Source: Vulcanimicrobiales bacterium (GTDB lineage: Bacteria; Vulcanimicrobiota; Vulcanimicrobiia; Vulcanimicrobiales; Vulcanimicrobiaceae). From it: a stretch of DNA of 64,000 bases. The position numbers were made by a program, and so were the translations under genes. Every line of letters starts with the position of its first letter. Position 1 is the stretch's first letter. The notes below the pieces were generated by a model. The model did not search any database. It was not told the DNA's origin and saw only the letters and a program-made list of their open reading frames with translations. The stretch spans positions 32,001 to 96,000 of the forward strand of contig JBBRLI010000001.1 in the NCBI GenBank assembly GCA_038231455.1, in the 5' to 3' direction. This document shows positions 1 to 64,000 of the stretch, piece after piece.

Positions 1-1
1 G

Positions 2-646
2 CCGAGTACCTGCAACATGGTCGGCGGCCATCAAGCGTGGTGGATCCCGCAAGCCTCGATCGACGGTGCGCCGGTTCATCCCAAATCGATCGTTGTTTAC
101 TACAAGATGGGACCTGACGGCTTCGCCGCGCACGTAACGCCGTTCGCGAACGGGAACCGCATTTTAGCTGGCAAATCGACGCAAACCGAAGCAGACTTCG
201 CACAGATCGGCAATTGGACGTGCGGCAATCTGCCGCGCACCTCCGATGTCCCGGATGCCTGCCCGCCCGGCACGGATCTCGTCGTGCGTCTCAATGGGCC
301 GCACTGCATGGCCGATGTCACGCAGACCGACAGTGCGACGCACCGCTCGCACATCGTCTATTCATCGGCAACCACGCACGCGTGCCCCGCCGATCATCCC
401 ATCGCCGTTCCGATGCCGGTTTGGAAAATTTCGTACGCGGTGAACGGAAACAATCTCAAAAATCGACTGCGCTTCTCAGCGATGAATCCCGACGGTTCCG
501 TCGGACCGGCCGGACGCGCGTGGTCGTTCCACGCCGATGAGATCTTTGCGTTCGATGCGGCACGCTTCGCTTATTTGGTCGACTACTGCATCAACGGCGG
601 CCGTCAATGCCAACACACCGGCGACGGCCCGCACCTCACGCGCTAA
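2..646 (+). CDS. DUF1996-family protein, 5' end outside the window
   Basis: The frame is open from base 2 (PSTCNM...). Motifs STC..AWWIP, CPADHPIAVP and FHAD resemble DUF1996 proteins. Confidence 0.65.
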   Translation, partial: PSTCNMVGGHQAWWIPQASIDGAPVHPKSIVVYYKMGPDGFAAHVTPFANGNRILAGKSTQTEADFAQIGNWTCGNLPRTSDVPDACPPGTDLVVRLNGPHCMADVTQTDSATHRSHIVYSSATTHACPADHPIAVPMPVWKISYAVNGNNLKNRLRFSAMNPDGSVGPAGRAWSFHADEIFAFDAARFAYLVDYCINGGRQCQHTGDGPHLTR

Positions 647-658
647 CCCGGAGCAGCC

Positions 659-2449
659 ATGAAACGTCTTCTCGCTCTCGCCGCAATCGCGGTTTTCTCC
701 GGCTGTTCCGGAGTCGGTACCGGCGGCACGGTTGCAACGGTTCGAACCGCCGATTCCAGATTTCGCGTATCGCAATCGCTCGGCGCGACAACCAGCGGCG
801 AGAGCGCGTACCCAAGCGGCGTTCCCTGGCCGGTACCCGGCGTCATCGCTTTCGATAATTACGATCGGGGCGGTCGCGACGTCGGATACCACACCAATCT
901 TACAAGTAATCCGGGCGGCGCGTACCGTCATGACGGCGTGGGAATTCAACAGACATCCGACACGATGTACGGCAACGGCTTCAACATCGGCTGGACGGAA
1001 AACGGCAACTGGTATCGATATACGGTGAACGTGGACCGCACGGCACGCTACGACCTCACCGTGCGGATTGCATCGGTGCGGGCCGCCGGGGGCGTGCCCG
1101 CATCACTCCATTTCGAAGACGAGTCGGGAACCAATTTGAGCGGCGCGATTGCCGTTCCGGTGACCGGGGGCTTCCAAACCTGGACGACACTTGCGACGGC
1201 CGTACAACTTACGGCCGGTAAACATACGATCGCAGCAGCCATCGATAGCGGGCATGCATCCTTCAATCTCAATACGATGACGTTCTCCACGCTTGCAACG
1301 TCGACGCCGACGCCCGTGCCGACCGCGAGCGCGGTTGCGACTCCGACTCCGGCACCCTCGACCTCACCATCGCCCTCGCCCCGACCGATGACGAGCGGTT
1401 TGCCAACGACAATCGTCAATAACAGCGGCATCGCCGGTTGGTTTTACGTCTTAGGCTCCGATGCCAGCGGCGTTCCAATGCATGTGCGCCCGGATGGCGT
1501 CGCGGTCGCCAATTCGCTTGGCGATCGTGACGTAACGGGTCACGTCGACTACGGCGTACCCCTTGCAGCGAACGGCACGACCCCGTTTACCTTTCCGCAT
1601 CTCAACGGGCGCCTCTACATCGCGCTCGGCAAGAAGCTCTCACTTTCCGTCAGTGTCGGAGCGAACGGACATGTCGGCGTCTCAACGCCAATCGGTTGGA
1701 ATCCAAAAGATTCCAACTATAGCGTGCTCCACGATTGGGTCGAGTATGCGTATAGCGGAACGACCTTCAATGTCAACGTGACGGGCGTCGACATGTACGG
1801 ATTGCCACTAAGCATGACACTCGACGGACGGACCACGCAGAAGTCGGGCAGCCTTCCCGGTGCGCGCGGAGCGATCTTCGCAGGGCTTCGAGCCGATCCA
1901 AATTTCGCCGGAACCGTGCTCTCGCAAGGCGGCATCGATCTGCGCGCGCTCTCTCCCGGCCACGCTGCCGATCTCGGGTTGTTTTCGAAAACCTATCTCG
2001 ACCCCTCGATCACCTCGGTGTGGGACTACTACACGACACATCCCTACATCATCGCGAACCAACCCGGCGTAAGCGGCAAAGTCAGCGCGGCTGGGGTGTT
2101 GGAATTCACGAAAGCCGGAGCCCCGTACATTTCGTTTGCGAAACCGACAACGCTCAATGTCTTCGGCTGCGATGGAGCGATCATCTCACCGAATACGCCT
2201 GCCGGAGGAATCGGTTCGGACCTGTGCGCGGCACTCAACCGCGGTACGGCGTTCGCAGCCTCACAACCCGATACGAATGCGGCCGACTTCTACCTCGCAC
2301 CGCTAACGAACGTGTACGCCCGCGTGATTCACAAGTCGAGCATCGGCGGAAAAGGCTACGGTTTTCCGTATGACGACAACGGCGGGTTCAGCTCGTTCAT
2401 CGCCGATGGCCAACCTCGCGCTTTTACGATCACGATCGAGCATCTGTAA
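659..2449 (+). CDS. Lipoprotein with CBM6 domain, Pro/Thr linker and GH64 beta-1,3-glucanase domain
   Basis: Lipobox FSG-C; CBM6 motifs IGWTENGNWYRY and TGGFQTW; PT linker; GH64 motifs DWVEY, VDMYGLP and YGFPYDD. Confidence 0.85.
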   Translation: MKRLLALAAIAVFSGCSGVGTGGTVATVRTADSRFRVSQSLGATTSGESAYPSGVPWPVPGVIAFDNYDRGGRDVGYHTNLTSNPGGAYRHDGVGIQQTSDTMYGNGFNIGWTENGNWYRYTVNVDRTARYDLTVRIASVRAAGGVPASLHFEDESGTNLSGAIAVPVTGGFQTWTTLATAVQLTAGKHTIAAAIDSGHASFNLNTMTFSTLATSTPTPVPTASAVATPTPAPSTSPSPSPRPMTSGLPTTIVNNSGIAGWFYVLGSDASGVPMHVRPDGVAVANSLGDRDVTGHVDYGVPLAANGTTPFTFPHLNGRLYIALGKKLSLSVSVGANGHVGVSTPIGWNPKDSNYSVLHDWVEYAYSGTTFNVNVTGVDMYGLPLSMTLDGRTTQKSGSLPGARGAIFAGLRADPNFAGTVLSQGGIDLRALSPGHAADLGLFSKTYLDPSITSVWDYYTTHPYIIANQPGVSGKVSAAGVLEFTKAGAPYISFAKPTTLNVFGCDGAIISPNTPAGGIGSDLCAALNRGTAFAASQPDTNAADFYLAPLTNVYARVIHKSSIGGKGYGFPYDDNGGFSSFIADGQPRAFTITIEHL

Positions 2450-2534
2450 AGCTCGCGCGACCATTTCCGCTCGAGAAACGCGATAATCGCATCCGTACCC
2501 GAGAAAAATTCGGGAGCGGTGGGCGTGAGGTCAT
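2446..2534 (-). pseudogene. Remnant of a DUF1348 (NTF2-like) gene
   Basis: ATG at 2534 reads MTSRPPLP. An adjacent frame then reads EFFSGTDAIIAFLERKWSREL. Both are DUF1348-like blocks; the intervening part and the 3' half are missing. Confidence 0.65.
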
Positions 2535-2596
2535 GCCGCCTGAACCGGGACCGGTTGCGAAAGATGCGCCCGACCCTCGAAGCGGAAACCTCTGGG

Positions 2597-3088
2597 ATGA
2601 TTGCCATTTGGCTCGGCCTCGCGATCGCGGTTGCAAACGCCAACCGCGCGCACACGATCGCCCGCGCCGATGTGGGAACCATCGTCGTGCATCACGGCGC
2701 CGCATGCTTCTCGGTTCAGAACGCGCGCCTCTTACCCGCGGCCATGCTCGTCGTCGTTTCGCCTCAAACGTCGCGTCCCGTCGGGCACGCTACGATCGTC
2801 GGTCCGCGCGCGGCTCGCGCCGAGCAATTCGATCGCGGCGCCACCGGATATGCCGTGCACGTCGTCGGGATGGCGAATGGAACGATCGCGATCGGGTTGA
2901 CAACGCGGGCCGCGAACCTTGGCGATGCTCGGGCAACGGCGTGCACCAGCTCCGAGGGCGTCCACCTGAATATTTGGGCGGGTCGGCCCAAAGCATCAAC
3001 ACGCCTCTGGCACGCGTATACATACCTGGGATACGACGTCGAGCCGACCTGCGCGCAGAGTGAGATGGGCGAATTCGAAGGAACGTAA
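2597..3088 (+). CDS. Secreted hypothetical protein
   Basis: Signal-like N-terminus MIAIWLGLAIAVA; conserved-looking C-terminal block CTSSEGVH...LWHAYTYLGYDVEPTC. Confidence 0.6.
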   Translation: MIAIWLGLAIAVANANRAHTIARADVGTIVVHHGAACFSVQNARLLPAAMLVVVSPQTSRPVGHATIVGPRAARAEQFDRGATGYAVHVVGMANGTIAIGLTTRAANLGDARATACTSSEGVHLNIWAGRPKASTRLWHAYTYLGYDVEPTCAQSEMGEFEGT

Positions 3089-3176
3089 TTCCACCCACGC
3101 GTCGACGCGACGGAAAGAGTTTTCATCAGAAAGTGGAATCCGATGCAATGAATAGAGCGCTTTGCGGAGGAAATCG

Positions 3177-5108
3177 GTGAAAAACGATGCTGAGGGTGTC
3201 AAACGGCGTTCCTTTTTAGCGGGTATCGCAACCGCGGCAAGCGCTGCTGCGACCGCCGGCGCCAAGCCCGCTCACGCAGCGGTCGCCGCCCCCTTAAAAC
3301 GCGGGCCGCTCTCGCCGCGCGAGATTGCATTAGAGATGGATCCCGTGCCGGCGGTGACGGAGGGCGAACACGTCACGCGCGCCGGCTCGGACTATATGGT
3401 CGACGTCTTCAAGAGTCTGGGAATGACGTACATCGCCTCGATGCCGGGCTCCACGTTTCGCGGGATCCAAGAATCGTTCGTCAACTACGGCGGCAACACC
3501 AAGCCGGAGTGGATCACCGTGCTGCACGAAGAGATTTCGGGAGCGATGGCACACGGCTACGCAAAAGCCGCAGGGAAGCCGATGGCGATCATCGTGCACA
3601 ATACCGTCGGTCTTCAGCACGCCTCGATGGCACTCTACAACGCATGGGCCGACCGCGTGCCGATCTTCGTACTCGTCGGGAACGTCGCTGACGCCTCCAC
3701 CCGCAGGCCGGGTGCTGAGTGGAACCACTCGGCAATCGACATCGCAGAACTCGTGCGCGGCTACATCAAGTACGACGACTCGCCGGCTTCGCTCGTGCAT
3801 TTCCGCGAATCGGTTCAGCGGGCGTATTCGATCATGATGACGCCGCCGATGGGTGCGAGCATGATCGTCGTCGATGGAGATCTCGCCGAGACACCGATGC
3901 GTGGACCGGCACCGGCGATTCCCGTACGGCACGAAGTACGCGCACCGGTTGCCGATCCGCAGACGATAACGACACTCGCGACGATGCTGGTCAACGCGAG
4001 CGATCCCGTGCTCGTGAGCGGGCGACACGCACGCACCCCACAGGGGATGGCGAATCTCGTACGTCTTGCCGAGCTGTTGCAGGCGCCGACGATCGATCAA
4101 CTCGGCCGCATGAATTTCCCGACCGATCACTACCTGAACCAATCCTACAATCCAGCGGTGATTCGCTCGGCCGACGTCATCGTAAATTTGGAAAACGACA
4201 ATCTCTTCGGCGTCGTCGGCGACGTGCTCGATCATGTCGAGCGATCGACGCGCATGAAGATCAAGACCGGAACCAAGGTCGTCGATATCAATTCCGAACT
4301 GCTTGCCGGGGGCGGCAACTATCAAGATAAACAGCGCTACTTCTCACCCGATCTGTCCATCGCCGCCGATGCTGAGGCAACGTTGCCGCAACTCATCGCC
4401 GCCGTCGAAAGCGCGCTGACGAGTGAGCGCCGCGCGCAGAATACGGCGCGCGCGGAAAAATGGCGGAGTGCCTTTACCGCACGTCGGCTTGCCGACAAAG
4501 AAGATGCGGCCGTGGGCTGGGAGGGAACGCCGATCAGCGTACCGCGCATGTGCATGGAGATTTGGAATGCCATCGCGCACGAAGATTGGTCGCTCGTTTC
4601 GATGACGACGTTTCTGAGTGCGTGGCCGCAGCGGCTGTGGGATATGAATCAACACCACCAGTACATCGGCCACGCCGGAGGAGCAGGCGTCGGCTATCAA
4701 CTCGGCGCTGCGGTCGGAGCGGCGCTCGCAAATAAAGAGCGCGGTCGACTCTCCGTCAATATCGTCGGAGATGGCGAATTCAATTGCATGCCGGGCGCCC
4801 TGTGGACGCTCGCCCATCACCGCATACCGCTGCTCACCATCATCCACAATAACCGCGCATGGCATCAGGAACTGATGCACGTGACGCGCGTTGCCGACCG
4901 TCGCGATCGCAATCCCGCCGGGGCCTCGATCGGAACGACAATGGACGACCCCGCGATCGACTATGCCAAAGTCTCGCAGGGGTTCGGGGTGTACGCCGAA
5001 GGTCCGATCACCGATCCGTCGCGCCTTGCAGCGGCGATCGCGCGCGCCGTCAAAGTCGTCAAAGCGGGCCAACCGGCGTTGCTCGACGTCCTCACGCAGG
5101 GGAGATAA
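3177..5108 (+). CDS. Thiamine-diphosphate-dependent enzyme (acetolactate synthase/decarboxylase superfamily) with a twin-arginine signal
   Basis: GGAGG SD before GTG 3177; KRRSFL, h-region and AHA cleavage site; catalytic Glu motif LHEE; ThDP motif GDGEF...HNN. Confidence 0.85.
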   Translation: MKNDAEGVKRRSFLAGIATAASAAATAGAKPAHAAVAAPLKRGPLSPREIALEMDPVPAVTEGEHVTRAGSDYMVDVFKSLGMTYIASMPGSTFRGIQESFVNYGGNTKPEWITVLHEEISGAMAHGYAKAAGKPMAIIVHNTVGLQHASMALYNAWADRVPIFVLVGNVADASTRRPGAEWNHSAIDIAELVRGYIKYDDSPASLVHFRESVQRAYSIMMTPPMGASMIVVDGDLAETPMRGPAPAIPVRHEVRAPVADPQTITTLATMLVNASDPVLVSGRHARTPQGMANLVRLAELLQAPTIDQLGRMNFPTDHYLNQSYNPAVIRSADVIVNLENDNLFGVVGDVLDHVERSTRMKIKTGTKVVDINSELLAGGGNYQDKQRYFSPDLSIAADAEATLPQLIAAVESALTSERRAQNTARAEKWRSAFTARRLADKEDAAVGWEGTPISVPRMCMEIWNAIAHEDWSLVSMTTFLSAWPQRLWDMNQHHQYIGHAGGAGVGYQLGAAVGAALANKERGRLSVNIVGDGEFNCMPGALWTLAHHRIPLLTIIHNNRAWHQELMHVTRVADRRDRNPAGASIGTTMDDPAIDYAKVSQGFGVYAEGPITDPSRLAAAIARAVKVVKAGQPALLDVLTQGR

Positions 5109-5111
5109 GCG

Positions 5112-5726
5112 ATGCGCATCATGGGATTGTCCGCGCTCGGCGTACTCATCACCGCGATCGTGGCCTTCAGCGGTGCCGCACCTGCGGCCGATTCACCGGG
5201 GAAGACGCTCTTCTCCGTCAACGGCTGTACGCAGTGTCACGGCACGCTCGGGCAAGGAAACAAATCGGCCGGCGTGCGCCTCGCGCCGCATCCTCTTCCG
5301 TACGCGGCATTTGTGAGTCAGTTGCGCAAACCGCGCGGCGAGATGCCGCCATACAGCGCGCATCTCGTGAGCGATCGCGACGTAGCCGCGATGTATGCGT
5401 ATCTGGAATCGATTCATGACGGCAAAACGGCAGCGCAGATTCCGCTCCTCGCTGCGGTCGGATTCGGCAACGCCGGAAAGCCTTCGGCGCTCGACGGTCT
5501 CGCTGCGGGGCGCACGATTTTCGCGCAAAACTGCGCAAGCTGTCACGGTGCCGCGGGCGTTGGTGGCGGGCTCGGGCCTGCGCTCACCGGCGAGCGGACG
5601 CGCAAGAATCTCGCAGCGACGGTGGCGTTTATCAAGCATCCGGTCGCACCGATGCCCGCACTCTTCCCAAGCAAGCTCAGCGAACGCGATGTCGCAGACC
5701 TCGCAGCATACGTTCAATCGCTTTAA
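5112..5726 (+). CDS. Dihaem c-type cytochrome
   Basis: Sec signal peptide; CTQCH and CASCH, each followed by a Met-Pro distal ligand motif. Confidence 0.9.
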   Translation: MRIMGLSALGVLITAIVAFSGAAPAADSPGKTLFSVNGCTQCHGTLGQGNKSAGVRLAPHPLPYAAFVSQLRKPRGEMPPYSAHLVSDRDVAAMYAYLESIHDGKTAAQIPLLAAVGFGNAGKPSALDGLAAGRTIFAQNCASCHGAAGVGGGLGPALTGERTRKNLAATVAFIKHPVAPMPALFPSKLSERDVADLAAYVQSL

Positions 5727-5781
5727 GCCACGCGCATGCGACGCTCCGCGCTCAACCGATTAGTCCGACGTTAAAGTACGG

Positions 5782-5797
5782 TGTGTAAACGGTCACC
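5782..5797. promoter_or_regulatory. Possible CRP/FNR-family binding site
   Basis: TGTGT-N6-TCACC matches TGTGA-N6-TCACA at 8 of 10 positions, in the intergenic region upstream of the S8 operon. Confidence 0.3.
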
Positions 5798-5879
5798 TCG
5801 GCAGTGAATAGAAAGGCGAAGCCGAGCTGACGGCGCAGAAGCTCAGGAATCTTCTCCCCGACTTTCGATCGTGGGTCTT

Positions 5880-8057
5880 ATGCTGCTACGGTTTTTTGCG
5901 GTGATCGCGTGTGCTAGTGCGTTACTCTTCGTCTCTGCTTGCGGCGGTGGTGGCGGCGGTGGCGGCGGTGCGACCCCGCCGGTAACGTCGACGACGCCGA
6001 CGCCCACACCGACGGGAGGCCCCACAAGCACGCCAACTCCGGGCATCACCGCGACGCCTGTTCCGACGGCAACGCCAACATCGGGGGGCGTCCGATACAT
6101 TCTGCCGAGCGCGAGTCCCGCGGCTCTGAGTGCAATCACGGTCGATTCCGCGCCTCGCCCGCTCGCTGTAACGCTCGATGGAGCGACGCTCGGAACGACA
6201 CCGACGACCGCGACGCCGACGTATTCACGTTCCGCACACACGCTTACGATCACGGCACCCGGGTTGGCGCCCTACGTCATCACCCTCGCACAGACGGCAA
6301 ACGGCCCACGTTCCGTTTTCTACAATTCGCTGATCGACACCCAAGGGAGGATTGCATCGATCTCAACGTCGGCGAGTGCGCGCCGCACGATGAGCGTGGG
6401 TCGATTCACGCGCGGAGCGTTGCGACCGCGGTCCTCAATCGCTTCGCGACCGTCGTTTAGCGACCAACGTTTTGTCGTCCACTACGACCCCGTACAGATC
6501 GATGCGTCCCGCACGTTCGCGCAACTCGAAGCCGCGCACGGCGTGGTGCGTGCCGCAACGCTCGCTCAATCCGCCCGCGACGTGACGCGTGTCGTCACCG
6601 TCGGCGCGGGGACGCCGCTTGCGGGAGCGCTCGCATCACTTGCCCGCGAGCGCGGGGTCACGAGCGTCGATCGCGTCCGGCTGCGCTATCCACTCGCGCC
6701 GCCGCGTGGCCCCGTCTACCCGAACGACCCGTTCTACGCCCAAGGAGCGCAGTGGTATCTCGATGCGATCGATGCGCCCGATGCGTGGAGCTACGGTTTA
6801 GGAAAGGCGACCATTTCGATCGCCGTGATCGACACGGGATACGACGTCGCGCAAACCGAGGTCGCACCCGGTGTGACGTTCTCGGAAAAAATCGTCGGCG
6901 GAACCATTGACGCGGGCGCAAATGCCGCAAATGACACCGACGGCCACGGGACGTTCGCCGCGGGCGTCGCAAGCGCCCAGACCAATAACGCCAGCGGCTA
7001 TGCGGGCGTCGCGTATGGCGCGAGCCTGCAAGTCTACAAAGTGTTCACCGATTCTGCGACGCCGACGGCGGATTCCGCCGACGTCGCAGAAGCCATCCGC
7101 GAAGCGGTCGCGCACAAAGCGAGCCTGATTCTGCTCCCACTCGGCGGAACGTCCGATGCCGGGCCCGATCCGCTCGAACGCGACGCCGTCGCATTTGCCC
7201 TGGCATCGAACATCGCCGTCATCGCGCCCTCCGGCAACGAGGGTGCAACGACGCTCGACTATCCCGCCGGATACGATGGCGTGATCTCCGTTGGCTCGTC
7301 CGCGATCAACGACACGGCCTCACCGGGAAGTGCCTTTGGCGGCGGCAACTTCGAATATGTCCCGACGTACGCGAACACCGCACCGACCCTTGGACTCGTC
7401 GCACCCGGTGGCGATCTTGCAAGCGCGACCGATTCCGATGTCATTCACGGCATCCTTAATGCATATACCACAAGGCCACTTCCGGGTCTCCCGGCATGCC
7501 CCGCCGGCACCGCGCCCGCCTCGTGCAACGTCACGCTCAGCGGGACGTCGGCCGCCGCGTCGATCGTCGCCGGCGCAAGCGCCCTGTTGCTCGCGCAAAA
7601 TCCCGCGCTGACGCCCGCACAACTCAGCCAATTACTCGATTCAACCGCAGATGACATTAAAGACGCGCGGCAGGGTCATGGCCGACTCAATCTGCACGCT
7701 GCATCGGCCGCGCTTGCCGGCGATCTCACGCCGGTGCCGGGCCCCTCGCCGCCCACCTTTAATGCATTCGTCGCCTTTGCGTACAGGAATTCGGGCGGTA
7801 CGCAGCCGCAGATCATCGACATGAACTTTCCAACCGGCGTGCGCGTCAATACGGATGGCACGTTTCGCATCGCCGACATCCCCGCGGGCGCTGCGCCGTA
7901 CAAAATCGCAGTCTGGGCCGACGCCAACGGCAATGGCAGTATCGATGCCGGTGATTCGTTTGGCGTCGTCGCGGCGAACTGCGCGGCGAGCGGGCCGTGT
8001 AGCGGCGCAAATGCCATCAACGCAAAGCGCGTTGCTGCGGGATTCACCCTCCCCTGA
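5880..8057 (+). CDS. S8 (subtilisin-like) serine protease lipoprotein
   Basis: Lipobox VSA-C with poly-G and PT linker; catalytic triad motifs IDTG, DGHGT and SGTSAAA; oxyanion SGNE. Confidence 0.9.
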   Translation: MLLRFFAVIACASALLFVSACGGGGGGGGGATPPVTSTTPTPTPTGGPTSTPTPGITATPVPTATPTSGGVRYILPSASPAALSAITVDSAPRPLAVTLDGATLGTTPTTATPTYSRSAHTLTITAPGLAPYVITLAQTANGPRSVFYNSLIDTQGRIASISTSASARRTMSVGRFTRGALRPRSSIASRPSFSDQRFVVHYDPVQIDASRTFAQLEAAHGVVRAATLAQSARDVTRVVTVGAGTPLAGALASLARERGVTSVDRVRLRYPLAPPRGPVYPNDPFYAQGAQWYLDAIDAPDAWSYGLGKATISIAVIDTGYDVAQTEVAPGVTFSEKIVGGTIDAGANAANDTDGHGTFAAGVASAQTNNASGYAGVAYGASLQVYKVFTDSATPTADSADVAEAIREAVAHKASLILLPLGGTSDAGPDPLERDAVAFALASNIAVIAPSGNEGATTLDYPAGYDGVISVGSSAINDTASPGSAFGGGNFEYVPTYANTAPTLGLVAPGGDLASATDSDVIHGILNAYTTRPLPGLPACPAGTAPASCNVTLSGTSAAASIVAGASALLLAQNPALTPAQLSQLLDSTADDIKDARQGHGRLNLHAASAALAGDLTPVPGPSPPTFNAFVAFAYRNSGGTQPQIIDMNFPTGVRVNTDGTFRIADIPAGAAPYKIAVWADANGNGSIDAGDSFGVVAANCAASGPCSGANAINAKRVAAGFTLP

Positions 8058-10378
8058 TCCCATCACGCGCGCTCGCCCTGACCTTCCTTGCCGCGCTCGC
8101 GCCTCTGCGCGCGTCTGCTGCCGACGTACCCGGTGTCATCAGCGTCACGCAAATCTCGGCCACCCGCGCAGCGCAAGTCCTCCGCGATCTCTATCCGCAT
8201 GCAAACGTGCGGATCGACCGCTCGGCGAACGCCGTGATCGTCGTTGCATCCGAACGCGACCTTGCAGTGATGCGTGCTGTCGTCACGCAGCTGGACGTCA
8301 AGAGCCCGCTGGCGCGCGTCGCGCGTGCGATCCCACTGCACACCGTGCGTCCCTCGACACTCATCGACGAGCTCCACGTCCTCTATCCGTCGGCACGTGT
8401 CGTTGCCGCGCCGGGCGGTCACGCGCTCATCGTCGATGCGGCACCCGCCGACGCGCAAGAGATCGCGGCCCTGAGCGCCGCGATCGATACGCCCCCGCCG
8501 ACGCCGGTGAGCGCGCCGGCGCGCGCGACTGATGCATTGCGCATCACGCAAGCATCACCGACGGCGGTAGCGCGCGCGGTCGCGCAACTCGTTCCGACGG
8601 TCCATCTCGCGGTCGCCGGATCGAACGTCGTCTTTTCCGGCTCGGCGGATGATGTCGAACGGGCAAAGTCGCTCGCAGCGCGACTCGATACACCCGCTGC
8701 CGGCGTGCGCTATCCGGTCGTCTATCGCGCGCGCTACTACGACGCCACCTCGCTTGCCGCTCTGCTTAGCCGGTCGTTTCCGAACGCCAGCATCACCGTC
8801 GCGCGCGACGTCAATGCGCTCACAATCGATGCCACGAGTTCCGAGCAACGCCGTATTGCCGATGCCCTCGCGCAACTCGATACGGGACCATCTTCCTTGC
8901 CGGTTGCAGAACCGGGTACTGTCTCCGCTCCCGTTGCGGCGGGCAGCGGCACGTTTGCCGTCTATACGCTGCGCGCGGCGCTACCCGGCATCAACGGCGC
9001 CGCATCCACGAGCGCAAGCGACATCGCCACCACCGTTACGCAAGCGCTCGCGCAATCGGCGCCGGATTTGCGCATCACGGTATCCGCTAGTTCCAATCAG
9101 CTCGTTCTCTCCGGCAGCCCGCTCTCGCTGCAGCTCGCGCGCAGTCTCATCGATCAGCTCGACGTCGCGCAAAAGCTCGTCGTGCTCGACACGCAAGTGC
9201 TTGAGATCGATGAAAACGTCTCGAAGAATCTCGGGCTCTCGTTTACGAATCCGCTCATCTCGACGAACTATAGTGAAGTCTCGCCGCCGAATGACGCAAA
9301 CGGCAACCCACAGCGGCTGCTGGGCCTGGGTCCGCTCTCGCGAACGCCACTGAGTTTAGGTTTCACGCTCAACCTTGCGATCTCGCAAGGGCACGGACGC
9401 GTGCTTGCCAACCCGCGGATCACGACGATCTCCGGTCGCACGGCAACGATTCGTGCGGGCGATACGATCTCGATCCAAACGACTGCCGGCGGCGGCGCCG
9501 GGACGGTCGCAACGACGCAACTGCAGACATTTCAAACCGGCGTCACGCTCGACATCACGCCGATCGTCAACGCCGATAACTTCATCAGCGTCACGTTGCA
9601 CCCAACCGTCAACAGCAACCTCGGTCTCTTGGCGGGAATTCCGCAAATTTCGACACGCGATACCCAAACGACCGTCGCCCTGCGCGAAGACGAAACGCTC
9701 ATTATCGGCGGACTCATTCAAGAGAATGCGACGCGCACCGATACGAAGATTCCCGTACTCGGCGATCTCCCGCTACTTGGTAAAATCTTCCGCGACGGTC
9801 AAGTCAATACAACGCGCAACGAACTGATCATTACGGTCACGCCACATATTATCGATCCGAGCCGCCTGCGCGTCTCGCCGACAAATTCGGCGCCCCAAGC
9901 ACGACCGACACTTCCGCCGACGACCGTCGTTCCGGCAGAGCGTCCGGCGGTCTCTGCCGTTCCTCCGACGCGCACGATTGCAACGCCCCAGCCGGCCGCG
10001 ATAAATCCCGCACCGACGGTACCGAGCGTCGGCGGGAGCGGCTACGTGTACGGCGCTGTCCCGCCTTCGCTCGTGCTGGGAGCCGCCGAGCTACCGAAGA
10101 TCTTTTTCGTCGCGCTCACACCCTCGCTGCCCTGGGTCGGCAAGACGATCTCGGTCACGGCAATAACATCGACGAACGTACAGCGGCTTTCGCTCACGTA
10201 CGGCGGCGGGTTTACAACGCAGCTTTCGCAGTCAACGTCGGGCCGTTGGCAGGCCACGTTCGCATTTCCGCTCGCCGCCTCCGCGGCACTCGGCAGCGAT
10301 CCAAGCGTCACGCTGATCGCAACGCGCGCGGACCTCGCTGCAACGGCACGCGTCGTCGTGCCGCTCGTCAGCCCGTGA
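8054..10378 (+). CDS. Outer-membrane secretin (GspD/PilQ family) with several N domains; probable CTG start
   Basis: Secretin motifs VLANPRITTISG, GVTLDITP, IIGGLI and KIPVLGDLPLLG. The frame extends upstream of the tracked GTG 8207 to a signal peptide starting at CTG 8054. Confidence 0.85.
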   Translation: MIPSRALALTFLAALAPLRASAADVPGVISVTQISATRAAQVLRDLYPHANVRIDRSANAVIVVASERDLAVMRAVVTQLDVKSPLARVARAIPLHTVRPSTLIDELHVLYPSARVVAAPGGHALIVDAAPADAQEIAALSAAIDTPPPTPVSAPARATDALRITQASPTAVARAVAQLVPTVHLAVAGSNVVFSGSADDVERAKSLAARLDTPAAGVRYPVVYRARYYDATSLAALLSRSFPNASITVARDVNALTIDATSSEQRRIADALAQLDTGPSSLPVAEPGTVSAPVAAGSGTFAVYTLRAALPGINGAASTSASDIATTVTQALAQSAPDLRITVSASSNQLVLSGSPLSLQLARSLIDQLDVAQKLVVLDTQVLEIDENVSKNLGLSFTNPLISTNYSEVSPPNDANGNPQRLLGLGPLSRTPLSLGFTLNLAISQGHGRVLANPRITTISGRTATIRAGDTISIQTTAGGGAGTVATTQLQTFQTGVTLDITPIVNADNFISVTLHPTVNSNLGLLAGIPQISTRDTQTTVALREDETLIIGGLIQENATRTDTKIPVLGDLPLLGKIFRDGQVNTTRNELIITVTPHIIDPSRLRVSPTNSAPQARPTLPPTTVVPAERPAVSAVPPTRTIATPQPAAINPAPTVPSVGGSGYVYGAVPPSLVLGAAELPKIFFVALTPSLPWVGKTISVTAITSTNVQRLSLTYGGGFTTQLSQSTSGRWQATFAFPLAASAALGSDPSVTLIATRADLAATARVVVPLVSP

Positions 10379-11001
10379 AACCGCACCTCGCGATCGTCGC
10401 GTTCGCGCTAGCAGCCAGCGCATGTTCCGGTGCGAATTATAACGTGATCTCGCCGGCGACTCCGATTGGAAGTCCAACCCCGAGCCCTGCGCCGAGCGGC
10501 TCTCCGCCTCCGACGGTATGCGGCGCGGCGATCCCGGGTTCGATCCTCATCGCGGTAGGATCGTATATCGTTCCGCAGATACCGCCCGATCCCACGTACG
10601 GGACGGTAAGCGGATACGCGCTCTCCGATTCAAGCGGCAACTATGCGCTCGTCGCCCGTCCCATCGTCCTCAAGCCGAACGACGTGGTCCAATTCGTCAA
10701 TGTCGATCCGGCGCTCGCGGGCGGGGCACCTGGAACGGCGCATTCGGCAAGCGGTCTCCAATCCGAGTCGTTTCCGGTGCCGCATACGTTTTCCGCAACG
10801 GCTGCGAGTGCCACCGGCACGTCGATCGATAACAGTAGCGCTTGGTCGACCGGCGCACTCTCGGCAATCTCGAGCGCACTCTGCTATTCGCAACGCCTTC
10901 AGCTGCCGGCAAGTGGTGCGTACTACTTCGGTGACTTTACGTACTACAATTTGACCAATATGCGCGATGTGATCGTTATCTCACCGGCCGCTGCAAGTTA
11001 A
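10375..11001 (+). CDS. Lipoprotein with cupredoxin-like fold and degenerate Cu ligands
   Basis: GTGA overlap with the secretin stop; lipobox ASA-C; pattern VQFVN..AHS..GAYYFG...MRDVIVI is plastocyanin-like. Confidence 0.55.
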   Translation: MKPHLAIVAFALAASACSGANYNVISPATPIGSPTPSPAPSGSPPPTVCGAAIPGSILIAVGSYIVPQIPPDPTYGTVSGYALSDSSGNYALVARPIVLKPNDVVQFVNVDPALAGGAPGTAHSASGLQSESFPVPHTFSATAASATGTSIDNSSAWSTGALSAISSALCYSQRLQLPASGAYYFGDFTYYNLTNMRDVIVISPAAAS

Positions 11002-11097
11002 CGGATGATTTAAAACACGCTTCACCCGAAGGTGTGGGAGTGCGCGAGCGCAACCGTAACCAGAGCGGGGAAGCAACCTTCGATCGGGAGTTTTTTG

Positions 11098-13128
11098 ATG
11101 AAGCGTGCCGGTTTTGCGTGTGCCGTTCTAGCGACGCTCCTCCTCGCGCATCCGGGAAGTGCGACCGCGGCGACGACCAATACCATGTTCGTCGCGCGCA
11201 CGCTAAGCGGGTCGCTCGGAACCGATGCGGGTATCGATGTCACGGCGGGCGGCGTCGTTCGCATCAGCGCGAGCGGAACGCTGCGCACGTCGGGCGGCCC
11301 TTGCGGTCCCAATCTCACCCCCGACGGTTGCGCGCGTGCATTTTCACTGACACGCGAGGCAAATGCTCCCGTTGGTATGCTGCTGGTCGCGTTTGTCGAT
11401 CGCGGCGGACGCCTCATTTCATCCTGGACTCCGGTTGGGACGTTCGGCAGTGTCGCCGTCCCGCGCGGTGCGGCGCGCATGATGCTGCGCATCAACGGAC
11501 TTGCCGAGGGGACCTATGGCGCCTACAAAGTGGTCGCGAGTCTGGGCCGCAATCCACAGGACCTCGCAACGACCGGCGGCGTGCGCCGATTGCTTTCGGA
11601 AGCGCGCCAAGTCGGGACGGGCAACTCAATCCTCACGCGTAAAGTTGTGCAAAATGCACTGCGGCGATTCGGCTTTTCCGATACGCCGGCCGCCGTCACG
11701 GCCGTGTATTCGGGCGGCCTGCAAAATTGGTTTGCCGCGCAGCTGAATCCAGACACGATCGCCGATGGCGCACTGGCCGGCTATCTCACAGCAGAGCCCA
11801 ACAACACCGGCTTGCTCCAGAGGAACGACAACAACATTCTCTGCGGCTACGGCACGCTGATGACCGAGCGTCAAGTCTCATCGAAAAAGCAGTTACTCGA
11901 AAAACTGACGATGTACTGGCTGGAACACTTTTCAATCAATGGCTCGAGCACGCTCCCGGGTCCGATCGGCGAATACAACACGATCCTTCGAGCCGACGCA
12001 CTTGGGAATTTTGCTAAGCTCATCTCGGATATCGCACTTCAGCCAGCGATGCTCGACTGGCTCGGCAACAACAACAATAACGGCTCGAATCCCATCACGA
12101 ATCCGCCGAACCAAAACTTCGGTCGCGAACTCATGCAGCTCTACATCATGGGGACCGATCAGCTGAACATGGACGGCACGCAGATCTTCGATGGCACCGG
12201 TGCCGTGAAGCAAAACTACACGCAAACCGACGTCGACAACGTGTCACTCGCCCTCACGGGCTATTCATGGACCGTGCCCAATCCATTTCCGCTCGGGTTG
12301 CCGCGCAATCCGACGACGAACCCCGTCACGTTCACGGCACGCAATCATGGCAAAGGGCCTTACGCGATCATCGGCCAGACCGTCACCGATCCCGGTGATT
12401 CAACGGTCGTCACAAGCGTTATCAACTCACTCGTAGCAAATCCCTCAACCGCACCCTTTCAAGCGCGGGAAATGCTCCAACGCCTGGTGACCGAGAATCC
12501 ATCACCCGCCTACGTCAGTCGGATCGCGAGCGTCTGGGTGGCAAACGCAAACGACCCGCGCCAGATCGCAAATGTCGTCGCCGCAATCGCCGCAGACCCC
12601 GAATTCATCTCCGCGATGTCCCAACCGATGCTCAAGGAGACAACCGAATTCTACATCGACGCGATCCGAGCACTCGGCGGTGCGGCCGCAAATCCCGTGA
12701 CGGGCACCGATCTTGCTCCGCTCCAAGGCGTGCGCGCGGATCTTGAAGGAACGCAACAACTGCTCTACGATCCCGAGACCGTCTTCGGGTTCTACACGGT
12801 CGGCGACAAAGGCCCGGTCCTCAGCAACGGCCTCTTGCTCTCGCGCTACAACATGGCAGCTCGCGTCTCAAACGCGCTCCAGCTCGGCGCGCTCCCCAGT
12901 CTCAGCTCGACGCAAGGTTGCGGCGGAGCCAATAAATTCAACGTCGATGCGAGCAATCTGAGCGCGATGAACGGTATGCAACTCGCTGGCTACTTACTCG
13001 ACGCGCTGGTCGACGGCGGAAATCCCGAACTGCGCGCGCTGGTCACCAACTACATCAACAACGATCCCAAACGAGCCGCCGGTGCGGTGTACATCATCAT
13101 GTCCTCCCCGGAATACGAGGTCAACTAA
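11098..13128 (+). CDS. DUF1800-family protein with an extra N-terminal beta domain
   Basis: Signal peptide; QLLEKLTMYWLEHF, ALGNF, PAMLDWL, NQNFGRELMQL and terminal SPEY motifs. Confidence 0.85.
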   Translation: MKRAGFACAVLATLLLAHPGSATAATTNTMFVARTLSGSLGTDAGIDVTAGGVVRISASGTLRTSGGPCGPNLTPDGCARAFSLTREANAPVGMLLVAFVDRGGRLISSWTPVGTFGSVAVPRGAARMMLRINGLAEGTYGAYKVVASLGRNPQDLATTGGVRRLLSEARQVGTGNSILTRKVVQNALRRFGFSDTPAAVTAVYSGGLQNWFAAQLNPDTIADGALAGYLTAEPNNTGLLQRNDNNILCGYGTLMTERQVSSKKQLLEKLTMYWLEHFSINGSSTLPGPIGEYNTILRADALGNFAKLISDIALQPAMLDWLGNNNNNGSNPITNPPNQNFGRELMQLYIMGTDQLNMDGTQIFDGTGAVKQNYTQTDVDNVSLALTGYSWTVPNPFPLGLPRNPTTNPVTFTARNHGKGPYAIIGQTVTDPGDSTVVTSVINSLVANPSTAPFQAREMLQRLVTENPSPAYVSRIASVWVANANDPRQIANVVAAIAADPEFISAMSQPMLKETTEFYIDAIRALGGAAANPVTGTDLAPLQGVRADLEGTQQLLYDPETVFGFYTVGDKGPVLSNGLLLSRYNMAARVSNALQLGALPSLSSTQGCGGANKFNVDASNLSAMNGMQLAGYLLDALVDGGNPELRALVTNYINNDPKRAAGAVYIIMSSPEYEVN

Positions 13129-13129
13129 G

Positions 13130-14440
13130 ATGGAATTCACCCGGCAGCGTTTTCTGTGCGGCGCATCGGCCCTCTCGCTCTCGTTCACCTCGATGATGCG
13201 CGCGCTCCAAGTCGACGCAGCGGCATCGAACACGATCCTGGTCGTCCTCTACTGCGGCGGCGGAAACGACGGTTTCAACACAATCATTCCGCTTAGCCAA
13301 TACGGGACGTACATCGGACTGCGTCCGCGAATCGGCGTCCTGCAGAGTGATATCGCCGCAGCCGGTACGGCGTTTGATGCAAACACCGCGACGCCAGCGT
13401 CATCGGCGACGACGTATGCGTTCCACCCGAAGATGACGGCGCTGCGCGCCAAGTACGCGCAAGGCAATGTTGCCGTCCTCATGGGCGGCGCGCTGCCGCC
13501 GACGGCGCCGGGTTTGCGCTCACACCCAAACGCCCAATTCGCATGGCTTACGGGCGCGATCGACAAGTATCTCGCGACGACGATCGGCTGGGCGGGCGCT
13601 GCGATCGACCAATTCAGCCCGCTCTCATCCTCGATCGCATCGATGATCTCGGTTAGCGGCAGCCAACCGATTCTCTTTGGGTCAAAGAAAAGTAGCGCGC
13701 TCTCGTTTGGCGGCACGCTCGAAGGTTTCAAACAGCCGTTCCCGGCAAATCAGCTCGCGGCCGATATCGCGACCCAGTCTGCGGACGTTACGATGCTGCA
13801 AAATTACGCGACGGCGGATCCCGCAACGGAACGCGTCCGCGGCATCAGTAGCGCGACCGGGAGCGCGCTCGGAAAAGTCGCGCAACTTGCCGGTCAGGTT
13901 ACGGCGGCGGACTACACAACGAAGTTCACCAACAGTGCCGGTGGGACGTCGACATCCGGACTTAAGACGCAACTGCAGCAGATCGCGCGACTCATCCTTG
14001 CGGGCAACGATTCCAAAGCCTACCACGCGCTACTCGGCGGCTTCGACTCGCATTCAGCGCAGCTCAGCTCGCAGCCCGATCTACTGAAATTACTCTCCGA
14101 GGCGTCCGCCGAATTCATGGATTACCTTGCCGCAAAGAATCCGGCGACGGCGCAGAACGTCATCCTGATGACGGCCTCCGAGTTCGGGCGCAAGCCGCAA
14201 GAGAACGCGAGCGCCGGCACCGATCACGGCTCATCGAGCATGCACTTCTGTATGGGCGCAAAGATCAAAGGCGGCGTCTACGGCGCCTATCCGAGCCTGC
14301 TTACCAAAGATCTCGATAGCAACGGATACGCCGCCGTCAGTTACGACTACCGGAACTACGTCGCGGATATCATCGCGACGATGGGCGCGGATCCCGTGCC
14401 GATCGTCGGCAAGTCGTATCCGAAACTCGGCTTCGTCTAA
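13130..14440 (+). CDS. DUF1501-family protein
   Basis: GGNDGFNT, RSH, GGFDSH, SEFGR and GTDHG motifs; lies directly after DUF1800, as is usual. Confidence 0.88.
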   Translation: MEFTRQRFLCGASALSLSFTSMMRALQVDAAASNTILVVLYCGGGNDGFNTIIPLSQYGTYIGLRPRIGVLQSDIAAAGTAFDANTATPASSATTYAFHPKMTALRAKYAQGNVAVLMGGALPPTAPGLRSHPNAQFAWLTGAIDKYLATTIGWAGAAIDQFSPLSSSIASMISVSGSQPILFGSKKSSALSFGGTLEGFKQPFPANQLAADIATQSADVTMLQNYATADPATERVRGISSATGSALGKVAQLAGQVTAADYTTKFTNSAGGTSTSGLKTQLQQIARLILAGNDSKAYHALLGGFDSHSAQLSSQPDLLKLLSEASAEFMDYLAAKNPATAQNVILMTASEFGRKPQENASAGTDHGSSSMHFCMGAKIKGGVYGAYPSLLTKDLDSNGYAAVSYDYRNYVADIIATMGADPVPIVGKSYPKLGFV

Positions 14441-15858
14441 CGGGCGCGGCGGTTCACGCTTGCGGGCGCGAGCCCCGGACGGAGACGATAGACAACGCCC
14501 GCATTGTCATCGCCAACGAAGAGACTGCCCGATACGCCCACGGTCACGCCTGATGGCTGACCGACGCGGTTGCCAAACGTATCTTGGAAATTTCCGAGAA
14601 ACGAATTCCACTGCGCGCCGGGATTCGTAAAGGTCACGCTCGTCGCGGGCGTGTCGCCGTTCATGCGCACGAACGCGAGGTCGGGCTGTGCGATCGCCAC
14701 GCCGCTTGCGGATTCGTGCCAGGAGCCATGCGAGGTGACGTAGAGGCCGCGGTACGCAGCGGGGAACGCATACGCACCCGTTTGTGATGTTGGATAGACC
14801 GTCAAGCCGATGTGCGTCGAGTACGTCGGGAACTCGACGACGGGCACCGGCGCACGCGAACAATCGCTCGTCGGCCAGATGGCATTGAAGCTATGCTGGT
14901 CGTGTCGATTTTCTTCACACAGCGGCCACATATAATCGACCACCGGCGTTGCGCGCGCGGTCAGATCGTCGACCCAATCGAACGGGCGTCCGTTGAAATA
15001 CGCATCGCTCTGTGCGCCGCACGTCGTCGTTCCTTGCGGTAAGCAGTCTTGGCCGGCGCCGCCAATCCAGAGATGCTGCGAGGTCGGGTTCACGCCCATC
15101 GCAATCGCGTTTCGCACGCGCGTAGCGACGTGCGCGACGCTGCCGCCGTTGAAATCGGTCGAAAGGATTGCCGCGCGCGTCGGGTCGACTTCCGCACAGG
15201 AGTTGCAAGAGGATCCGACACTAACGTAAAGCGTCGTCTTCGAGACGGCAAGCGATGTTGTCGTATGAACGTCACCGTCGGAATTCGGCGCGATCGCACC
15301 GGTTCGCACGTTCAGAATCGGCGACGGGACGGCCGAGGCAACGCGGTCGCCGGTTTTGTACGGCACTTTGTAGACGTGATTGGTGGTCGCGATAAAAATA
15401 GCGCCCGCATCGGGGCTATAGACAACGCTGTGCGCTTTGGTATCCGGCACGGTCGCGAACACGACGGGCGCTTGCGCACCTCCGGCGTTCTCAGCGCCCG
15501 GAATGAGGTAGACGGTTCCGGCGTTCGCCAGCGTTCCGACCAGCAGGTCGCCGTTCGGAAGCGCTGCCATCTGGCGCGCCTGTGGGACATGAGCGACGAT
15601 CTGGGCATAGAATCCGCTCTGCACCGTAATCTGCGCCGGAACGGCCCCGGGCGCGACCGTGGGACCCGCGACGGGCGTTGATGAAGCGGTCGCAACGGGC
15701 GAAGGCGTTGAAGTGGGCGTTGATGTTGGCGTCGGCGCTGCGGTCGTTGAAACCGGCACCGGTGCTGGGGCACTGACGCCGCCTCCGCCCCCTCCAGAAC
15801 ACGACGTAACCGCGACTGCGACGGACAGCAAGGCACACGAGAGCAACAAGCGCTTCAT
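14437..15858 (-). CDS. PQQ-dependent glucose/sorbosone dehydrogenase-family beta-propeller lipoprotein
   Basis: Lipobox and PT linker; H-T-T, VSVGSSCNSC, VRNA, HGSW and GSLFVGDD motifs. Confidence 0.8.
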   Translation of the reverse strand: MKRLLLSCALLSVAVAVTSCSGGGGGGVSAPAPVPVSTTAAPTPTSTPTSTPSPVATASSTPVAGPTVAPGAVPAQITVQSGFYAQIVAHVPQARQMAALPNGDLLVGTLANAGTVYLIPGAENAGGAQAPVVFATVPDTKAHSVVYSPDAGAIFIATTNHVYKVPYKTGDRVASAVPSPILNVRTGAIAPNSDGDVHTTTSLAVSKTTLYVSVGSSCNSCAEVDPTRAAILSTDFNGGSVAHVATRVRNAIAMGVNPTSQHLWIGGAGQDCLPQGTTTCGAQSDAYFNGRPFDWVDDLTARATPVVDYMWPLCEENRHDQHSFNAIWPTSDCSRAPVPVVEFPTYSTHIGLTVYPTSQTGAYAFPAAYRGLYVTSHGSWHESASGVAIAQPDLAFVRMNGDTPATSVTFTNPGAQWNSFLGNFQDTFGNRVGQPSGVTVGVSGSLFVGDDNAGVVYRLRPGLAPASVNRRAR

Positions 15859-15951
15859 GACGCTTAAATTCGGCGCATGGCGACTGGCGCCCGTGTCGAT
15901 TCGGGCAATTGCGTTTAGATCACATTAAAAATTTGTCGCGGGACGATCGCA

Positions 15952-16908
15952 CTATGCGACAACCACGCGACCAATTTGTTTTTCAATGCGTTCGAGCGTC
16001 TGATACGCGGGGAGCGTTTGCATGAGACTCGACTTGGGTTCGCGACCCGCCGCGATTGCCGCGAAGAACTCGCGATCTTCGAGTTCGATACCGTTCATCG
16101 AGACGTCAACTCCGGAGAGATCGATCTTGTTGTTCTTACCGTCGCTCAAATCGTCGTAGTAGGCAAGGTACGTGCCGGTATCGCCGATATACCGAAAGAA
16201 CGATCCCAGCGGTCCGTCGTTGTTGAATGAAAGTGAGAGCGTGAGGATGGCACCGGATTTGACTTTGAGCTGAATACTCATGTCCATTGCGATGCCGAGC
16301 GTCGGGTGAACCGGCCCTTGAATGGCGTTTGCGATCTCCGCTGTCTCACCGGTCTGCCACTGGAAGAGGTCGACCGTATGACACGCGTGATGCCAGAGCA
16401 AATGATCGGTCCAGCTTCGCGCTTGTCCGAGCGCATTGGTATTCGTGCGTCGGAAAAAGTATGTCTGCACGTCCATCTGCTGGATTGCAAGGTGTTTTGC
16501 CGTGATGAGGTTGTGCACGTACTGGTGGCTCGGGTTAAAGCGGCGCACGTGTCCGGCCATAACCCTCACGCCGGTCTCTTCTTGCACGCGTAAGAGATGT
16601 TCGACATCCTCAAGCGAGTCGGCGACGGGGATTTCGATCAGCACGTGTTTCCCGGCGCGCATGCACGCTTCGGCCTGCGCTCGATGGATCTGCGTTGGCG
16701 AAGCCAAGATGACCGCTTCGAGCCCGGGTTGCGCCAGCGTCTCGGCAAGATCGGTCGTCCAGTGCGGGATCTCGAATTTCTTCGCGACTTCTTGCGTTGT
16801 CTCCGGACGGCCGCCGGCAAGTGAGATAACCTTGATGCCGGCGATGTTGCGAATCGCTTCGAGATGCTTGACGCCAAAGGCCCCCTGCCCGGCGAGTGCG
16901 ACGTTCAT
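15952..16908 (-). CDS. ligC: 4-carboxy-2-hydroxymuconate-6-semialdehyde dehydrogenase (Gfo/Idh/MocA family)
   Basis: GQGAFG; RSWTDHLLWHHACHTVD; adjacent to ligAB. Confidence 0.88.
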   Translation of the reverse strand: MNVALAGQGAFGVKHLEAIRNIAGIKVISLAGGRPETTQEVAKKFEIPHWTTDLAETLAQPGLEAVILASPTQIHRAQAEACMRAGKHVLIEIPVADSLEDVEHLLRVQEETGVRVMAGHVRRFNPSHQYVHNLITAKHLAIQQMDVQTYFFRRTNTNALGQARSWTDHLLWHHACHTVDLFQWQTGETAEIANAIQGPVHPTLGIAMDMSIQLKVKSGAILTLSLSFNNDGPLGSFFRYIGDTGTYLAYYDDLSDGKNNKIDLSGVDVSMNGIELEDREFFAAIAAGREPKSSLMQTLPAYQTLERIEKQIGRVVVA

Positions 16909-16935
16909 GTGTGCTGCTGTTCCTTCGTGTGCGCG

Positions 16936-18160
<1,225 letters not shown>

Positions 18161-18163
18161 CGC

Positions 18164-19039
18164 TTAGGACTCGGGCCAGTAGAGTCGCATGGGATTCTCA
18201 ACGAGGAGCTTCTGCTGCAGGTCTTGCGTCGTTGCAATACGCGGAATGAAATCGACGAGCATGCCGTCGTCCGGGACGTGCGTCTCCATATTGGGATGCG
18301 GCCAATCCGTACCCCAAAGCACGCGCTCCGGATAGCGTTCGACAAGCGCCTTGCCGAATGGCACGACGTCATCATACGGCGGACCGATTTTCGATAGACG
18401 TTCGGGGCCACTGACTTTCACCCAAATATTTTCGTGCTCGTCCATCAGGCGTAGGAAGCGCAGCCACTGCGAATGATCCGTTCCGAGTTCGACATCCGGC
18501 CGACCCATGTGGTCGACGACGACGATCGAGGGCAGCGAGGTGATGAAGCGGGCGAGGTCTTCAAGTTCGGGAGCTTCGAAATAGATGACGATATGCCAGC
18601 CGAGTTTGACGACTTTCTCGGCGACGCGCAGATAGTTCTCGCGCGGCGTGCTATCGACTAGCCGCTTGAGAAAATTGAAGCGTACACCGCGCACGCCGGC
18701 ATGATCCATTACCTTGAGTTCATCGAGCGAGATATCGGTGTCGACCACTGCGATACCGCGCGCCTTCTCCCCGGCCGCGTCGAGCGCATCGATCATCGCG
18801 CTGTTATCGGTCCCGTGGCAGCTGGCTTGGACGATCACGTTGCGATCGAACCCAAGCATGTCGCGCAGCGCGAAGAGTTGTTCCTTGGGTGCATCACCCG
18901 GCGTATACTTGCGTTTGGGCGAGTACGCAAAGACGTCGCCCGGTCCGAAGACATGGCAGTGCGCATCGACCGCACCATCGGGCACGAGGAATTTTGGTTT
19001 GGATGGGCTAGGGTGGTACGCGTTGAGATCGAGGGCCAT
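18164..19039 (-). CDS. ligI: 2-pyrone-4,6-dicarboxylate hydrolase
   Basis: VDAHCHVFGP, VQASCHGTDN, RGVRFNF and WGTDWPHPN motifs. Confidence 0.92.
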   Translation of the reverse strand: MALDLNAYHPSPSKPKFLVPDGAVDAHCHVFGPGDVFAYSPKRKYTPGDAPKEQLFALRDMLGFDRNVIVQASCHGTDNSAMIDALDAAGEKARGIAVVDTDISLDELKVMDHAGVRGVRFNFLKRLVDSTPRENYLRVAEKVVKLGWHIVIYFEAPELEDLARFITSLPSIVVVDHMGRPDVELGTDHSQWLRFLRLMDEHENIWVKVSGPERLSKIGPPYDDVVPFGKALVERYPERVLWGTDWPHPNMETHVPDDGMLVDFIPRIATTQDLQQKLLVENPMRLYWPES

Positions 19040-19051
19040 TGACGCAGTTCC

Positions 19052-20074
19052 TTACCGCGATGCGGCGGCGAGTTTTGATTTGAGACGCGGGTACACGTGG
19101 TACGCATTGGTCTCAAAGATCTTGCGACGGGTCTCATCGTCGAGCCCCATCGCATCGAGATATTTTTTGGTATCGTCGTAGTTGTTGCCCGTGCGCGGAT
19201 CGATGCCGCGCACGGCGCCGACCATCTCAGACCCAAAGAGAATATTCTGGGTGGGGACGACCTTGAGCAGCAACTCGATACCGGGCAGATGGTACACGCA
19301 CGTATCGAAGAACACGTTCTTAAGCACAGACTCTTCGAGCGTCGGGCGTTTCATGTCTTGCGCAAGACCGCGGTACCGGCCCCAGTGATAGGGCACCGCG
19401 CCGCCGCCGTGCGGAATGATGAAGCGCAAGGTCGGGAAATCTTTGAACAGATCGGCTTGGATGAACTGCATGAATGCCGTCGTGTCGGCATTGATGTAAT
19501 GCGCGCCGGTGGCGTGAAAGTTCGGGTTGCACGACGAACTGACGTGAACCATCGCGGGCACGTCGAGCTCGACCATCTTCTCGTACAGCGGATACCAGAA
19601 CTTGTCCGTCAGCGGCGCCGAGGTCCAGTGGCCGCCAGAGGGATCGGGGTTCAGATTGCAGCCGATGAAGCCCAGCTCGTTCACGCAGCGTTCGAGCTCG
19701 CGAATGCTGGCCTGCACGTCGACGCCGGGCGATTGCGGCAATTGGCAGACGCCGACAAAATTCTCCGGATAGAGCCCGACGACGCGCGCGATGAGGTCGT
19801 TGCACGCGCGCGACCACGCAATGCTCGTTTGCTCGCTCCCGATGTGATGCGCCATCGCGGATGCACGCGGTGAGAAGACCGTCAGATCGATCCCGCGCTC
19901 GCGCGAGAGTTTAAGTTGCGCGCCTTCGAGACTCGCACGAATCTCATCGTCGGTGATCGTTGGATCGGTCGGATCGGGGAGCGTTCCGTTTGCGAGCTTG
20001 TCGATCTGTCCTTGACGGAACGTCTGCAGTTCGGCGGGGGCGGTCGTGTAGTGGCCGTGGCAATCGATGATCAT
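19052..20074 (-). CDS. ligJ: 4-oxalomesaconate hydratase (amidohydrolase family)
   Basis: MIIDCHGHYTT, PHGGGAVPYHWGR and FGSEMVGAVRG motifs. Confidence 0.92.
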   Translation of the reverse strand: MIIDCHGHYTTAPAELQTFRQGQIDKLANGTLPDPTDPTITDDEIRASLEGAQLKLSRERGIDLTVFSPRASAMAHHIGSEQTSIAWSRACNDLIARVVGLYPENFVGVCQLPQSPGVDVQASIRELERCVNELGFIGCNLNPDPSGGHWTSAPLTDKFWYPLYEKMVELDVPAMVHVSSSCNPNFHATGAHYINADTTAFMQFIQADLFKDFPTLRFIIPHGGGAVPYHWGRYRGLAQDMKRPTLEESVLKNVFFDTCVYHLPGIELLLKVVPTQNILFGSEMVGAVRGIDPRTGNNYDDTKKYLDAMGLDDETRRKIFETNAYHVYPRLKSKLAAASR

Positions 20075-20076
20075 CG

Positions 20077-21201
20077 CTAACTCGCGTGGGTGAGGGCTGA
20101 ATCGCGAAGGCTTGCGCCCTGCCATATCGAGCCCGGGATGAGGACCTCGCCGCGCATGAGCGCGCGGGCGGTACGCAACAGCGCCGAACGCTCGACGCGC
20201 ACACCGGTCGCTCCGCCGACGACTTCCATTTCGACCGTAAAGAAGCCCGTCGGGTGTTCGATCTCAAACGAGCGCGTACCGTATTCGGCATCGCCGGTAA
20301 TCTCTGCGGCAATCGAGCCCGGCAGCGCGCAAGCCGTCGCAACGCTCACCGCGCCGAAGACCCCGATTGCCTTATGCACGACGTGCGGGATAAAATTGCG
20401 CGTTGAAATCGCGCCGCCGTTCTGCGGCGCAGAGACGAGGCACATCTTGGGTACGGTCTTCTTCGTAACATCACCAAGATTCATACGTTTACCGGCGGCC
20501 AATCGGACCCGTTCGACGCGCGATTTGAGGTCTGCATCGCCCTCGAGTTCCGCGGGCGTTTCTTGCCCGGACTTGCCAAAGTCACTCGCGCGCATGACGA
20601 CGACGGGCATGCCGTTGTCAATCATCGTGACATCGATGCCTTCGATCGTGTCGCGCACGTTGCCGGTGGGCAACAGTGCGCCGCACGTGCCGCCGGCGAT
20701 ATCCAAAAAATCGATGTTGATCGGCGCCGCCGTCCCCGGCACACCGTCGATGCGTGCGTCGCCGTCGTAGCGCACGCGTCCGCCGGGCGTCTGTACGTGC
20801 GCAACCGCAATACTCTTCGTGTTCACCATATAGATGCGAACGTCGGTGACGTCGCCGCTCGGTTTGACGAGCCCCTGCTCGATCGCAAATGGACCGATTC
20901 CGGCGAGCATATTGCCGCAGTTCTGTCCGGCATCCACGTGCGCTTCGTTTACGACGACCTGGAGGAACAGATAGTCGACGTCGACGTTCGGGACGCTCGG
21001 CGGACCGACGATAGCGACTTTACTCGTGAGCGAATCGGCCCCACCTAGACCATCGATCTGCCGCGCATCGGGCGAGCCCATGGCGGCGAGCAACACGACG
21101 TCGCGCGTCGCGACGTCCGCCGGCAAGCTTGCCGCAAGAAAAAATGGGCCTTTCGAGGTTCCCCCACGCATCAACGTACACGGAATCGCGATTTGGTTCA
21201 T
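20077..21201 (-). CDS. ligU: 4-oxalomesaconate tautomerase (PrpF/FldA family)
   Basis: MRGGTSKG, NCGNMLAG, EHPTG and RTAR motifs. Confidence 0.88.
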   Translation of the reverse strand: MNQIAIPCTLMRGGTSKGPFFLAASLPADVATRDVVLLAAMGSPDARQIDGLGGADSLTSKVAIVGPPSVPNVDVDYLFLQVVVNEAHVDAGQNCGNMLAGIGPFAIEQGLVKPSGDVTDVRIYMVNTKSIAVAHVQTPGGRVRYDGDARIDGVPGTAAPINIDFLDIAGGTCGALLPTGNVRDTIEGIDVTMIDNGMPVVVMRASDFGKSGQETPAELEGDADLKSRVERVRLAAGKRMNLGDVTKKTVPKMCLVSAPQNGGAISTRNFIPHVVHKAIGVFGAVSVATACALPGSIAAEITGDAEYGTRSFEIEHPTGFFTVEMEVVGGATGVRVERSALLRTARALMRGEVLIPGSIWQGASLRDSALTHAS

Positions 21202-21267
21202 CTGCTACCTTCGGCTATTCGATGCATCGATTTAGAACTTCAGCCCGGCCCGCGCCGAACCTCTGCG

Positions 21268-22305
21268 CTAGCCGGGGCGAGCCGCGCGCGTTGCGATATC
21301 GGCGTCGACGACGTCCGCGAACGCGTTTCCGCCCGGTGCAGCATAACCCGTATACCGGTGAAATTCGAGCGCCTTCTGGTAGGCGACCGGCTCGACTTTC
21401 GGCGTGGTCGGAAGCGCCGGAAGATACGCCGAGAGGAGCTTTCCGATCGTCTCGTCGTCCAGCTGCGCGTCGTACTTTCGGAAAAGCGCGCGTGCATGCT
21501 CTTTATCATTCTTGATGAACGCCTCCGCACGGCCGATCGCCCGAACGAACGCGACGATTGCATCGCCTTTTTTTGCGATCGTGTCGGGCTTCGCATAGAT
21601 CACGCCATGCAGTTCGCCATGCATCGCGGCAACATCACCCGCCGCGGGCATAACGAGGGCACGGCCGAGATGCTGCGTCTCCGCAACCATCGAAAGCGGC
21701 CAGGCAAACGAAACGCCGTCGATGCGACCGGTTCGCATCGCGGCGAGAATCGCGGCCTGATCGGTGCCGACGTTGACGAGTTCGAGATCCCGGGTTGGAT
21801 CGAGACCCGCGTTCCGCAACAGATAGACCATGAGCGCTTCCGTGCCGGAGCCGGGGCCCGTAATCCCGATCTTCTTGCCCTTCAATGCAAGAATGCGTTC
21901 GTGCAGCGGCTTGCTGCGCGCGGTCTTCGTCGCATCGAAGAATTGGTTCGAGCCAATCACGTCGACGTAATAGCCATTGACCAGCGAACCGACGATCTTC
22001 ACCGGCCGCGAGGCCTTCAACAGCGCGAAGACGTCGGTAATGACGGAGCAACCGACGTCGATACTCCCCGATGTCATTGCCGCGCCCACGACGGCGCCGG
22101 ACTGGAAGGCCGTAATCGTCGGATCGACACCGGCATCGCGGAAATAACCGTTCTCTTGCGCTACGAAGAGCGGAAAGAACGCGACCGAATTGTTCCCAAT
22201 CTGACCGACTGTTACGGGGAGCGCGGCTGCGCCCGCAGGCCGCGGCGAAACGGCGGCAGCAAGCATGCCCGCGAGAGCTTGAGCGCGTGAGAGCGTGGTC
22301 TTCAT
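21268..22305 (-). CDS. NitT/TauT-type ABC transporter substrate-binding protein
   Basis: Signal peptide; AQENGYF and LKGKKIGITGPGS motifs. Confidence 0.85.
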   Translation of the reverse strand: MKTTLSRAQALAGMLAAAVSPRPAGAAALPVTVGQIGNNSVAFFPLFVAQENGYFRDAGVDPTITAFQSGAVVGAAMTSGSIDVGCSVITDVFALLKASRPVKIVGSLVNGYYVDVIGSNQFFDATKTARSKPLHERILALKGKKIGITGPGSGTEALMVYLLRNAGLDPTRDLELVNVGTDQAAILAAMRTGRIDGVSFAWPLSMVAETQHLGRALVMPAAGDVAAMHGELHGVIYAKPDTIAKKGDAIVAFVRAIGRAEAFIKNDKEHARALFRKYDAQLDDETIGKLLSAYLPALPTTPKVEPVAYQKALEFHRYTGYAAPGGNAFADVVDADIATRAARPG

Positions 22306-22408
22306 TGCGCACTCTGCGTGAACCGATGGACGATTTACTTCAATTTCCGCAGCGTAGCGCGCAAAGTCGGCGCATCCGATACCGTTTGTCAGCCCGCGAC
22401 GAGTGCGC

Positions 22409-23191
22409 CTACGTCCCGCGAATCGCTATTGAAGGGTCGGACTTCCAGCGCGACGTCCGCCGGTCGATCGCATCGACGAGCGCGTTGAGCAAGAGCGCGA
22501 CGACCGTTAAGACAAGCAATGCGGCAAACACGCCCGCTGTGTCGTACTGGCTGCCGGATGAGGCAATGAGATACCCGATGCCGCGATTGGAAGCGATCAA
22601 TTCACCGATGATCGCTCCAATAAGCGCGTATGGGATCGCGATGCGAACGCCCGTAAGCGCCCAACTGAGCGCCGATGGCACGATCACGTGCAATAAGACC
22701 TGCCTACGGCTCGCACCCATGAGCCAGACCGCATCGAGCAGGTCGCGATCGACATTGCGCACGCCAGCGAGCGTATTGAAAAACACGATGAAGACGACCG
22801 TCACGGCCGCCAAAATCACTTTCATCGGCATCCCGATACCGAACCAAACGACGAAGAGCGGCGCCAAAGCCACTTTGGGAACACTGTAGAATGCAAGAAT
22901 GAATGGATCGAGGAGTTCGGCAAGCGTGCGATTCTGACCGATCAGAAAACCAAGTACGATCCCCGCCACGGCACCGATCGCAAAGCCGATCAGCGTCTCC
23001 TCGATCGTAATCGTCGAATGAAACCAGAGCGTCCCATCCAGCGTCCATTTCACGAGGTGTTGCCAAATGGCACCCGGGCTCGAGAGGGTCGTCGCGTCAA
23101 TGAGTTTGGTCGTGGCGCCAATCTGCCAAACCGCGACGAACGCGATCGCAAGCCCGATACGGCCAATTAGAAGGCCCAGATTCCGGGTCAC
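22409..23191 (-). CDS. NitT/TauT-type ABC transporter permease
   Basis: Multiple TM segments; PKVALAP, EAA-like loop and GIGYL. Confidence 0.9.
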   Translation of the reverse strand: MTRNLGLLIGRIGLAIAFVAVWQIGATTKLIDATTLSSPGAIWQHLVKWTLDGTLWFHSTITIEETLIGFAIGAVAGIVLGFLIGQNRTLAELLDPFILAFYSVPKVALAPLFVVWFGIGMPMKVILAAVTVVFIVFFNTLAGVRNVDRDLLDAVWLMGASRRQVLLHVIVPSALSWALTGVRIAIPYALIGAIIGELIASNRGIGYLIASSGSQYDTAGVFAALLVLTVVALLLNALVDAIDRRTSRWKSDPSIAIRGT

Positions 23192-23958
23192 GCGACGCTC
23201 GCGTGCTCGCCGATCGCGACGAGCAACTCGTCGTGCATTTCGGCGAAGCGGGCTTCACTGCGCACGGCGCGCAGATTGCGTGGACGTTGAAATTCCACGC
23301 GGCGGTCGAGGACGATGCGGCCGCCTTCACGCAGCACGATCACGCGGTCCGCGAGCATCAAGGCTTCATCGATGTCGTGCGTCACGAAGATGACCGTTTT
23401 TTGGGAACCTTGCCAAAGACGGAGCAATTCGGTCTGCAAATCGGCTCGCAGTTGTGCGTCCAGAGCCCCGAACGGCTCGTCGAGGAGTAGGAGGTGCGGA
23501 TCGCGCGCGAGCATCCGCGCTAGCGAGGCGCGACGTTGCATGCCCCCCGAGAGCTCCCGTGGATAGCGCCGCTCGGCGTGCGCAAGACCGACCACGTCGA
23601 GCAGTTCCCGCGCACGCGATTCAGATTCGATTTTTGAACGCCCGGAAAGTTCCAGCGGCATCGATACGTTCCGCAACACGGTGCGCCACGGAAGAAGGGT
23701 CTCTTTTTGCGTCATGTAGCCAACATCGGCACGCGGATAGGCGGCGAGGGTTCCATCGAAGGTAATGCACCCGCTCGTCGGCGGGATCAGACCGGCGATT
23801 ACGTTGAGCAACGTCGATTTTCCGCAGCCACTGCGACCGACGATCGCGACGAAACTGCCGCGCTCGATTTGCAAATCGATATGCGCGAGGACTTCCACGG
23901 AGTCGCCTCCGCGAGCAAAAACTTTCCCGAGATCCTCGATGCCGATCGCCGCGCTCAC
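23188..23958 (-). CDS. ABC transporter ATP-binding protein
   Basis: Walker A GRSGCGKS, LSGGM, LLLLDEPF and H-loop; GTG start in a GTGA overlap at 23958. Confidence 0.92.
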   Translation of the reverse strand: MSAAIGIEDLGKVFARGGDSVEVLAHIDLQIERGSFVAIVGRSGCGKSTLLNVIAGLIPPTSGCITFDGTLAAYPRADVGYMTQKETLLPWRTVLRNVSMPLELSGRSKIESESRARELLDVVGLAHAERRYPRELSGGMQRRASLARMLARDPHLLLLDEPFGALDAQLRADLQTELLRLWQGSQKTVIFVTHDIDEALMLADRVIVLREGGRIVLDRRVEFQRPRNLRAVRSEARFAEMHDELLVAIGEHASVA

Positions 23959-24599
23959 GCGCCGCCGGCCTCGACAATCGCACGCAGATTGTTGATGTCG
24001 TACGAATGCAAACCAGCGTCGTACTTCGCGCGCGCCGCCACTTCGGTCTCGTAGCGTTTCCGCGTGGCAACGAGCACGTCGTCGATGCGGTGCTGGGCGA
24101 CAACGCATGCGCCGTCGGTATCGAGCACGACGATATCGCCCGGGTTGATCGTCGAGCCACCGACGACGACGGGCACATCGAGTTCGCCGACGACCCTCTT
24201 CGCTGCGCCGCGGACGTTGATCCAGTGCGCCCACACGGGCAGCCCCATCGTCGCAAGTTCTTCGGCATCGCGTACCGAGGCATCCACGAGCACGCCCGCG
24301 GCACCCGCGACTTTGATTTGCGTGAGTAAGAGTTCGCCGATCAGCGCGACGGGACGCGGCTCGATCATCGTGAGCACGACGATCTCGCCCGGAACGATGC
24401 GCTCGATGCAGGCGTGGACCATCAGGTTGTCGTCTTGCGCGCACTTGACGGTTCGCGCGGGACCGGCCGCACGGCTGCGCGGAATCAGCTGGTGGAACGG
24501 CACGTCGATGAGGCCTTCTTTGCCGGAGGCTTCATACACCGTTGCGACGCCGAGTGTGGCGAATTCTGCGTAGAGTTCGGGACTACGGGCGAGAGGCAC
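23955..24599 (-). CDS. ligK: 4-carboxy-4-hydroxy-2-oxoadipate aldolase (RraA/LigK family)
   Basis: GVATVYEA, DNLMVH, VRD and PGDIV motifs; GGAG SD before GTG 24599; lig cluster context. Confidence 0.78.
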   Translation of the reverse strand: MPLARSPELYAEFATLGVATVYEASGKEGLIDVPFHQLIPRSRAAGPARTVKCAQDDNLMVHACIERIVPGEIVVLTMIEPRPVALIGELLLTQIKVAGAAGVLVDASVRDAEELATMGLPVWAHWINVRGAAKRVVGELDVPVVVGGSTINPGDIVVLDTDGACVVAQHRIDDVLVATRKRYETEVAARAKYDAGLHSYDINNLRAIVEAGGA

Positions 24600-25374
24600 G
24601 GTCGGAGGCTCCTTGTTCGCGAGTGATGCGTTCGAGCGACGCGGCCGTCGCGGCGCTGATCGTCGATGGGACACCAAGCTCGTCGAGTAAGGCCGTCGCG
24701 TCCTGCATTTCGTGCGCGCGGCGCTTGGCGTGTTTGTAAGTCCCCTCCACGACACGGTCGAGCAAAGCGGCATCCGCGGCGACGAACGTACGCGCGATAT
24801 CTGCGCGCAACCACGCTTCAACCCCGACCGCGCGGGCCGCTTCGAGTGCCTCACAGACGGCCGCCGACATGCCTTTAAAGAAGACCGAGCGGGTCAGTTT
24901 GCGCGCCGCCGCATCGCCGGGCCGCTCGCCGACGATCTCGACCGGCGTGCCAAAGGAACGGTAGACCCGCGCGAGTTCTTCTGAGCCCGCACCGGCGAGA
25001 AACATGGGCACGCGGATGCCAAGGCCGGGGACGGGTGCCATCATGGCGACGTCGACGAAGGCCGCACCACTCGGCGCGACGATCGCGGCGAGTTCTTGCT
25101 TGAGTGCGGGACCCGACGTGTTGTGATCGGCGAAAATCATCCCCGATTGCAGAAGCGGGAACGCTTCGCGTGCGACATCGGCTGCGACGGTTGCCCAATT
25201 GACGGAGATGACGATGTCGGCACCACGCACGGCCTCGGCAAAATTCGCTGATATCGGAATCTCGCTCAAGTCGCCGTGCAAATCGGGATCCCAGCCGCGC
25301 ACCTGCGCTCCCGCACGGACCAAGTCGCGCGCGAGCAACGCACCCGCTTCACCAAGACCCAATATCGCGATCAC
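24583..25374 (-). CDS. NAD(P)-dependent oxidoreductase with DUF1932 C-terminus (6PGD/3-hydroxyisobutyrate dehydrogenase-like)
   Basis: GLGEAG Rossmann motif; KLTRSVFFKG and HAKRRAHEM; GTG start in a GTGA overlap. Confidence 0.8.
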   Translation of the reverse strand: MIAILGLGEAGALLARDLVRAGAQVRGWDPDLHGDLSEIPISANFAEAVRGADIVISVNWATVAADVAREAFPLLQSGMIFADHNTSGPALKQELAAIVAPSGAAFVDVAMMAPVPGLGIRVPMFLAGAGSEELARVYRSFGTPVEIVGERPGDAAARKLTRSVFFKGMSAAVCEALEAARAVGVEAWLRADIARTFVAADAALLDRVVEGTYKHAKRRAHEMQDATALLDELGVPSTISAATAASLERITREQGASDRASRP

Positions 25375-26315
25375 GTCCAGATAAGGTCTTTCGCCGAGAA
25401 CTTCGCGGGAATGTCGTGGAAGTACGCAGCGGCATCGATAACGGGTTGGATGAGCGCGGGTTCTGTCGTTACGGCACCTTGCGTTCGTGCCATCTTCTTC
25501 ACTTTTTCCGGGTCGAGCCCGGTGAACTTCGCGATATCGTCGACGGTCGCCGCGTGGTGCGTGTTGCTGTACAGCGCCGACTCGTGCACGACGCGTTGAA
25601 ACTGCTTCACCGCATCGCGATTCGCATCGGCCCACGCCCGCATCGCGACGTACGCGGTGAACATGAACTTCGGCGAGATCGCATCGAAGGTGCGCGCGAT
25701 AACTTTTAGCTTCCCGGCTTCAAGCGCCGAACTGAGGATCGGCTCGTTTGCCGAACCGGCATCGACGCGGCCGGCTTCGATCGCCGCACCGATCGCGCTA
25801 ATCGGAATTTCGACCAGCTTGAGCGACGCGGGATTGCCGCCGTTCTTCTCCATCCACGTGCGCATCGCTAGCGTGAAGATGTCGTTGAGCGCGCCGACGG
25901 CGATCGTCTTGCCGTTGAGGTCCGCGGCTTTCCTGATCGGCGAATCCGTTTTTACCATGAGACCGGCGATCGGATTGTCTTTGGTCGACATACCGCCGGG
26001 AGCGACGATCACAAAGGGAATGCCTTTGCCGTGCGCGTCGATGAGCGGGTTGAGACTGACCTTGCCGATTTGATACGCGCCGCCCGCAATTCCGCTCGCA
26101 ACGGAGGGACCGCTACGCTGCACTTGCATCGTGACGTCGAGCCCGGCTTTGCGGAATGCGCCGCTCGAAATCGCAAAGAGTACGGGTGTCGCCGAGTCTT
26201 CCGGCAGGCCCGCCATCGTGATCGTAGCGAGTTTCTGCTGGGCGAAAGCGGCGCGCGGGACGAGGAGCGTACTTGCGAGGGCGGCAAGTGCGGTGCGACG
26301 AGTAGGGTGGCTCAT
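25371..26315 (-). CDS. Second NitT/TauT-type ABC substrate-binding protein
   Basis: AAGGAG SD; MSHPTRR Tat-like leader; DLNGKTIAV and GRVDA motifs. Confidence 0.85.
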   Translation of the reverse strand: MSHPTRRTALAALASTLLVPRAAFAQQKLATITMAGLPEDSATPVLFAISSGAFRKAGLDVTMQVQRSGPSVASGIAGGAYQIGKVSLNPLIDAHGKGIPFVIVAPGGMSTKDNPIAGLMVKTDSPIRKAADLNGKTIAVGALNDIFTLAMRTWMEKNGGNPASLKLVEIPISAIGAAIEAGRVDAGSANEPILSSALEAGKLKVIARTFDAISPKFMFTAYVAMRAWADANRDAVKQFQRVVHESALYSNTHHAATVDDIAKFTGLDPEKVKKMARTQGAVTTEPALIQPVIDAAAYFHDIPAKFSAKDLIWT

Positions 26316-26331
26316 GACGGACTCCTTGATG

Positions 26332-27207
26332 TTAGTGGACGGGATTCGCAAGCTCGCCGAGCGCACCGATCGTGATGCGCACGCGATCGCCGGCGTGCAG
26401 ATATTTTGGGGGCGTGAAACCGATCCCGACACCCGCCGGCGTTCCGGTCGCGATAATGTCGCCGCTCACTAAACGCGTCGTGGCGGAAATCGTCTCGATG
26501 ATCGTCGGGATGTCGAAGATCAAGTCGGCGACCGATGCGTTCTGACGGAGCTCGTCATTGACAAACGTCTGCAGTTGAAGTGCGGTGACGTCCGGGACTT
26601 CATCGGCCGTCACGAGATACGGACCCATCGGACAGAACGTCTCGATGCTCTTGCCGATGAACCACTGCTTGTGTTTGCTCTGCAGCTCGCGTGAGGTGAC
26701 ATCGTTGACGATCGTATAACCATAGACGTGCTTCATGGCACCTGCACGCGAGACGCGGTAGGCCGGTTCGCCGATGATGACGCCGAGTTCGCCTTCATAG
26801 TCGACGGTCGCCGTGGGGTCGTTCGAGGCAAGGATCGCGGCGCCCGGCGCGATCACCGATGAGGGATGTTTGACGAAGACGATGGGAACGTCGGGAATTG
26901 CCGACGTACCGGCGGTGGAGTCGAAGCCGCTACCGTGAAATTCCGCAGCATGCTCGCGATAGTTTTTCCCGACACACATGATCGTGTGTGTCGGACGCGG
27001 GAACGGCGCCAAAAGTTCGACGTCCATCAGGTTGAAAACGACCGTCATTTCGTTCGCTGCGAGTTCGCGCGCGGCGACGAGACCCGTTTCACCCAGCGCA
27101 ACGAACGTCTCCAGATCCGGGGCGAGGGACGACAAGTCGGCAAAACCGTCCGCGACAACGACGCCGAAACGCGATTTCCCACGCACGGAAAAAGATGCAA
27201 AACGCAC
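26332..27207 (-). CDS. Fumarylacetoacetate hydrolase family protein
   Basis: CVGKNYREH, DYEGEL, NDVTSR and GDIIATGTPAGVG motifs. Confidence 0.9.
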   Translation of the reverse strand: MRFASFSVRGKSRFGVVVADGFADLSSLAPDLETFVALGETGLVAARELAANEMTVVFNLMDVELLAPFPRPTHTIMCVGKNYREHAAEFHGSGFDSTAGTSAIPDVPIVFVKHPSSVIAPGAAILASNDPTATVDYEGELGVIIGEPAYRVSRAGAMKHVYGYTIVNDVTSRELQSKHKQWFIGKSIETFCPMGPYLVTADEVPDVTALQLQTFVNDELRQNASVADLIFDIPTIIETISATTRLVSGDIIATGTPAGVGIGFTPPKYLHAGDRVRITIGALGELANPVH

Positions 27208-27298
27208 TTCGCCCCGTTTCTTTGCACGGGTCCAATGGCCTCGTGCGGACGAGCGACGAGAGGGTTCGCATCAAAACGCGCACCATTGGTTCGTTGCT

Positions 27299-28498
27299 AT
27301 GATCCAAGATTCGGCAACAACATCGGTACAGGTCGGCATAGTCGGCGGCGGACCATCGGGACTACTTCTTTCGCTCTTGCTCGCGCGCGCCGGCATCGCA
27401 TCGATCGTGCTCGAAGCGCGCAGCCGCGAATACTGTGAGGGTCGCATTCGCGCGGGTGTTCTCGAAGCCGGGACGATCGACGTCCTCGAAGGTTTAGGGC
27501 TCGGCGTGCGGATGCGCGAGATCGGCCTGGAACACCGCGGCGTCGAATTTCGCTTTGACGGTGCGAGTCACCGTATTCCGTTTTACGACTTGACCGGCAA
27601 AGCGATCATGGTTTACGGACAGCACGAGGTCCTCAAAGATCTCATTGCCGCGCGTATCGCGGCCGGCGACCCGCTGGAATTCGAGGTATCCCAGCTCGCG
27701 CTTCACGACGTCACGGCGACACGCCCGAAGATCGCTTATCGCGATCGAGACGGCCAGGAACGCACCGTGCTCTGCGACTTCATTGCGGGATGTGACGGTT
27801 TTCATGGCGTTTCGCGGCAAGCGATCCCCGCGGACGTCCTGCGCGTCTACGATCGCGTCTATCCGTACTCATGGCTCGGCATTTTGAGCGAGAGCCCGCC
27901 GGTCCGCGACGAACTTATCTACGTCAACCACGACGACGGTTTTGCGCTGTTCAGCCAGCGCTCGACAACCGTGCAGCGCATGTATTTGCAATGCGAGAAC
28001 GACGAAGATCTCACGCAGTGGAGCGACGAGCGGATTTGGCATGCACTGCAGTCGCGGCTCGATGGCATCGACGCACCTGACCTCCGCACGGGTCCGATCT
28101 TGCAGCGCGGCGTGACACCGATGCGCAGCTTTGTCGCCGAACCCATGCGCTATGGGAACCTCTTCCTCGCCGGCGACGCGGCACACATCGTTCCGCCGAC
28201 CGGCGCGAAGGGCATGAATCTCGCCGTCGCGGACGTCACCGTGCTCGCCGAGGGAATGGATCGCTACTATAACCATGGCGAAACAACCGAACTCGATGCT
28301 TACTCGCAAACCGTTCTGCGGCGGATCTGGAAAGCCGAACGCTTCTCCTGGTGGATGACGAGCATCTTGCATCGCAACGATCACGACGACGCGTTCGGTC
28401 GACGGATGCAGCGCGCGGAGCTGGATTACGTCTTCTCATCCGATGCCGCTGCACGTTCGCTCGCGGAAAACTACGTCGGCCTCCCGTTGCGCGTCTGA
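27299..28498 (+). CDS. pobA: 4-hydroxybenzoate 3-monooxygenase
   Basis: GGGPSG, RIRAGVLE, GCDGFHG, GDAAHIVPPTGAKGMN and AENYVGLP motifs. Confidence 0.95.
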   Translation: MIQDSATTSVQVGIVGGGPSGLLLSLLLARAGIASIVLEARSREYCEGRIRAGVLEAGTIDVLEGLGLGVRMREIGLEHRGVEFRFDGASHRIPFYDLTGKAIMVYGQHEVLKDLIAARIAAGDPLEFEVSQLALHDVTATRPKIAYRDRDGQERTVLCDFIAGCDGFHGVSRQAIPADVLRVYDRVYPYSWLGILSESPPVRDELIYVNHDDGFALFSQRSTTVQRMYLQCENDEDLTQWSDERIWHALQSRLDGIDAPDLRTGPILQRGVTPMRSFVAEPMRYGNLFLAGDAAHIVPPTGAKGMNLAVADVTVLAEGMDRYYNHGETTELDAYSQTVLRRIWKAERFSWWMTSILHRNDHDDAFGRRMQRAELDYVFSSDAAARSLAENYVGLPLRV

Positions 28499-28499
28499 G

Positions 28500-28526
28500 G
28501 GCAAGCAGGCGCCCCCTGCCTTGCCA
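28500..28526 (+). terminator. Hairpin after pobA
   Basis: GGCAAG-CAGG...CCTG-C-CTTGCC inverted repeat; no clear U tract. Confidence 0.4.
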
Positions 28527-28587
28527 GACAATCGTAAGATGACAGCGCCCGTTTACGGGCGCGACCTTCTTCTATTGAGGAGTTCGC

Positions 28588-29094
28588 ATGCACCGGATGC
28601 TCCGCTTCACAGCGCCGTTACTCGCGGCGTTCGTTTCCGTCTCCGCAGCAGCCCAAGCCACGACCTACGACTGCACGCCAAAAGCGATTGCCGCCAAGAG
28701 CGCTTACGTCATGGCAACATTCCCCGACTTTATCGCCGGTAAATACGCCAACAAGGGCACCTTCGGCCCCGTCCTCAGCAAAATTTGGGACGGTAAAGGC
28801 GACTGCGACCCAAACGGTGACGCCCTCGGAAAGTTAGCGCCAGAAGCGCAGCTCAGTCTGATCAAGACACACTACTATGGCGATATCATGTCCGTCTCGG
28901 CACTCGTTGCCGCGAAAGACATGAAGAGCGCGCGCACGCACATGGACGATTTCAACGGCGTCCACGGAGTCATCGTCGGACCGATGAAGCAATACTTCGC
29001 CGGCTCATTCATGACCCAAGACAAAGACATGCTCAAGGCCATGAAGAGCTTCGATTCTGACATCACCAAGGCCGGTTACAAGCCCGCCCAATAG
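28588..29094 (+). CDS. Secreted hypothetical protein
   Basis: GAGGAG SD; signal peptide ending AQA; two Cys; Met/Lys-rich C-terminus. Confidence 0.65.
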   Translation: MHRMLRFTAPLLAAFVSVSAAAQATTYDCTPKAIAAKSAYVMATFPDFIAGKYANKGTFGPVLSKIWDGKGDCDPNGDALGKLAPEAQLSLIKTHYYGDIMSVSALVAAKDMKSARTHMDDFNGVHGVIVGPMKQYFAGSFMTQDKDMLKAMKSFDSDITKAGYKPAQ

Positions 29095-29155
29095 CGGATA
29101 GCGGGGCGCGGCGCGCGGGCAAAAGACTCCACCGCGCGTCGCTCGAATCCCATTG

Positions 29156-29782
29156 ATGATGAGCGAACTGATTTCCGTCAACGTCTCTGCCCTCAAATCA
29201 CTCGTCATCGACGGCGAATCGATTCCCACGGGAATCTTCAAAGAATCGGTGAGCGGACGTGTCGCCTTACGCGGCGTCAACGTCGCAGGCGACGATCAAG
29301 GCGACCGCAGCGTGCACGGCGGCCCCGATCGTGTAGCCTACGCGTACGCGCAGGAAGACTACGCTTGGTGGGAACGGGAGCTGGGACGCAGGCTTACTCC
29401 GGGAACATTCGGCGAAAACCTCACCGTACGTGGTCTCGATGTCTCGAACGCGCGTATCGGCGAGCAGTGGCAAATCGGCACGGCCCTCGTTGCGGTGACC
29501 TCACCGCGCGTGCCGTGCTTCAAACTTGCAGCAAAAATGAACGATCCAAAGATCGTGAAGAAATTTGCGCGCGCGCTTCGGCCGGGCGCCTATCTGCGGA
29601 TTGTGACCGAAGGCGAGATCGGCGCGGGTGACGCCATCACCGTGATCTCCCGACCCGACCACGAGCTCACCGTTGCTACGATGGCAAGCATCATTCTCTT
29701 CGAACACGAACGCGCGCACGAACTCCTCGTCCCAGAAATCTCCGCGCGCTGGCGAGCGTGGGTCCGGGACCGAGAAGCTTAG
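29156..29782 (+). CDS. MOSC domain protein (YiiM-like)
   Basis: GDDQGD..HGG, FGENL, PRVPCFKL and GAYLRIV motifs. Confidence 0.9.
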   Translation: MMSELISVNVSALKSLVIDGESIPTGIFKESVSGRVALRGVNVAGDDQGDRSVHGGPDRVAYAYAQEDYAWWERELGRRLTPGTFGENLTVRGLDVSNARIGEQWQIGTALVAVTSPRVPCFKLAAKMNDPKIVKKFARALRPGAYLRIVTEGEIGAGDAITVISRPDHELTVATMASIILFEHERAHELLVPEISARWRAWVRDREA

Positions 29783-31710
29783 CGCGGGAGCTTGTTCTTC
29801 CGAAAACGCGGGGGCTTGCGAACCGGCTTGAACTGGGTGCGCGCGCGCTTCGCACGCCCGCCGCGTTCGAGGAGCGCCGACTGAATGTCGGCGTCGATAT
29901 CCTCGCGGATATCCGTAATCTCGGCTTGATTGGTATAAATATCGGGGAACCGCTGGGCGAGCCACAGATAGAGCGTCGCCAAACGCGAGCGATCTTCGTA
30001 GAGAAGCAGCCGGTCGCGCGGCGTTTTGCCGCCTTCGATCAATTCGGAGCCATCGACGATGCCGTGTTGTGCGTGGCGTGCGCCCCACTGCGCGAGAATC
30101 GCAAGACTGTTGCCGCGCGTGTTCACCGGGGCGCGACTGTAGGTGCAGCGCGCTTCCAGGGAGAGATTGAGGAATTCCGGTGAGAATTCGAGCGCGATCG
30201 AGGTTTCGATCGTGTCCGTGAGATCGGCGATGCGCACGCCGCTATCGTCTCCCCGCAGCACGCGCGTTTGGAAAAATTGGAGCAGTCGGCTCACGCGGCT
30301 CGTGCCGAGGATGACCGAGAGGCGACGCAAATGGTCGTCCGTCGGCGAGATCCAGATCGGCGCATCGGTCGGCGCGACTTCGTGCAGCTCGATGCTCTTG
30401 CGTAAGAGCGGGATTGCGCGCGGTTCGAGCGCGCTCACGAGCCCTTCTTCATGAATACCGTAGCGACCGGCGCGGCCGGCGATCTGGCGCACTTCCTGCG
30501 GGGTGAGCAGGCGCATTGCGATACCGTCGTATTTTTCGACGGCCGCGAAAATGAGCCGGCGAATCGGCAAATTGAGTCCAAGGCCGATCGCATCGGTTGC
30601 CACCAGCACATCTGCGGCGCCGCTGCGAAAGCGGTCGGCTTCACGACGACGCACGACCGGTGAGAGCGACCCGTAAATTGCAGCCGATGAAAAGCCAAAC
30701 CGCGCGATCTGGGCTTGCAGTTCGACGACCCCATTCCGGGTGAACGCAACGACGGCATCGCCCGCACGCAGCGCAAGAAGCGGGATCGAACCGACAACAC
30801 GCAGCGGATTCTTCCGCTCGAACCGGCGCACGGCAAGTTCGATGCCGAGCCGTTCCATCAAGCGGCGGGCGGCACGCAGCCCTTCTTCCGAACCGCACAT
30901 CACGACGCGTTTCGCTCGGACACCCGCAATCGCGAGCGTCCAAGCCCAGCCGCGCTGCGGATCTTCGAGCAACTGCGCCTCATCGACCACGGCGACATCG
31001 AGCGTGCGCGAGAGATCGATCATCTCGACGGTCGAACTGACGTGGCGCCCGTAGGGATGGATCACGCGTTCTTCGCCGGTGACGAGCGAGGTTGCAACGC
31101 CGAGGTCGCTCAAACGCTCGTAGACTTCGAGTGCGAGTAACCGCAGTGGCGCAAGATAGACACCGCTCTCGGCTTCGCGCAAGAGTTCGATCGCCGCGTG
31201 CGTTTTTCCCGAATTGGTCGGGCCGACGAAATACTCGAAGGTTCGTACTTGCGCGGTGAGGCCTTCCAGATAGAAGCGCAGCCCCAGGTCCGCTTCGACC
31301 TTTTCATCGACGCGCCGGTTCTCTACATCTTGGTATGCCTGCACGAGTCCGCGACGCGCATCCTCGAGGGCGCTGAAAAACGACGAGCGGTCGAACACAC
31401 TCGTGGTCTCGAGGTCATCGGGTGCGCTCAGAATTTTCGCCGCTGCCCGTTCCATCGCGTACTGGAATTGCCCAACCGACGGATCGACGAGGGGAGCGAC
31501 GGCGGCATCGCCGCCTTCTTTGGTCATTTCGATCGGGACAGGGACGGGGACGCGGCCACGGATGATGATGGTGCGCGGCCCAAGTTGCAGCCGCCGTTCG
31601 ATCCGGATTTCGAGGGTGAGGCCGCCGACCAGCTTCCACCCGAGCTTGTCAGCTACTTTACGCAAGCGCGATCGCTCGGCTCTCAATTCGTTTTTCGGAT
31701 CGGTTTCCAC
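29779..31710 (-). CDS. SUV3-like SF2 RNA helicase
   Basis: GPTNSGKT, APLRLLA, DEAQ, RGWAW, ATDAIGLGLN and QIAGRAGR motifs. Confidence 0.88.
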   Translation of the reverse strand: METDPKNELRAERSRLRKVADKLGWKLVGGLTLEIRIERRLQLGPRTIIIRGRVPVPVPIEMTKEGGDAAVAPLVDPSVGQFQYAMERAAAKILSAPDDLETTSVFDRSSFFSALEDARRGLVQAYQDVENRRVDEKVEADLGLRFYLEGLTAQVRTFEYFVGPTNSGKTHAAIELLREAESGVYLAPLRLLALEVYERLSDLGVATSLVTGEERVIHPYGRHVSSTVEMIDLSRTLDVAVVDEAQLLEDPQRGWAWTLAIAGVRAKRVVMCGSEEGLRAARRLMERLGIELAVRRFERKNPLRVVGSIPLLALRAGDAVVAFTRNGVVELQAQIARFGFSSAAIYGSLSPVVRRREADRFRSGAADVLVATDAIGLGLNLPIRRLIFAAVEKYDGIAMRLLTPQEVRQIAGRAGRYGIHEEGLVSALEPRAIPLLRKSIELHEVAPTDAPIWISPTDDHLRRLSVILGTSRVSRLLQFFQTRVLRGDDSGVRIADLTDTIETSIALEFSPEFLNLSLEARCTYSRAPVNTRGNSLAILAQWGARHAQHGIVDGSELIEGGKTPRDRLLLYEDRSRLATLYLWLAQRFPDIYTNQAEITDIREDIDADIQSALLERGGRAKRARTQFKPVRKPPRFRKNKLPR

Positions 31711-31816
31711 CTCAGAAGTATAACGCGGGCTACAAGAGCCTCAGCCGATGTCGAACTTTTCAGAAGGCGAAACGATCGATATCGCGTCTGGAGACTTTTA
31801 ATTCGATAACGTACAT

Positions 31817-34417
31817 ATGATCGAGTCGAACGCCGAAGCCCCGGCCTCAGACCTCGAGCGCCGCTGCGTTGCGTGGCTCGATGATCTCGCACGCACCCGC
31901 GACTTACTTGCCCCCCTGCGCCATGTCAGCGCAGCCGAGTATCCCACAGCCACGGACCTCGAGCGATTCGTTAGTGGACTACGTTCCGAACTCTTCGAGT
32001 TCAGCACGATCGTCGATGCGGCCGCGAAGACCGCCGAACTCAACGCCGCGCAACTTGCAAGCCTAGTCGAAAACACAAAAGAACAACGGATCGTCGTGGA
32101 CAGCGCCGCCGCCGCCATCGCGCAAGTCGATCGCGGCGCCGCGCAAGTTGCCGAGACAACCGATGGACTACGCGCCGTCACCGGGACGGTTGCAACATCG
32201 ACGAGCGGCTATGAAGCGGGGATCGATCGCGTGATCGGGGCGCTCGCTCGGCTGCGTACGACCGTCGACGACGCCTCGTCGTTCGCGACCGCGACGGAGA
32301 CGGGATCCACCGGCATCATCGTTTTTCTCGATCGCCTCCAACGCATCGCGCGCCAGGCACGCCTGCTCGCGATCAACGCAGCGATCGAGGCGGCTCACCT
32401 CGGCGATCTTGGCCGCGGTTTCGTGATCGTCGCAAATCAAATCAAGACGCTCTCGTCCTCGACCTCCGACTCGGCTCTCAACGTCGCGAAAATTCATAAA
32501 GAACTGCACGACTCGAGCACACGCGTAGAAACCGCGATTCGCGGTTCGGCAGATATCGTCACCGCGCTCGAGCGCGATCTTCAGGATGCGCGCACGGGCT
32601 CGGCCCGCGCGCGCGAACTCATGCGCGATATTGACGCATCGATCGGCGATGTGGCGACGATCGCCGCCGAACAAAGCGCGAACCTCTCCTCGATTGCTAG
32701 CGGCGTCGAGCAGCTTGCAAGCCATGCCCAAGACGTCGCCCTCGCGGCCGAACGCGCCGGGCAACTGGCACTGGGCGAGGCGATCGACCACCTCAAGCAA
32801 ACTATCGCGATCTATAAGCTCGGCGAACCGAGCGCCGCGATGACAACGACCGTCGCGGTCGACGACCTGCCCGTGGGCCTCCACGCCGCCGCTCAAGCAC
32901 TGCGCGATCTCGTCGACCGGGATCAACGCGATATGCTCGCATCAATTATGGTGGTCGCGGTTGCCATCGCGCGCAATAGTTACGAATGGAAGGCGATTGC
33001 GGCGTCGCTGGTCGCCTTACAGAATCAGCTTCAAACAACGACGAACGCGATCGAAGAAACGGCAAACGCCGCCCAAGCTGCCGGCGTTGCGTCCATTCGT
33101 CTGCGCGCATCGCTCGATGCGATGCGGAGCGGCTTTGGCTCCTCCGTCGATGAACTGCAACGCGCACTCGAACGCGTCGCGCGCGTTCGAGAAACGGTCC
33201 GCGAGACCGAGTCCTACGTGGAGGCAACGACGGCGGCGGCGGGCCGCGCGGCGGCAATACTCGATCTGATTGAAGATATTTCGAGTGAGACCACCCTCCT
33301 ATCGTTTAACGCTGCAATCGAAGCGGCTCACGCGGGCGATGCGGGCAGCGGCTTCGGTATTATTGCAAACGAGATCCGCCTGCTCGCCGAGGCAACCTCA
33401 CAGTCGACGGCGCAGATTGCGACCGTGATCGAGGGCATTGCCGAGGCGAGCCGCGACATGCGGACGACATCCGCTTCCGCCGTTACGCAAACCGCCGACG
33501 TACAGACCGAGACCAAAGACGTTCAAGAAACCATCATGCACTTGCGCGGCGAACTGGACTCCACACTCGGACAGGCTGCCGAAGTAGCAACGGTCGTCGA
33601 GCAACAACTCATCGCCCTGCGCAACGTTCGTGCCGCAGCAGAGATCGCCGTGAACCGCACCCGCAGCGACACCGCCGCTGCAACCGACGGACGTCGACTC
33701 GAGCTCGCCATGCTCGGCATGCGGGCGCACGTGCTCGCCGCGCGTCGACCGCTCGGCATCGTCGCCGAAACGATTCGCGAGATCGGTCTGCGCGTCGCCG
33801 AAAAAATGGACGGCGTCTTCGATGCAGCAATCGAGCGCGGTGCGATTACGATCGATGACTGCTACGATACGAATTACATTCCGATCGTCGGAGAGAAGAT
33901 CGAAGAACTCGGCCGCCTTTTCGACGTCACAAAAGTACCTGAGGCGGGATTCAACCCGCCAAAATTTGCCACACGCTACGACCGCGCCGTTGAAGACGGA
34001 TTCAACGCGCTCATCGACGCGTCGGTTCCCGAGAACGCGTCGATCAAAGCCATGTTCGCCGTGGACCTTAACGGCTATTGCTTCGGCCACTTTCACAAAT
34101 GCCGGCAAGCGTGGACCGGCGACTACACGCGCGACCTGAACGATAACCGCATCAAACGCTTCTTCGATGACGAGCTGAGCCTGCGGTGTTCTCGCGTGGG
34201 TCTCGGGGCGGAATCCGATAATCTCCCCAAACGCACCGCGTATGCGGCGTTCAAAGAACGCGGCTGCGTCCTACGCCTGGAGAATCCGCGGCCGTGGGCG
34301 ATCTTCACCTACGCGCGCGACACGGGGATCGTGTATAACGATCTTTCGGTCAGTCTCTTCGCGCAAGGGCACCGCGTTGGCACCATCCGCATCATCTACG
34401 ATGCCGACGTCGTTTAA
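31817..34417 (+). CDS. Soluble methyl-accepting chemotaxis protein with two signalling domains and a C-terminal domain
   Basis: Two hairpin-tip motifs, LLAINAAIEAAHLGDLGRGF and LLSFNAAIEAAHAGDAGSGF; no obvious TM segment. Confidence 0.85.
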   Translation: MIESNAEAPASDLERRCVAWLDDLARTRDLLAPLRHVSAAEYPTATDLERFVSGLRSELFEFSTIVDAAAKTAELNAAQLASLVENTKEQRIVVDSAAAAIAQVDRGAAQVAETTDGLRAVTGTVATSTSGYEAGIDRVIGALARLRTTVDDASSFATATETGSTGIIVFLDRLQRIARQARLLAINAAIEAAHLGDLGRGFVIVANQIKTLSSSTSDSALNVAKIHKELHDSSTRVETAIRGSADIVTALERDLQDARTGSARARELMRDIDASIGDVATIAAEQSANLSSIASGVEQLASHAQDVALAAERAGQLALGEAIDHLKQTIAIYKLGEPSAAMTTTVAVDDLPVGLHAAAQALRDLVDRDQRDMLASIMVVAVAIARNSYEWKAIAASLVALQNQLQTTTNAIEETANAAQAAGVASIRLRASLDAMRSGFGSSVDELQRALERVARVRETVRETESYVEATTAAAGRAAAILDLIEDISSETTLLSFNAAIEAAHAGDAGSGFGIIANEIRLLAEATSQSTAQIATVIEGIAEASRDMRTTSASAVTQTADVQTETKDVQETIMHLRGELDSTLGQAAEVATVVEQQLIALRNVRAAAEIAVNRTRSDTAAATDGRRLELAMLGMRAHVLAARRPLGIVAETIREIGLRVAEKMDGVFDAAIERGAITIDDCYDTNYIPIVGEKIEELGRLFDVTKVPEAGFNPPKFATRYDRAVEDGFNALIDASVPENASIKAMFAVDLNGYCFGHFHKCRQAWTGDYTRDLNDNRIKRFFDDELSLRCSRVGLGAESDNLPKRTAYAAFKERGCVLRLENPRPWAIFTYARDTGIVYNDLSVSLFAQGHRVGTIRIIYDADVV

Positions 34418-34530
34418 GTAAGCCCTCGCTTTGCCGCTCTCAATCTCCAAGCAAACTCACAGCACTTTCGAGCGCCGCATGCGTTAGTGAGGTAGATAGC
34501 GTGACATCTGCGTCGCGCTCGGAGAACACT

Positions 34531-35208
34531 ATGCGCGTCAAAGAAATCATCCACGCAGCCCTCGCTCTCTCGCTCATCGTCTTACCGAGCGTTGCGCTGG
34601 CCGATACCGACCCGACCAACCACAATTACAATAACGGCCAGTACAATAACGGACAACCCAATAACGGCCAGTGGAACAACGGTCAAAACAACAATAACCG
34701 CCGCCGTCGGAACGACAACGATAACGACGATCGCCGCGACCGCGATGACCGCAACCAGAACAACAATGGCCAATACGGCAATAACGGTCAGTATGGCAAT
34801 AACGGCCAGTACGGCAACAACGGCCAATACGGCAACAACGGCCAATACGGCAACAACGGCCAGTACGGCAACGGTTCTTACGGGACGCGCCGGCTCAGCA
34901 GCGTCGTGAGCGGCTACTCCGGCTACGATCTCGATGTGAACAACGGTCCGCACATCCGGCTGCATCAGGGCACAGTCATCAACCCGACCGGTGTGACGCT
35001 CCAGCGCGGCATGCGCGTGAACATCACCGGCCACGGCAACGACGACGGCAGCTTTGAAGCCGACCGCATCGATGTTCTTGGCAACCAGTACGGCAACACC
35101 AAGAACGGGAATAACCACGGCCTCGGCAGCCTGGGGAATCTCGGCAACTTGGGAAATCTCGGCTACTTGGGCAACCTGAGCAGCATACTCGGCAACCTCA
35201 AAATCTAG
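34531..35208 (+). CDS. Secreted N/G/Q/Y-rich repeat protein with a small beta domain (DUF5666-like)
   Basis: GGAG SD; signal peptide ending ALA; NNGQYG and LGN repeats flank HQGTVINPTGVTL...GSFEADRI. Confidence 0.7.
   Translation: MRVKEIIHAALALSLIVLPSVALADTDPTNHNYNNGQYNNGQPNNGQWNNGQNNNNRRRRNDNDNDDRRDRDDRNQNNNGQYGNNGQYGNNGQYGNNGQYGNNGQYGNNGQYGNGSYGTRRLSSVVSGYSGYDLDVNNGPHIRLHQGTVINPTGVTLQRGMRVNITGHGNDDGSFEADRIDVLGNQYGNTKNGNNHGLGSLGNLGNLGNLGYLGNLSSILGNLKI
34762..34869 (+). repeat. Six 18-bp coding tandem repeats (NNGQYG)
   Basis: AAYAAYGGYCARTAYGGC x6, differing only at synonymous positions. Confidence 0.9.
35122..35178 (+). repeat. 9-bp coding repeat (LGN-like, about 6 copies)
   Basis: Translates to LGSLGNLGNLGNLGYLGNL. 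Confidence 0.75.
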
Positions 35209-35227
35209 CGCTGAGCGCGCGCAGCGG

Positions 35228-37219
35228 TTAGACCTGCTGCGCGCGTTTCCCAATCCAGCGATAGAGCGCGACGACGGCGAGCGCGAATGCGATCGTCCCG
35301 ATGTAATTTGCCGCGGTCGCAAAGTCGTCGCCGACCACGGCGAACGGCTCGCCTTTCTTCGAGACGACAATGATGCCCGCGAGCAACACGCCAAAGAGGC
35401 TCTCGCCAACGATAAGTCCCGATGCGAGCAACACGCCTAAGCGTTTTGCAACCTCGGGATTTTTGTTTTCTGCGGCCCACCGGTCGTAGAATTTTCCGAC
35501 AACGGCGCCGACGACGATCATGAGCGTCGTCCCGGTCGGCAGATAGATGCCCAGTCCAACCGCGAGCGGTGCTAGCCGCTTATCGCCGGTCTTGCGCAGC
35601 ACTTCGTCGATCGCAACGATGAGGAGACCGACGAGCGCGCCGATACCAATCAATCCCCAATCGAGTTTGCCGCCGATGACGCCGTTTGCAAGCGCAGAGA
35701 TCAGCGTTGCCTGCGGTGCGGCTAGCGGCTGCGCGGTAACGCCGGCTGCCGACCCGGCAAAGCCGTACGCGTGATTGAGCAAATCCAGAATCGGCGGAAT
35801 CACGATCGCACCGAAGATCACGCCGATCACGAGTGCGACTTGCTGCTTCCACGGCGTTGCATCGACCAGTTGGCCGGTCTTGAGATCTTGCAAGTTGTCG
35901 TTCGAAATGGTCGCGATGCACAAGACGACGGCGGTGACGAAGAGTGCAAAAGCGACCAGCGCTTTTGCCGCTTCGGGATTCGCGGGATGCGCGACGGCGA
36001 CGAGCAGCAGCGCGGCGCCGAGAACCGTGAGAATCGCAAGCCCCGACACGGGACTATTCGATGAACCGATGAGACCGGCCATATAGCCGCAGACCGCCGC
36101 GACTACAAGCCCCGCGACGACGATGTAGGCGATCGCGCCGATGACGAGCGGAATCGCAAGGGAACTAAGGACGGTGCCGGAGAGAAAGGCCCAGAGCAAG
36201 ATGGCGAGCGGAATCAGACAAACGACGCTGATAATCGCAACGATGTTGAATGGAATGTCTTGTTCCGTTGTCGGCAGCACGTCGCCGTCGGCGCGTTTAC
36301 GCGAGGCGGCAAGCGAAGAGATCACGCCACGCACGACGGGCGAGGTGAGGCGTCCGAGCGACCAAATCGCCGCAACGCCGATCGTACCCGCGCCGATGAA
36401 GCGCACTTGCGTGCGCCAGACGTGCACGGCAAACTTCGCGGCGTCGCCGACTTCGGGATGCATGGCCGTAAGGATTGGTGTTGCGATTCCCCACGCGATG
36501 ACGATCCCGACCATCATCGCGATTGCGACACTCAAGCCGACGAGATGCCCGACGCCGAGCAGTGCAAACGAGAGACCCGTGCCCAGCCCCGTCGCCGAGG
36601 GTCCGATGCGCGTGTAGTAGGAGATTTCCGCAGCGAAGACTTTCATCGCGGCGACGAGCGCAAAGCCCGCCGACGCAACAGATCCCCACACGACCGCGAG
36701 CAAACCGACTTTGTTTTCTGCGATTGCGGCAGCCGATGCTTGGGAATCGCGCGAGCCGGCGCCGACGCGCAAGACTTCCGCCGCGGCAACGCCTTCGGGA
36801 TAGGGGAGATCCGATTCGGTCACCATCGCGCGACGCAGCGGCACCGAATACATCACGCCGAGGATGCCGCCGACGGTGCAAATCCCAAACGACTCCCAAA
36901 ATGGGAAGCCGGTCCACCAGCCGACCATGACGAGGCCCGGCAGTACGAAGATAATCGAAGAGAGCGTTCCGGCGGCCGAAGCCACCGTCTGCACGATGTT
37001 GTTCTCCCAGATGGTCGCGCTCTTGAAGCCGCGCAGCACGGCCATCGAGATGACCGCCGCCGGGATCGAGGAGGCGAACGTCAGCCCGACTTTCAGGCCC
37101 AGGTAAACGTTGGCGGCGGTGAAAACGAGCGTGATCAACGCGCCAAGGATCACCCCGCGGATCGTTAACTCCACGCGCTTATCGAAAGAAGAACGCGATG
37201 GGACGGCAGCAGAACGCAA
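35228..37219 (-). CDS. OPT family oligopeptide transporter
   Basis: ELTIRG, YLGLKVG, ENNIVQT, YPEG and LQDLKTG motifs; TTG start after GAGGGG SD. Confidence 0.9.
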   Translation of the reverse strand: MRSAAVPSRSSFDKRVELTIRGVILGALITLVFTAANVYLGLKVGLTFASSIPAAVISMAVLRGFKSATIWENNIVQTVASAAGTLSSIIFVLPGLVMVGWWTGFPFWESFGICTVGGILGVMYSVPLRRAMVTESDLPYPEGVAAAEVLRVGAGSRDSQASAAAIAENKVGLLAVVWGSVASAGFALVAAMKVFAAEISYYTRIGPSATGLGTGLSFALLGVGHLVGLSVAIAMMVGIVIAWGIATPILTAMHPEVGDAAKFAVHVWRTQVRFIGAGTIGVAAIWSLGRLTSPVVRGVISSLAASRKRADGDVLPTTEQDIPFNIVAIISVVCLIPLAILLWAFLSGTVLSSLAIPLVIGAIAYIVVAGLVVAAVCGYMAGLIGSSNSPVSGLAILTVLGAALLLVAVAHPANPEAAKALVAFALFVTAVVLCIATISNDNLQDLKTGQLVDATPWKQQVALVIGVIFGAIVIPPILDLLNHAYGFAGSAAGVTAQPLAAPQATLISALANGVIGGKLDWGLIGIGALVGLLIVAIDEVLRKTGDKRLAPLAVGLGIYLPTGTTLMIVVGAVVGKFYDRWAAENKNPEVAKRLGVLLASGLIVGESLFGVLLAGIIVVSKKGEPFAVVGDDFATAANYIGTIAFALAVVALYRWIGKRAQQV

Positions 37220-37296
37220 AACGGATTCCCCCTCTTCCTGCGGCGGTTTGGCGCGCGGGTGCAGTTCGTCCTCGCGGAGCTCTCGAATCACCGCGA

Positions 37297-38339
37297 ATGA
37301 ACGTTGCCGCCGCCCTCTTCGCGCTCGCGATTCTCGGCGCACCGCTTCCGCAGACGCAGCGCCCGAGAGTCTGCGCGTCCGTTTGGACCATGCCCAGAGC
37401 CAGTATGCTGACCTCGTCGAACGCGCCGGGCCGTCCTATCGACTGATGAAGGACCTTGGGCTCGAAGCACGCCTCAAAAGCGATCGCGAGGCGCTGGACC
37501 CAAGCGCGCAGCCGAGCGGCTTTGGTGCCGCCGATTGGGAAGAGACGCTCGCGCAGTTGGTCGCGCTCGATACGGACCTTGTGGCTCAGGCCAGCGGGAC
37601 GCCGCGGCCGCTCGACTTCAAACCAGGACTCCAGGCGCTCTTATACCGCTCGTCGGTCGACGGCGTGGTCGATGCCATCGCCGCCTACGTGCCGCCGCGT
37701 CCGCGCGGACGCGTGGCCTTCGTCTTGCACGGCAACCCGCAAACCGAGAGCGAACTGCTCGCCCAACCCTACCTGCGCAATCTGGCCGATGAGACCGGGA
37801 CGATTCTCATTGCGCCCTACGGCCGCGGCAGCTACGATTTTATTGGGCCGGCGACCTCCGATCTCTACGGATTGGTGGAGACGGTACGTTCGATGCATGA
37901 ATTTGCGCATGCGGATTTCTTTCTCGTCGGCTACTCGATGGGCGGTTTTACCGCGTTCATGATCGGCCCCGATGCCCCCGGACGCTGGAAAGCGGTCATG
38001 GATATTTCGGGGTCACTTGTTGGAAGTGCGGCAAAACGCGTCCTTAAAACGTGGAAAAACACGCCGATTTACGTCGTTTTCGGCAGTTCGGATACGAGTA
38101 TCCCAACACAGTTCGGGCGCGACACGGCCGTCTTTCTGTTCTTGCAAAACGTGCCGGTGAGTTACTACGAAGATGCCCACGGGGATCACCGCATCCGCTC
38201 GTTCTTGCCGACGCTGCGCACGGCTTGGCGCGACATGCACGATGGAACCGTGCGCGACAACGCGGTCGGGCGCCTCGCCCGTGACGGCGTCCCGAGTCTC
38301 CCGGGAAAGAGTGGTACGGGAACAACGCGTCCCGACTGA
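37297..38339 (+). pseudogene. Secreted alpha/beta-hydrolase (esterase-like) with a frameshift in the signal peptide
   Basis: ATG 37297 reads MNVAAALFALAILG, then the frame changes to TASADAAPES...; LHG, GYSMGG, D and H catalytic motifs follow. Confidence 0.7.
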
Positions 38340-38464
38340 GGTAACCCGCTAAGGTTCGCAGGCGTAACCGCCGACACAGTTAGTATCGGGTTGGTAAGGC
38401 GCTCCTTTAGAAGAGCGGCTCACTTCCCATTGCACCACCTCGTTTAGAACGTGGGAGATTTTTC

Positions 38465-39022
38465 ATGTCATCCGACAAACCGGGAAACGTCGTCGAAAAA
38501 TACCTGAGCACGGCGCACGCTCCCCGTGTCGCCGGACAGCGCGATCGTCGCGTACGCCGGACTTCGGCCGCCGACCGCTTTGAGTCGCCCGCCGCAATCA
38601 TCCGTCAGGTGTACCCGTTCCACCTCAGCACGATCGTCCGCGATCTCGCCGAGGCGCGCCACTTCTATACAACGATCCTGGGCAGGCCCGAGCTGCGCGC
38701 GACACCGACGTCGCTGCACTTAGACTTCTGGGGCAGTCAGCTTACACTCCACGGCATCCCCGGCTTCAATGCCGAGGCGCTGCATCGTGAAGTCGATGCC
38801 GAGATCGTGCCGGTGCCGCACTTCGGTTCGGCCGTCACGCTCGAGGAATTCCACGAAGTCGCCGATCGTCTAAAAAAAGCGAATCACCCCTTCGTCCTCG
38901 AACCCCATCTTCGATTTATCGACAAACCGTTCGAACACTGGGTTCTCTTCGTTCTTGACCCTTCAGGAAACGCAATCGAAATGAAGCACTTCACAAAAGT
39001 TCCGCCGCTCACGTGGGTGTAG
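38465..39022 (+). CDS. VOC/glyoxalase family protein
   Basis: PFHL, ARHFY, VPVPHFG and DPSGNAIEMK motifs. Confidence 0.85.
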   Translation: MSSDKPGNVVEKYLSTAHAPRVAGQRDRRVRRTSAADRFESPAAIIRQVYPFHLSTIVRDLAEARHFYTTILGRPELRATPTSLHLDFWGSQLTLHGIPGFNAEALHREVDAEIVPVPHFGSAVTLEEFHEVADRLKKANHPFVLEPHLRFIDKPFEHWVLFVLDPSGNAIEMKHFTKVPPLTWV

Positions 39023-41943
39023 ACACGAGCTCGGTTCAGCGCGAGCTGGACCGAACTCATGCAGGCACCGCCGTGGAACTCCAGGCGCGCCTCGCAAAAA
39101 CGGTGTCGGGAACCGTTGCCTTCGACGATCTAACGCGCGGACTCTATGCAACCGACGCGTCGATCTACCAGATCGTGCCGCTGGGTGTCGTCAAGCCGAC
39201 GTCCGTTGCAGATGTCGTCGCGACACTTACCGCCTGCCGTGAGGCAGGCGTTTCCGTGACCGCGCGCGGCGGCGGAACCTCGCAGTGCGGGCAGACGGTT
39301 GGCGACGGCGTGATCGTGGATTGCTCGCCCGGAATGAAGCGCATCCTCGCCTTCGATCCGCAGGCGCGAACCGTTCGAGTCGAACCGGGCGTCGTGCTCG
39401 ATGAGCTGAACCGATTCCTCAAGCCGCACGGGCTTTTTTTTCCTATTGACCCATCGACGGCGAGCCGCTGTACGATCGGCGGCATGGCTGCGAATAATTC
39501 GTCCGGTACGCACTCGATCAAGTACGGCATGATGGTCGAAAACGTGAACGCGATCACAACCGTGCTTGCGGACGGAACGATCGCCGAATTCGGTCCAATC
39601 GGCGAAACGGACGAGATCGAATCGCTCGCACCGATCGTCGCACTCTTGCGTAACCTCGCGGCACGCGAAGCCGCCGAAATACGCGAGCGGTTGCCGAAGA
39701 CGCGCCGCCACGTCGGGGGTTACAATCTGCATTTAGTCGATGCTGGCCCGTTCAATCTTGCGAGCATCCTCGTCGGTTCCGAAGGCACGCTCGGCTTTTT
39801 CACCGAGATCGAACTCCAGTTGCAGCCGATCCCAAAATTCAAAGTCAGCGGCGTCTGCCATTTCCCAACATTCCAGGCAGCGATGGAATCCACGCGCCAC
39901 CTCGTCGCGCTCGGTCCGACCGCAGTCGAGCTGGTCGATCACACCATGCTCGAGCTCTCGCGTTCGAGCGACGTGTATCGCCCGATTATCGAAAAACACA
40001 TCACGGGCGATCCCGGTTCGATTCTCGTTGTCGAATTTGCCGGCGACGATGAGACGCATATTCTCGAACGATTGGACGCGCTCGATATGCGCATGAGCGA
40101 ACTCGGCTTCGAACACGCGGTGAATCGACTGCTCGATAAGAAGTCTCAATACGAAATGGGCGTCGTACGTAGCGCTGGTCTGAACATCATGATGTCGCGG
40201 CACGAGACGGCGAAACCCGTTTCGATCATCGAAGACTGCGCCGTTCCGCTCGAATATCTGGCGGATTACACGGCCCGGCTTACGGCGATCTTCGAAAAAC
40301 ACGGGACCTACGGCACCTGGTACGCGCACGCATCCGAGGGTTGCCTGCACGTGCGGCCGGTGCTCGACATGAAGTCTGACATCGATTTGAAAAAATTGCG
40401 TGAGATCGCCGAAGAAGCGTTCGCCATCGTCCGCGAATACGGCGGCACGCATTCGGGCGAACATGGCGATGGCATCGTCCGTTCGGAATTCCACCGCGAG
40501 ATGCTCGGCGACCGCATCGTTGGTGCGTTCGAGGAAATTAAAGATGCCTTCGATCCGACCGGATTGCTCAATCCGGGCAAGATCGTGCGCGCGCCCAAGA
40601 TGGACGACCGGTCGCTCTTCCGCTACGGGAACGATTATGCCGCGATCGATTTGACAACCGTGCTCGACTGGTCGGCCGACGGCGGATTCCTCGGCGCAAT
40701 CGAACAGTGCAACAATAACGGCGCCTGCCGCAATCATCACTCGGGCGTGATGTGCCCGTCGTACCTCGCGACCGAAGACGAGCAAGACGTCGTACGCGGG
40801 CGCGCAAATGCGCTCCGTCTTGCGATGACGGGACAGCTCGGCCCGGATGCTATTACCTCCGATGCGCTTTACGGCGCGATGGATCTGTGCGTCGGTTGCA
40901 AAGGCTGCAAACGCGAGTGCCCGACCGGCGTCGACATGGCAAAAATGAAAGTGGAGTTTCTCCACCACTATCGCGCAAAGCACGGCCTGCGTCTGAAAGA
41001 CCGCCTCGTTGCGAACCTCCCGCGTCTCGCGCCACTTGCATCGGCATTCGCGTTTTTCGCGAATCTGCGCAACTCGATTCCCGGACTTGCAAAGTTGACC
41101 GAATCCGCAAGCGGCATCTCTTCCAAACGCAAACTGCCGACTTGGCGTAACGACATCTTCCGCGAACGCGAGATTCCAGCGGAACCATTCACGGGAACAC
41201 GCGACGTCGTCTTGCTCGTGGATACCTGGAACCGCTACTACGAACCCGGCATCGCGCGCGATGCGCTGCGCGTGCTGCAAGCAGCGGGCTACACCGTGCA
41301 TGCGCCGGATATGGGCTCCGCACGACCGCTCTGCTGCGGCCGTACCTATCTTTCTGCGGGACTCGTCCACGAAGCGAAGACTGAAGCCAAACGGACGATC
41401 GAGGCATTGCGCCCGTTCGTGGAACGCGGCGTGCCCATCATCGGCCTCGAGCCGTCGTGTCTGCTGACGCTGCGTGATGAGTTCATGACGATGCTGCCGG
41501 GCACCGAAACGTCCGCCCTCTCCGAACACGCCTTTCTCTTCGAAGAGTTCGTCGCAATCGAAATCGACGCTGGACGCTGGAAACTCGACCTGCAGCCGCT
41601 TGCCAAAGAAGCCTACGTTCACGGGCACTGTCATCAAAAGGCATTCGGCGCTATGCCGGCCGTCGAAAAGACGCTCCGCTCGATTCCGAATCTCGACGTC
41701 CATCTCATCGAGTCGAGCTGCTGCGGTATGGCCGGAAGCTTCGGCTACGAAATCGACCACTACGACGTCTCGATGAAGATGGCCGAGCGCACGCTCTTAC
41801 CGGCCGTTCGAACGATGCCCGAGGGCGCACTTCTCGTCACCGACGGGTTGAGTTGCCGCCATCAAATCGAGCATGGTGCCGACAAGCGCGGCGAACATGT
41901 GGCAACGGTTCTCGCCGCGGCTCTTCGGCCAAAGAGCGCTTGA
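39013..41943 (+). CDS. FAD-linked/Fe-S 2-hydroxyacid dehydrogenase (GlcD-GlcF fusion, YdiJ-like)
   Basis: RGGGTS.GQ, GSEGTLG, GEHGDG, CVGCKGCKRECP and CCG motifs. Confidence 0.88.
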   Translation: MGVDTSSVQRELDRTHAGTAVELQARLAKTVSGTVAFDDLTRGLYATDASIYQIVPLGVVKPTSVADVVATLTACREAGVSVTARGGGTSQCGQTVGDGVIVDCSPGMKRILAFDPQARTVRVEPGVVLDELNRFLKPHGLFFPIDPSTASRCTIGGMAANNSSGTHSIKYGMMVENVNAITTVLADGTIAEFGPIGETDEIESLAPIVALLRNLAAREAAEIRERLPKTRRHVGGYNLHLVDAGPFNLASILVGSEGTLGFFTEIELQLQPIPKFKVSGVCHFPTFQAAMESTRHLVALGPTAVELVDHTMLELSRSSDVYRPIIEKHITGDPGSILVVEFAGDDETHILERLDALDMRMSELGFEHAVNRLLDKKSQYEMGVVRSAGLNIMMSRHETAKPVSIIEDCAVPLEYLADYTARLTAIFEKHGTYGTWYAHASEGCLHVRPVLDMKSDIDLKKLREIAEEAFAIVREYGGTHSGEHGDGIVRSEFHREMLGDRIVGAFEEIKDAFDPTGLLNPGKIVRAPKMDDRSLFRYGNDYAAIDLTTVLDWSADGGFLGAIEQCNNNGACRNHHSGVMCPSYLATEDEQDVVRGRANALRLAMTGQLGPDAITSDALYGAMDLCVGCKGCKRECPTGVDMAKMKVEFLHHYRAKHGLRLKDRLVANLPRLAPLASAFAFFANLRNSIPGLAKLTESASGISSKRKLPTWRNDIFREREIPAEPFTGTRDVVLLVDTWNRYYEPGIARDALRVLQAAGYTVHAPDMGSARPLCCGRTYLSAGLVHEAKTEAKRTIEALRPFVERGVPIIGLEPSCLLTLRDEFMTMLPGTETSALSEHAFLFEEFVAIEIDAGRWKLDLQPLAKEAYVHGHCHQKAFGAMPAVEKTLRSIPNLDVHLIESSCCGMAGSFGYEIDHYDVSMKMAERTLLPAVRTMPEGALLVTDGLSCRHQIEHGADKRGEHVATVLAAALRPKSA

Positions 41944-42722
41944 TGCTCCTTACGTTTGCGGTCGCCGTCCTCGGCGTGATCTCGTGCTTTTTCGGTTCGC
42001 TCGTCGGTTTCGGCGGGGGCTTCATCACCGTCCCTGTCCTGCGATTGGTCGGCCAACTACCGCCGCAGACGGTCGCAGCTACTTCGCTGTTCATGGTCGG
42101 CGTAAACGTCGCCGTCGCATCGATCGCGCTGCGCAAACAGAAACGCATCAACTTACGCATGGGCTGGGCGCTAGGCGTCGGCGGCGTGCTCGGCAGTTTC
42201 TTCGGCGTCTACATGCTGCGGTTCATCAACGCGAGCGCATTCGATCTGCTGTACGGACTTATGCTGCTGCTTATCGCTTACATGATGCTCAAACCGACGA
42301 AGTCGACGAATCTGCCGGAGACCGAACTCGAGAGCGAACGCTCGAAGCTGGCCGGAAAAATCGAATTAGGGATTGCTGGTACGCTCGTTGGCTTCGTATC
42401 GACGATCTTCGGAATCGGCGCCGGTACGATCGCGATTCCGCTGCTCATGTGGCGCTACAAGCTGCCCGCCTATATCGCCATGCCGACTTCATCGTTCATC
42501 GCACTCGTTTACATCTGGCCGGGCATCGTCGCCCAAATCGGTGCCCATCGCGTCGATTGGGCGCTCGCGATCCCGCTCTCGATCGGCGCCGTGATCGGTG
42601 CCCAACTCGGTGCGGTCTATTCGGCACGGCTGAAATCAATTCAACTCCAGCGCGTCTTCGGCGCGATCGCGATCTGCGCATTCGTCGGCCTCACGATCCG
42701 CCACATCCCCGCGTTCCACTAG
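41943..42722 (+). CDS. Sulfite exporter TauE/SafE family protein
   Basis: GFGGG and GIGAG repeats; multiple TM segments; TGATG overlap with the upstream stop. Confidence 0.85.
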   Translation: MLLTFAVAVLGVISCFFGSLVGFGGGFITVPVLRLVGQLPPQTVAATSLFMVGVNVAVASIALRKQKRINLRMGWALGVGGVLGSFFGVYMLRFINASAFDLLYGLMLLLIAYMMLKPTKSTNLPETELESERSKLAGKIELGIAGTLVGFVSTIFGIGAGTIAIPLLMWRYKLPAYIAMPTSSFIALVYIWPGIVAQIGAHRVDWALAIPLSIGAVIGAQLGAVYSARLKSIQLQRVFGAIAICAFVGLTIRHIPAFH

Positions 42723-42840
42723 GAGTGACGGCCTCCGTTTTGCCTCCGTAATCACCGTCGACCACGCGTTCATTTACGCGTTAGTGAGCACGAAAACCGC
42801 TCTTGCGTCCGGCACCGTGCTGGACATCGGCGGATGAGCG

Positions 42841-43842
42841 CTATGCGGCTCGAGAACTGACGGAGAATGCTTCCGCCAGAAGTTCGTACGATCTTAAACG
42901 GGTACCGTAATCCGGAGCGATCGTTACGATAAGCGCTTCATCAGCGCCGTGCTCGTCGATTTTTTCTTCGATCTTCTCACGCACTTCATGCGGCGTGCCG
43001 GCGATGATCCTGCGGGTAGCGGCGACTTCGCTTCTCTCGAGCGGCGACCAAGGATAAGCTGCCGTTTCCACAAGCGAGGGCACGGGACTCGATAATCCGC
43101 GGAACAAGCGGAGTCGCCAAAGCGAGACGGGCCAGGTCAGTTCTTCGGCTTCTTCTGCGGTCGGCGCCGTGATCGCCGCGAGTGCGACGATCGCCCGCGG
43201 TTGCGCATATCGTCGCGAAGGCTTGAATCGTTCGCGATACATGCGCACGATCGCGGGCGCATCGCCGCCAATAAAGTGCGCGTACGTATACGGTAGCCCC
43301 ATCTCGGCAGCGAGCAGCGCGCCGTATCCCGACGATCCCAGCATCCAAATATCGGGCGACGTGCCGCCGGTCGGCATTGCTTTGAGCGGCGCGAACGGGC
43401 TGCAATCGGGCGTCGTCCCGTCAAGGAAATCGATCGTGTCGGCGAGCTGTTGCGGGAAGCGATTCACATCGCCCGTCTCGAGCGCAGCGGAGACGAGGTG
43501 CGTCCCGCCCGGCGCACGCCCGATGCCGAGGTCGATACGACCGGGAGCGAGCGCTTCGAGCATACGGAACGTCTCGGCGACTTTGAGGGCGCTGTAGTGC
43601 GGCAGCATCACACCGCCCGTTCCAAGGCGAATGCGCGAAGTCTCTGCCGTCAGACGCGCGAGCAAAATCTCCGGCGCGGCATCGGCAAGCCCGCCCATCG
43701 CGTGGTGTTCGGCGAGCCAGTATCGATGGTAGCCAAGCTGCTCGGCACGCTTCGCAAGGGCAATCGAAGCAGCGATCGCTTGTGCGGGAGTCGAGCCGGA
43801 GACGATCGGGGACTGATCGAGGATACCAATCGGAATTGCCAT
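42841..43842 (-). CDS. Luciferase-like (LLM) flavin-dependent oxidoreductase
   Basis: YWLAEHH, GGVMLPHYS and GRIDLGIGRAPG motifs. Confidence 0.9.
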   Translation of the reverse strand: MAIPIGILDQSPIVSGSTPAQAIAASIALAKRAEQLGYHRYWLAEHHAMGGLADAAPEILLARLTAETSRIRLGTGGVMLPHYSALKVAETFRMLEALAPGRIDLGIGRAPGGTHLVSAALETGDVNRFPQQLADTIDFLDGTTPDCSPFAPLKAMPTGGTSPDIWMLGSSGYGALLAAEMGLPYTYAHFIGGDAPAIVRMYRERFKPSRRYAQPRAIVALAAITAPTAEEAEELTWPVSLWRLRLFRGLSSPVPSLVETAAYPWSPLERSEVAATRRIIAGTPHEVREKIEEKIDEHGADEALIVTIAPDYGTRLRSYELLAEAFSVSSRAA

Positions 43843-43887
43843 GACGCGCGCTACAACACCGAATGAACCGCGTGCGTTGCCGGAGGT

Positions 43888-45111
43888 TTAGACGATGCGG
43901 GCGACGCCGTCGGCCGTCGGCTGGGGAAGCGACATGTCCGCCCCGACTGGGAGCGCACGCTGCGAGGCAAGATACGTTTTGGCTTTGTCGACTTCGGTTG
44001 TGAGCGATTGAACGGTCTGCTGCATCGAGTCGATCGCTTTGAGTTTGAAATTCGCCATATCGTCCATCGCGGAGGTAACATTCGCGAACGCGGCTTTGAG
44101 TTGCTCGACATCGACGGTGGCGCTCGAAGCTTGAGCGTAGACGCGGCCGGCGTTTTCTTTGAGCATCTTCGCATTGCCGGCGATGAGGTTTCCCGTTGTC
44201 GTATTGAGCGCATCGATTTGATCGAGCACGAGTTTCTGGCTTGCGATTGCTTGCGCGACAACCACGGCCGTGCGCAGCGCCGAGACGGTAGTCGTGGTTG
44301 CGCGGTCGATGCCTTTTTGTAATTCGGTGTTGTTCTTTTTCACCAAATCGAGGGCCATGTAGCCTTGGATGTTCACGGCCATCTGCGTTGCAATGTCTTG
44401 CTGCTTCTGGCGCGCGTAAAAGAGTACGTCTTCTTTAAGGATGCGGGCGCGTTCGGGATCGCTCGCTTCAATCGAGCCGATCTTGCCCTGTACGGAATCG
44501 GCGATCTTTCCGGCCAGAAACGCATACTGTTCGAGCTGGCCCATGAGCTTCCACATGTTTTGCTTTTCAAGCTCGATCGCGGCGTTATCGCGCAGCAACG
44601 TATCTTTCGAGCGATAGAGCGCCTCGATGATCGCGTTGAGCTGGCCTTGCGATGACTCGTAGCTGCGAAAATAATCTTGCAGCTTGTTGCCGAACGGCAA
44701 GATGCCGAGCAATTTTTTTGCGCCGAAGAGATCGCCTTGGCGCGACGGGTCGAGTTTCTCGACGGTTCGGCGCAAATCGAGCATTTGCTTGGAGACGTCG
44801 GACTCACCGCCAAACGCGCCCGATTGCATCGCGCGCACCGGTCGCTGCAAGAGCGTGTTTGAGACGTTCGCCGAGGCGACGATTTCTTTGGAACCCATCG
44901 CGCTCAGCGCTGCGACGGCTTTCGTGAAGTCTGCTCCGTCGATCGGCAGCGACACGAGCGTATGCGCCACTTCGTTAACTTGCGTTTCGAGTGCCGCCTG
45001 CTGCGCGGATGTGATCGGCACTTTGCCGGCCGTCGCCGCCGGCGAGATCGCTTTGACGGGCTCGGGGGCAGTTAAGGGTTCGGGCGGTGCTAGTTGAAAG
45101 TCGTCGTTCAC
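43888..45111 (-). CDS. Toxic anion resistance protein (TelA/KlaB family)
   Basis: Helical protein with KKLLGILPFG, LLRDN and GIDRATTTTVSALRTAV motifs. Confidence 0.85.
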   Translation of the reverse strand: MNDDFQLAPPEPLTAPEPVKAISPAATAGKVPITSAQQAALETQVNEVAHTLVSLPIDGADFTKAVAALSAMGSKEIVASANVSNTLLQRPVRAMQSGAFGGESDVSKQMLDLRRTVEKLDPSRQGDLFGAKKLLGILPFGNKLQDYFRSYESSQGQLNAIIEALYRSKDTLLRDNAAIELEKQNMWKLMGQLEQYAFLAGKIADSVQGKIGSIEASDPERARILKEDVLFYARQKQQDIATQMAVNIQGYMALDLVKKNNTELQKGIDRATTTTVSALRTAVVVAQAIASQKLVLDQIDALNTTTGNLIAGNAKMLKENAGRVYAQASSATVDVEQLKAAFANVTSAMDDMANFKLKAIDSMQQTVQSLTTEVDKAKTYLASQRALPVGADMSLPQPTADGVARIV

Positions 45112-45129
45112 GCCGGGTTCTCCAAGATA

Positions 45130-45309
45130 TTAGCGATCGTTGAGGTTGAGATCTTTGGGTCCACCGCACAGATACCGCTCGTATGTGACCGGCTGACCCT
45201 GCTCGCTCGGCGGCTCGCCTCCGCCAAAAATTCCCGCGATCATCTCGCCAAAGCCGCCTTCGGCTGAATCACCGAAGAGCCCGCCGAGGAGTTCGCCGAA
45301 ACCGTCCAC
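45130..45309 (-). CDS. Small Gly-rich hypothetical protein
   Basis: GTG 1 nt after the upstream stop; fills the gap before telA on the same strand. Confidence 0.45.
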   Translation of the reverse strand: MDGFGELLGGLFGDSAEGGFGEMIAGIFGGGEPPSEQGQPVTYERYLCGGPKDLNLNDR

Positions 45310-45310
45310 C

Positions 45311-46159
45311 TTAGTCGTTGAGTCCAATTTGGAATTGCGGTTTGACGCCTTTGGATTCGTGGCGCTTCACGATCGACGTCCCGATCGCCATGAACTCGAT
45401 GATATGCGGTTGCCAGATATGATTTTTCTCGACAATTTGCATACCGACGACACCCTCGGCTCCGTGTGACTCGGCCTCGGCCTGCATGCGCGACATCGCA
45501 AGTTCGCGGGCATCGTAAATCGCCTCGGTATAATTTGGAAGTTCGATGTTGTTGCCGAGCGTGCGCATCGATTGCATGAAGCCTTGGTGCGCGATGTGGT
45601 AGACGCACGTGCCCATGACAAGTTCGGCTGGAATGTAGCCGGCTTCGTGGAGCTTGTAGAAATCTTGAACCGAGAGATCGCTTGTGAACGGTTTTCCGTT
45701 AACGGTCTTGTAGTCGCTACCCGCGGGCGCACTCACGGCCGTGCCAATCGCCGTAAATTCCAGTGCGTTCTCGGCCCACACATAGCCACCGACTTCGAGC
45801 CGCACGCCGACGATGCCGTCGGCACCGAGCGTCGCTGCCTCTTCTTCCATACGCGCCATGGCAAGTTCGCGGGCTTGGTACATCGCCTGCGTGAGCACGC
45901 CGAGTTCTTCGTTGTTGAAGTAATTCGCGTATTGCAGACCGACGTGATAGATCGAACTTCCGAGGACGAGGCCGAGCGGCTCCATCTCCAGTTCCTTGAG
46001 CAACACGAATTCCGAGACCGAGAGATCGCTTGTGAAAAGTGGCTTACCACCCTCACCGCGCATGCGCCGCAGACGCGAGATGGCATCGACCGGCACACCG
46101 CCGGGCGTGACGCGGACGTTCGACTGTTGGTTACCGCGATTACCGCCAAAAAAACTCAC
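45311..46159 (-). CDS. Tandem YbjQ-like (putative heavy-metal-binding) domain protein
   Basis: Internal duplication: FTSDLSV...ARELAMxRM..EA...GA.G.VG...EF.AIGT occurs twice. Confidence 0.8.
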   Translation of the reverse strand: MSFFGGNRGNQQSNVRVTPGGVPVDAISRLRRMRGEGGKPLFTSDLSVSEFVLLKELEMEPLGLVLGSSIYHVGLQYANYFNNEELGVLTQAMYQARELAMARMEEEAATLGADGIVGVRLEVGGYVWAENALEFTAIGTAVSAPAGSDYKTVNGKPFTSDLSVQDFYKLHEAGYIPAELVMGTCVYHIAHQGFMQSMRTLGNNIELPNYTEAIYDARELAMSRMQAEAESHGAEGVVGMQIVEKNHIWQPHIIEFMAIGTSIVKRHESKGVKPQFQIGLND

Positions 46160-46164
46160 CGGGA

Positions 46165-46920
46165 TTACCTCGCAAGAAACGACGTGAGGAGTTCGCGTGT
46201 GGAGCGGTCACGCTCGACGTACGCACCGACATCGTCAAAGAGGCCGTGCAGCCACTCGCCGATCTCGCAGGGTTCCGTGCGCAGCGCGATGCCGCGTACG
46301 ACTTTGGTGACCGACGCCGCGACACCCGAACGTTCCACCGCGAGCGCGTAGCGCAGTGCGTGGTCGCCGCGCGGAACATCCAGCACGAGTGACTTTGGGG
46401 GTCCCCCGAAGAGTCCGCGCTTCACGGTCGTGAGATTCGGAAAGATCGCAGAAAACTTGTCGGCGGCAACCGTGATGAGTTGCTGAGGATTCGATGCAGC
46501 TGCCGAATCGAGTTGCGCGAAAAAGCGCGTCACGAGCGTGCGCGACGGGCCTTCGGCGGGTGCGGCGTGCGGTGCATCCGGCAGCGATTCTTCGGATCCG
46601 AATCGTTCGGTCAGAAACGCACCGTTTGCCGCAAGGTTTGTGCGACTCGCCTCGGCGAGCGCCGCGAGACGCTGACCCGTCGCTTTCTCGAGAAGTGAGA
46701 GTTGTCCGACGAGCATCTCGGCGGCGGCGGCGTCCCGCTGACTCTGCGGAATATCCAAGTATGCGGCGAGCGTGTCCGGCAAATAGCGGCGTTCGGTCTC
46801 TTTGAGCGCATAGGTCGCATCGTCCAGACCGCTCACGCCCGCGGTCAAGCGACGGCCCTCATCGAGGAGGGCCTCGATGCGGGTGAGGACCGCAAGGGCG
46901 CCTTCGGGAAGATCAGACAT
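46165..46920 (-). CDS. Hypothetical protein, XpaC/KlaA-like TelA partner
   Basis: RRYLPDTLAAYL and NGAFLTERF resemble TelA-associated proteins; genomic context agrees. Confidence 0.5.
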   Translation of the reverse strand: MSDLPEGALAVLTRIEALLDEGRRLTAGVSGLDDATYALKETERRYLPDTLAAYLDIPQSQRDAAAAEMLVGQLSLLEKATGQRLAALAEASRTNLAANGAFLTERFGSEESLPDAPHAAPAEGPSRTLVTRFFAQLDSAAASNPQQLITVAADKFSAIFPNLTTVKRGLFGGPPKSLVLDVPRGDHALRYALAVERSGVAASVTKVVRGIALRTEPCEIGEWLHGLFDDVGAYVERDRSTRELLTSFLAR

Positions 46921-46956
46921 TGGCACCACGTCTTACGGCCGCTCGCGCCCGAAGTT

Positions 46957-47922
46957 TCACGCCGGGTCGAGCGCCGTCATCGACGCTGCCGCATAGCGGT
47001 CGCCGACGGCCGAACCCATGGGGAACGCCGCCTCGAGTTGGCCCACGTCATCCGGGCTCAGAACGAGATCGAGCGAGGCAAGGTTTTCATCCAAACGCGT
47101 GCGGCGTTTGGTACCGGGGATCGGCACGATATCGCTTCCGCGCGAAAGCACCCACGCGAGGGCTACTTGGGCTTTGGTCGCGCCTTTTGCTTGCGCGATC
47201 CGTTCTAGTGCGGACACCAGTTCCGCGTTCTTCGCGAAGTTCTCGCCCGAGAAGCGCGGTTGGTTGCGGCGCACGTCATCCGCTGCAAGATCGCCGGGTG
47301 AGGTGAACGCGCCGGTCAGGAAACCGCGGCCGAGCGGACTGTAGGCAACAAACGTGATCCCAAGCTCCCGGGTCGTTGCAAGGACACCGTTTTCGGGATC
47401 GCGCGTCCACAGCGAATACTCCGTTTGCAGCGCGGAGATCGGGTGGACGGCGTGCGCCTTACGCATCGTTGCGGGCGATGCTTCGGAGAGGCCGAGATAT
47501 TTGACCTTGCCGGCCTTCACCAACGTCGCCATTGCGCCGACCGTTTCTTCAATCGGCAACACTTTATTGACGCGGTGCATGTAGTACAGATCGATCGTCT
47601 CGATGCCCAGCTTTTTCAGACTTGCATCGCACGCACGTGTGATATAGCTTGCGTCTTGCTTTTCATCGGGCGGCGGGTTACTGAATTTCGTCGCGAGCAC
47701 GACCGCATCGCGCCGGCCCGAAATCGCGCGGCCGACGAGTTCTTCATTGCCGGCGTACGCTTGCGCGGTGTCGAGGAAATTGACCCCACGGTCGAGCGCG
47801 TGATGGATCGTCGCGATCGATTCGGCATCATCGTACCCGGCGTAAAACGCCGACATGCCCATGCACCCAAGGCCAAGCGCCGAGAGTGCAACGCCGGTTG
47901 TTCCAAGTTTCCGATGCTCCAC
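46957..47922 (-). CDS. Aldo/keto reductase
   Basis: [29 protein letters not shown] and PIPGTK motifs; GTG start 2 nt after the upstream stop. Confidence 0.92.
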
Positions 47923-47924
47923 GC

Positions 47925-48971
47925 TTAACTCCGGCTGAGGACGGTGAGCGTGAACGAACCGGGGACCATCGTGCGCGTGGGACGGGTTTGCCCTTCGGCC
48001 GGCGGACCGGTCTTGATCGTCGCCGAGACGACGTAGACATCGTGGTTCGTCGGATTGAGCGCAAGCGTCCGCGCCGTCGGAACCGTTGTGGCCGTTTGCG
48101 CAACCGCAAACGACGTCGGCGAAATCTCGCGCACGACGGTGAGGGTTCCCTCGCCATTCGAGCTCATTGCGAGTTGGGTGCCCGGATCGAACGCCGTTGC
48201 GTCGACGCCTTTGCCGATCGCCGGCGTTGCAAGCACTTTGCCGGTGTCGGTATCGACGATCGCCATCATTTGATTCGAGCAACCCGCGAAAAGCCGGTGG
48301 TGCTTCGTGTCGGCGGCAAGGCCGGTCGGCTCTTCGCACGGCGCGATCGGCCAGGTTTTTGCGACGGTATTCGACTTTGCGTCGATCGCGACGATCTGCG
48401 CCTTATCCTCGAGATTCACGTACATCATGCCGTTGTCGCCGGCCGCAGCGAACTCCGGTACGCCGCCGATCTCGATCGTCGCGAGCACGGCGTTTGATTT
48501 TGCATCGATCGCAATCGCCGAGGTCGCGCCGTGATTGAATGAATACACGCGTTTGGTCACGGGCTCGTACACGATCGCATCGGGATTTTTTCCGGTCGTC
48601 GCAATCGTGGCCGTGGTTTTGAGCGTCGCAAGATCGAAAACGGTCAGGCTGCCGTCACGGCCGTTGCTCGTAAAGCCTTTGCCGAGCTCCGGTGCAAGCG
48701 CGATTCCGTGCACACCCGGTGTCTGCGGAATATCGCCGACGATCGCGCCCGTTGCGGGATCGACAACCATGACATGCGTCGAGCGCGAGATGAACAGATG
48801 CTTGGTGCTCGGGTCGTAGATCAAATAATCCCAACCGCCATCGCCGCCGAGTGCGAACGATTTAGCGACCGTATAGTCACCGGTTGCGGCCGCGACGGGC
48901 GCCGCGGCGAACGAGGGGAGCACCAGGGCCAAGGCTAGGGCGGCCGTCAGGCGCGCGAAGGATGTCTGCAT
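47925..48971 (-). CDS. YncE/YVTN-like beta-propeller secreted protein
   Basis: Signal peptide; [22 protein letters not shown] and ARTLAL motifs. Confidence 0.85.
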
Positions 48972-49014
48972 GGGCGGCTAGGTACGCCGCCGGAGACCGT
49001 TTTCCCTAAGCGTT

Positions 49015-49425
49015 CTAGCCGAAATAGTCTTCCATGAATTTGCCGTAGGGCGTCCCCTCGATGGGAAATCCCGCTTCCGTCACTTTTTTCTTTGCGCCAT
49101 TCAGACCCGTGCCGTCTTTCTCCGAGGTGACGATACCGGCTGCGACCGCAGCCCGCGTCGCACCCGCTCAATGAATGAGGACGGGGCCTGTTGCACGATC
49201 GACCGCTTCACGAATTTTCTCGATGTCGGCCCGGGTCACCACGTCAATCGTCCACGGCACCGACGCATAGGTGACGTCGGTTCCGGCGAGCGCATCTTTG
49301 GTGGAGTTGCCCTCTTCCGCGTCGCCGCGAATGTTCACAACAGTCGAGAACCGACCAGAGGTGAGTTCGTCCTTCGAGGGCTGGCCGCCGACCGTGATCC
49401 CGCCGACCGTAGCTTCGTTCTTCAT
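49015..49425 (-). CDS. Candidate selenoprotein: DUF442/Blh-like (rhodanese/phosphatase-like) sulfurtransferase with Sec86
   Basis: GGQP..VVNIR...EE...GPVLIH-TGA-AGATR. The frame stays open for 50 codons after the TGA to TAG 49017, giving 136 aa. A SECIS-like hairpin follows the TGA. Confidence 0.85.
49132..49167 (-). promoter_or_regulatory. Bacterial SECIS-like hairpin
   Basis: Directly 3' of the UGA: stem-loop GGCUGC-GGUC-GCAGCC with the loop 20 nt from the UGA, plus a lower stem GGUGC/GUAUC. Confidence 0.75.
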
Positions 49426-49474
49426 GGCTCGCGGGTTCGCGGGGACCGTGCGCCGCGCCCCCGTAGTACCGAGC

Positions 49475-50533
49475 ATGCCCGAACGTCACTTTGCCAGCGA
49501 TAACAACGCCGGCGTCCATCCTGCGCTCCTCGCTGCGATTGCCGAGGCGAATCACGGCCACGTCGCCGGATACGGCAGCGATCCGTATACCGAAGCGGCC
49601 GAAGCGACGCTGCGCGGCATGCTCGGCAATGATGCACGCGTGATGTTTGCCTTCAATGGCACCGGTGCGAACGTCGTCGCGCTAGCCGCGGCGCTGCGCC
49701 CGCATCAAGCGGTGATCACGCCGGTAAAATCACATCTCAACGTGGATGAGTGCGGCGCATACGAACGCTTTGCCGGCAGCAATCTCATCGTGGTCGAGGT
49801 GGAGAACGGGAAACTCACGCCGGCGGGCATCGCAGCGCACATGCACGGTATCGGCGATCCGCATCACGTGCAACCCGCGGCAATCTCCATATCGCAATCG
49901 ACAGAAGTCGGGACCGTCTACTCGGTGCAAGAACTCGCCGCGCTCGGTGAGGCCTGCCGCAAGCACGGCCTCTTCTTTCACCTGGACGGCGCGCGTCTTG
50001 CAAATGCCGCTGCCTCCCTCGGCGTCGACCTGCGGACCATGCTCGTCGACACCGGTGTAACGGCGTTCACGTTTGGCGCGACAAAAAACGGTGCGATGTT
50101 TGGCGAAGCGATCGTCTTCTTACACGACCATCCCGCGCTCGAAGTCGCGCCGTATACGCGCAAATCCGGCATGCAGCTCGCATCGAAGATGCGCTTCGTC
50201 GCCGCGCAGTTCAACGCGCTCCTGCACGACGATCTCTGGCTAAAAAATGCTGCGCATGCGAATCGCATGGCACAGCGTTTCGCCGAACACGTGCAGCACA
50301 TCGAGGGTGTGCGGCTGGCCTACCCGGTCGAAGCGAACGGTATCTTTGCGCACGTCCCCTCCGAGTCGATCCCCGAACTTCAGCGCGAACGCAACTTCTA
50401 CGTTTGGGATCACGACGCGTCGGTCGTACGCTGGATGACGGCCTTTGACACGACTGAAGAGGACGTCGATGATTTCGTAAGCGCCATCGCTCGCGTGCTC
50501 GGCCGACCGACGCCGACGCTGATCGAGCACTAA
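49475..50533 (+). CDS. ltaE: Low-specificity L-threonine aldolase (PLP-dependent)
   Basis: FASDN, NGTGAN, HLDGARLAN, GATKNG and SKMRF motifs. Confidence 0.88.
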   Translation: MPERHFASDNNAGVHPALLAAIAEANHGHVAGYGSDPYTEAAEATLRGMLGNDARVMFAFNGTGANVVALAAALRPHQAVITPVKSHLNVDECGAYERFAGSNLIVVEVENGKLTPAGIAAHMHGIGDPHHVQPAAISISQSTEVGTVYSVQELAALGEACRKHGLFFHLDGARLANAAASLGVDLRTMLVDTGVTAFTFGATKNGAMFGEAIVFLHDHPALEVAPYTRKSGMQLASKMRFVAAQFNALLHDDLWLKNAAHANRMAQRFAEHVQHIEGVRLAYPVEANGIFAHVPSESIPELQRERNFYVWDHDASVVRWMTAFDTTEEDVDDFVSAIARVLGRPTPTLIEH

Positions 50534-50549
50534 TTAACCAGTCGGAAAG

Positions 50550-51500
50550 ATGGTCGATTCGGCCAAGGCCCGCCCGGCGGTTGGTGAGAACGCCCAAGGC
50601 ATGACCTCCGGCGTACTTTCCGCTATTCTTGCCGGCCTGATGCGCCGGTACCGCGAGCGCGTCCCCGATGTTAACGCCATCGTCGCAGCGATGATCGAGG
50701 CGGGCATCGTGCCGAGCGCCGATGCAATCGAGAACGATCACATTGCCTTCCGCACGCTGGGCGTACCGAATCTCGGCATCGCTTCATTGGAACGCATTTT
50801 TCTTGCGTGCGGCTACGAACGCCGCGATGCATTTTCGTTCGCAGAAAAAAAGCTCGACGCGTTTTGGTACCATCCGCCTGCCGAGCACTTTCCACGAATC
50901 TTTATCTCCGAGTTGCGCGTCGACAAGCTCTCGGATGAAGCACGGCGGATCGTTTGGTCGTACACGAACGCGGTAACGCGCGACCCGGTCGATCGAGTCG
51001 AACTCGCGGATCCGGATGCCGTCGATGCACTCTTGCACCAGCCACTCTGGACGTTGCCGACCTTCGCCGATTACGCTCGCCTGCGCGATGAGAGCGAGTA
51101 TGCGGCGTGGACCATCTACAACCGGTATTACCTCAATCATTTTACGATCTCGGTCCACAATTTGCCCGCGCCTTGGAACGCGCTCGCCACATTCGATCGG
51201 TTTTTATTCGAGCGCGGATTTACGCTCAACGATGCCGGAGGCGTCATCAAAGAGAGTCCCGACGGTCTCCTCCTGCAGAGTTCGACCGTCGCGCAGCTCG
51301 TCGATGCGCCGTTTGCCGACGGTAACGTGCGCGCTATCCCGGGTTCGTACGTCGAATTTGCGGAGCGCCGCGTGTTGCCGGCATTCGTCTCCCTAGCGGC
51401 AAGCGACGTTCGTCGCGAACATCGGCGCGACGGTTTTGAAGTCGGCAACGCCGATCGCATTTTCGAGAGCACGGACGCAGCACAGGTCGGCCACCGGTGA
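50550..51500 (+). CDS. DUF1338 family Fe(II) enzyme (2-oxoadipate dioxygenase/decarboxylase-like)
   Basis: NDHIAFRT, PRIFISEL, ESEYAAW, NHFT, LLQSST, YVEFAER and GFE motifs. Confidence 0.85.
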   Translation: MVDSAKARPAVGENAQGMTSGVLSAILAGLMRRYRERVPDVNAIVAAMIEAGIVPSADAIENDHIAFRTLGVPNLGIASLERIFLACGYERRDAFSFAEKKLDAFWYHPPAEHFPRIFISELRVDKLSDEARRIVWSYTNAVTRDPVDRVELADPDAVDALLHQPLWTLPTFADYARLRDESEYAAWTIYNRYYLNHFTISVHNLPAPWNALATFDRFLFERGFTLNDAGGVIKESPDGLLLQSSTVAQLVDAPFADGNVRAIPGSYVEFAERRVLPAFVSLAASDVRREHRRDGFEVGNADRIFESTDAAQVGHR

Positions 51501-52189
51501 GTGCAGATGAACGCAAGCGCGAAGCGGGCTTCGCGGCGGTCGATCGCTTCGTAAGAGACGGGATGTGCGTCGGCCTTGGGACCGGCTCGACCGCGCTCTG
51601 GGCGATTCGTCGTGTCGGCGAACTCGTCGCCAATGGAGCGGGCGTAACCGCCGTACCGACATCGCAGGCGACCGCGGACCTCTGCCGCGAGCTGCAAATC
51701 CCGGTCGTCGGTTTGCTCGATGCTCCGATCGCCGTTGCGATCGACGGGGCCGACGAAGTCGCTCGCGATTATGCGCTCACGAAAGGCGGCGGCGGCGCGC
51801 TCTTTCGCGAAAAGTCCGTCGCGCTTGCTGCCGCGCGTTTCATCGTCATCGTCGATGAGAGCAAACTCGTCGAGCTTCTCGGCGCATTTCCGACACCGGT
51901 CGAAGTCGTTCCGTTTGCGGTGGGCTGGGTCGAACGTGAGATCGCGCGTCTGCATCCCGGCAAACCGATCGTACGACGGGGTGGCCCGGTACCGTTCACC
52001 ACCGACAACGGCAACGCGATTCTCGATTGCCATTTCGGTTCGATCGACGACCCCGCGACGCTCGCACAAGCGTTACGCGCGATCCATGGCGTCGTCGACA
52101 CCGGACTGTTCATCGATCTTGCCAACGAAGTCGTCGTCGCGGGTGCAGGCGGCATTCGCTTCTTACGCGAGCTGGCACCAGCGGAATAA
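51497..52189 (+). CDS. rpiA: Ribose-5-phosphate isomerase A
   Basis: GLGTGST, DGADEV, KGGGGAL.REK and TDNGN motifs. Confidence 0.95.
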   Translation: MSADERKREAGFAAVDRFVRDGMCVGLGTGSTALWAIRRVGELVANGAGVTAVPTSQATADLCRELQIPVVGLLDAPIAVAIDGADEVARDYALTKGGGGALFREKSVALAAARFIVIVDESKLVELLGAFPTPVEVVPFAVGWVEREIARLHPGKPIVRRGGPVPFTTDNGNAILDCHFGSIDDPATLAQALRAIHGVVDTGLFIDLANEVVVAGAGGIRFLRELAPAE

Positions 52190-52222
52190 AAGAAGCCGAA
52201 GTCGTCCGTGACGTCGGCTTCT
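52188..52222. terminator. Intrinsic terminator between convergent rpiA and flagellin
   Basis: AGAAGCCGA...TCGGCTTCT inverted repeat with an adjacent A-run (U tract on the minus strand). Confidence 0.7.
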
Positions 52223-52246
52223 CATGCATGGAGGTGGCGGGGGAGT

Positions 52247-53389
52247 TTAGCGGAGCAGCGAGCCGATCAGGCTTTGCTGGGCGTTGGCATTGTGCAGGAC
52301 GTAAACATCGATCTGCGCTTGGAGTTGGCTCTGCGAGAAGTTCGATGCGGCCTGGGCGTAGTTGAGATCAGCGATGTTCGATTCCGATTGCTGTAAATTC
52401 GCCGATGCAATGTTGTTATTGTTGATGCTCTCGGAGATCGAGACTTCTTGAGCTCCGACTTGCGCTTGGGCGCTCGAAAGATTTTGCAAGGCGGTGTTAA
52501 TCTGTCCTTGCGCGTTCGTCGCCGTCGCACTCGATGAAAAGTCGATGTTGATCAGTCCGAGCGAACTCGAGCTTGCATTCGGCAGCGTTAGTTGCGTCGT
52601 CGCGCCCTGGTTTGCACCGGTTTGAACGGTTGCGCCGCTACCGGTCGTTCCGGCGGTCGCGCCGGTGACTTGAATCGTCGCCGTCGTGCCGATATCGAGC
52701 GTGCTCACATTGCCGACGGTAAACGTCGTGCCATTGACCGTATTCGTCGAACCGGCGACGACGCTGCCGAGATTTGTTACAACACCGGTCGCCGTATCGG
52801 TTGAGCTGACCGACACAAGAGCCGTTCCGCCGCCACCGTCGACGACGCCGAGCGAAATCGTTTCAGCCGACGCACCGGCCGCCGCCGTCACGCCATTTGC
52901 GAGCTGGCCGCCGGTTGCAAGATCGGCGTTTGAAGTCGTCTGCGCGCTTGCGTTCGTCGCAGGCGTCGTTCCTTGGAAGCTGCCGTCGAGGAGCTGGTTG
53001 CCGTTGAACGACGTGTTTTGCGCGTTCGTGTTAATTTGTTGGACGAGTTGATTTGCTTGCGCCTGAAGTGCCGAGCGATCCGTCGGACTCAGAAAATCAT
53101 TTGCGGCCTGGATGGCAAGACTGGAGAGCTGCTGGAGCGCGCTACTCGTCGAGGACAGCGCTCCATCAGCCACGGCAGCGGCGTTGCCCGCGTCCTGTGC
53201 GTTCGCAGCCGATTGATCGAAGCTATCGACTTGCGCCTGAAGCGCTGCCGCAATTGCGGCGCCGGAAGGGTCCGATGCAGCAGACGTAATGCGTTTGCCG
53301 CTCGAGAGCTGATTTGCCTGATTGAGCAGGTTCGCTTGAATCTGCTGAAGTGAATTCGCGGCTGTCGCGGACCCGATACCGAATGACAT
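52247..53389 (-). CDS. Flagellin-family protein (divergent, orphan)
   Basis: N-terminal LSSGKRITSAASDPSG..IA and NTSFNG..LLDG; C-terminal SESNIADLNYA; GGAG SD. Confidence 0.85.
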   Translation of the reverse strand: MSFGIGSATAANSLQQIQANLLNQANQLSSGKRITSAASDPSGAAIAAALQAQVDSFDQSAANAQDAGNAAAVADGALSSTSSALQQLSSLAIQAANDFLSPTDRSALQAQANQLVQQINTNAQNTSFNGNQLLDGSFQGTTPATNASAQTTSNADLATGGQLANGVTAAAGASAETISLGVVDGGGGTALVSVSSTDTATGVVTNLGSVVAGSTNTVNGTTFTVGNVSTLDIGTTATIQVTGATAGTTGSGATVQTGANQGATTQLTLPNASSSSLGLINIDFSSSATATNAQGQINTALQNLSSAQAQVGAQEVSISESINNNNIASANLQQSESNIADLNYAQAASNFSQSQLQAQIDVYVLHNANAQQSLIGSLLR

Positions 53390-53612
53390 TCCATTTCTCC
53401 ATGAAAGAGACGCCCGGCCTATAAGGCGCGGGCTAGTGTGCTATCCCTAGCAAGAGAGTGGTCGACGAAAATAGACTCCGTCTGCAGAGCCGCTTACCCG
53501 ACCGCCGGCAGATGTGATCGACGTCCGCAGGAGACCCCGTGTTCGGTTCATCCCCATGACGAAGAGGCGCGGCGCAAGATGACTGGATCCTCTCCGGCGA
53601 ACGCAATTGGCT

Positions 53613-54614
53613 ATGAAAAATCGCGCGATTACGCTAGCCCAGCGACCGGCGGGCACACCGACTGCAACGACGTTTAAACTCGTCGAGTTCGAGACGTCCG
53701 ATCCGGGTGAGGGCCAAGTCCTCGTGCGTAATACACTCATGTCAGTCGATCCCTACATGCGCGGTCGCATGAACGATGTCAAGTCGTATGTGCCCCCGTT
53801 TAAACTCGGCGAGCCAATGGAGGGCGGCGCAGTCGGACGCGTGCTCAAGTCGAAGTCCGCCGCGATACCCGAGGGGACGCTCGTCCTCCATATGATGGGC
53901 TTCCGCGATTACGCGGTCTTGGACGCTCGCCAGGCAACCCCGATCGACGAGACACTCGCCGCGCCGAGCCACTATCTCGGCGTCCTCGGCGTCACCGGTC
54001 TCACCGCTTATGCGGGACTAACCGACATCGCCGGCCTCAAATCCGGCGAAACGCTATTCGTCTCAGCGGGCGCTGGCGCGGTCGGCAGTATCGCCGGGCA
54101 AATAGCGCGCCTGATGGGCGCACGCGCGGTCGGCAGCACGGGTACGGAAGAGAACGTTGCATTTATGCGCGATACGTTGAAATTTGACGGCGCATTCGCG
54201 GCGCGTGACGGCAAAATCTACGAGTCGCTTAAGGCCGCTGCGCCCGAAGGCATCGACGTTTACTTTGACAACGTCGGCGGCGAAACGCTCGAGGCCGCAA
54301 TCGCCGCAATGCGCCTCAACGGTCGTATCGCCGTCTGCGGTGCCATTGCGGGCTACAACGAGCCGGTTCCCGGGCCGCGGAACTTGGCCCTTATTATCGG
54401 CAAACGCATCATGATGAAAGGCTTCATCGTTATGGATCACGCGGCACGTCAGAAAGACCTCGTGAAACTCGTCGCTCCGGCACTGCGTGAGGGACGTTTG
54501 ATCGCACCGGAAACGTTCGTAGACGGTCTCGAGAATGCGCCGAGCGCGCTGATGTCGCTCTTCGAGCGCGGCGCGCATCGCGGCAAGTTGATCGTTCGCA
54601 TTACCGGCGAATGA
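53613..54614 (+). CDS. NADP-dependent oxidoreductase (CurA/prostaglandin reductase-like MDR)
   Basis: SVDPYMRGRM, GAGAVGS and GIDVYFDNVGG motifs. Confidence 0.9.
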   Translation: MKNRAITLAQRPAGTPTATTFKLVEFETSDPGEGQVLVRNTLMSVDPYMRGRMNDVKSYVPPFKLGEPMEGGAVGRVLKSKSAAIPEGTLVLHMMGFRDYAVLDARQATPIDETLAAPSHYLGVLGVTGLTAYAGLTDIAGLKSGETLFVSAGAGAVGSIAGQIARLMGARAVGSTGTEENVAFMRDTLKFDGAFAARDGKIYESLKAAAPEGIDVYFDNVGGETLEAAIAAMRLNGRIAVCGAIAGYNEPVPGPRNLALIIGKRIMMKGFIVMDHAARQKDLVKLVAPALREGRLIAPETFVDGLENAPSALMSLFERGAHRGKLIVRITGE

Positions 54615-54620
54615 GCGATG

Positions 54621-56645
54621 CTACCGCATCCAGCGATCGAACCAGCCGACGATACGCCGCGCAACATCGGCTTGGTTTGCGAGTTGGTGGAACTCGTGGC
54701 CTTCATCGGGATAGACCACGAATTGCGTTGGAACGTGCAAGTTCTTAAGCGCGTTCCAGTATTCGTAAGACTGCGTGATCGGGACTTCGGCGTCGCGATC
54801 GCCCGCGAGCATCAGCGCTGGTGCGTGGACGTTCTTGATGAAATTGATCGGCGAGCTTTTTGCGTAGACCTCGGGATCGTCGTAGACCGACTTACCGAAA
54901 AACGGGATCATCCACGTACTGATGTTGTTGGTGCCGTAGTAGCTGAGCCAGTCACTCAGGCCGGCACCGCTGACGCCGGCACGAAACCGGTTCGTTTGCG
55001 TGAGCGCCCACATCGTCATGTAGCCGCCGTAGCTCCAACCGAAGATACCGACTCGTTTGTCGTCGATCTTGACGGCCTTCTCGGCGGCATCCACACCAGC
55101 GAGTACGTCGCGCAGATCGCCGCCCCCGAAATCTTTAACATTGGCTTTGGTGAACGCTGCCCCCTGACCGTAACTTCCGCGCGGGTTGGGTTCCAAAACG
55201 AAATACCCTTGGCTTGCGAGAAACGCCGCGTAATCGAACGCGCCGCTGGGGTAGTGCGCGTAGTTTGCATATGATGGTCCACCGTGGGCGATCACGACCA
55301 TGGGGTACGAGCGGCCTTGCGTGTATCCGTCGGGATACACAAGCCAACCCTGCACGTTGAAATCGTCGCTCTTCCAACTGAGGTTTTGCGCCTTGGTCAC
55401 TACGCGCGGCGTAGCGGCGTTGCGCGTAGTGATCGCATGCCATGAACCGATCGGCCCAAGGTAGAGTTCGGGCGCCTTGGTGATCGACTGACGGATGATC
55501 CCCGAGACGTTGCCGTCGCGCGAAACGGAGACGCCGACGTCGCCCGGAAACGAGCCGTCTGGGCTATTCGCCATGATCATCTCATCAGCGCTAAATTTCT
55601 TGGCGTGCAACTTTGTGTCGACATCGACCGTCGCGACCCCCATCGATCCGCCGACGAGTTCCGTGACGAGCATGCTCGATGATGACCCGTTCCAGGCAAT
55701 TGTCGTAATCGATGCGTGAAGATCGGGGGTCACGTCGACGGCATCGCCGCCTTGCGCGGAAACGACATAGATGTCGCCGCCCGTGATCGTTTCGTCGCTC
55801 ATGATCCCGCCAATATACGCGATACGTTTGCCGTCGCCGGAATAACGCGGAGATGCCATTTGCAAATCAGGATGGTGGATTTTCTTGGTCTCGCCGGTGC
55901 GCGTCGATATCGTATAGAGATCGGCAACCCACCAATTGTCATCACCCGAACCGTGCGCGGCACTTGCCGCGAACGTCGTGCCGTCCGGCGACCAGTCATA
56001 TTCATAAACGTACATGTCTGATGCCGACACGACATGGAGCGGACCGCCCGCAAGCGTCACCGTTGCAAGCCGCTGTTCGAAGTACGTCGATCCAAGCACG
56101 CCCGAATCGCGCGCAAGTGGGTTGAGCGGGCCCGGAGACTTCGGACCGTCTTTCGTGTAGAGCACGGCAATCGACGTTCCATCGGGCGACCACTTCGGAT
56201 CGGCCAGGGGGCCGCGCGCACTCGTCGTAACGCGACGCACGCGACCGTCGACCTCGGCAACGGCAAGTTGTGCTTGTCCGCTCGCAGAGTCGGTGGTCAG
56301 AAATGCAATCTTCGTGCTATCGGGCGACCACTCAATTGAGGCATCGTCGCAGACGCCGCCGCGACAGCCGCTGATCCGCCGACCCGCTTGGGGACGCGCG
56401 ACATCCGCCAGAAACACGCCTTGCGTCGTGACATCTTTTCCGCCGCGTCGCTCGGTAACGGCCTCATCCCACGCGAATCGTTTTCCGTCGGGCGAAACAG
56501 CGATCTGTGTAAACGAGTGAACGTTGCCGAGCGCGGCGCGCACGCTAGCAAACGAGGGATGCGCTGATGCAATCGACGGCGCGAACAAGGCCATGACGAG
56601 AAAACCAGAGGAGACGGTTTGCTTCATGTGCGAGGTAATCGCCAT
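54621..56645 (-). CDS. S9 family peptidase (acylaminoacyl/dipeptidyl peptidase), secreted
   Basis: SPDG propeller repeats; HGGP, GWSYGG, D and EGH catalytic motifs; start at 56645 or 56627. Confidence 0.9.
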   Translation of the reverse strand: MAITSHMKQTVSSGFLVMALFAPSIASAHPSFASVRAALGNVHSFTQIAVSPDGKRFAWDEAVTERRGGKDVTTQGVFLADVARPQAGRRISGCRGGVCDDASIEWSPDSTKIAFLTTDSASGQAQLAVAEVDGRVRRVTTSARGPLADPKWSPDGTSIAVLYTKDGPKSPGPLNPLARDSGVLGSTYFEQRLATVTLAGGPLHVVSASDMYVYEYDWSPDGTTFAASAAHGSGDDNWWVADLYTISTRTGETKKIHHPDLQMASPRYSGDGKRIAYIGGIMSDETITGGDIYVVSAQGGDAVDVTPDLHASITTIAWNGSSSSMLVTELVGGSMGVATVDVDTKLHAKKFSADEMIMANSPDGSFPGDVGVSVSRDGNVSGIIRQSITKAPELYLGPIGSWHAITTRNAATPRVVTKAQNLSWKSDDFNVQGWLVYPDGYTQGRSYPMVVIAHGGPSYANYAHYPSGAFDYAAFLASQGYFVLEPNPRGSYGQGAAFTKANVKDFGGGDLRDVLAGVDAAEKAVKIDDKRVGIFGWSYGGYMTMWALTQTNRFRAGVSGAGLSDWLSYYGTNNISTWMIPFFGKSVYDDPEVYAKSSPINFIKNVHAPALMLAGDRDAEVPITQSYEYWNALKNLHVPTQFVVYPDEGHEFHQLANQADVARRIVGWFDRWMR

Positions 56646-56820
56646 GCACCAATGCGTCTCCCCCGCTTGCTTATCGTAAAAGAATATCGCGAGCACCGGT
56701 GCAGCTACCGCACTCTTCCTCACGGAGAGCACGGCTACGTTTATCGTGCATGAAAACTCGGGCTCGTGATACGCTTTCGGGGACAACGAGCTCCCACGCG
56801 ATCGGAGGCGACTCCCGCAG

Positions 56821-57144
56821 ATGGATACCGTATTTATTGCCCTGCTAACCGTTGGCATCGTCTTAACTCTCGGGACGTTCGCCACGAAAGTCGTTTGGAT
56901 GGCAATCGGCGGAAAGCCGACGTTGAGGACGCCCACGGGTCAATGGCTCTTCTGGATTTCACGATTTAGCGCGGCACTCGGACCTCTGGCACTACTAGCG
57001 GCGATTGCCGTCTCCGGTTCGCCGATTTGGGTCCTGTTGCTCTATATGGGGGTGGCGGGTTTCTTCATGTACCTCTCAATCAATTCGGTCATTCGCGTAC
57101 GCCAAATCAGCGAGCACTCGTTGACCGACCGCCTTTGGGGTTAA
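56821..57144 (+). CDS. Small membrane protein (about 3 TM)
   Basis: GGAGG SD; three hydrophobic stretches. Confidence 0.6.
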   Translation: MDTVFIALLTVGIVLTLGTFATKVVWMAIGGKPTLRTPTGQWLFWISRFSAALGPLALLAAIAVSGSPIWVLLLYMGVAGFFMYLSINSVIRVRQISEHSLTDRLWG

Positions 57145-57211
57145 CGTTGGTCATCATCGCCGCAATCATCAACACAAGGAAAACGATCGCGGCGATCGGG
57201 ACCAAACGTTA
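57142..57211. terminator. Long imperfect hairpin between convergent genes
   Basis: TAACGTT-GGTC..ATCGCCGC pairs with GCGGCGAT..GACC-AAACGTTA. Confidence 0.5.
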
Positions 57212-57216
57212 GCGTC

Positions 57217-59262
57217 CTACCAGATCTCGCAACGGTTCGCACGAACCATCGCCGAGGTCGCCGGGCAGGCAAATGCACGAGCGAACGGCGGGAAGTTCGA
57301 GAGCGTACCGATCACGCGCCACTTCCCGAGCGGATGCGGATCGATCGTAGCAAGTGTCTGTGCGAACTCCGGCCGGATATTATTCGCCCATACTTGACCG
57401 TACGCAAGGAAGAATCGCTGTTCGGGCGTGTACCCGTCGATCTTCTTGTGCGCTTTATACTGGGCGGTCTTTTGAAACGCCTGATAGGCGATCGTGATAC
57501 CGCCGAGGTCAGCAATTGCTTCGCCCTGTTGCAGTTTGCCATTGCCTTTGGTGCCCGGCACGACATCAAAAGCGCTAAACTCGTCGACGATGCATTTCGC
57601 GCGCGCATCGAAAGCCGCGCTATCGGTCGGAGTCCACCAATCGACTTGGTTTCCATTCGCGTCGAACTTGCGACCCGAATCATCGAAGCCGTGCGTCATC
57701 TCGTGGCCGATCACGGCACCGATGGCACCGTAGTTCACCGCATCGTCGGCAAGCGGACTAAAAAACGGTGGCCGTAAGATCCCCGCTGGGAATGAGATGT
57801 CGTTGTATGAGGAACGATAGTACGCGTTGACCGTCGGCGGCGACATGTTCCACGTAGTACGATCCGTGGGCTTTCCGATGTGCGACTCTTGATAGGCGCT
57901 TTCGAATTCCGCCGAGGCGACTTGATTCGCTACGTAGGAGCTATCGCTAATCACGAGCTTCGAATAATCGCGAAACCGATCGGGATAGCCGATTTTCTTC
58001 CCAAAGGAGTCGAGCTTCTTTCCCGCATAGGTCTTGGTCTCGGGTGCCATCCACGCGAGTTTCGGAATGTCTTCGCGAAGGACGCTCTGCAGATTCTCAA
58101 CGAGCGCAATCGCGCGCGCTTTCGAGGCGGGCGGGAAATACGTCTTCACGTAGACCGCGCCGAGCGCCTCGCCCAAACTTCCGTCGGTTGCCTGTACGCA
58201 GCGCTTCCAACGCGGCAGCTGCTCGGTGGTGCCGAATATGACGGTAGTCGCTTTGAATTTGGCATCGACGTAACGCTTCGGCAGCGCATCAGCGTATGCA
58301 CTCACGAGAAACATGGAGAAGTACGATTTCCAAACGGGCAGCGGCGTCGCGGCCAACGCCTGATCGTAGGCAGTGAGCGACTCGGGGAGCGGAACGTTGA
58401 ATTTCGTCTCCGGCGTGCTGAGGAAGCGGCCGATATAGGTGGCCCATGCAACATGCGGTGCGATCTGCGAGAGATCGGCTAGCGTCATCGGGTGATACGT
58501 GCGCGCAGGGTCGCGGAGTTCTGCGCGCGGCGGGCGCGCTTTTGCAAACACCGTTTCGAGCGCAATCACGGCTTGGGCGTCGCTCTGCGCCTGGGCATCA
58601 GGGACGCCCCGGAACGTTTCAAGCGACGCAAGATACGTCGTGAAGGCGGCGCGCACGGCTTTTGTGCGCTCGTCGTCTTTCAGGTAAAAATCGCGATCTT
58701 GCATCCCAAGGGGCGCGGGGCTCACGGAGAGGATCGTTCTACTCGAATCTTTGCGATCGGGGGCCGGGCCGATGCCCCAGCCGGCGGACGCCGAAAGCTC
58801 GTCAAGACGAAGCGCTTCGGCATTGATATCCGCCGTTGAAGACATCGCATCGATGCGCGCGAGTTCCGGCTTGAGTGCTGTCGTATCGGTCGCTTCGATT
58901 GCGGCCTCGTTCATACACGCGCGATAGAACGACCCGATCTTCTGCTCGTTGCTTCCCGCCGGTGCCGTCGTATGTGCGGCCGACGTTTCGAGAATCGCAT
59001 GGAGCGCATCTTCGTTCTGCGCCTGGAGGATCTCGAAGTTGCCCCAACTCGGGTAGGCTGCGGGGATGGGATGGGTCTTCGACCAGTTGCCGGTTGCAAA
59101 TTGGTTAAAATCATCGCACGCTTTGCACGTGTGGTCGATATTGGCAAGATCGAGACCCGGCTTGATTGACGGCGTCGAACTGCCGGTCGCCGAGAAGCCA
59201 GCCGTGATGGTGAGCGAGGCCATGGCGATGACCGCAGCGGCACGGACCAGAAGACGAAGCAT
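57217..59262 (-). CDS. M13 family zinc metallopeptidase (neprilysin/PepO-like), secreted
   Basis: GGAGG SD; signal peptide; VNAYY, HEMTHGFD and GEAIAD motifs. Confidence 0.92.
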   Translation of the reverse strand: MLRLLVRAAAVIAMASLTITAGFSATGSSTPSIKPGLDLANIDHTCKACDDFNQFATGNWSKTHPIPAAYPSWGNFEILQAQNEDALHAILETSAAHTTAPAGSNEQKIGSFYRACMNEAAIEATDTTALKPELARIDAMSSTADINAEALRLDELSASAGWGIGPAPDRKDSSRTILSVSPAPLGMQDRDFYLKDDERTKAVRAAFTTYLASLETFRGVPDAQAQSDAQAVIALETVFAKARPPRAELRDPARTYHPMTLADLSQIAPHVAWATYIGRFLSTPETKFNVPLPESLTAYDQALAATPLPVWKSYFSMFLVSAYADALPKRYVDAKFKATTVIFGTTEQLPRWKRCVQATDGSLGEALGAVYVKTYFPPASKARAIALVENLQSVLREDIPKLAWMAPETKTYAGKKLDSFGKKIGYPDRFRDYSKLVISDSSYVANQVASAEFESAYQESHIGKPTDRTTWNMSPPTVNAYYRSSYNDISFPAGILRPPFFSPLADDAVNYGAIGAVIGHEMTHGFDDSGRKFDANGNQVDWWTPTDSAAFDARAKCIVDEFSAFDVVPGTKGNGKLQQGEAIADLGGITIAYQAFQKTAQYKAHKKIDGYTPEQRFFLAYGQVWANNIRPEFAQTLATIDPHPLGKWRVIGTLSNFPPFARAFACPATSAMVRANRCEIW

Positions 59263-59398
59263 GGATCCTCCGAATAAAACGTTGCTAATCAGCATTTTAG
59301 ACGGTCGTAAACGATGCCCTCGCTCGCGCAGATGCGGCATGCTCGTCGAGCGCCGCCTAAGCGAACGCGCCGTCGAGGCGAGCTAGGGGCGGTCTTCG

Positions 59399-60307
59399 TT
59401 AGTGCCTCCGGATGGTCGCGCGCATGACGTGCCGGTCGGCGATCGAAAAGTAGAGCTGGATCCGATCGTTCTGCACGATTGCTGAGGCGGCAAATGCGAT
59501 ATCCGTATCCTCGGCAAAGCGGCGTTCTCCAGGAATCACAATCGGGTGTTCGCATCGCGCCAAAACGCGTGTGAACATACGGTCGAACACAACCCATCCA
59601 ATTCGCCATTCGGCCGCGCGCGTCGCACCGTTGTAGAACATGACCGGAAGCGTGTCGGGACCGGCAATGATCGGGCCGGTGCTCAGGTGCCAGTTATCCC
59701 AGCCATCCCGGGCGGAGAAGAGCGGCGGCTGGACGGTCCACGGGCCTCCAACGTGCGCGGAAGCCGCGATCCCAATTTTGGAACGGCCTTCATGAGCATA
59801 TTCAAAAAAGAGACGCCAACTGCCGTCCTCGGCGCGCACGATCTCCGCTTCCTTCGGATTTTGTTCGGTCGCGGTCGACGCGAAAGCAATTCCGCGCTTT
59901 TCGAGTTCCTCAAGCGTCGGACCAGATGCGAGCAACAACTCGCCGCGTTTGAGGTGCTCGTTCCAGCCGCTGTAGTAGACGTAGTACTTGCCGCTCGAAT
60001 AAGCGACGGTGGGATCCTCACAACCGCCGCTATCATAGGAACCCGGAACGTCTTGCCCCGGTGGAATAACGGGAACGACCCCAAGGGCAAAATTCAAACC
60101 GTCCAGTGAAAGGCCGCGGTGAATACGCGCAACTTTTTCCGAAGCGTTATCGGAGTAGTTTACGACGCGTAAAAGCAACTCGTAATGGTCTTTTTCGTAC
60201 CAGATAAACGGGCTGAGCTTGTACATATCACGCAACTCGGGCGAGCACGCGTAACCCACTTCGTGCAGCGCCTCAAGGCTGAAGTCGTGTGTATTCTCCA
60301 TTACCAC
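59399..60307 (-). CDS. GH130-like beta-propeller glycosidase/phosphorylase
   Basis: GCEDP, NPKE, YNGA..WRIG and YFSIAD motifs. Confidence 0.7.
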   Translation of the reverse strand: MVMENTHDFSLEALHEVGYACSPELRDMYKLSPFIWYEKDHYELLLRVVNYSDNASEKVARIHRGLSLDGLNFALGVVPVIPPGQDVPGSYDSGGCEDPTVAYSSGKYYVYYSGWNEHLKRGELLLASGPTLEELEKRGIAFASTATEQNPKEAEIVRAEDGSWRLFFEYAHEGRSKIGIAASAHVGGPWTVQPPLFSARDGWDNWHLSTGPIIAGPDTLPVMFYNGATRAAEWRIGWVVFDRMFTRVLARCEHPIVIPGERRFAEDTDIAFAASAIVQNDRIQLYFSIADRHVMRATIRRH

Positions 60308-60363
60308 ATAGCCTACCCAAGACGCGAGGGCTTCGCCGTATTGGCGCTTACAAATCCGCCTTC

Positions 60364-60666
60364 TTAGAGAAGCTTTGCGAAGGATTCACCGAGGCGGCGC
60401 ATCTCGACCTCGTCGATGCCGCCGTCTTCTGCCCGCACGCACTGGGTGATGCTACTGACCATCAACTGCACCATCGCGCGTTCAAGCGCGCCGCGCGCTG
60501 CGGACATCTGTTGCACGATGTCGTGACAGTCAGCCCGCTCATCGATCATGCGATGGATCGCGCGCACCTGACCTTCGAGGCGCCGTAGTCGAGCCTGGAG
60601 CGCACTTGTCTCAGCGGGCGCGAGCTTGAGTTCACGACGAGTGACCGCTTTCGTCTTGGCTGGCAT
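60364..60666 (-). CDS. CsoR/RcnR-family repressor, CstR-like (two Cys, no His ligand)
   Basis: RLRRLEGQVRAI..MI...DC.DIVQQMSA...SSITQC. Confidence 0.88.
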   Translation of the reverse strand: MPAKTKAVTRRELKLAPAETSALQARLRRLEGQVRAIHRMIDERADCHDIVQQMSAARGALERAMVQLMVSSITQCVRAEDGGIDEVEMRRLGESFAKLL

Positions 60667-60673
60667 GCTACAT

Positions 60674-60724
60674 ATTATACCCTAGGGAGTACCCTTGCAT
60701 ATACCCCCAGGGGTATGGCATACT
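60674..60724. promoter_or_regulatory. Divergent promoters with tandem CsoR-family G/C-tract operators
   Basis: ATACCCTAGGGAGTAC (60677-60692) and ATACCCCCAGGGGTAT (60701-60716); TTGCAT...TGnCATACT on +; TATAAT on -. Confidence 0.8.
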
Positions 60725-60730
60725 GATGTC

Positions 60731-63700
60731 ATGGCCGGTTCCTCGCCCGTCGCACGACTGGTGCGCACATTCCTCGATTCGAAGCTCACCGTGTTGCTCA
60801 TCGCTGCGAGCACCTTGTTCGGCATTGGCGCGCTGCTCGCGACGCCGCGTGAAGAGAATCCGCGCATCACGGTACCAACCGCAATCGTCTCGACCGACGC
60901 TACGGGCCGATCGCGCGACGAAATTGCGCGCCTAGTAACCTTGCCGCTCGAGCGGCTAATCGGCCAAATCGCGAACATCGATCACGTCTACACTTCATCG
61001 AGCGACGGGAATTCAACGATCACGATCCGCTACAAAGTCGGCACCGATACAAATCAAGCATACGTGGACCTCTACACGCGTCTACTCGGAAACCGCGCGA
61101 TCTTGCCAACGGACGCGGCGGCACCGGTCGTCAGCCGACTCGACATTGACGATGTGCCGATCGCCGTCCTCACGCTTTCATCACACGTATCCTCCGATGC
61201 GGCTCTCCGGGCAGCTGCTTACCGACTAAGCGATGCTCTCGATCCGATCGCGGGAATCGGTTCGCTCACACTTTACGGCGGCCGCTTGCCAGCCGTTAAC
61301 GTCGTACTCGATCCGCGAAAAATGCAGGGTTACGGCGTCGGCTTCGGCAGCATCGAAACCGCGCTTTCGGATGTCGGCGAACGCGATGCAGGCTATACCT
61401 CAAACGGTCGTTCCCGCGAATCAATTCGCGCCGGCAGCCCATTTTATGACGCCGGCGATATCGCGCGGGCGACCGTGGGCGTGCGCGACGGAACAAGCAT
61501 CGCGCTCGGCGAGATCGCCATTGTCACGCGCGGCTACGAACGGCGCGAGTCGTACTCATGGTACTCACAGCGGGGCGAAGCGTCCGACGCTGCAGCGGTG
61601 AGCATCGCAATCGCGAAACGAAGCGACGCCAACGCCGTAGCCGTCGCGGATGCCGTCCTCGCCGCTTCATCGAACGTAACGTTGCCCTCCGACATGCAGC
61701 TTGACGTCACGCGCAACGACGGCGCAAAAGCAAATGACGCCGTGAACGAACTCTTGCAGCGGCTGATCGAAGCAATCGCGATCGTGTCCGTGCTTTTATT
61801 CTTCACGCTCGGATGGCGTGAGGCAGCGATCGTTGCACTCGCCATCCCGATCACGCTCTTCATCACGCTTGGCACCGGGATGCTCTTGCATCAGTCGATC
61901 AACCGCATCACGCTCTTCGCATTGATTCTCTCACTTGGACTCTTGGTCGACGATGCGATCGTGGTGATCGAGAACATCCATCGCCGCTCCGCGACGGCGA
62001 CGTCCGATCTGCGCGCTGCGATCGTCGATGCCGTCGAGGAGGTCGGCATGCCGACGATCCTCGCGACCCTGACCGTCATTTTCGCATTCATTCCAATGGC
62101 GTTTGTAACGGGCCTGATGGGTCCGTACATGCGGCCGATCCCGATCAACGTGCCGATCGCGATGCTCGCGTCGCTCGGCGTCGCGTTCATCGTCACGCCA
62201 TGGGCCGCAAAACGTTTCCTGCGCCCCAAACCGCACGATGCACCGCGGCCCGAACCGTGGCTCATCCGCCGCTATCGCGCGCTATTAGCCGCATTGCTCG
62301 ATAACCGCCAGAACCGCCGCACGTTCTCGACGGTACTCGTCGTCGCGATGATGATCGCGTTCGCGCTGCCGGTAGCCGGCATCGTCAAATTCCGGATGCT
62401 GCCCGCCCAAAACGAGAAGACCGTCGTCGTCGCGATTGACGAACCGATCGGCACCGATCTCGAACGCACGCGCGCCGCAACGCTCGCGGTTGAACGCGAA
62501 TTGCTCGCCGATGCGAGCGTTCACGACGTGGAGTCCTTCGTCGGCCGACACTCGGTACCGGACTTCAACGGCGTGCTCCGCGGCTCGCTGTTCCGCGATG
62601 CCGCCTGGTACGCCGATTTGCGCGTGAATCTTGTGCCGCCGGGCGCGCGCAGTCGGTCAAGCGAGGAAATCGTACGCGATCTGCGGCCACGCCTCGCGCT
62701 TGCTTCGGTGCCGTTCGCCGCGGCCGTGCGCATCGTCGAAGAACCCCCGGGGCCGCCAGTACGCGCCACAATTCTTGGCGTCATCGAAGGGCCGGATCCT
62801 ACCGTGCGCGCCGGAATCGCGCGGGCACTCGCAACGCGACTGCGCGATGAACCCGGTGTCGTCGACGTCGATACGAGCGATAAAGCGCAGCCGCAACGCA
62901 CGCGCGTGCTCGTCGATTTGCGCCGCGCGGCGCTCAGCGGCGTTACCCCAAGCGTTGCAACCGATGAAATCGCCGCGGCGTTCGGCGGCATCGCAGCGAC
63001 ATCCATCCGCGAGCCGCAAACACGCGACGCGATCCCCGTCATCTTGCAGTATCCGGCCAGTTTTCGCACGTCATCGTCGGCACTCGAACATGCGATGATT
63101 CCCAGTAGAACGGCAGGCGCCGTTCCCCTCGGGAGCATCGCGACCACCACGCGCGAATCGACGCCGCCTGCACTCCAACGCGAAGACGGCATCGACGTCT
63201 CGTACGCGACGGGCGAAATGGCGGGTCGCAGTTCGACGTACGCGGTGATCGATCAATTGATTCGGCTCGCGCGCTTGCCGCTTGCACCTCCGGCATATCG
63301 CATTCGCTGGGACGGCGAATGGCAGCTCACGCTTGACGTGTTCCGTGATCTTGGCGCAGCGATGGGCGTTGCAATCCTGCTGATCTACCTCGTGCTCGTC
63401 GCGCGCTTCGGTTCGCTGCGCACGCCGCTTGTGATCCTCAGCGCAATTCCGCTCGGTCTGCTCGGGGTCTTACCGGGCTTCGCGCTTCTCGCTCCCGCCG
63501 GCGTGTACTTTAGTGCCACCGCGATGATCGGTGTGATCGCGCTCTCGGGTATCGTGGTGCGCAATTCGATCGTACTCATCGAATTCGTTGAAGAACGTCT
63601 AGCCAGCGGCGCGGCGCTGCGCACGGCGCTCATCGATGCCGGAACGATCCGTGCGCGGCCAATCGTCTTGACTGCGGCCGCGGGCATGCTCTCATCGATC

Positions 63701-63880
63701 GTCATCGCGGCCGATCCGGTATGGAGCGGCCTTGCCTGGGCGCTTGTCTTCGGCATGGGCACAAGCGCCGTTCTCTCGCTCTTCGTCATCCCAATGCTCT
63801 ACGCGGGGAAGGCAGCGCAAGCCATCGTGCCCGCACCGTCACCGCACGAATCGCTTCGTGCAGAAAAACTAGGAGTCTAA
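60731..63880 (+). CDS. RND efflux permease (AcrB/CzcA superfamily)
   Basis: PREENP, GLLVDDAIVVIENI, GIVVRNSIVL and RARPIVLT motifs. Confidence 0.92.
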   Translation: MAGSSPVARLVRTFLDSKLTVLLIAASTLFGIGALLATPREENPRITVPTAIVSTDATGRSRDEIARLVTLPLERLIGQIANIDHVYTSSSDGNSTITIRYKVGTDTNQAYVDLYTRLLGNRAILPTDAAAPVVSRLDIDDVPIAVLTLSSHVSSDAALRAAAYRLSDALDPIAGIGSLTLYGGRLPAVNVVLDPRKMQGYGVGFGSIETALSDVGERDAGYTSNGRSRESIRAGSPFYDAGDIARATVGVRDGTSIALGEIAIVTRGYERRESYSWYSQRGEASDAAAVSIAIAKRSDANAVAVADAVLAASSNVTLPSDMQLDVTRNDGAKANDAVNELLQRLIEAIAIVSVLLFFTLGWREAAIVALAIPITLFITLGTGMLLHQSINRITLFALILSLGLLVDDAIVVIENIHRRSATATSDLRAAIVDAVEEVGMPTILATLTVIFAFIPMAFVTGLMGPYMRPIPINVPIAMLASLGVAFIVTPWAAKRFLRPKPHDAPRPEPWLIRRYRALLAALLDNRQNRRTFSTVLVVAMMIAFALPVAGIVKFRMLPAQNEKTVVVAIDEPIGTDLERTRAATLAVERELLADASVHDVESFVGRHSVPDFNGVLRGSLFRDAAWYADLRVNLVPPGARSRSSEEIVRDLRPRLALASVPFAAAVRIVEEPPGPPVRATILGVIEGPDPTVRAGIARALATRLRDEPGVVDVDTSDKAQPQRTRVLVDLRRAALSGVTPSVATDEIAAAFGGIAATSIREPQTRDAIPVILQYPASFRTSSSALEHAMIPSRTAGAVPLGSIATTTRESTPPALQREDGIDVSYATGEMAGRSSTYAVIDQLIRLARLPLAPPAYRIRWDGEWQLTLDVFRDLGAAMGVAILLIYLVLVARFGSLRTPLVILSAIPLGLLGVLPGFALLAPAGVYFSATAMIGVIALSGIVVRNSIVLIEFVEERLASGAALRTALIDAGTIRARPIVLTAAAGMLSSIVIAADPVWSGLAWALVFGMGTSAVLSLFVIPMLYAGKAAQAIVPAPSPHESLRAEKLGV

Positions 63881-63881
63881 C

Positions 63882-64000
63882 ATGGCCTTCGCATACTTCA
63901 TGGCCGGCTCGGTCGGTCGTATCATCCGCTTCACCCTGGGTATCGGACTCATCGTCTTCGGCCTGAGCTTACAAAACGGCATTGGCGTCGGACTCGCGAT
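63882..64000 (+). CDS. DUF2892/YgaP-like membrane protein, truncated by the window end
   Basis: AGGAG SD; MAFAYFMAGSVGRIIRFTLGIGLI matches the FM...GR..R...G pattern. Confidence 0.6.
   Translation, partial: MAFAYFMAGSVGRIIRFTLGIGLIVFGLSLQNGIGVGLA

Follow-up and report, generated by a model that had tools for sequence, protein, structure and literature searches.

Benzoylformate decarboxylase (BFDC) is a cytoplasmic, non-oxidative ThDP enzyme. Like the other ThDP enzymes of its superfamily it is a dimer whose active site forms between the two protomers. Pyruvate oxidase and PoxB are also cytoplasmic, or peripheral to the inside of the membrane; they contain FAD and reduce O2 or a quinone, not a c-type cytochrome. 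To our knowledge, FAD serves as mediator in every oxidising enzyme described from this superfamily (pyruvate oxidase, PoxB), and ThDP enzymes are generally placed in the cytoplasm or in organelles. Flavin-free one-electron oxidation of the ThDP intermediate, via a ThDP radical, is found in pyruvate:ferredoxin oxidoreductase (PFOR) and oxalate oxidoreductase. These two cytoplasmic, oxygen-sensitive enzymes belong to another ThDP superfamily and pass electrons to [4Fe-4S] clusters. One-electron acceptors, ferricyanide for example, readily oxidise ThDP enamines.

The window, the whole stretch of 64,000 nucleotides of Vulcanimicrobiales DNA analysed here, contains a ThDP enzyme gene with a twin-arginine leader, followed directly by a cytochrome c gene. 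We propose that the pair is a two-subunit periplasmic ThDP-dependent substrate:cytochrome c oxidoreductase, probably an oxidative 2-oxo-acid decarboxylase, and we give this reading a probability of roughly 0.65. The features of the locus are the following.

3166..3170, + strand: Shine-Dalgarno sequence GGAGG, 6 nt 5' of the GTG start (sequence read).
3177..5108, + strand: ThDP enzyme gene, 643 aa, stop codon TAA at 5106-5108 (ORF, Pfam, NCBIfam).
3177..3278, + strand: putative Tat signal peptide, residues 1-34, with RR at 3204-3209, h-region AGIATAASAAATAG, AHA at 3270-3278 and predicted cleavage after A34 (sequence read, conservation).
3399..3734, + strand: PYR (N-terminal ThDP) domain, residues 75-186, with S92, the cofactor-activating E118 (3528-3530), H141 and H184 (Pfam, alignment).
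3981..4409, + strand: middle domain, residues 269-411, with H318 at 4128-4130 (Pfam, alignment).
4632..5105, + strand: PP (C-terminal ThDP) domain, residues 486-643, with GDG-X24-NN at 4767-4853 and the clade-specific E565 and M567 (Pfam, conservation).
5100..5111, + strand: gene junction, with GGGAGA at 5100-5105 (Shine-Dalgarno sequence for the cytochrome, within the last codons of the ThDP gene), TAA at 5106-5108, a 3-nt spacer and ATG at 5112 (sequence read).
5112..5726, + strand: gene of a dihaem class I cytochrome c, 204 aa, with a Sec-type signal at about residues 1-26 (ORF, Pfam, conservation).
5226-5240, + strand: haem 1 site CTQCH of the cytochrome, residues 39-43, with the ligand Met78 at 5343-5345 (motif).
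5532-5546, + strand: haem 2 site CASCH of the cytochrome, residues 141-145, with the ligand Met181 at 5652-5654 (motif).

The ThDP enzyme is encoded in an open frame at 3162..5108 (+), in which we take the GTG at 3177 as the start. Its leader reads VKNDAEGVKRRSFLAGIATAASAAATAGAKPAHA, with AV after the predicted cut, and comprises KRRSFLAG, an Ala/Gly-rich h-region and AHA; the twin arginine falls on residues 10-11 and AHA on residues 32-34. The leader qualifies as a Tat signal when judged by the consensus S/T-R-R-x-F-L-K, the low hydrophobicity of the h-region and the presence of an AxA site. Across family genes, the 15 residues following the Tat motif have a mean hydropathy of 1.00, against an average of 2.36 for the signals of the partner cytochromes. 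In the AF2 model of the enzyme, pLDDT is below 50 at residues 1-44.

The leader is kept in 110 of the 120 closest proteins; a regular expression scored 111, one of which was discounted as a false match in a 481-aa fragment. Seven of the ten proteins without a match carry the same leader with one arginine replaced (RG, RS or WR), and the other three are N-terminally short or fragments. Among genome-derived family genes the leader is present in 87 of 89, the exceptions being one RK variant and one unaligned N-terminus, and an AxA site occurs in 82 of these 87. R10 and F13 do not vary among 90 family sequences. The RR leader described in the earlier note, KRRSFL followed by an h-region and AHA, is thus borne out by its conservation in relatives.

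Were the RR stretch no functional Tat signal, or the true start a downstream ATG, the enzyme would be cytoplasmic. Beyond the RR motif, an ATG at about residue 54 (in 'EMDP'), 5' of the PYR domain, is the next in-frame start, and one arginine is lost in 7 of the 120 relatives. We nevertheless regard a cytoplasmic enzyme as very improbable. The leader is preserved in both sequence and register, and a Shine-Dalgarno sequence stands before GTG 3177. The long form starting at this codon is the real one, because homologues align from residue 3-10 on; the start 5' of the RR motif, assumed in the earlier note, therefore holds. Moreover, a cytoplasmic enzyme could not meet a cytochrome c that is exported by Sec and matured in the periplasm, and the look of a cytoplasmic form is that of a sister clade, described below, which has neither leader nor cytochrome. 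We infer from the sequence that the ThDP enzyme is probably exported folded via Tat.

The N-terminus of the cytochrome is a hydrophobic signal without twin arginine. Pfam Cytochrome_CBB3 (PF13442) matches the protein with 92 bits over two stretches, and Met-Pro is found at residues 78 and 181. The Sec-signal cytochrome with two CxxCH motifs and Met ligands, placed 3 bp 3' of the ThDP gene in the earlier note, is confirmed on reading the sequence. Residues G30, C39, C42, H43, M78 and P79 are invariant across 51 partner cytochromes. The layout of the junction suggests translational coupling of the two genes. A promoter and terminator scan at the locus gave no signal exceeding shuffled expectation. 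Among the sequencing runs listed for this DNA none is of RNA; the one DNA run listed may be its source.

The ThDP enzyme itself looks complete and catalytically competent, judging from its domains and conserved residues. Pfam finds TPP_enzyme_N (PF02776, 76.6 bits), TPP_enzyme_M (PF00205, 34.4 bits, against a cut-off of 30.4) and TPP_enzyme_C (PF02775, 78.5 bits), all above their cut-offs. The order PYR, middle, PP is that of the decarboxylase and POX-like ThDP superfamily. The AF2 model has a pLDDT of 87, and a Foldseek search with it returned at least 500 PDB matches; among the matches listed, all are ThDP enzymes. GDG-X24-NN occupies residues 531-559 (GDG 531-533, NN 558-559). D532, G533, N558 and N559 are invariant in 90 family sequences, and so are E118, H141 and H318.

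An HMM-anchored scan of 80 loci and the window finds an ORF with CxxCH that starts at most 200 bp downstream, on the same strand, in 89 of 90 family ThDP genes. The single gene without it has 33 bp of contig remaining. The partner is monohaem in 63 cases and dihaem in 26. In a signal-less sister clade, 33-38% identical to the ThDP enzyme of the window, a downstream CxxCH occurs in 1 of 65 loci with room for it, and the RR expression matches 3 of 80. This clade shares with the window enzyme the domain order, a long linker helix and most catalytic residues. The leader and the cytochrome pairing persist across phyla and are missing from the sister clade, so their association is more than chance. 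The cytochrome is an obligate, essentially invariant neighbour of the leader-bearing ThDP enzyme, and the conservation of the gene pair on which the first reading of this DNA depended is thereby established.

In nine loci the pair occurs in tandem, and cytochrome paralogues sort as the ThDP paralogues do in 18 of 18 comparisons, which are not independent of one another. The pair duplicates and diverges as one unit. Altogether, the two-gene module is found at 352 places among one-per-species genomes, and its carriers include cultured, non-pathogenic Paraburkholderia, Caballeronia and Sphingomonas, among them Paraburkholderia caffeinilytica, Caballeronia udeis and Sphingomonas koreensis.

These observations bear on a reading in which the enzyme is a non-redox periplasmic decarboxylase, lyase or carboligase, and the cytochrome is structural, or serves another enzyme and is merely co-transcribed. 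The nearest characterised relatives are indeed non-redox, and an aldehyde dehydrogenase gene found immediately upstream of the module in 6 Eremiobacterota loci is likewise compatible with a non-oxidative decarboxylase whose product is an aldehyde. Such a reading is improbable in view of the adjacency of the cytochrome in the family as against the sister clade, the co-divergence of ThDP and cytochrome paralogues, and the invariance of the haem ligands C39, C42, H43 and M78 in the 51 partners. The predicted interface described below is centred on the haem-1 domain, and we know of no parallel for a cytochrome kept across phyla without a redox role.

All-against-all clustering of neighbours (80 loci and the window) reveals no third conserved gene: only the ThDP gene and the cytochrome recur widely. 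The clustering counts them in 71 and 30 loci respectively, fewer than the HMM-anchored scan, since its greedy choice of ORFs drops genes that are small or overlapped. The clusters that follow are each specific to a lineage: a porin (9 loci), aldehyde dehydrogenase (7 loci), and ABC, solute-binding, LysR and MFS proteins (4-6 loci each). No neighbour gene among the module loci (80 and the window) names a substrate. Around the sister clade no cluster exceeds 8 of 80 loci, hence no clue to a substrate comes from there.

The active site can be compared with that of BFDC (MdlC, EC 4.1.1.7; PDB 1bfd, 4q9d, 6qsi, 7orx), whose ThDP fold has the same three domains. By sequence it is the top PDB match of the ThDP enzyme (E 1e-28 with the single protein, 7e-37 with a profile), at about 22% identity and with a Foldseek TM to target of 0.82-0.85. 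E47, H70 and H281 of BFDC align with E118, H141 and H318 of the window enzyme; S26 corresponds to S92 in a PGS motif and is matched by motif only. The pocket residues L110, A460 and F464 of BFDC, which we take to form its hydrophobic phenyl-ring pocket, align with H184, E565 and V569, and both H184 and E565 are invariant in the Tat-leader clade. Judged by this alignment the pocket of the ThDP enzyme is polar, and with H184 in place of L110 and E565 at A460 it would suit a small 2-oxo acid.

The same comparison helps to weigh another reaction with the same partners: a periplasmic ThDP enzyme with a cytochrome c acceptor that oxidises aldehydes directly, or that splits a 1,2-diketone or an acyloin and then oxidises the fragment left on ThDP. 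ThDP chemistry permits it, as known from the oxidative side reactions of decarboxylases and of transketolase with aldehydes or ketoses, and from cyclohexane-1,2-dione hydrolase. The aldehyde dehydrogenase gene that adjoins the module in 6 loci, and the carboligases and lyases among the relatives, point the same way. Set against these, the BFDC-type His pair and Ser that handle the substrate carboxylate are invariant, and the polar pocket (H184, E565) suits a small 2-oxo acid. We consider this reaction unlikely, though chemically sound, and prefer oxidative decarboxylation of a 2-oxo acid.

Modelling the two proteins together had been proposed in the earlier note. With one enzyme protomer folded, the complex prediction scores 0.85, and the best of 3 controls scores 0.00; of 80 solved complexes 58 attain that mark, as do 2 of 110 mismatched pairs. 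The runs share at least 73% of contacts, and the pLDDT of the partner is at least 79. On the cytochrome side, the predicted interface involves the haem-1 domain (residues 36-59, 76-85 and 104-124), which is universally conserved. On the enzyme side it involves residues 317-319 (the H318 loop), 429-464, 481-489, 563-583 and the C-terminus; the stretch 563-583 comes directly after the NN motif, beside E565 and M567. The model thus places the haem-1 domain against active-site elements of the enzyme. About 4 of 18 clade-specific invariant positions lie in the predicted interface, a mild enrichment that we do not take as support.

PDB sequence searches with either protein gave no ThDP-cytochrome complex among the matches listed, so the prediction is unlikely to be the recall of a solved one. 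Given that one protomer was folded and that the active site of such enzymes lies at the dimer interface, the modelled cytochrome could overlap in part with the position of the PYR domain of the second protomer.

The route of the electrons out of the active site may follow one of two paths. In the first, FAD bound by the middle domain, as it is in pyruvate oxidase and PoxB, would relay electrons from ThDP to haem c. The middle domain is present (34.4 bits, with the cut-off at 30.4), the top Foldseek match is the FAD-binding glyoxylate carboligase (TM 0.72-0.77), the known oxidases of the superfamily all use FAD, and Tat would carry a flavin-loaded protein just as well. This flavin-mediated path is nonetheless rather unlikely in our view. 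The stretch of the ThDP enzyme that best matches BFDC, residues 112-376, spans the middle domain, and the sequence of that domain is nearest to the flavin-free BFDC, an indirect hint. The NCBIfam models of FAD enzymes (pyruvate oxidase NF006377, 85.8 bits against a cut-off of 742; PoxB NF006591, 77.9 against 792; TIGR02720, 76.5 against 637.85; ALS models, at most 107) score below that of BFDC (NF005485, 168.7 against 493), itself under its cut-off. By sequence, the closest solved relative is the flavin-free BFDC; by fold, the closest are BFDC and glyoxylate carboligase. Finally, haem 1 is positioned beside elements of the ThDP site in the predicted complex.

The second path dispenses with flavin. 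A flavin-free ThDP:cytochrome c oxidoreductase would be a new class of respiratory dehydrogenase, in which a docked haem c oxidises the enamine directly via a ThDP radical, and with which soil bacteria of several phyla would burn small organic acids in the periplasm without uptake. We put this forward as a tentative proposal, at somewhat less than even odds; we know of no precedent for direct transfer from enamine to haem in this ThDP superfamily. Oxalate, glyoxylate or pyruvate as the acids burnt is speculation.

We now outline how the proposed oxidoreductase would operate. The ThDP enzyme would fold and take up ThDP and Mg in the cytoplasm, and leave folded via Tat, its leader being cut after AHA. 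The cytochrome would be exported unfolded through Sec and receive its haem in the periplasm, where the two proteins would join through the first haem domain. A small polar carbonyl substrate would bind at C2 of ThDP, most likely a 2-oxo acid that is then decarboxylated, or alternatively an aldehyde. The carbanion/enamine intermediate would escape protonation and be oxidised by haem 1 in two one-electron steps. As there is no CoA outside the cytoplasm, acyl-ThDP would be hydrolysed to a carboxylic acid. Electrons would continue to a haem-copper oxidase, in this genome via haem 2. We infer, in particular, complex formation in the cell, electron transfer, the type of reaction and the absence of flavin.

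The genome encodes the machinery that such a scheme would use: TatC (172.8 bits, above the cut-off), a CcsA-type cytochrome c assembly protein (Cytochrom_C_asm) and three haem-copper oxidases. It also encodes a secretin, which implies an outer membrane.

If the flavin-free reading is true, the enzyme would be the first of the known ThDP enzymes to act outside the cytoplasm, and the pair the first electron wire from ThDP to haem. With a Tat-exported ThDP enzyme wired to cytochrome c, ThDP would join PQQ, molybdopterin, flavin, haem and copper on the short list of cofactors of periplasmic dehydrogenases, with a new activity of the EC 1.2.2 type. Such an enzyme would also open a new route, in acidic soils and in peat, by which organic acids or aldehydes supply electrons to the respiratory chain. 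Two genes make up the whole module and it has cultured carriers, and the hypothesis is hence directly testable at the bench.

Public annotation conceals the module, naming its ThDP proteins 'acetolactate synthase large subunit' or 'thiamine pyrophosphate-binding protein'; the former name is probably wrong for the Tat-leader family. The best NCBIfam match of the window enzyme is PRK08327 (NF006203, 'thiamine pyrophosphate-requiring protein'), with 243.6 bits against a cut-off of 456. The same model gives 222-259 bits for other members of the Tat clade and 254-293 for the sister clade, all below 456, and neither the window enzyme nor the clade members or sister proteins score above the cut-off of any NCBIfam model. 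A search of the ESM Atlas with the ThDP enzyme returned generic 'thiamine pyrophosphate-binding protein' clusters only.

A search of the full text of open-access articles found no description of a ThDP enzyme that is exported or that works with cytochrome c. Two papers that it matched mention unrelated ThDP proteins in gene tables (PMC8880074, PMC12542648). The earlier note knew of no characterised example of this architecture, and none has emerged from full-text literature, NCBIfam or RefSeq naming.

Among described systems, BFDC resembles the window enzyme in fold and catalytic residues, and the Tat leader and obligate cytochrome c partner are what sets the window family apart from it. Pyruvate oxidase and PoxB, of the same superfamily, are closest in working: they decarboxylate a 2-oxo acid oxidatively and deliver its electrons to the respiratory chain, as we propose for the ThDP-cytochrome pair. 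PFOR and oxalate oxidoreductase showed no sequence relation to the ThDP enzyme in any search made.

A parallel in architecture comes from two-subunit periplasmic dehydrogenases that use cytochrome c: SorAB sulfite dehydrogenase, flavocytochrome c sulfide dehydrogenase (FccAB) and p-cresol methylhydroxylase (PCMH). Their catalytic cofactor is molybdopterin or covalent FAD, versus ThDP here, and the catalytic subunits are not homologous. The profile of the partner cytochrome matches the cytochrome subunit of PCMH (1dii_C, E 1.2e-8) as well as the cytochrome subunits of fructose and alcohol dehydrogenases, and NCBIfam SorU is a weak match. SorA and FccB are exported by Tat. Like the window pair, known here from its genes, each of these systems combines a cofactor-loaded catalytic subunit with an adjacent, separately exported small c-type cytochrome.

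The ThDP enzyme and its partner cytochrome are encoded one after the other in the window, with the following features.

3162-5108, forward strand: open frame of the ThDP enzyme
3177, forward strand: GTG start of the ThDP enzyme, six bases after GGAGG at 3166-3170
Enzyme leader, as read from the sequence: KRRSFLAG with its twin arginine, then an h-region rich in Ala, Gly and Thr, then AHA at residues 32-34
Enzyme residues 75-186: TPP_enzyme N domain (Pfam, 76.6 bits)
Enzyme residues 269-411: TPP_enzyme M domain (Pfam, 34.4 bits)
Enzyme residues 486-643: TPP_enzyme C domain (Pfam, 78.5 bits)
5106-5108, forward strand: TAA stop of the ThDP gene, followed by three bases and then the cytochrome ATG
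5112, forward strand: ATG start of the cytochrome gene, with the ribosome-binding site GGGAGA at 5100-5105

The enzyme counts 643 residues, matches all three Pfam ThDP-enzyme domains and begins with VKNDAEGVKRRSFLAGIATAASAAATAGAKPAHAAV (residues 1-36). The cytochrome, of 204 residues, starts with a hydrophobic signal lacking a twin arginine; its two haem motifs are CTQCH at 39-43 (haem 1) and CASCH at 141-145 (haem 2), with Met-Pro at 78 and 181; Pfam Cytochrome_CBB3 matches it in two stretches (92 bits). The earlier note had described the KRRSFL leader with its AHA and, 3 bp downstream, a cytochrome with a Sec-type signal, two CxxCH motifs and Met ligands; all these details proved correct on re-reading.

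A protein search over 5.8 billion proteins gave thousands of matches, the best 120 of which, nearly all 640-660 residues long, were examined for the leader. It is present with both arginines in 110 of them (111 by regular expression, P0101 being discounted as a false match in a 481-residue fragment). Seven of the remaining ten keep the leader with one arginine altered (P0006, P0007, P0009, P0010, P0025, P0034 and P0110); the other three (P0008, P0101 and P0115) are fragments or lack part of the N-terminus. The motif also occurs in 87 of 89 family genes taken from genomes, the exceptions being one RK and one unaligned N-terminus. Across 90 aligned family members R10 and F13 never vary, and R11 hardly does.

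The 15 residues past the motif have a mean Kyte-Doolittle hydropathy of 1.00 in the ThDP leaders, against an average of 2.36 for the most hydrophobic 12-residue stretch in the signals of their partner cytochromes. Tat signals are expected to be weakly and Sec signals strongly hydrophobic, and the two values match this contrast. Residues 1-44 and 55-63 of the enzyme are disordered in its AlphaFold2 model (pLDDT 87), the former as expected of a leader. An enzyme with such a conserved leader that is nevertheless not exported appears very improbable. The one-arginine variants (RG, RS, WR or RK), found in the seven relatives and at locus L005, leave the remainder of the leader intact; the Tat system may tolerate them, or they may be in transition to another export mode.

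The window's genome (3.7 Mb, 94% complete, one family copy) encodes TatC, a CcsA-type cytochrome c assembly protein and three haem-copper oxidases. A secretin in the window implies an outer membrane, hence a periplasm. It belongs to the flanking genes (2-646, 659-2449, 5871-8057, 8207-10378 and 11032-13128), whose products are envelope or exported proteins with no relation to the pair: a DUF1996 protein, a GH64 beta-1,3-glucanase with CBM6, an S8 subtilase bearing a PEGA domain and a Pro/Thr-rich linker, the secretin and a DUF1800 protein. The glucanase, the DUF1996 protein and the S8 peptidase give no hint of the pair's function. The roughly 700 bp 5' of the ThDP gene (2450-3160) hold open frames without a Pfam match, at 2519-3088 (forward strand) and 2764-3126 (reverse strand), and may be regulatory or contain a small gene that annotation has missed.

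Scanning one genome per species (185,579 species), we found 352 relatives and kept 80 loci. By record title, these include Eremiobacterota (Vulcanimicrobiota, Lustribacter), Limnocylindria and one MAG labelled Armatimonadota; Paraburkholderia, Caballeronia, Burkholderia and Herbaspirillum; and Sphingomonas, Caulobacteraceae, Rhizomicrobium, Micropepsaceae, Beijerinckiaceae, Xanthobacteraceae and others. Family genes were located by HMM and a CxxCH frame was then sought near each stop (90 genes, window included). In 89 of the 90 such a frame begins on the same strand no more than 200 bp downstream, in most cases overlapping or at most 15 bp away; the single gene without one has 33 bp of contig left. 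Monohaem partners (63, about 112-147 aa) outnumber dihaem ones (26, about 199-247 aa). All 51 aligned partners share one domain, with G30, C39, C42, H43, M78 and P79 invariant; particular lineages have added the second haem domain. The cytochrome is thus an obligate partner of the leader-bearing enzymes, the Tat clade. Both the leader and the gene pair, noted earlier at this one locus, are conserved among homologues.

In the window's phylum, the gene occurs in 2 of 151 sampled genomes at E 1e-150 or better, the window's genome included. This patchy spread, with few bearers in its own phylum yet others in several phyla, suggests horizontal transfer of a two-gene module.

In an exhaustive HMMER search of 1.84 billion cluster representatives, proteins with the leader extend to about 42-49% identity. 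A sister clade follows at 33-38% identity; its members, of 560-617 residues, are leaderless and align only from about query residue 68 onwards. We took 80 of its metagenome loci as a control set; the sister HMM outscores the Tat-clade HMM in all 80. A twin-arginine match in the upstream frame occurs in 3 of the 80. Downstream, 65 of these loci offer 400 bp or more of sequence, and one of the 65 has any CxxCH frame within 500 bp. On a Sinorhizobium plasmid, a copy of the sister type likewise lacks a leader, and no CxxCH frame lies within 4 kb of it; a Novosphingobium copy with 44% identity carries the leader and the frame. The two features thus go hand in hand, and ThDP enzymes of this branch do not pair with a cytochrome as a rule.

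Two or three ThDP-cytochrome pairs stand in tandem at nine loci, and such arrays are noted for L006, L007, L008, L011, L031, L045, L053, L054, L067 and L078. Cytochrome paralogues sort as the ThDP paralogues do in 18 of 18 between-locus comparisons; these are drawn from two lineages and do not count as independent. The pair has duplicated and diverged together, as one unit. The arrays run head to tail, in Eremiobacterota and Micropepsaceae-type loci, and their paralogues are 56-76% identical, which suggests several substrate specificities in one organism.

No third conserved gene was found among the neighbours at family loci, where the most recurrent others are lineage-specific: a porin at nine Burkholderiaceae loci, an aldehyde dehydrogenase directly upstream at six Eremiobacterota loci and farther off at one other, and solute-binding, ABC, LysR and MFS proteins at 4-6 loci each. 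The aldehyde dehydrogenase gene (Pfam Aldedh, 462 bits) ends about 10-60 bp from the ThDP start at L002, L003, L006, L007, L008 and L012; the window's own locus is without it. Plasmid-borne pairs occur in Caballeronia zhejiangensis (L087) and Burkholderia sp. SFA1 (L088). Directly upstream of these are genes for a Rieske-type oxygenase ferredoxin subunit, a PdxA-family dehydrogenase, an FAD reductase, an MFS transporter and a porin, surroundings that look like an aromatic-acid dioxygenase cluster.

We co-folded one protomer of the mature enzyme (60-643, 90-row alignment) with the mature cytochrome (27-204, 51-row alignment) and two haems. The complex scored 0.85, 0.85 and 0.80, and the best of three controls 0.00; the score mark is attained by 58 of 80 solved complexes against 2 of 110 mismatched pairs. 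No less than 73% of contacts recur between runs, and the partner's pLDDT is 79 or higher. Searches with either protein found no ThDP-cytochrome complex among the PDB matches listed, so the passing score is unlikely to recall a solved structure. The predicted cytochrome face is the universal haem-1 domain: 36-59 around CxxCH, 76-85 around Met78, and 104-124, which includes the nearly invariant L113. On the enzyme it comprises 317-319 (the H318 loop), 429-464 (a long linker helix and the following part), 481-489, 563-583 (directly past the NN of the ThDP motif, beside E565 and M567) and the C-terminus at 641-643. ThDP enzymes of this type form dimers and hold ThDP where the protomers meet, so some of the docking site might be the second protomer's. 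The model argues for binding through the haem-1 domain; beside it and the near-universal pairing, a non-redox enzyme with an idle cytochrome seems unlikely.

The ThDP motif, GDG-X24-NN, lies at residues 531-559. By sequence the closest solved proteins are benzoylformate decarboxylases (BFDCs). A HMMER alignment to the Pseudomonas putida BFDC matches E118, H141, H318 and N559 to E47, H70, H281 and N455, of which E47 is the cofactor-activating Glu and N455 a Mg ligand. All four are invariant in 90 family members. The BFDC pocket residues L110 and A460 are replaced by invariant H184 and E565. Fixed in the Tat clade and not in the sister clade are E565, M567, H548 and W448. As aligned, the active site is BFDC-like in its catalytic histidines, yet polar, and a small hydrophilic 2-oxo acid would fit better than an aromatic one. 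Aldehyde or diketone chemistry in place of 2-oxo-acid decarboxylation is a lesser possibility, at perhaps one chance in five.

By fold, glyoxylate carboligase and BFDCs are the closest solved proteins. Among NCBIfam models, FAD-dependent oxidases score lower than BFDC against the enzyme, and no NCBIfam model of any kind reaches its cut-off with the window protein, other clade members or sister proteins. The same enzyme working through a flavin is about as doubtful as the aldehyde or diketone chemistry.

From these gene-level facts we infer export, subunit binding, the reaction and an electron transfer that needs no flavin, which most likely combine as follows. ThDP would have to be bound in the cytoplasm and the folded enzyme exported via Tat; cytoplasmic loading of ThDP would explain Tat, as maturation of a c-type cytochrome outside would explain Sec. 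The subunits would meet in the periplasm. The enzyme would turn its substrate into the ThDP carbanion/enamine, and haem 1 would accept the two electrons singly; acyl-ThDP would then be hydrolysed and the electrons passed on to an oxidase.

The earlier note knew of no characterised example, and our search of full texts outside subscription journals and supplements likewise found no exported ThDP enzyme or ThDP-cytochrome c enzyme. RefSeq and GenBank call the two products 'thiamine pyrophosphate-binding protein' and 'c-type cytochrome' or 'hypothetical protein', the enzyme goes by 'acetolactate synthase large subunit' at JGI, and across the literature, these names and NCBIfam no member of the module is characterised. 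SorAB and flavocytochrome c likewise consist of two subunits that join in the periplasm. Measured against public knowledge, the module would newly unite two known designs: the ThDP oxidative decarboxylase, and the catalytic subunit that is exported by Tat and paired with a cytochrome c subunit.

What the first reader, a model, noticed from the sequence alone, without database searches (positions are those of the whole stretch)
49015..49425. Hidden selenoprotein: DUF442/rhodanese-like enzyme with UGA at the catalytic position and an fdhF-like SECIS
Seen: the tracked ORF stops at ...GPVLIH-TGA (49170-49168), but the frame continues for 50 sense codons (AGATRAAVAAGIVTSEKDG...GFPIEGTPYGKFMEDYFG) to TAG 49017. 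A hairpin GGCUGC-GGUC-GCAGCC follows, with its loop 20 nt after the UGA. Established: DUF442/Blh and rhodanese-like domains carry H-C-x4-R at this position, and the E. coli fdhF SECIS has a GGUC-containing loop at a similar distance. Inference: a 136-aa Sec86 sulfur/selenium transferase or redox enzyme that gene callers truncate. I do not know this family to be an established selenoprotein family.
Basis: partly seen in the sequence, partly recalled or inferred. Interest (0 to 1): 0.92.

Follow-up and report, generated by a model that had tools for sequence, protein, structure and literature searches.

The report
Hidden selenocysteine sulfur-transferase gene in Eremiobacterota
A small enzyme gene that gene callers cut short at an internal TGA very probably reads that codon as selenocysteine, which would add a new protein family to the list of bacterial selenoproteins.

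Summary
On the minus strand, ATG 49425 to TAG 49015 encodes a 136-aa DUF442 (PF04273) protein. Its only in-frame TGA (49170-49168) sits at the catalytic Cys of the H-C-x4-R loop. All 23 full-length database homologues aligned have Cys there.

- **Conservation:** 41 matches in 40 of 401 sampled genomes of the phylum (11 genera, 2 families) keep a TGA in that exact column. Their downstream frame is open and evolves like coding sequence.
- **SECIS:** All 41 loci carry a 6-bp hairpin with an invariant GGUC loop 20 nt after the TGA. 98% of its cells are paired, and 4 of 6 pairs show compensatory changes. The 11 Cys-form loci lack this constraint.
- **Machinery:** The genome has selA, selB, tRNA-Sec and a Sec-containing selD. 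It also has Sec-containing FdhA and a PrdB-like selenoprotein with similar loops.
- **Fold:** The model (pLDDT 96.7) has the cysteine-phosphatase fold. DUF442 crystal structures are the top hits.
- **Novelty:** I found the family in none of the selenoprotein literature I searched. Databases hold it as 85-aa stumps.
- **Not shown:** Function is inferred as a Sec-dependent sulfane-sulfur (possibly selenium) transferase. Selenium incorporation is untested.

Verdict: a new member of a known kind, of moderate interest.

The parts
49015..49425 (-). Full read-through coding sequence, 136 codons plus the TAG stop. ATG is at 49425-49423 and TAG at 49017-49015. It encodes a stand-alone DUF442-type protein with Sec86.
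   Evidence: Homologues start at the same M-K-N-E. In contig coordinates this is G000:C1:81018-81425.
49168..49170 (-). In-frame TGA, read as the Sec86 codon. It occupies the catalytic Cys position of the H-C-x4-R loop.
   Evidence: Cys sits in this column in 23 of 23 full-length homologues and in 11 Cys-form loci. TGA sits in the same column in 41 loci.
49138..49153 (-). bSECIS upper hairpin: 6-bp stem (49153-49148 with 49143-49138) and GGUC apical loop (49147-49144). The loop starts 20 nt after the UGA.
   Evidence: The RNAalifold consensus is exactly this hairpin. 98.3% of cells are paired, 4 of 6 pairs have double changes, and 0 of 500 shuffles reach the score. The loop is GGTC in 41 of 41 loci. 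It meets the bSECIS model criteria quoted.
49125..49165 (-). Possible extended lower stem around the hairpin, seen in this genome's minimum-energy fold only.
   Evidence: MFE fold. It is not part of the RNAalifold consensus, so it is unsupported by comparison.
49153..49173 (-). Active-site loop H85-U86-A-G-A-T-R91 (C-x4-R type). It lies between strand 82-85 and helix 90-104 of the model.
   Evidence: It aligns to HCLANYRA of 3gxg and YCRTGTRC of 2f46.
49060..49353 (-). Region matching the DUF442 profiles. PF04273 covers residues 25-96 and TIGR01244 covers residues 25-122. Both matches run across the TGA.
49168..49425 (-). The 85-aa product obtained if the TGA is read as a stop. Public databases hold the family in this form.
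   Evidence: In one search, 77 of the 120 listed hits are 85-93 aa long and cover only the first 63% of the query.

Best explanation
This is a genuine selenoprotein gene. UGA86 is decoded as selenocysteine by the organism's SelA/SelB/tRNA-Sec/SelD system. A bacterial SECIS inside the reading frame directs the decoding: a 6-bp stem capped by a GGUC loop that begins 20 nt after the UGA. The product is a 136-aa stand-alone DUF442 protein with the cysteine-phosphatase fold and a six-residue C-x4-R active-site loop, in which Sec replaces the catalytic Cys.

By analogy with the DUF442 domains that have been assayed, it most likely acts as a sulfane-sulfur transferase. The selenolate would attack a donor such as thiosulfate, glutathione persulfide or polysulfide, form an enzyme Se-S intermediate, and pass the sulfur to a thiol, sulfite or protein acceptor.

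Shown here: the Sec/Cys pairing, the conserved TGA and frame, the covarying hairpin, the Sec machinery, and the fold. Inferred: actual selenium insertion, the catalytic chemistry, and the physiological substrate.
For: - **Frame and domain:** The TGA and the 50-codon continuation are in the sequence. PF04273 (28 bits, cut-off 26.1) and TIGR01244 (residues 25-122) span the TGA.
- **Sec/Cys pair:** 23 of 23 full-length homologues have Cys in the TGA column.
- **Conservation:** 50 of 401 genomes of the phylum have a match. Of the 53 matches, 41 carry exactly one TGA, 11 carry none and 1 is degraded. In all 41 the TGA lies in the same column. They come from 40 genomes, 11 genera and 2 families.
- **Translation past the TGA:** There are 0 in-frame stops in 49 codons across 39 loci, against 35 and 34 in the other two frames. 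Third-position differences (0.49-0.57) exceed first- and second-position differences (0.17-0.34), as they do upstream.
- **SECIS:** The consensus fold is the 6-bp hairpin. 98.3% of cells are paired, 45 cells show double changes, and the covariation score is 0.544 against 0.263 for shuffles (0 of 500 reach it). Slid controls score 0.12 or less.
- **Wobble-wobble pairs:** +18/+27 is U-A in 17 loci and C-G in 24, and never unpaired. It switched 5 times on the quick tree, which held 40 of the 41 loci; at least 2 switches are forced by well-supported branches. +15/+30 needs 11 changes.
- **Loop and controls:** The loop is GGTC in 41 of 41 Sec loci, but the 11 Cys loci show 7 different tetramers. 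Cys forms are 80.3% paired, and 79 of 500 shuffles reach their score. Results hold without the 3 unpublished genomes.
- **Model criteria:** All four bSECIS model criteria are met.
- **Machinery:** selA 520 bits, with selB adjacent at 275 bits (305 with its C-terminal segment). selD 385 bits with one TGA in G-A-G-U-A-S-K. tRNA-Sec 71.6 bits with anticodon tca.
- **Other selenoproteins here:** FdhA (above both NCBIfam cut-offs) and a PrdB-like protein have TGA followed by GGUCU and GGUCC loops. selD has GGUUC.
- **Code:** TGA ends 93 of 278 long open frames, so it is an ordinary stop codon here.
- **Fold:** pLDDT 96.7. The top Foldseek hits are DUF442 structures 3gxh/3gxg (TM 0.77) and 2f46.
- **Chemistry of the family:** DUF442 domains of Blh and of SQR are sulfur transferases, and Cys94 of the SQR domain is described as its active-site Cys, inactivated by C94S (passages in PMC5823870 and PMC9163753).
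Against: - No experiment shows selenium in this protein. Read-level and expression data could not be obtained.
- No Rfam family matches, even at E up to 10.
- The stem arms encode an Ala-rich helix, so codons alone give about 80% pairing, as the Cys forms show.
- The sequences are related, so cell counts overstate independent events. Well-supported branches force only 2 or more switches, and the tree is a quick one because the careful search did not finish.
- The TIGR01244 score (38.4) is far below its cut-off (85.85), and Pfam is only just above its own, so this is a divergent DUF442 subfamily. Transferring function from Blh or SQR is therefore weak.
- No neighbour is conserved beyond genus level, and nothing here links the gene to an sqr-pdo operon.
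- No other PF04273 gene was found in this genome.
Confidence: 0.85

Rival explanations
1. The gene is a real selenoprotein, but its chemistry is not sulfane-sulfur transfer. It would be a phosphatase or arsenate reductase like other cysteine-phosphatase-fold enzymes, or a general thiol/selenol redox protein.
For: The fold matches TpbA, Siw14, plant PFA-DSP1 and Tk-PTP almost as well as it matches DUF442 structures. The solved DUF442 entries are titled 'putative phosphatase'. The match to the assayed DUF442 branch is weak: TIGR01244 at 38 bits and the Blh model at 37 bits.
Against: The active-site loop is C-x4-R, as in DUF442 (3gxg and 2f46). The classical phosphatases have C-x5-R, but that is recalled, not tested here. 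The only DUF442 activities reported in the passages I read are sulfur transfer.
Confidence: 0.2
2. The gene is a real selenoprotein whose job is selenium trafficking. It would carry a perselenide-type (Se-Se or Se-S-Se) intermediate and deliver reduced selenium towards SelD.
For: In 3 genomes of one genus in family f2, the gene lies about 4.2 kb downstream of selA on the same contig. In G151, selB and one opposite-strand ABC ATPase gene lie between selA and the gene. 38 of the 40 Sec-form genomes have selA.
Against: The proximity is seen in one genus only and is not an operon. In the own genome the gene is on a different contig from selAB and selD. selA occurs in 341 of 401 genomes of the phylum, but this gene occurs in only 50, so it is not a general part of the Sec pathway.
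Confidence: 0.1
3. The TGA is a true stop or a nonsense mutation. The gene would be a pseudogene or would make only an 85-aa protein, and the downstream frame would be a relic.
For: Gene callers annotate it this way. 77 of the 120 listed database hits are 85-93 aa stumps.
Against: The TGA is kept in the same column in 41 loci, down to 36% identity. The frame after it has 0 stops in 39 x 49 codons and evolves like coding sequence. The 85-aa product would end exactly before the catalytic residue. One real relic is present for comparison: the second copy in G197 has 2 TGA and 1 TAG and a broken frame.
Confidence: 0.02
4. The TGA is read through as a standard amino acid, either because the genetic code is reassigned (TGA=Trp or Gly) or by near-cognate suppression, without selenocysteine.
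For: None specific. It would also give an open frame.
Against: TGA terminates 93 of 278 long open frames in this genome. selA and selB have no internal stops. The TGA aligns only with Cys. A covarying SelB-type hairpin follows it, and a complete Sec system with tRNA-Sec is present.
Confidence: 0.02
5. The TGA is a sequencing or assembly error for TGC or TGT.
For: A single-base difference separates TGA from the Cys codons. Reads could not be inspected.
Against: 40 independently assembled genomes have TGA in this column, and dozens of 85-aa database entries from several sources end there.
Confidence: 0.01

Closest known systems
DUF442 (PF04273) sulfur-transferase domains of Blh (Xylella fastidiosa) and of SQR (Cupriavidus pinatubonensis)
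   Same: Same Pfam family. The catalytic Cys column in a C-x4-R loop is the one confirmed against DUF442 structures. Sulfur-transferase activity has been shown for these domains, and C94S inactivates the SQR domain (passages).
   Different: Here the nucleophile is Sec. The protein stands alone at 136 aa rather than being fused to a dioxygenase or SQR. It scores far below the TIGR01244 and Blh model cut-offs. It is not next to sqr, pdo or bigR genes. It has a conserved C-terminal G-T-P-Y...Y-F helix.
Rhodanese-like selenoproteins (PF00581 forms 1-5 in Table 1 of the 2026 review PMC13188914)
   Same: Sec sits in the active-site loop of a sulfur-transferase-type enzyme. They are predicted the same way, from Sec/Cys pairs plus a bSECIS.
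   Different: The fold and family are unrelated: no PF00581 match and a cysteine-phosphatase fold. The motif is H-U-x4-R rather than the UxxS, UxxG or CxU motifs listed there.
Bacterial SECIS consensus model (bSECISearch model as summarised in PMC13188914, Fig. 2 legend) and the E. coli fdhF SECIS
   Same: The hairpin lies inside the ORF just after the UGA. It has a 4-nt loop, a 6-bp upper stem, G in the first two loop positions, a 20-nt spacing and an MFE below -7.5 kcal/mol. The GGUC loop is the same tetramer I recall for fdhF (recalled, not checked).
   Different: No Rfam family matches. The lower stem is not conserved. I recall a bulged U in the fdhF stem, which is absent here.
Solved DUF442 'putative phosphatases' 3gxh/3gxg (Shewanella putrefaciens) and 2f46 (Neisseria meningitidis NMA1982)
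   Same: They are the best structural matches (E 6e-7, TM 0.77 for 3gxh; E 2e-5 for 2f46). They are also the only sequence-level PDB matches below E 0.003. The Cys aligns to U86.
   Different: Sequence identity is 14-22% (14-18% for the 3gxh/3gxg chains, 22% for 2f46). They carry Cys, not Sec. Their functions are uncharacterised according to their titles.
Cysteine-based protein tyrosine / dual-specificity phosphatases (TpbA, Siw14, Tk-PTP, DUSPs)
   Same: Same overall fold, with the nucleophile at the start of the helix that follows the central strand.
   Different: Those enzymes have a C-x5-R loop (recalled). Here the loop is one residue shorter. No phosphatase Pfam family matches.

Membership tests
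Bacterial selenoprotein gene (UGA decoded as Sec) | In-frame UGA at a position where homologues carry Cys | tested here: met
   23 of 23 full-length homologues have Cys, as do 11 Cys-form loci. 41 loci have TGA in the same column.
Bacterial selenoprotein gene (UGA decoded as Sec) | Protein similarity and coding-type evolution continue past the UGA | tested here: met
   TIGR01244 covers residues 25-122. The C-terminal motif is conserved. There are 0 in-frame stops against 35 and 34 in the other frames, and third positions vary most.
Bacterial selenoprotein gene (UGA decoded as Sec) | bSECIS after the UGA: 3-9 nt loop, 4-16 bp upper stem, G in the first two loop positions, 16-37 nt spacing, MFE of -7.5 kcal/mol or lower (criteria from PMC13188914) | tested here: met
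   4-nt GGUC loop, 6-bp stem and 20-nt spacing. MFE is -26.4 kcal/mol for 48 nt. The consensus folding term is -10.57.
Bacterial selenoprotein gene (UGA decoded as Sec) | The hairpin is under RNA-level selection (covariation specific to the UGA forms) | tested here: met
   98.3% paired, 4 of 6 pairs with double changes, and 0 of 500 shuffles reach the score. Cys forms are 80.3% paired, and 79 of 500 shuffles reach their score. 5 and 11 switches on the quick tree.
Bacterial selenoprotein gene (UGA decoded as Sec) | selA, selB, selC (tRNA-Sec) and selD in the same genome | tested here: met
   All are above the curated cut-offs, and the anticodon is tca.
Bacterial selenoprotein gene (UGA decoded as Sec) | Selenium demonstrably incorporated (75Se labelling or mass spectrometry) | not testable with these tools
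DUF442 / BLH_phosphatase (PF04273) | Score at or above Pfam's gathering cut-off | tested here: met
   28.0 bits against 26.1, with C in place of U. This is marginal. Read through the stop it scores 22.4 bits, below the cut-off.
DUF442 / BLH_phosphatase (PF04273) | Cysteine-phosphatase fold with a C-x4-R active-site loop | tested here: met
   Model pLDDT 96.7. The top Foldseek hits are DUF442 structures. U-A-G-A-T-R aligns to C-L-A-N-Y-R and C-R-T-G-T-R.
TIGR01244 family sulfur transferase (NCBIfam) | Score at or above the curated cut-off (85.85 bits) | tested here: not met
   38.4 bits. It is a relative of, not a member of, this curated subfamily.
Bifunctional sulfur transferase/dioxygenase Blh (NF040641) | DUF442 domain fused to an ETHE1-type dioxygenase domain, with a score of 625 bits or more | tested here: not met
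   37.4 bits, with only the N-terminal 100 of 423 profile positions matched. The protein is 136 aa long.
Rhodanese (PF00581) | Match to the rhodanese domain profile | tested here: not met
   No PF00581 match at E up to 0.1. The fold is the phosphatase type.
DUF442-type sulfur transferase (activity) | Thiosulfate:cyanide or persulfide sulfur-transferase activity that depends on the active-site residue | not testable with these tools
   Known only for the Blh and SQR domains. Inferred here.

The most novel reading that the evidence does not exclude
This is the founding member of a selenoprotein family that has not been described, and the first natural selenoenzyme built on the cysteine-phosphatase (DUF442) fold. 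It arose within Eremiobacterota, where one SECIS design (GGUC loop, same register) is shared by all Sec forms. It reverted to Cys at least twice. Sec would give the enzyme a selenolate nucleophile for persulfide or perselenide transfer.
Probability: 0.55. Interest if true: 0.6.

Novelty: new member of a known kind. Interest (0 to 1): 0.55.

Why it matters
- **New family:** It adds a protein family, and apparently a new fold class, to the catalogue of bacterial selenoproteins. A 2026 review puts that catalogue at 119 families or subfamilies.
- **Uncultured phylum:** It gives a first look at the selenoproteome of Eremiobacterota, where selA was found in 341 of 401 sampled genomes.
- **Misannotation:** Public databases hold this protein mostly as 85-aa stumps that end just before the catalytic residue. 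Functional and comparative analyses therefore miss it.
- **Natural comparison set:** The Sec and Cys versions of the same small enzyme, one genome with both, and a simple hairpin make a compact system for asking what Sec contributes to sulfur-transfer chemistry.
- **Limit:** The decoding mechanism itself is canonical, so this extends a known theme rather than opening a new one.

Tried and rejected
- **Rfam:** No family matched at gathering thresholds over the whole window, or at E up to 10 over 48900-49500.
- **Genomic context:** In the window the neighbours are a secreted beta-propeller protein, an aldo/keto reductase and a divergent threonine-aldolase-like lyase. Only the same-genus locus shares them. 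All-against-all clustering of flanking ORFs in 53 loci found no partner conserved beyond genus level. The 39-locus cluster is just the antisense frame of the gene itself. So context gives no functional clue.
- **Link to the Sec machinery:** I expected Cys forms to mark genomes that lost it, but the link is only partial.
  - selA was not found in 5 of 10 Cys-only genomes, against 2 of 40 Sec-form genomes.
  - selB is present above the cut-off in G286. Edge-truncated matches in G274 and G359 are probably selB.
  - That leaves 3 of 10 Cys-only genomes (G375, G356, G203) and 1 of 40 Sec-form genomes (G251; 88% complete, 500 contigs) with neither gene found.
- **Tree:** The careful tree search did not finish in the time allowed, so I used the quick tree.
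- **Reads and expression:** The look-up for sequencing runs returned no result, so read-level confirmation of the TGA and expression evidence are missing.
- **Cyanobacterial relatives:** Two matched only up to residue 86, which suggested more TGA forms. They are ordinary Cys forms.
- **Genome scan:** Of 9 TGA-plus-GGU-loop candidates, 5 had no recognisable selenoprotein features and were dropped without further tests.
- **Earlier notes:** Earlier notes of this scan held nothing on this protein or genome.
Full report
**1. The observation**

On the minus strand the window reads ATG (49425-49423) ... G-P-V-L-I-H, then TGA (49170-49168). Fifty further sense codons follow, ending ...E-D-Y-F-G and TAG (49017-49015). 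With TGA read as U this gives a 136-residue protein with U86. The plain ORF list shows only the truncated frame, 49168..49476.

The hairpin GGCUGC-GGUC-GCAGCC lies at 49153-49138, with 20 nt between the UGA and its loop. The 48 nt starting at the UGA fold at -26.4 kcal/mol (z = -2.68; 2 of 200 shuffles fold as well). That is unremarkable on its own for GC-rich coding sequence. All coordinates and descriptions in the finding are correct.

**2. What the protein is**

- **Profiles:** With C in place of U, the protein matches Pfam PF04273 (BLH_phosphatase, formerly DUF442) at 28.0 bits against a cut-off of 26.1, over residues 25-96. It matches NCBIfam TIGR01244 'family sulfur transferase' at 38.4 bits over residues 25-122, well below that model's cut-off of 85.85. 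Both matches cross the TGA.
- **Solved structures by sequence:** A profile of the family finds only DUF442 structures (3gxg/3gxh, 2f46) and two weaker phosphatase-fold chains. U86 aligns to their active-site Cys in a C-x4-R loop.
- **Model:** The AlphaFold2 model is very confident (pLDDT 96.7, pTM 0.91). Residue 86 sits between strand 82-85 and helix 90-104.
- **Fold search:** Foldseek ranks the DUF442 structures first (3gxh, E 6e-7, TM 0.77). TpbA, Siw14, plant PFA-DSP1, 2f46 and Tk-PTP follow, which is the cysteine-phosphatase fold.
- **Paralogues:** This is the only PF04273 match in the genome.

**3. Sec/Cys pairing and conservation**

A search of the large protein collection gave 250 hits, of which 120 were listed.
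- 41 of the 120 cover at least 90% of the query (126-192 aa, 54-65% identity).
- 79 of the 120 cover only the first 63-77%. Of these, 77 are 85-93 aa long, which is the length obtained by stopping at the TGA. They are the closer relatives (67-84% identity, plus the window's own 85-aa product).
- Names given by sources place them in Candidatus Eremiobacterota (Velthaea, Elarobacter, Vulcanimicrobiaceae).

All 23 full-length proteins that I aligned carry Cys at the TGA column: H-C-x-x-x-x-R-A-A.

I then searched 401 genomes of the phylum with stops read through.
- 50 of the 401 genomes have a match: family f1 45 of 296, f2 4 of 5, and none in the other 19 families sampled. These family counts exclude the own genome.
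- Of the 53 matches, 41 have exactly one TGA, 11 have no stop, and 1 is degraded (2 TGA and 1 TAG).

After fetching all loci, the 41 TGAs all lie in the Cys column and the 11 others have TGC or TGT. The C-terminal G-T-P-Y...Y-F motif is kept in both forms. The TGA forms come from 40 genomes in 11 genera and 2 families, down to 36% identity.

Three of these genomes are unpublished: G359, G275 and G230. The counts include them, and the stem statistics recomputed without them are unchanged.

**4. Translation past the TGA**

In 39 TGA loci with enough flanking sequence, the 49 codons after the TGA contain 0 in-frame stops. The other two frames contain 35 and 34.

Among 23 closer loci, mean pairwise differences at codon positions 1, 2 and 3 were as follows:

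| Region | Position 1 | Position 2 | Position 3 |
|---|---|---|---|
| Codons 12-31 after the TGA | 0.34 | 0.26 | 0.57 |
| Codons 32-49 after the TGA | 0.17 | 0.19 | 0.49 |
| 24 codons before the TGA | 0.19 | 0.20 | 0.49 |

The downstream part is therefore under protein-coding selection.

**5. The SECIS**

I aligned 69 nt around the codon for the 41 TGA loci (A2) and the 11 Cys loci (A3).

- **Consensus:** The RNAalifold consensus of A2 is exactly the 6-bp hairpin with the 4-nt loop.
- **Pairing in the Sec forms:** 98.3% of 240 cells form standard pairs. 4 of 6 pairs have changes on both sides, in 45 cells. The covariation score is 0.544, against 0.263 +/- 0.022 for shuffles, and 0 of 500 shuffles reach it. 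Partners slid by 1-3 columns score 0.12 or less.
- **Wobble-wobble pairs:** Two pairs join codon third positions, so protein coding does not constrain them.
  - +18/+27 is U-A in 17 loci and C-G in 24, and is never unpaired.
  - +15/+30 is C-G in 17, G-C in 15, A-U in 4 and U-A in 1, and is unpaired in 4.
- **Compensation across amino-acid changes:** In one genus both arms changed amino acids (Ala to Ile on each side) while keeping the pairs: AAUCGC/GCGAUU.
- **Loop:** It is GGUC in 41 of 41 loci, which freezes two synonymous sites.
- **Cys forms as control:** The same columns show 7 different tetramers. 80.3% of cells are paired, +15/+30 is broken in 7 of 11, and 79 of 500 shuffles reach the covariation score.
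- **Independent events:** On a quick maximum-likelihood tree of 40 of the 41 Sec loci, +18/+27 switched 5 times, with at least 2 switches forced by well-supported branches. +15/+30 needs 11 changes. Because the sequences are related, these event counts are the fair measure of independent support, not the cell counts.
- **Published model:** The hairpin meets all four criteria of the bSECIS model as quoted in the Fig. 2 legend of PMC13188914 (passages). PMC10778597 gives the same 16-37 nt spacing (passages).
- **Rfam:** Nothing matched.
- **fdhF:** That the E. coli fdhF loop is also GGUC is my recollection. I did not confirm it (one search found no paper holding that string together with at least three of the other four search terms).

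**6. The machinery and other selenoproteins of this genome**

The assembly is 3.71 Mb in 106 contigs and 93.7% complete. It contains:
- selA at 520 bits.
- selB adjacent to selA, at 275 bits, or 305 with its C-terminal winged-helix segment.
- selD at 385 bits with one in-frame TGA, which lies in G-A-G-U-A-S-K.
- tRNA-Sec at 71.6 bits with anticodon tca.

A simple scan of the genome looked for a TGA followed by a stem of at least 6 bp with a GGU loop inside open, high-GC3 frames. It gave 9 candidates:
- this gene;
- formate dehydrogenase alpha, with ...A-R-I-U-H-S-S-T-V and loop GGUCU (NF041513 at 1415 bits and TIGR01553 at 1077 bits, both above cut-off);
- a PrdB-like protein with V-U-P-M-C and loop GGUCC (TIGR04483 at 73 bits, below the cut-off of 300);
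- selD, with loop GGUUC;
- five unsupported ones.

So this organism's SelB is already presented with GGU-pyrimidine loops at accepted selenoprotein genes. TGA ends 93 of 278 long open frames, so it is an ordinary stop codon here.

**7. Distribution and history**

- **Sec use in the phylum:** selA was found in 341 of the 401 sampled genomes, so Sec use is common there.
- **Sec-form genomes:** 38 of 40 have selA. G359 has a probable selB fragment at a contig edge. G251 has neither gene found, at 88% completeness and 500 contigs.
- **Cys-only genomes:** 5 of 10 have selA. G286 has selB above the cut-off, and G274 has a probable edge-truncated selB. G375, G356 and G203 (93%, 95% and 91% complete) have neither. 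Loss of the Sec system can therefore explain some Cys forms but not most.
- **Both forms in one genome:** G275 (unpublished) carries a Sec form and a Cys form.
- **Outside the phylum:** In one-genome-per-species contigs, the named relatives are again Eremiobacterota/Vulcanimicrobiota/WPS-2 records, apart from one record titled Rhodospirillales bacterium (see section 11). There are distant (20-31% identity) Cys-form relatives in Nostocales cyanobacteria.
- **Tree:** On the quick tree rooted for drawing with those cyanobacteria, Sec forms occupy most of the Eremiobacterota clade and Cys forms are nested in at least two places. This is 7 changes by parsimony, with at least 2 forced.
- **Inference:** Because all Sec forms share the same SECIS in the same register, I infer one origin of the Sec form followed by reversions to Cys. 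The data do not prove this.

**8. Mechanism**

Decoding is canonical. SelB carrying Sec-tRNA-Sec binds the GGUC hairpin as the ribosome reaches UGA86. This is inferred from sections 3-6.

For the enzyme, the only assayed DUF442 domains are sulfur transferases.
- The Blh domain moves sulfane sulfur from thiosulfate to cyanide or glutathione (PMC5823870, passages).
- The SQR-fused or free domain of Cupriavidus handles GSSH, polysulfide and sulfite. Its Cys94 is described as the active-site residue, and C94S inactivates it (PMC9163753, passages).

U86 occupies that column. I therefore propose a selenolate nucleophile that forms an Se-S adduct and passes the sulfur on, at about 0.55 given that the gene is a real selenoprotein.

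Alternatives are phosphatase or arsenate-reductase chemistry (about 0.2) and selenium trafficking (about 0.1). The only hint for the latter is that in one f2 genus the gene lies about 4.2 kb from selA (ORFs of the G151 locus). Genomic context is otherwise uninformative.

**9. Is it known?**

Full-text searches gave the following.
- 'DUF442' with 'selenoprotein': 0 papers.
- 'TIGR01244' with 'selenocysteine': 0 papers.
- 'Eremiobacterota' with 'selenocysteine': 0 papers.

The 2026 review PMC13188914 lists 119 families or subfamilies.
- Its main text has no occurrence of DUF442, PF04273, TIGR01244, phosphatase, Blh, tyrosine or persulfide.
- Its sulfur-transferase entries are all PF00581 rhodanese forms (finds).
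- I read part 1 of 3 of the table section.

BSepDB (PMC13326102) and deep-Sep (PMC12013277) have no occurrence of the searched names (finds only). No NCBIfam selenoprotein model matches the protein, and databases hold the truncated form.

Supplementary tables were closed, so a listing there under another name cannot be excluded.

**10. Verdict**

It is a new selenoprotein family on a known scaffold, decoded by the known mechanism: a new member of a known kind. Interest is moderate. It corrects a systematic misannotation, extends Sec to the cysteine-phosphatase fold, and offers natural Sec/Cys pairs for chemistry. It does not overturn anything.

**11. Also noticed**

One record that carries a Cys form of this Eremiobacterota-type gene at 61% identity is titled 'Rhodospirillales bacterium'. 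All other close relatives are Eremiobacterota, so the label may be wrong. I did not follow this up.

Noticed in passing
G000:C6:31606-33153 (L111), TGA at C6:32896-32898: A PrdB-like protein (TIGR04483 at 72.8 bits, cut-off 300) has an in-frame TGA in V-P-V-U-P-M-C-H (a UxxC motif). A 7-bp stem with a GGUCC loop follows, 17 nt after the TGA. It is a likely further selenoprotein of this genome, and the family assignment is loose.
   Followed up: partly
G000:C4:66699-70004 (L110), TGA at C4:69378-69380; G000:C7:149899-150819 (L010): Formate dehydrogenase alpha (above both NCBIfam cut-offs) and selD both carry Sec codons followed by GGUCU and GGUUC loops. The genome's selenoproteome has at least four members.
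   Followed up: partly
L054 (G197:C164, at a contig end): This is a second, degraded copy of the gene: the N-terminal part is intact up to the TGA, then the frame is broken (2 TGA and 1 TAG in the match). It shows what a real relic of this gene looks like.
   Followed up: partly
L034 and L051 (G275, unpublished genome): One genome carries both a Sec form and a Cys form of the protein.
   Followed up: no
L074 (G151:C72:38500-49000); also G303:C8 and G055:C71: In one genus of family f2 the gene lies about 4.2 kb downstream of selA. In G151, selB and an opposite-strand ABC ATPase gene lie between them, and a PMT_2 membrane glycosyltransferase gene lies just downstream. The arrangement was seen in 3 related genomes only.
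   Followed up: partly
window 49271-50533 (+): The listed 420-aa ORF has an N-terminal extension that is only the antisense frame of the DUF442 gene. The real threonine-aldolase-like gene (Beta_elim_lyase) matches from residue 74 of the listed ORF, so it starts near 49480. This antisense frame caused a false 39-locus 'neighbour' cluster.
   Followed up: yes
L037, L047, L053 (Cys-form loci) and window 46957-47880 (-): An aldo/keto reductase lies next to the gene in the own genus and in three Cys-form loci of other genera (48-55% identity). It may be coincidence.
   Followed up: no
L091: A record titled 'Rhodospirillales bacterium' carries a Cys form of this Eremiobacterota-type gene at 61% identity. 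All other close relatives are Eremiobacterota, so the label may be wrong.
   Followed up: no
L095-L109: Nostocales cyanobacteria have a distant stand-alone relative (20-31% identity) with P-I-L-I-H-C-A-G-G-A-R and a similar C-terminal helix. It was Cys in all 8 that I translated.
   Followed up: partly
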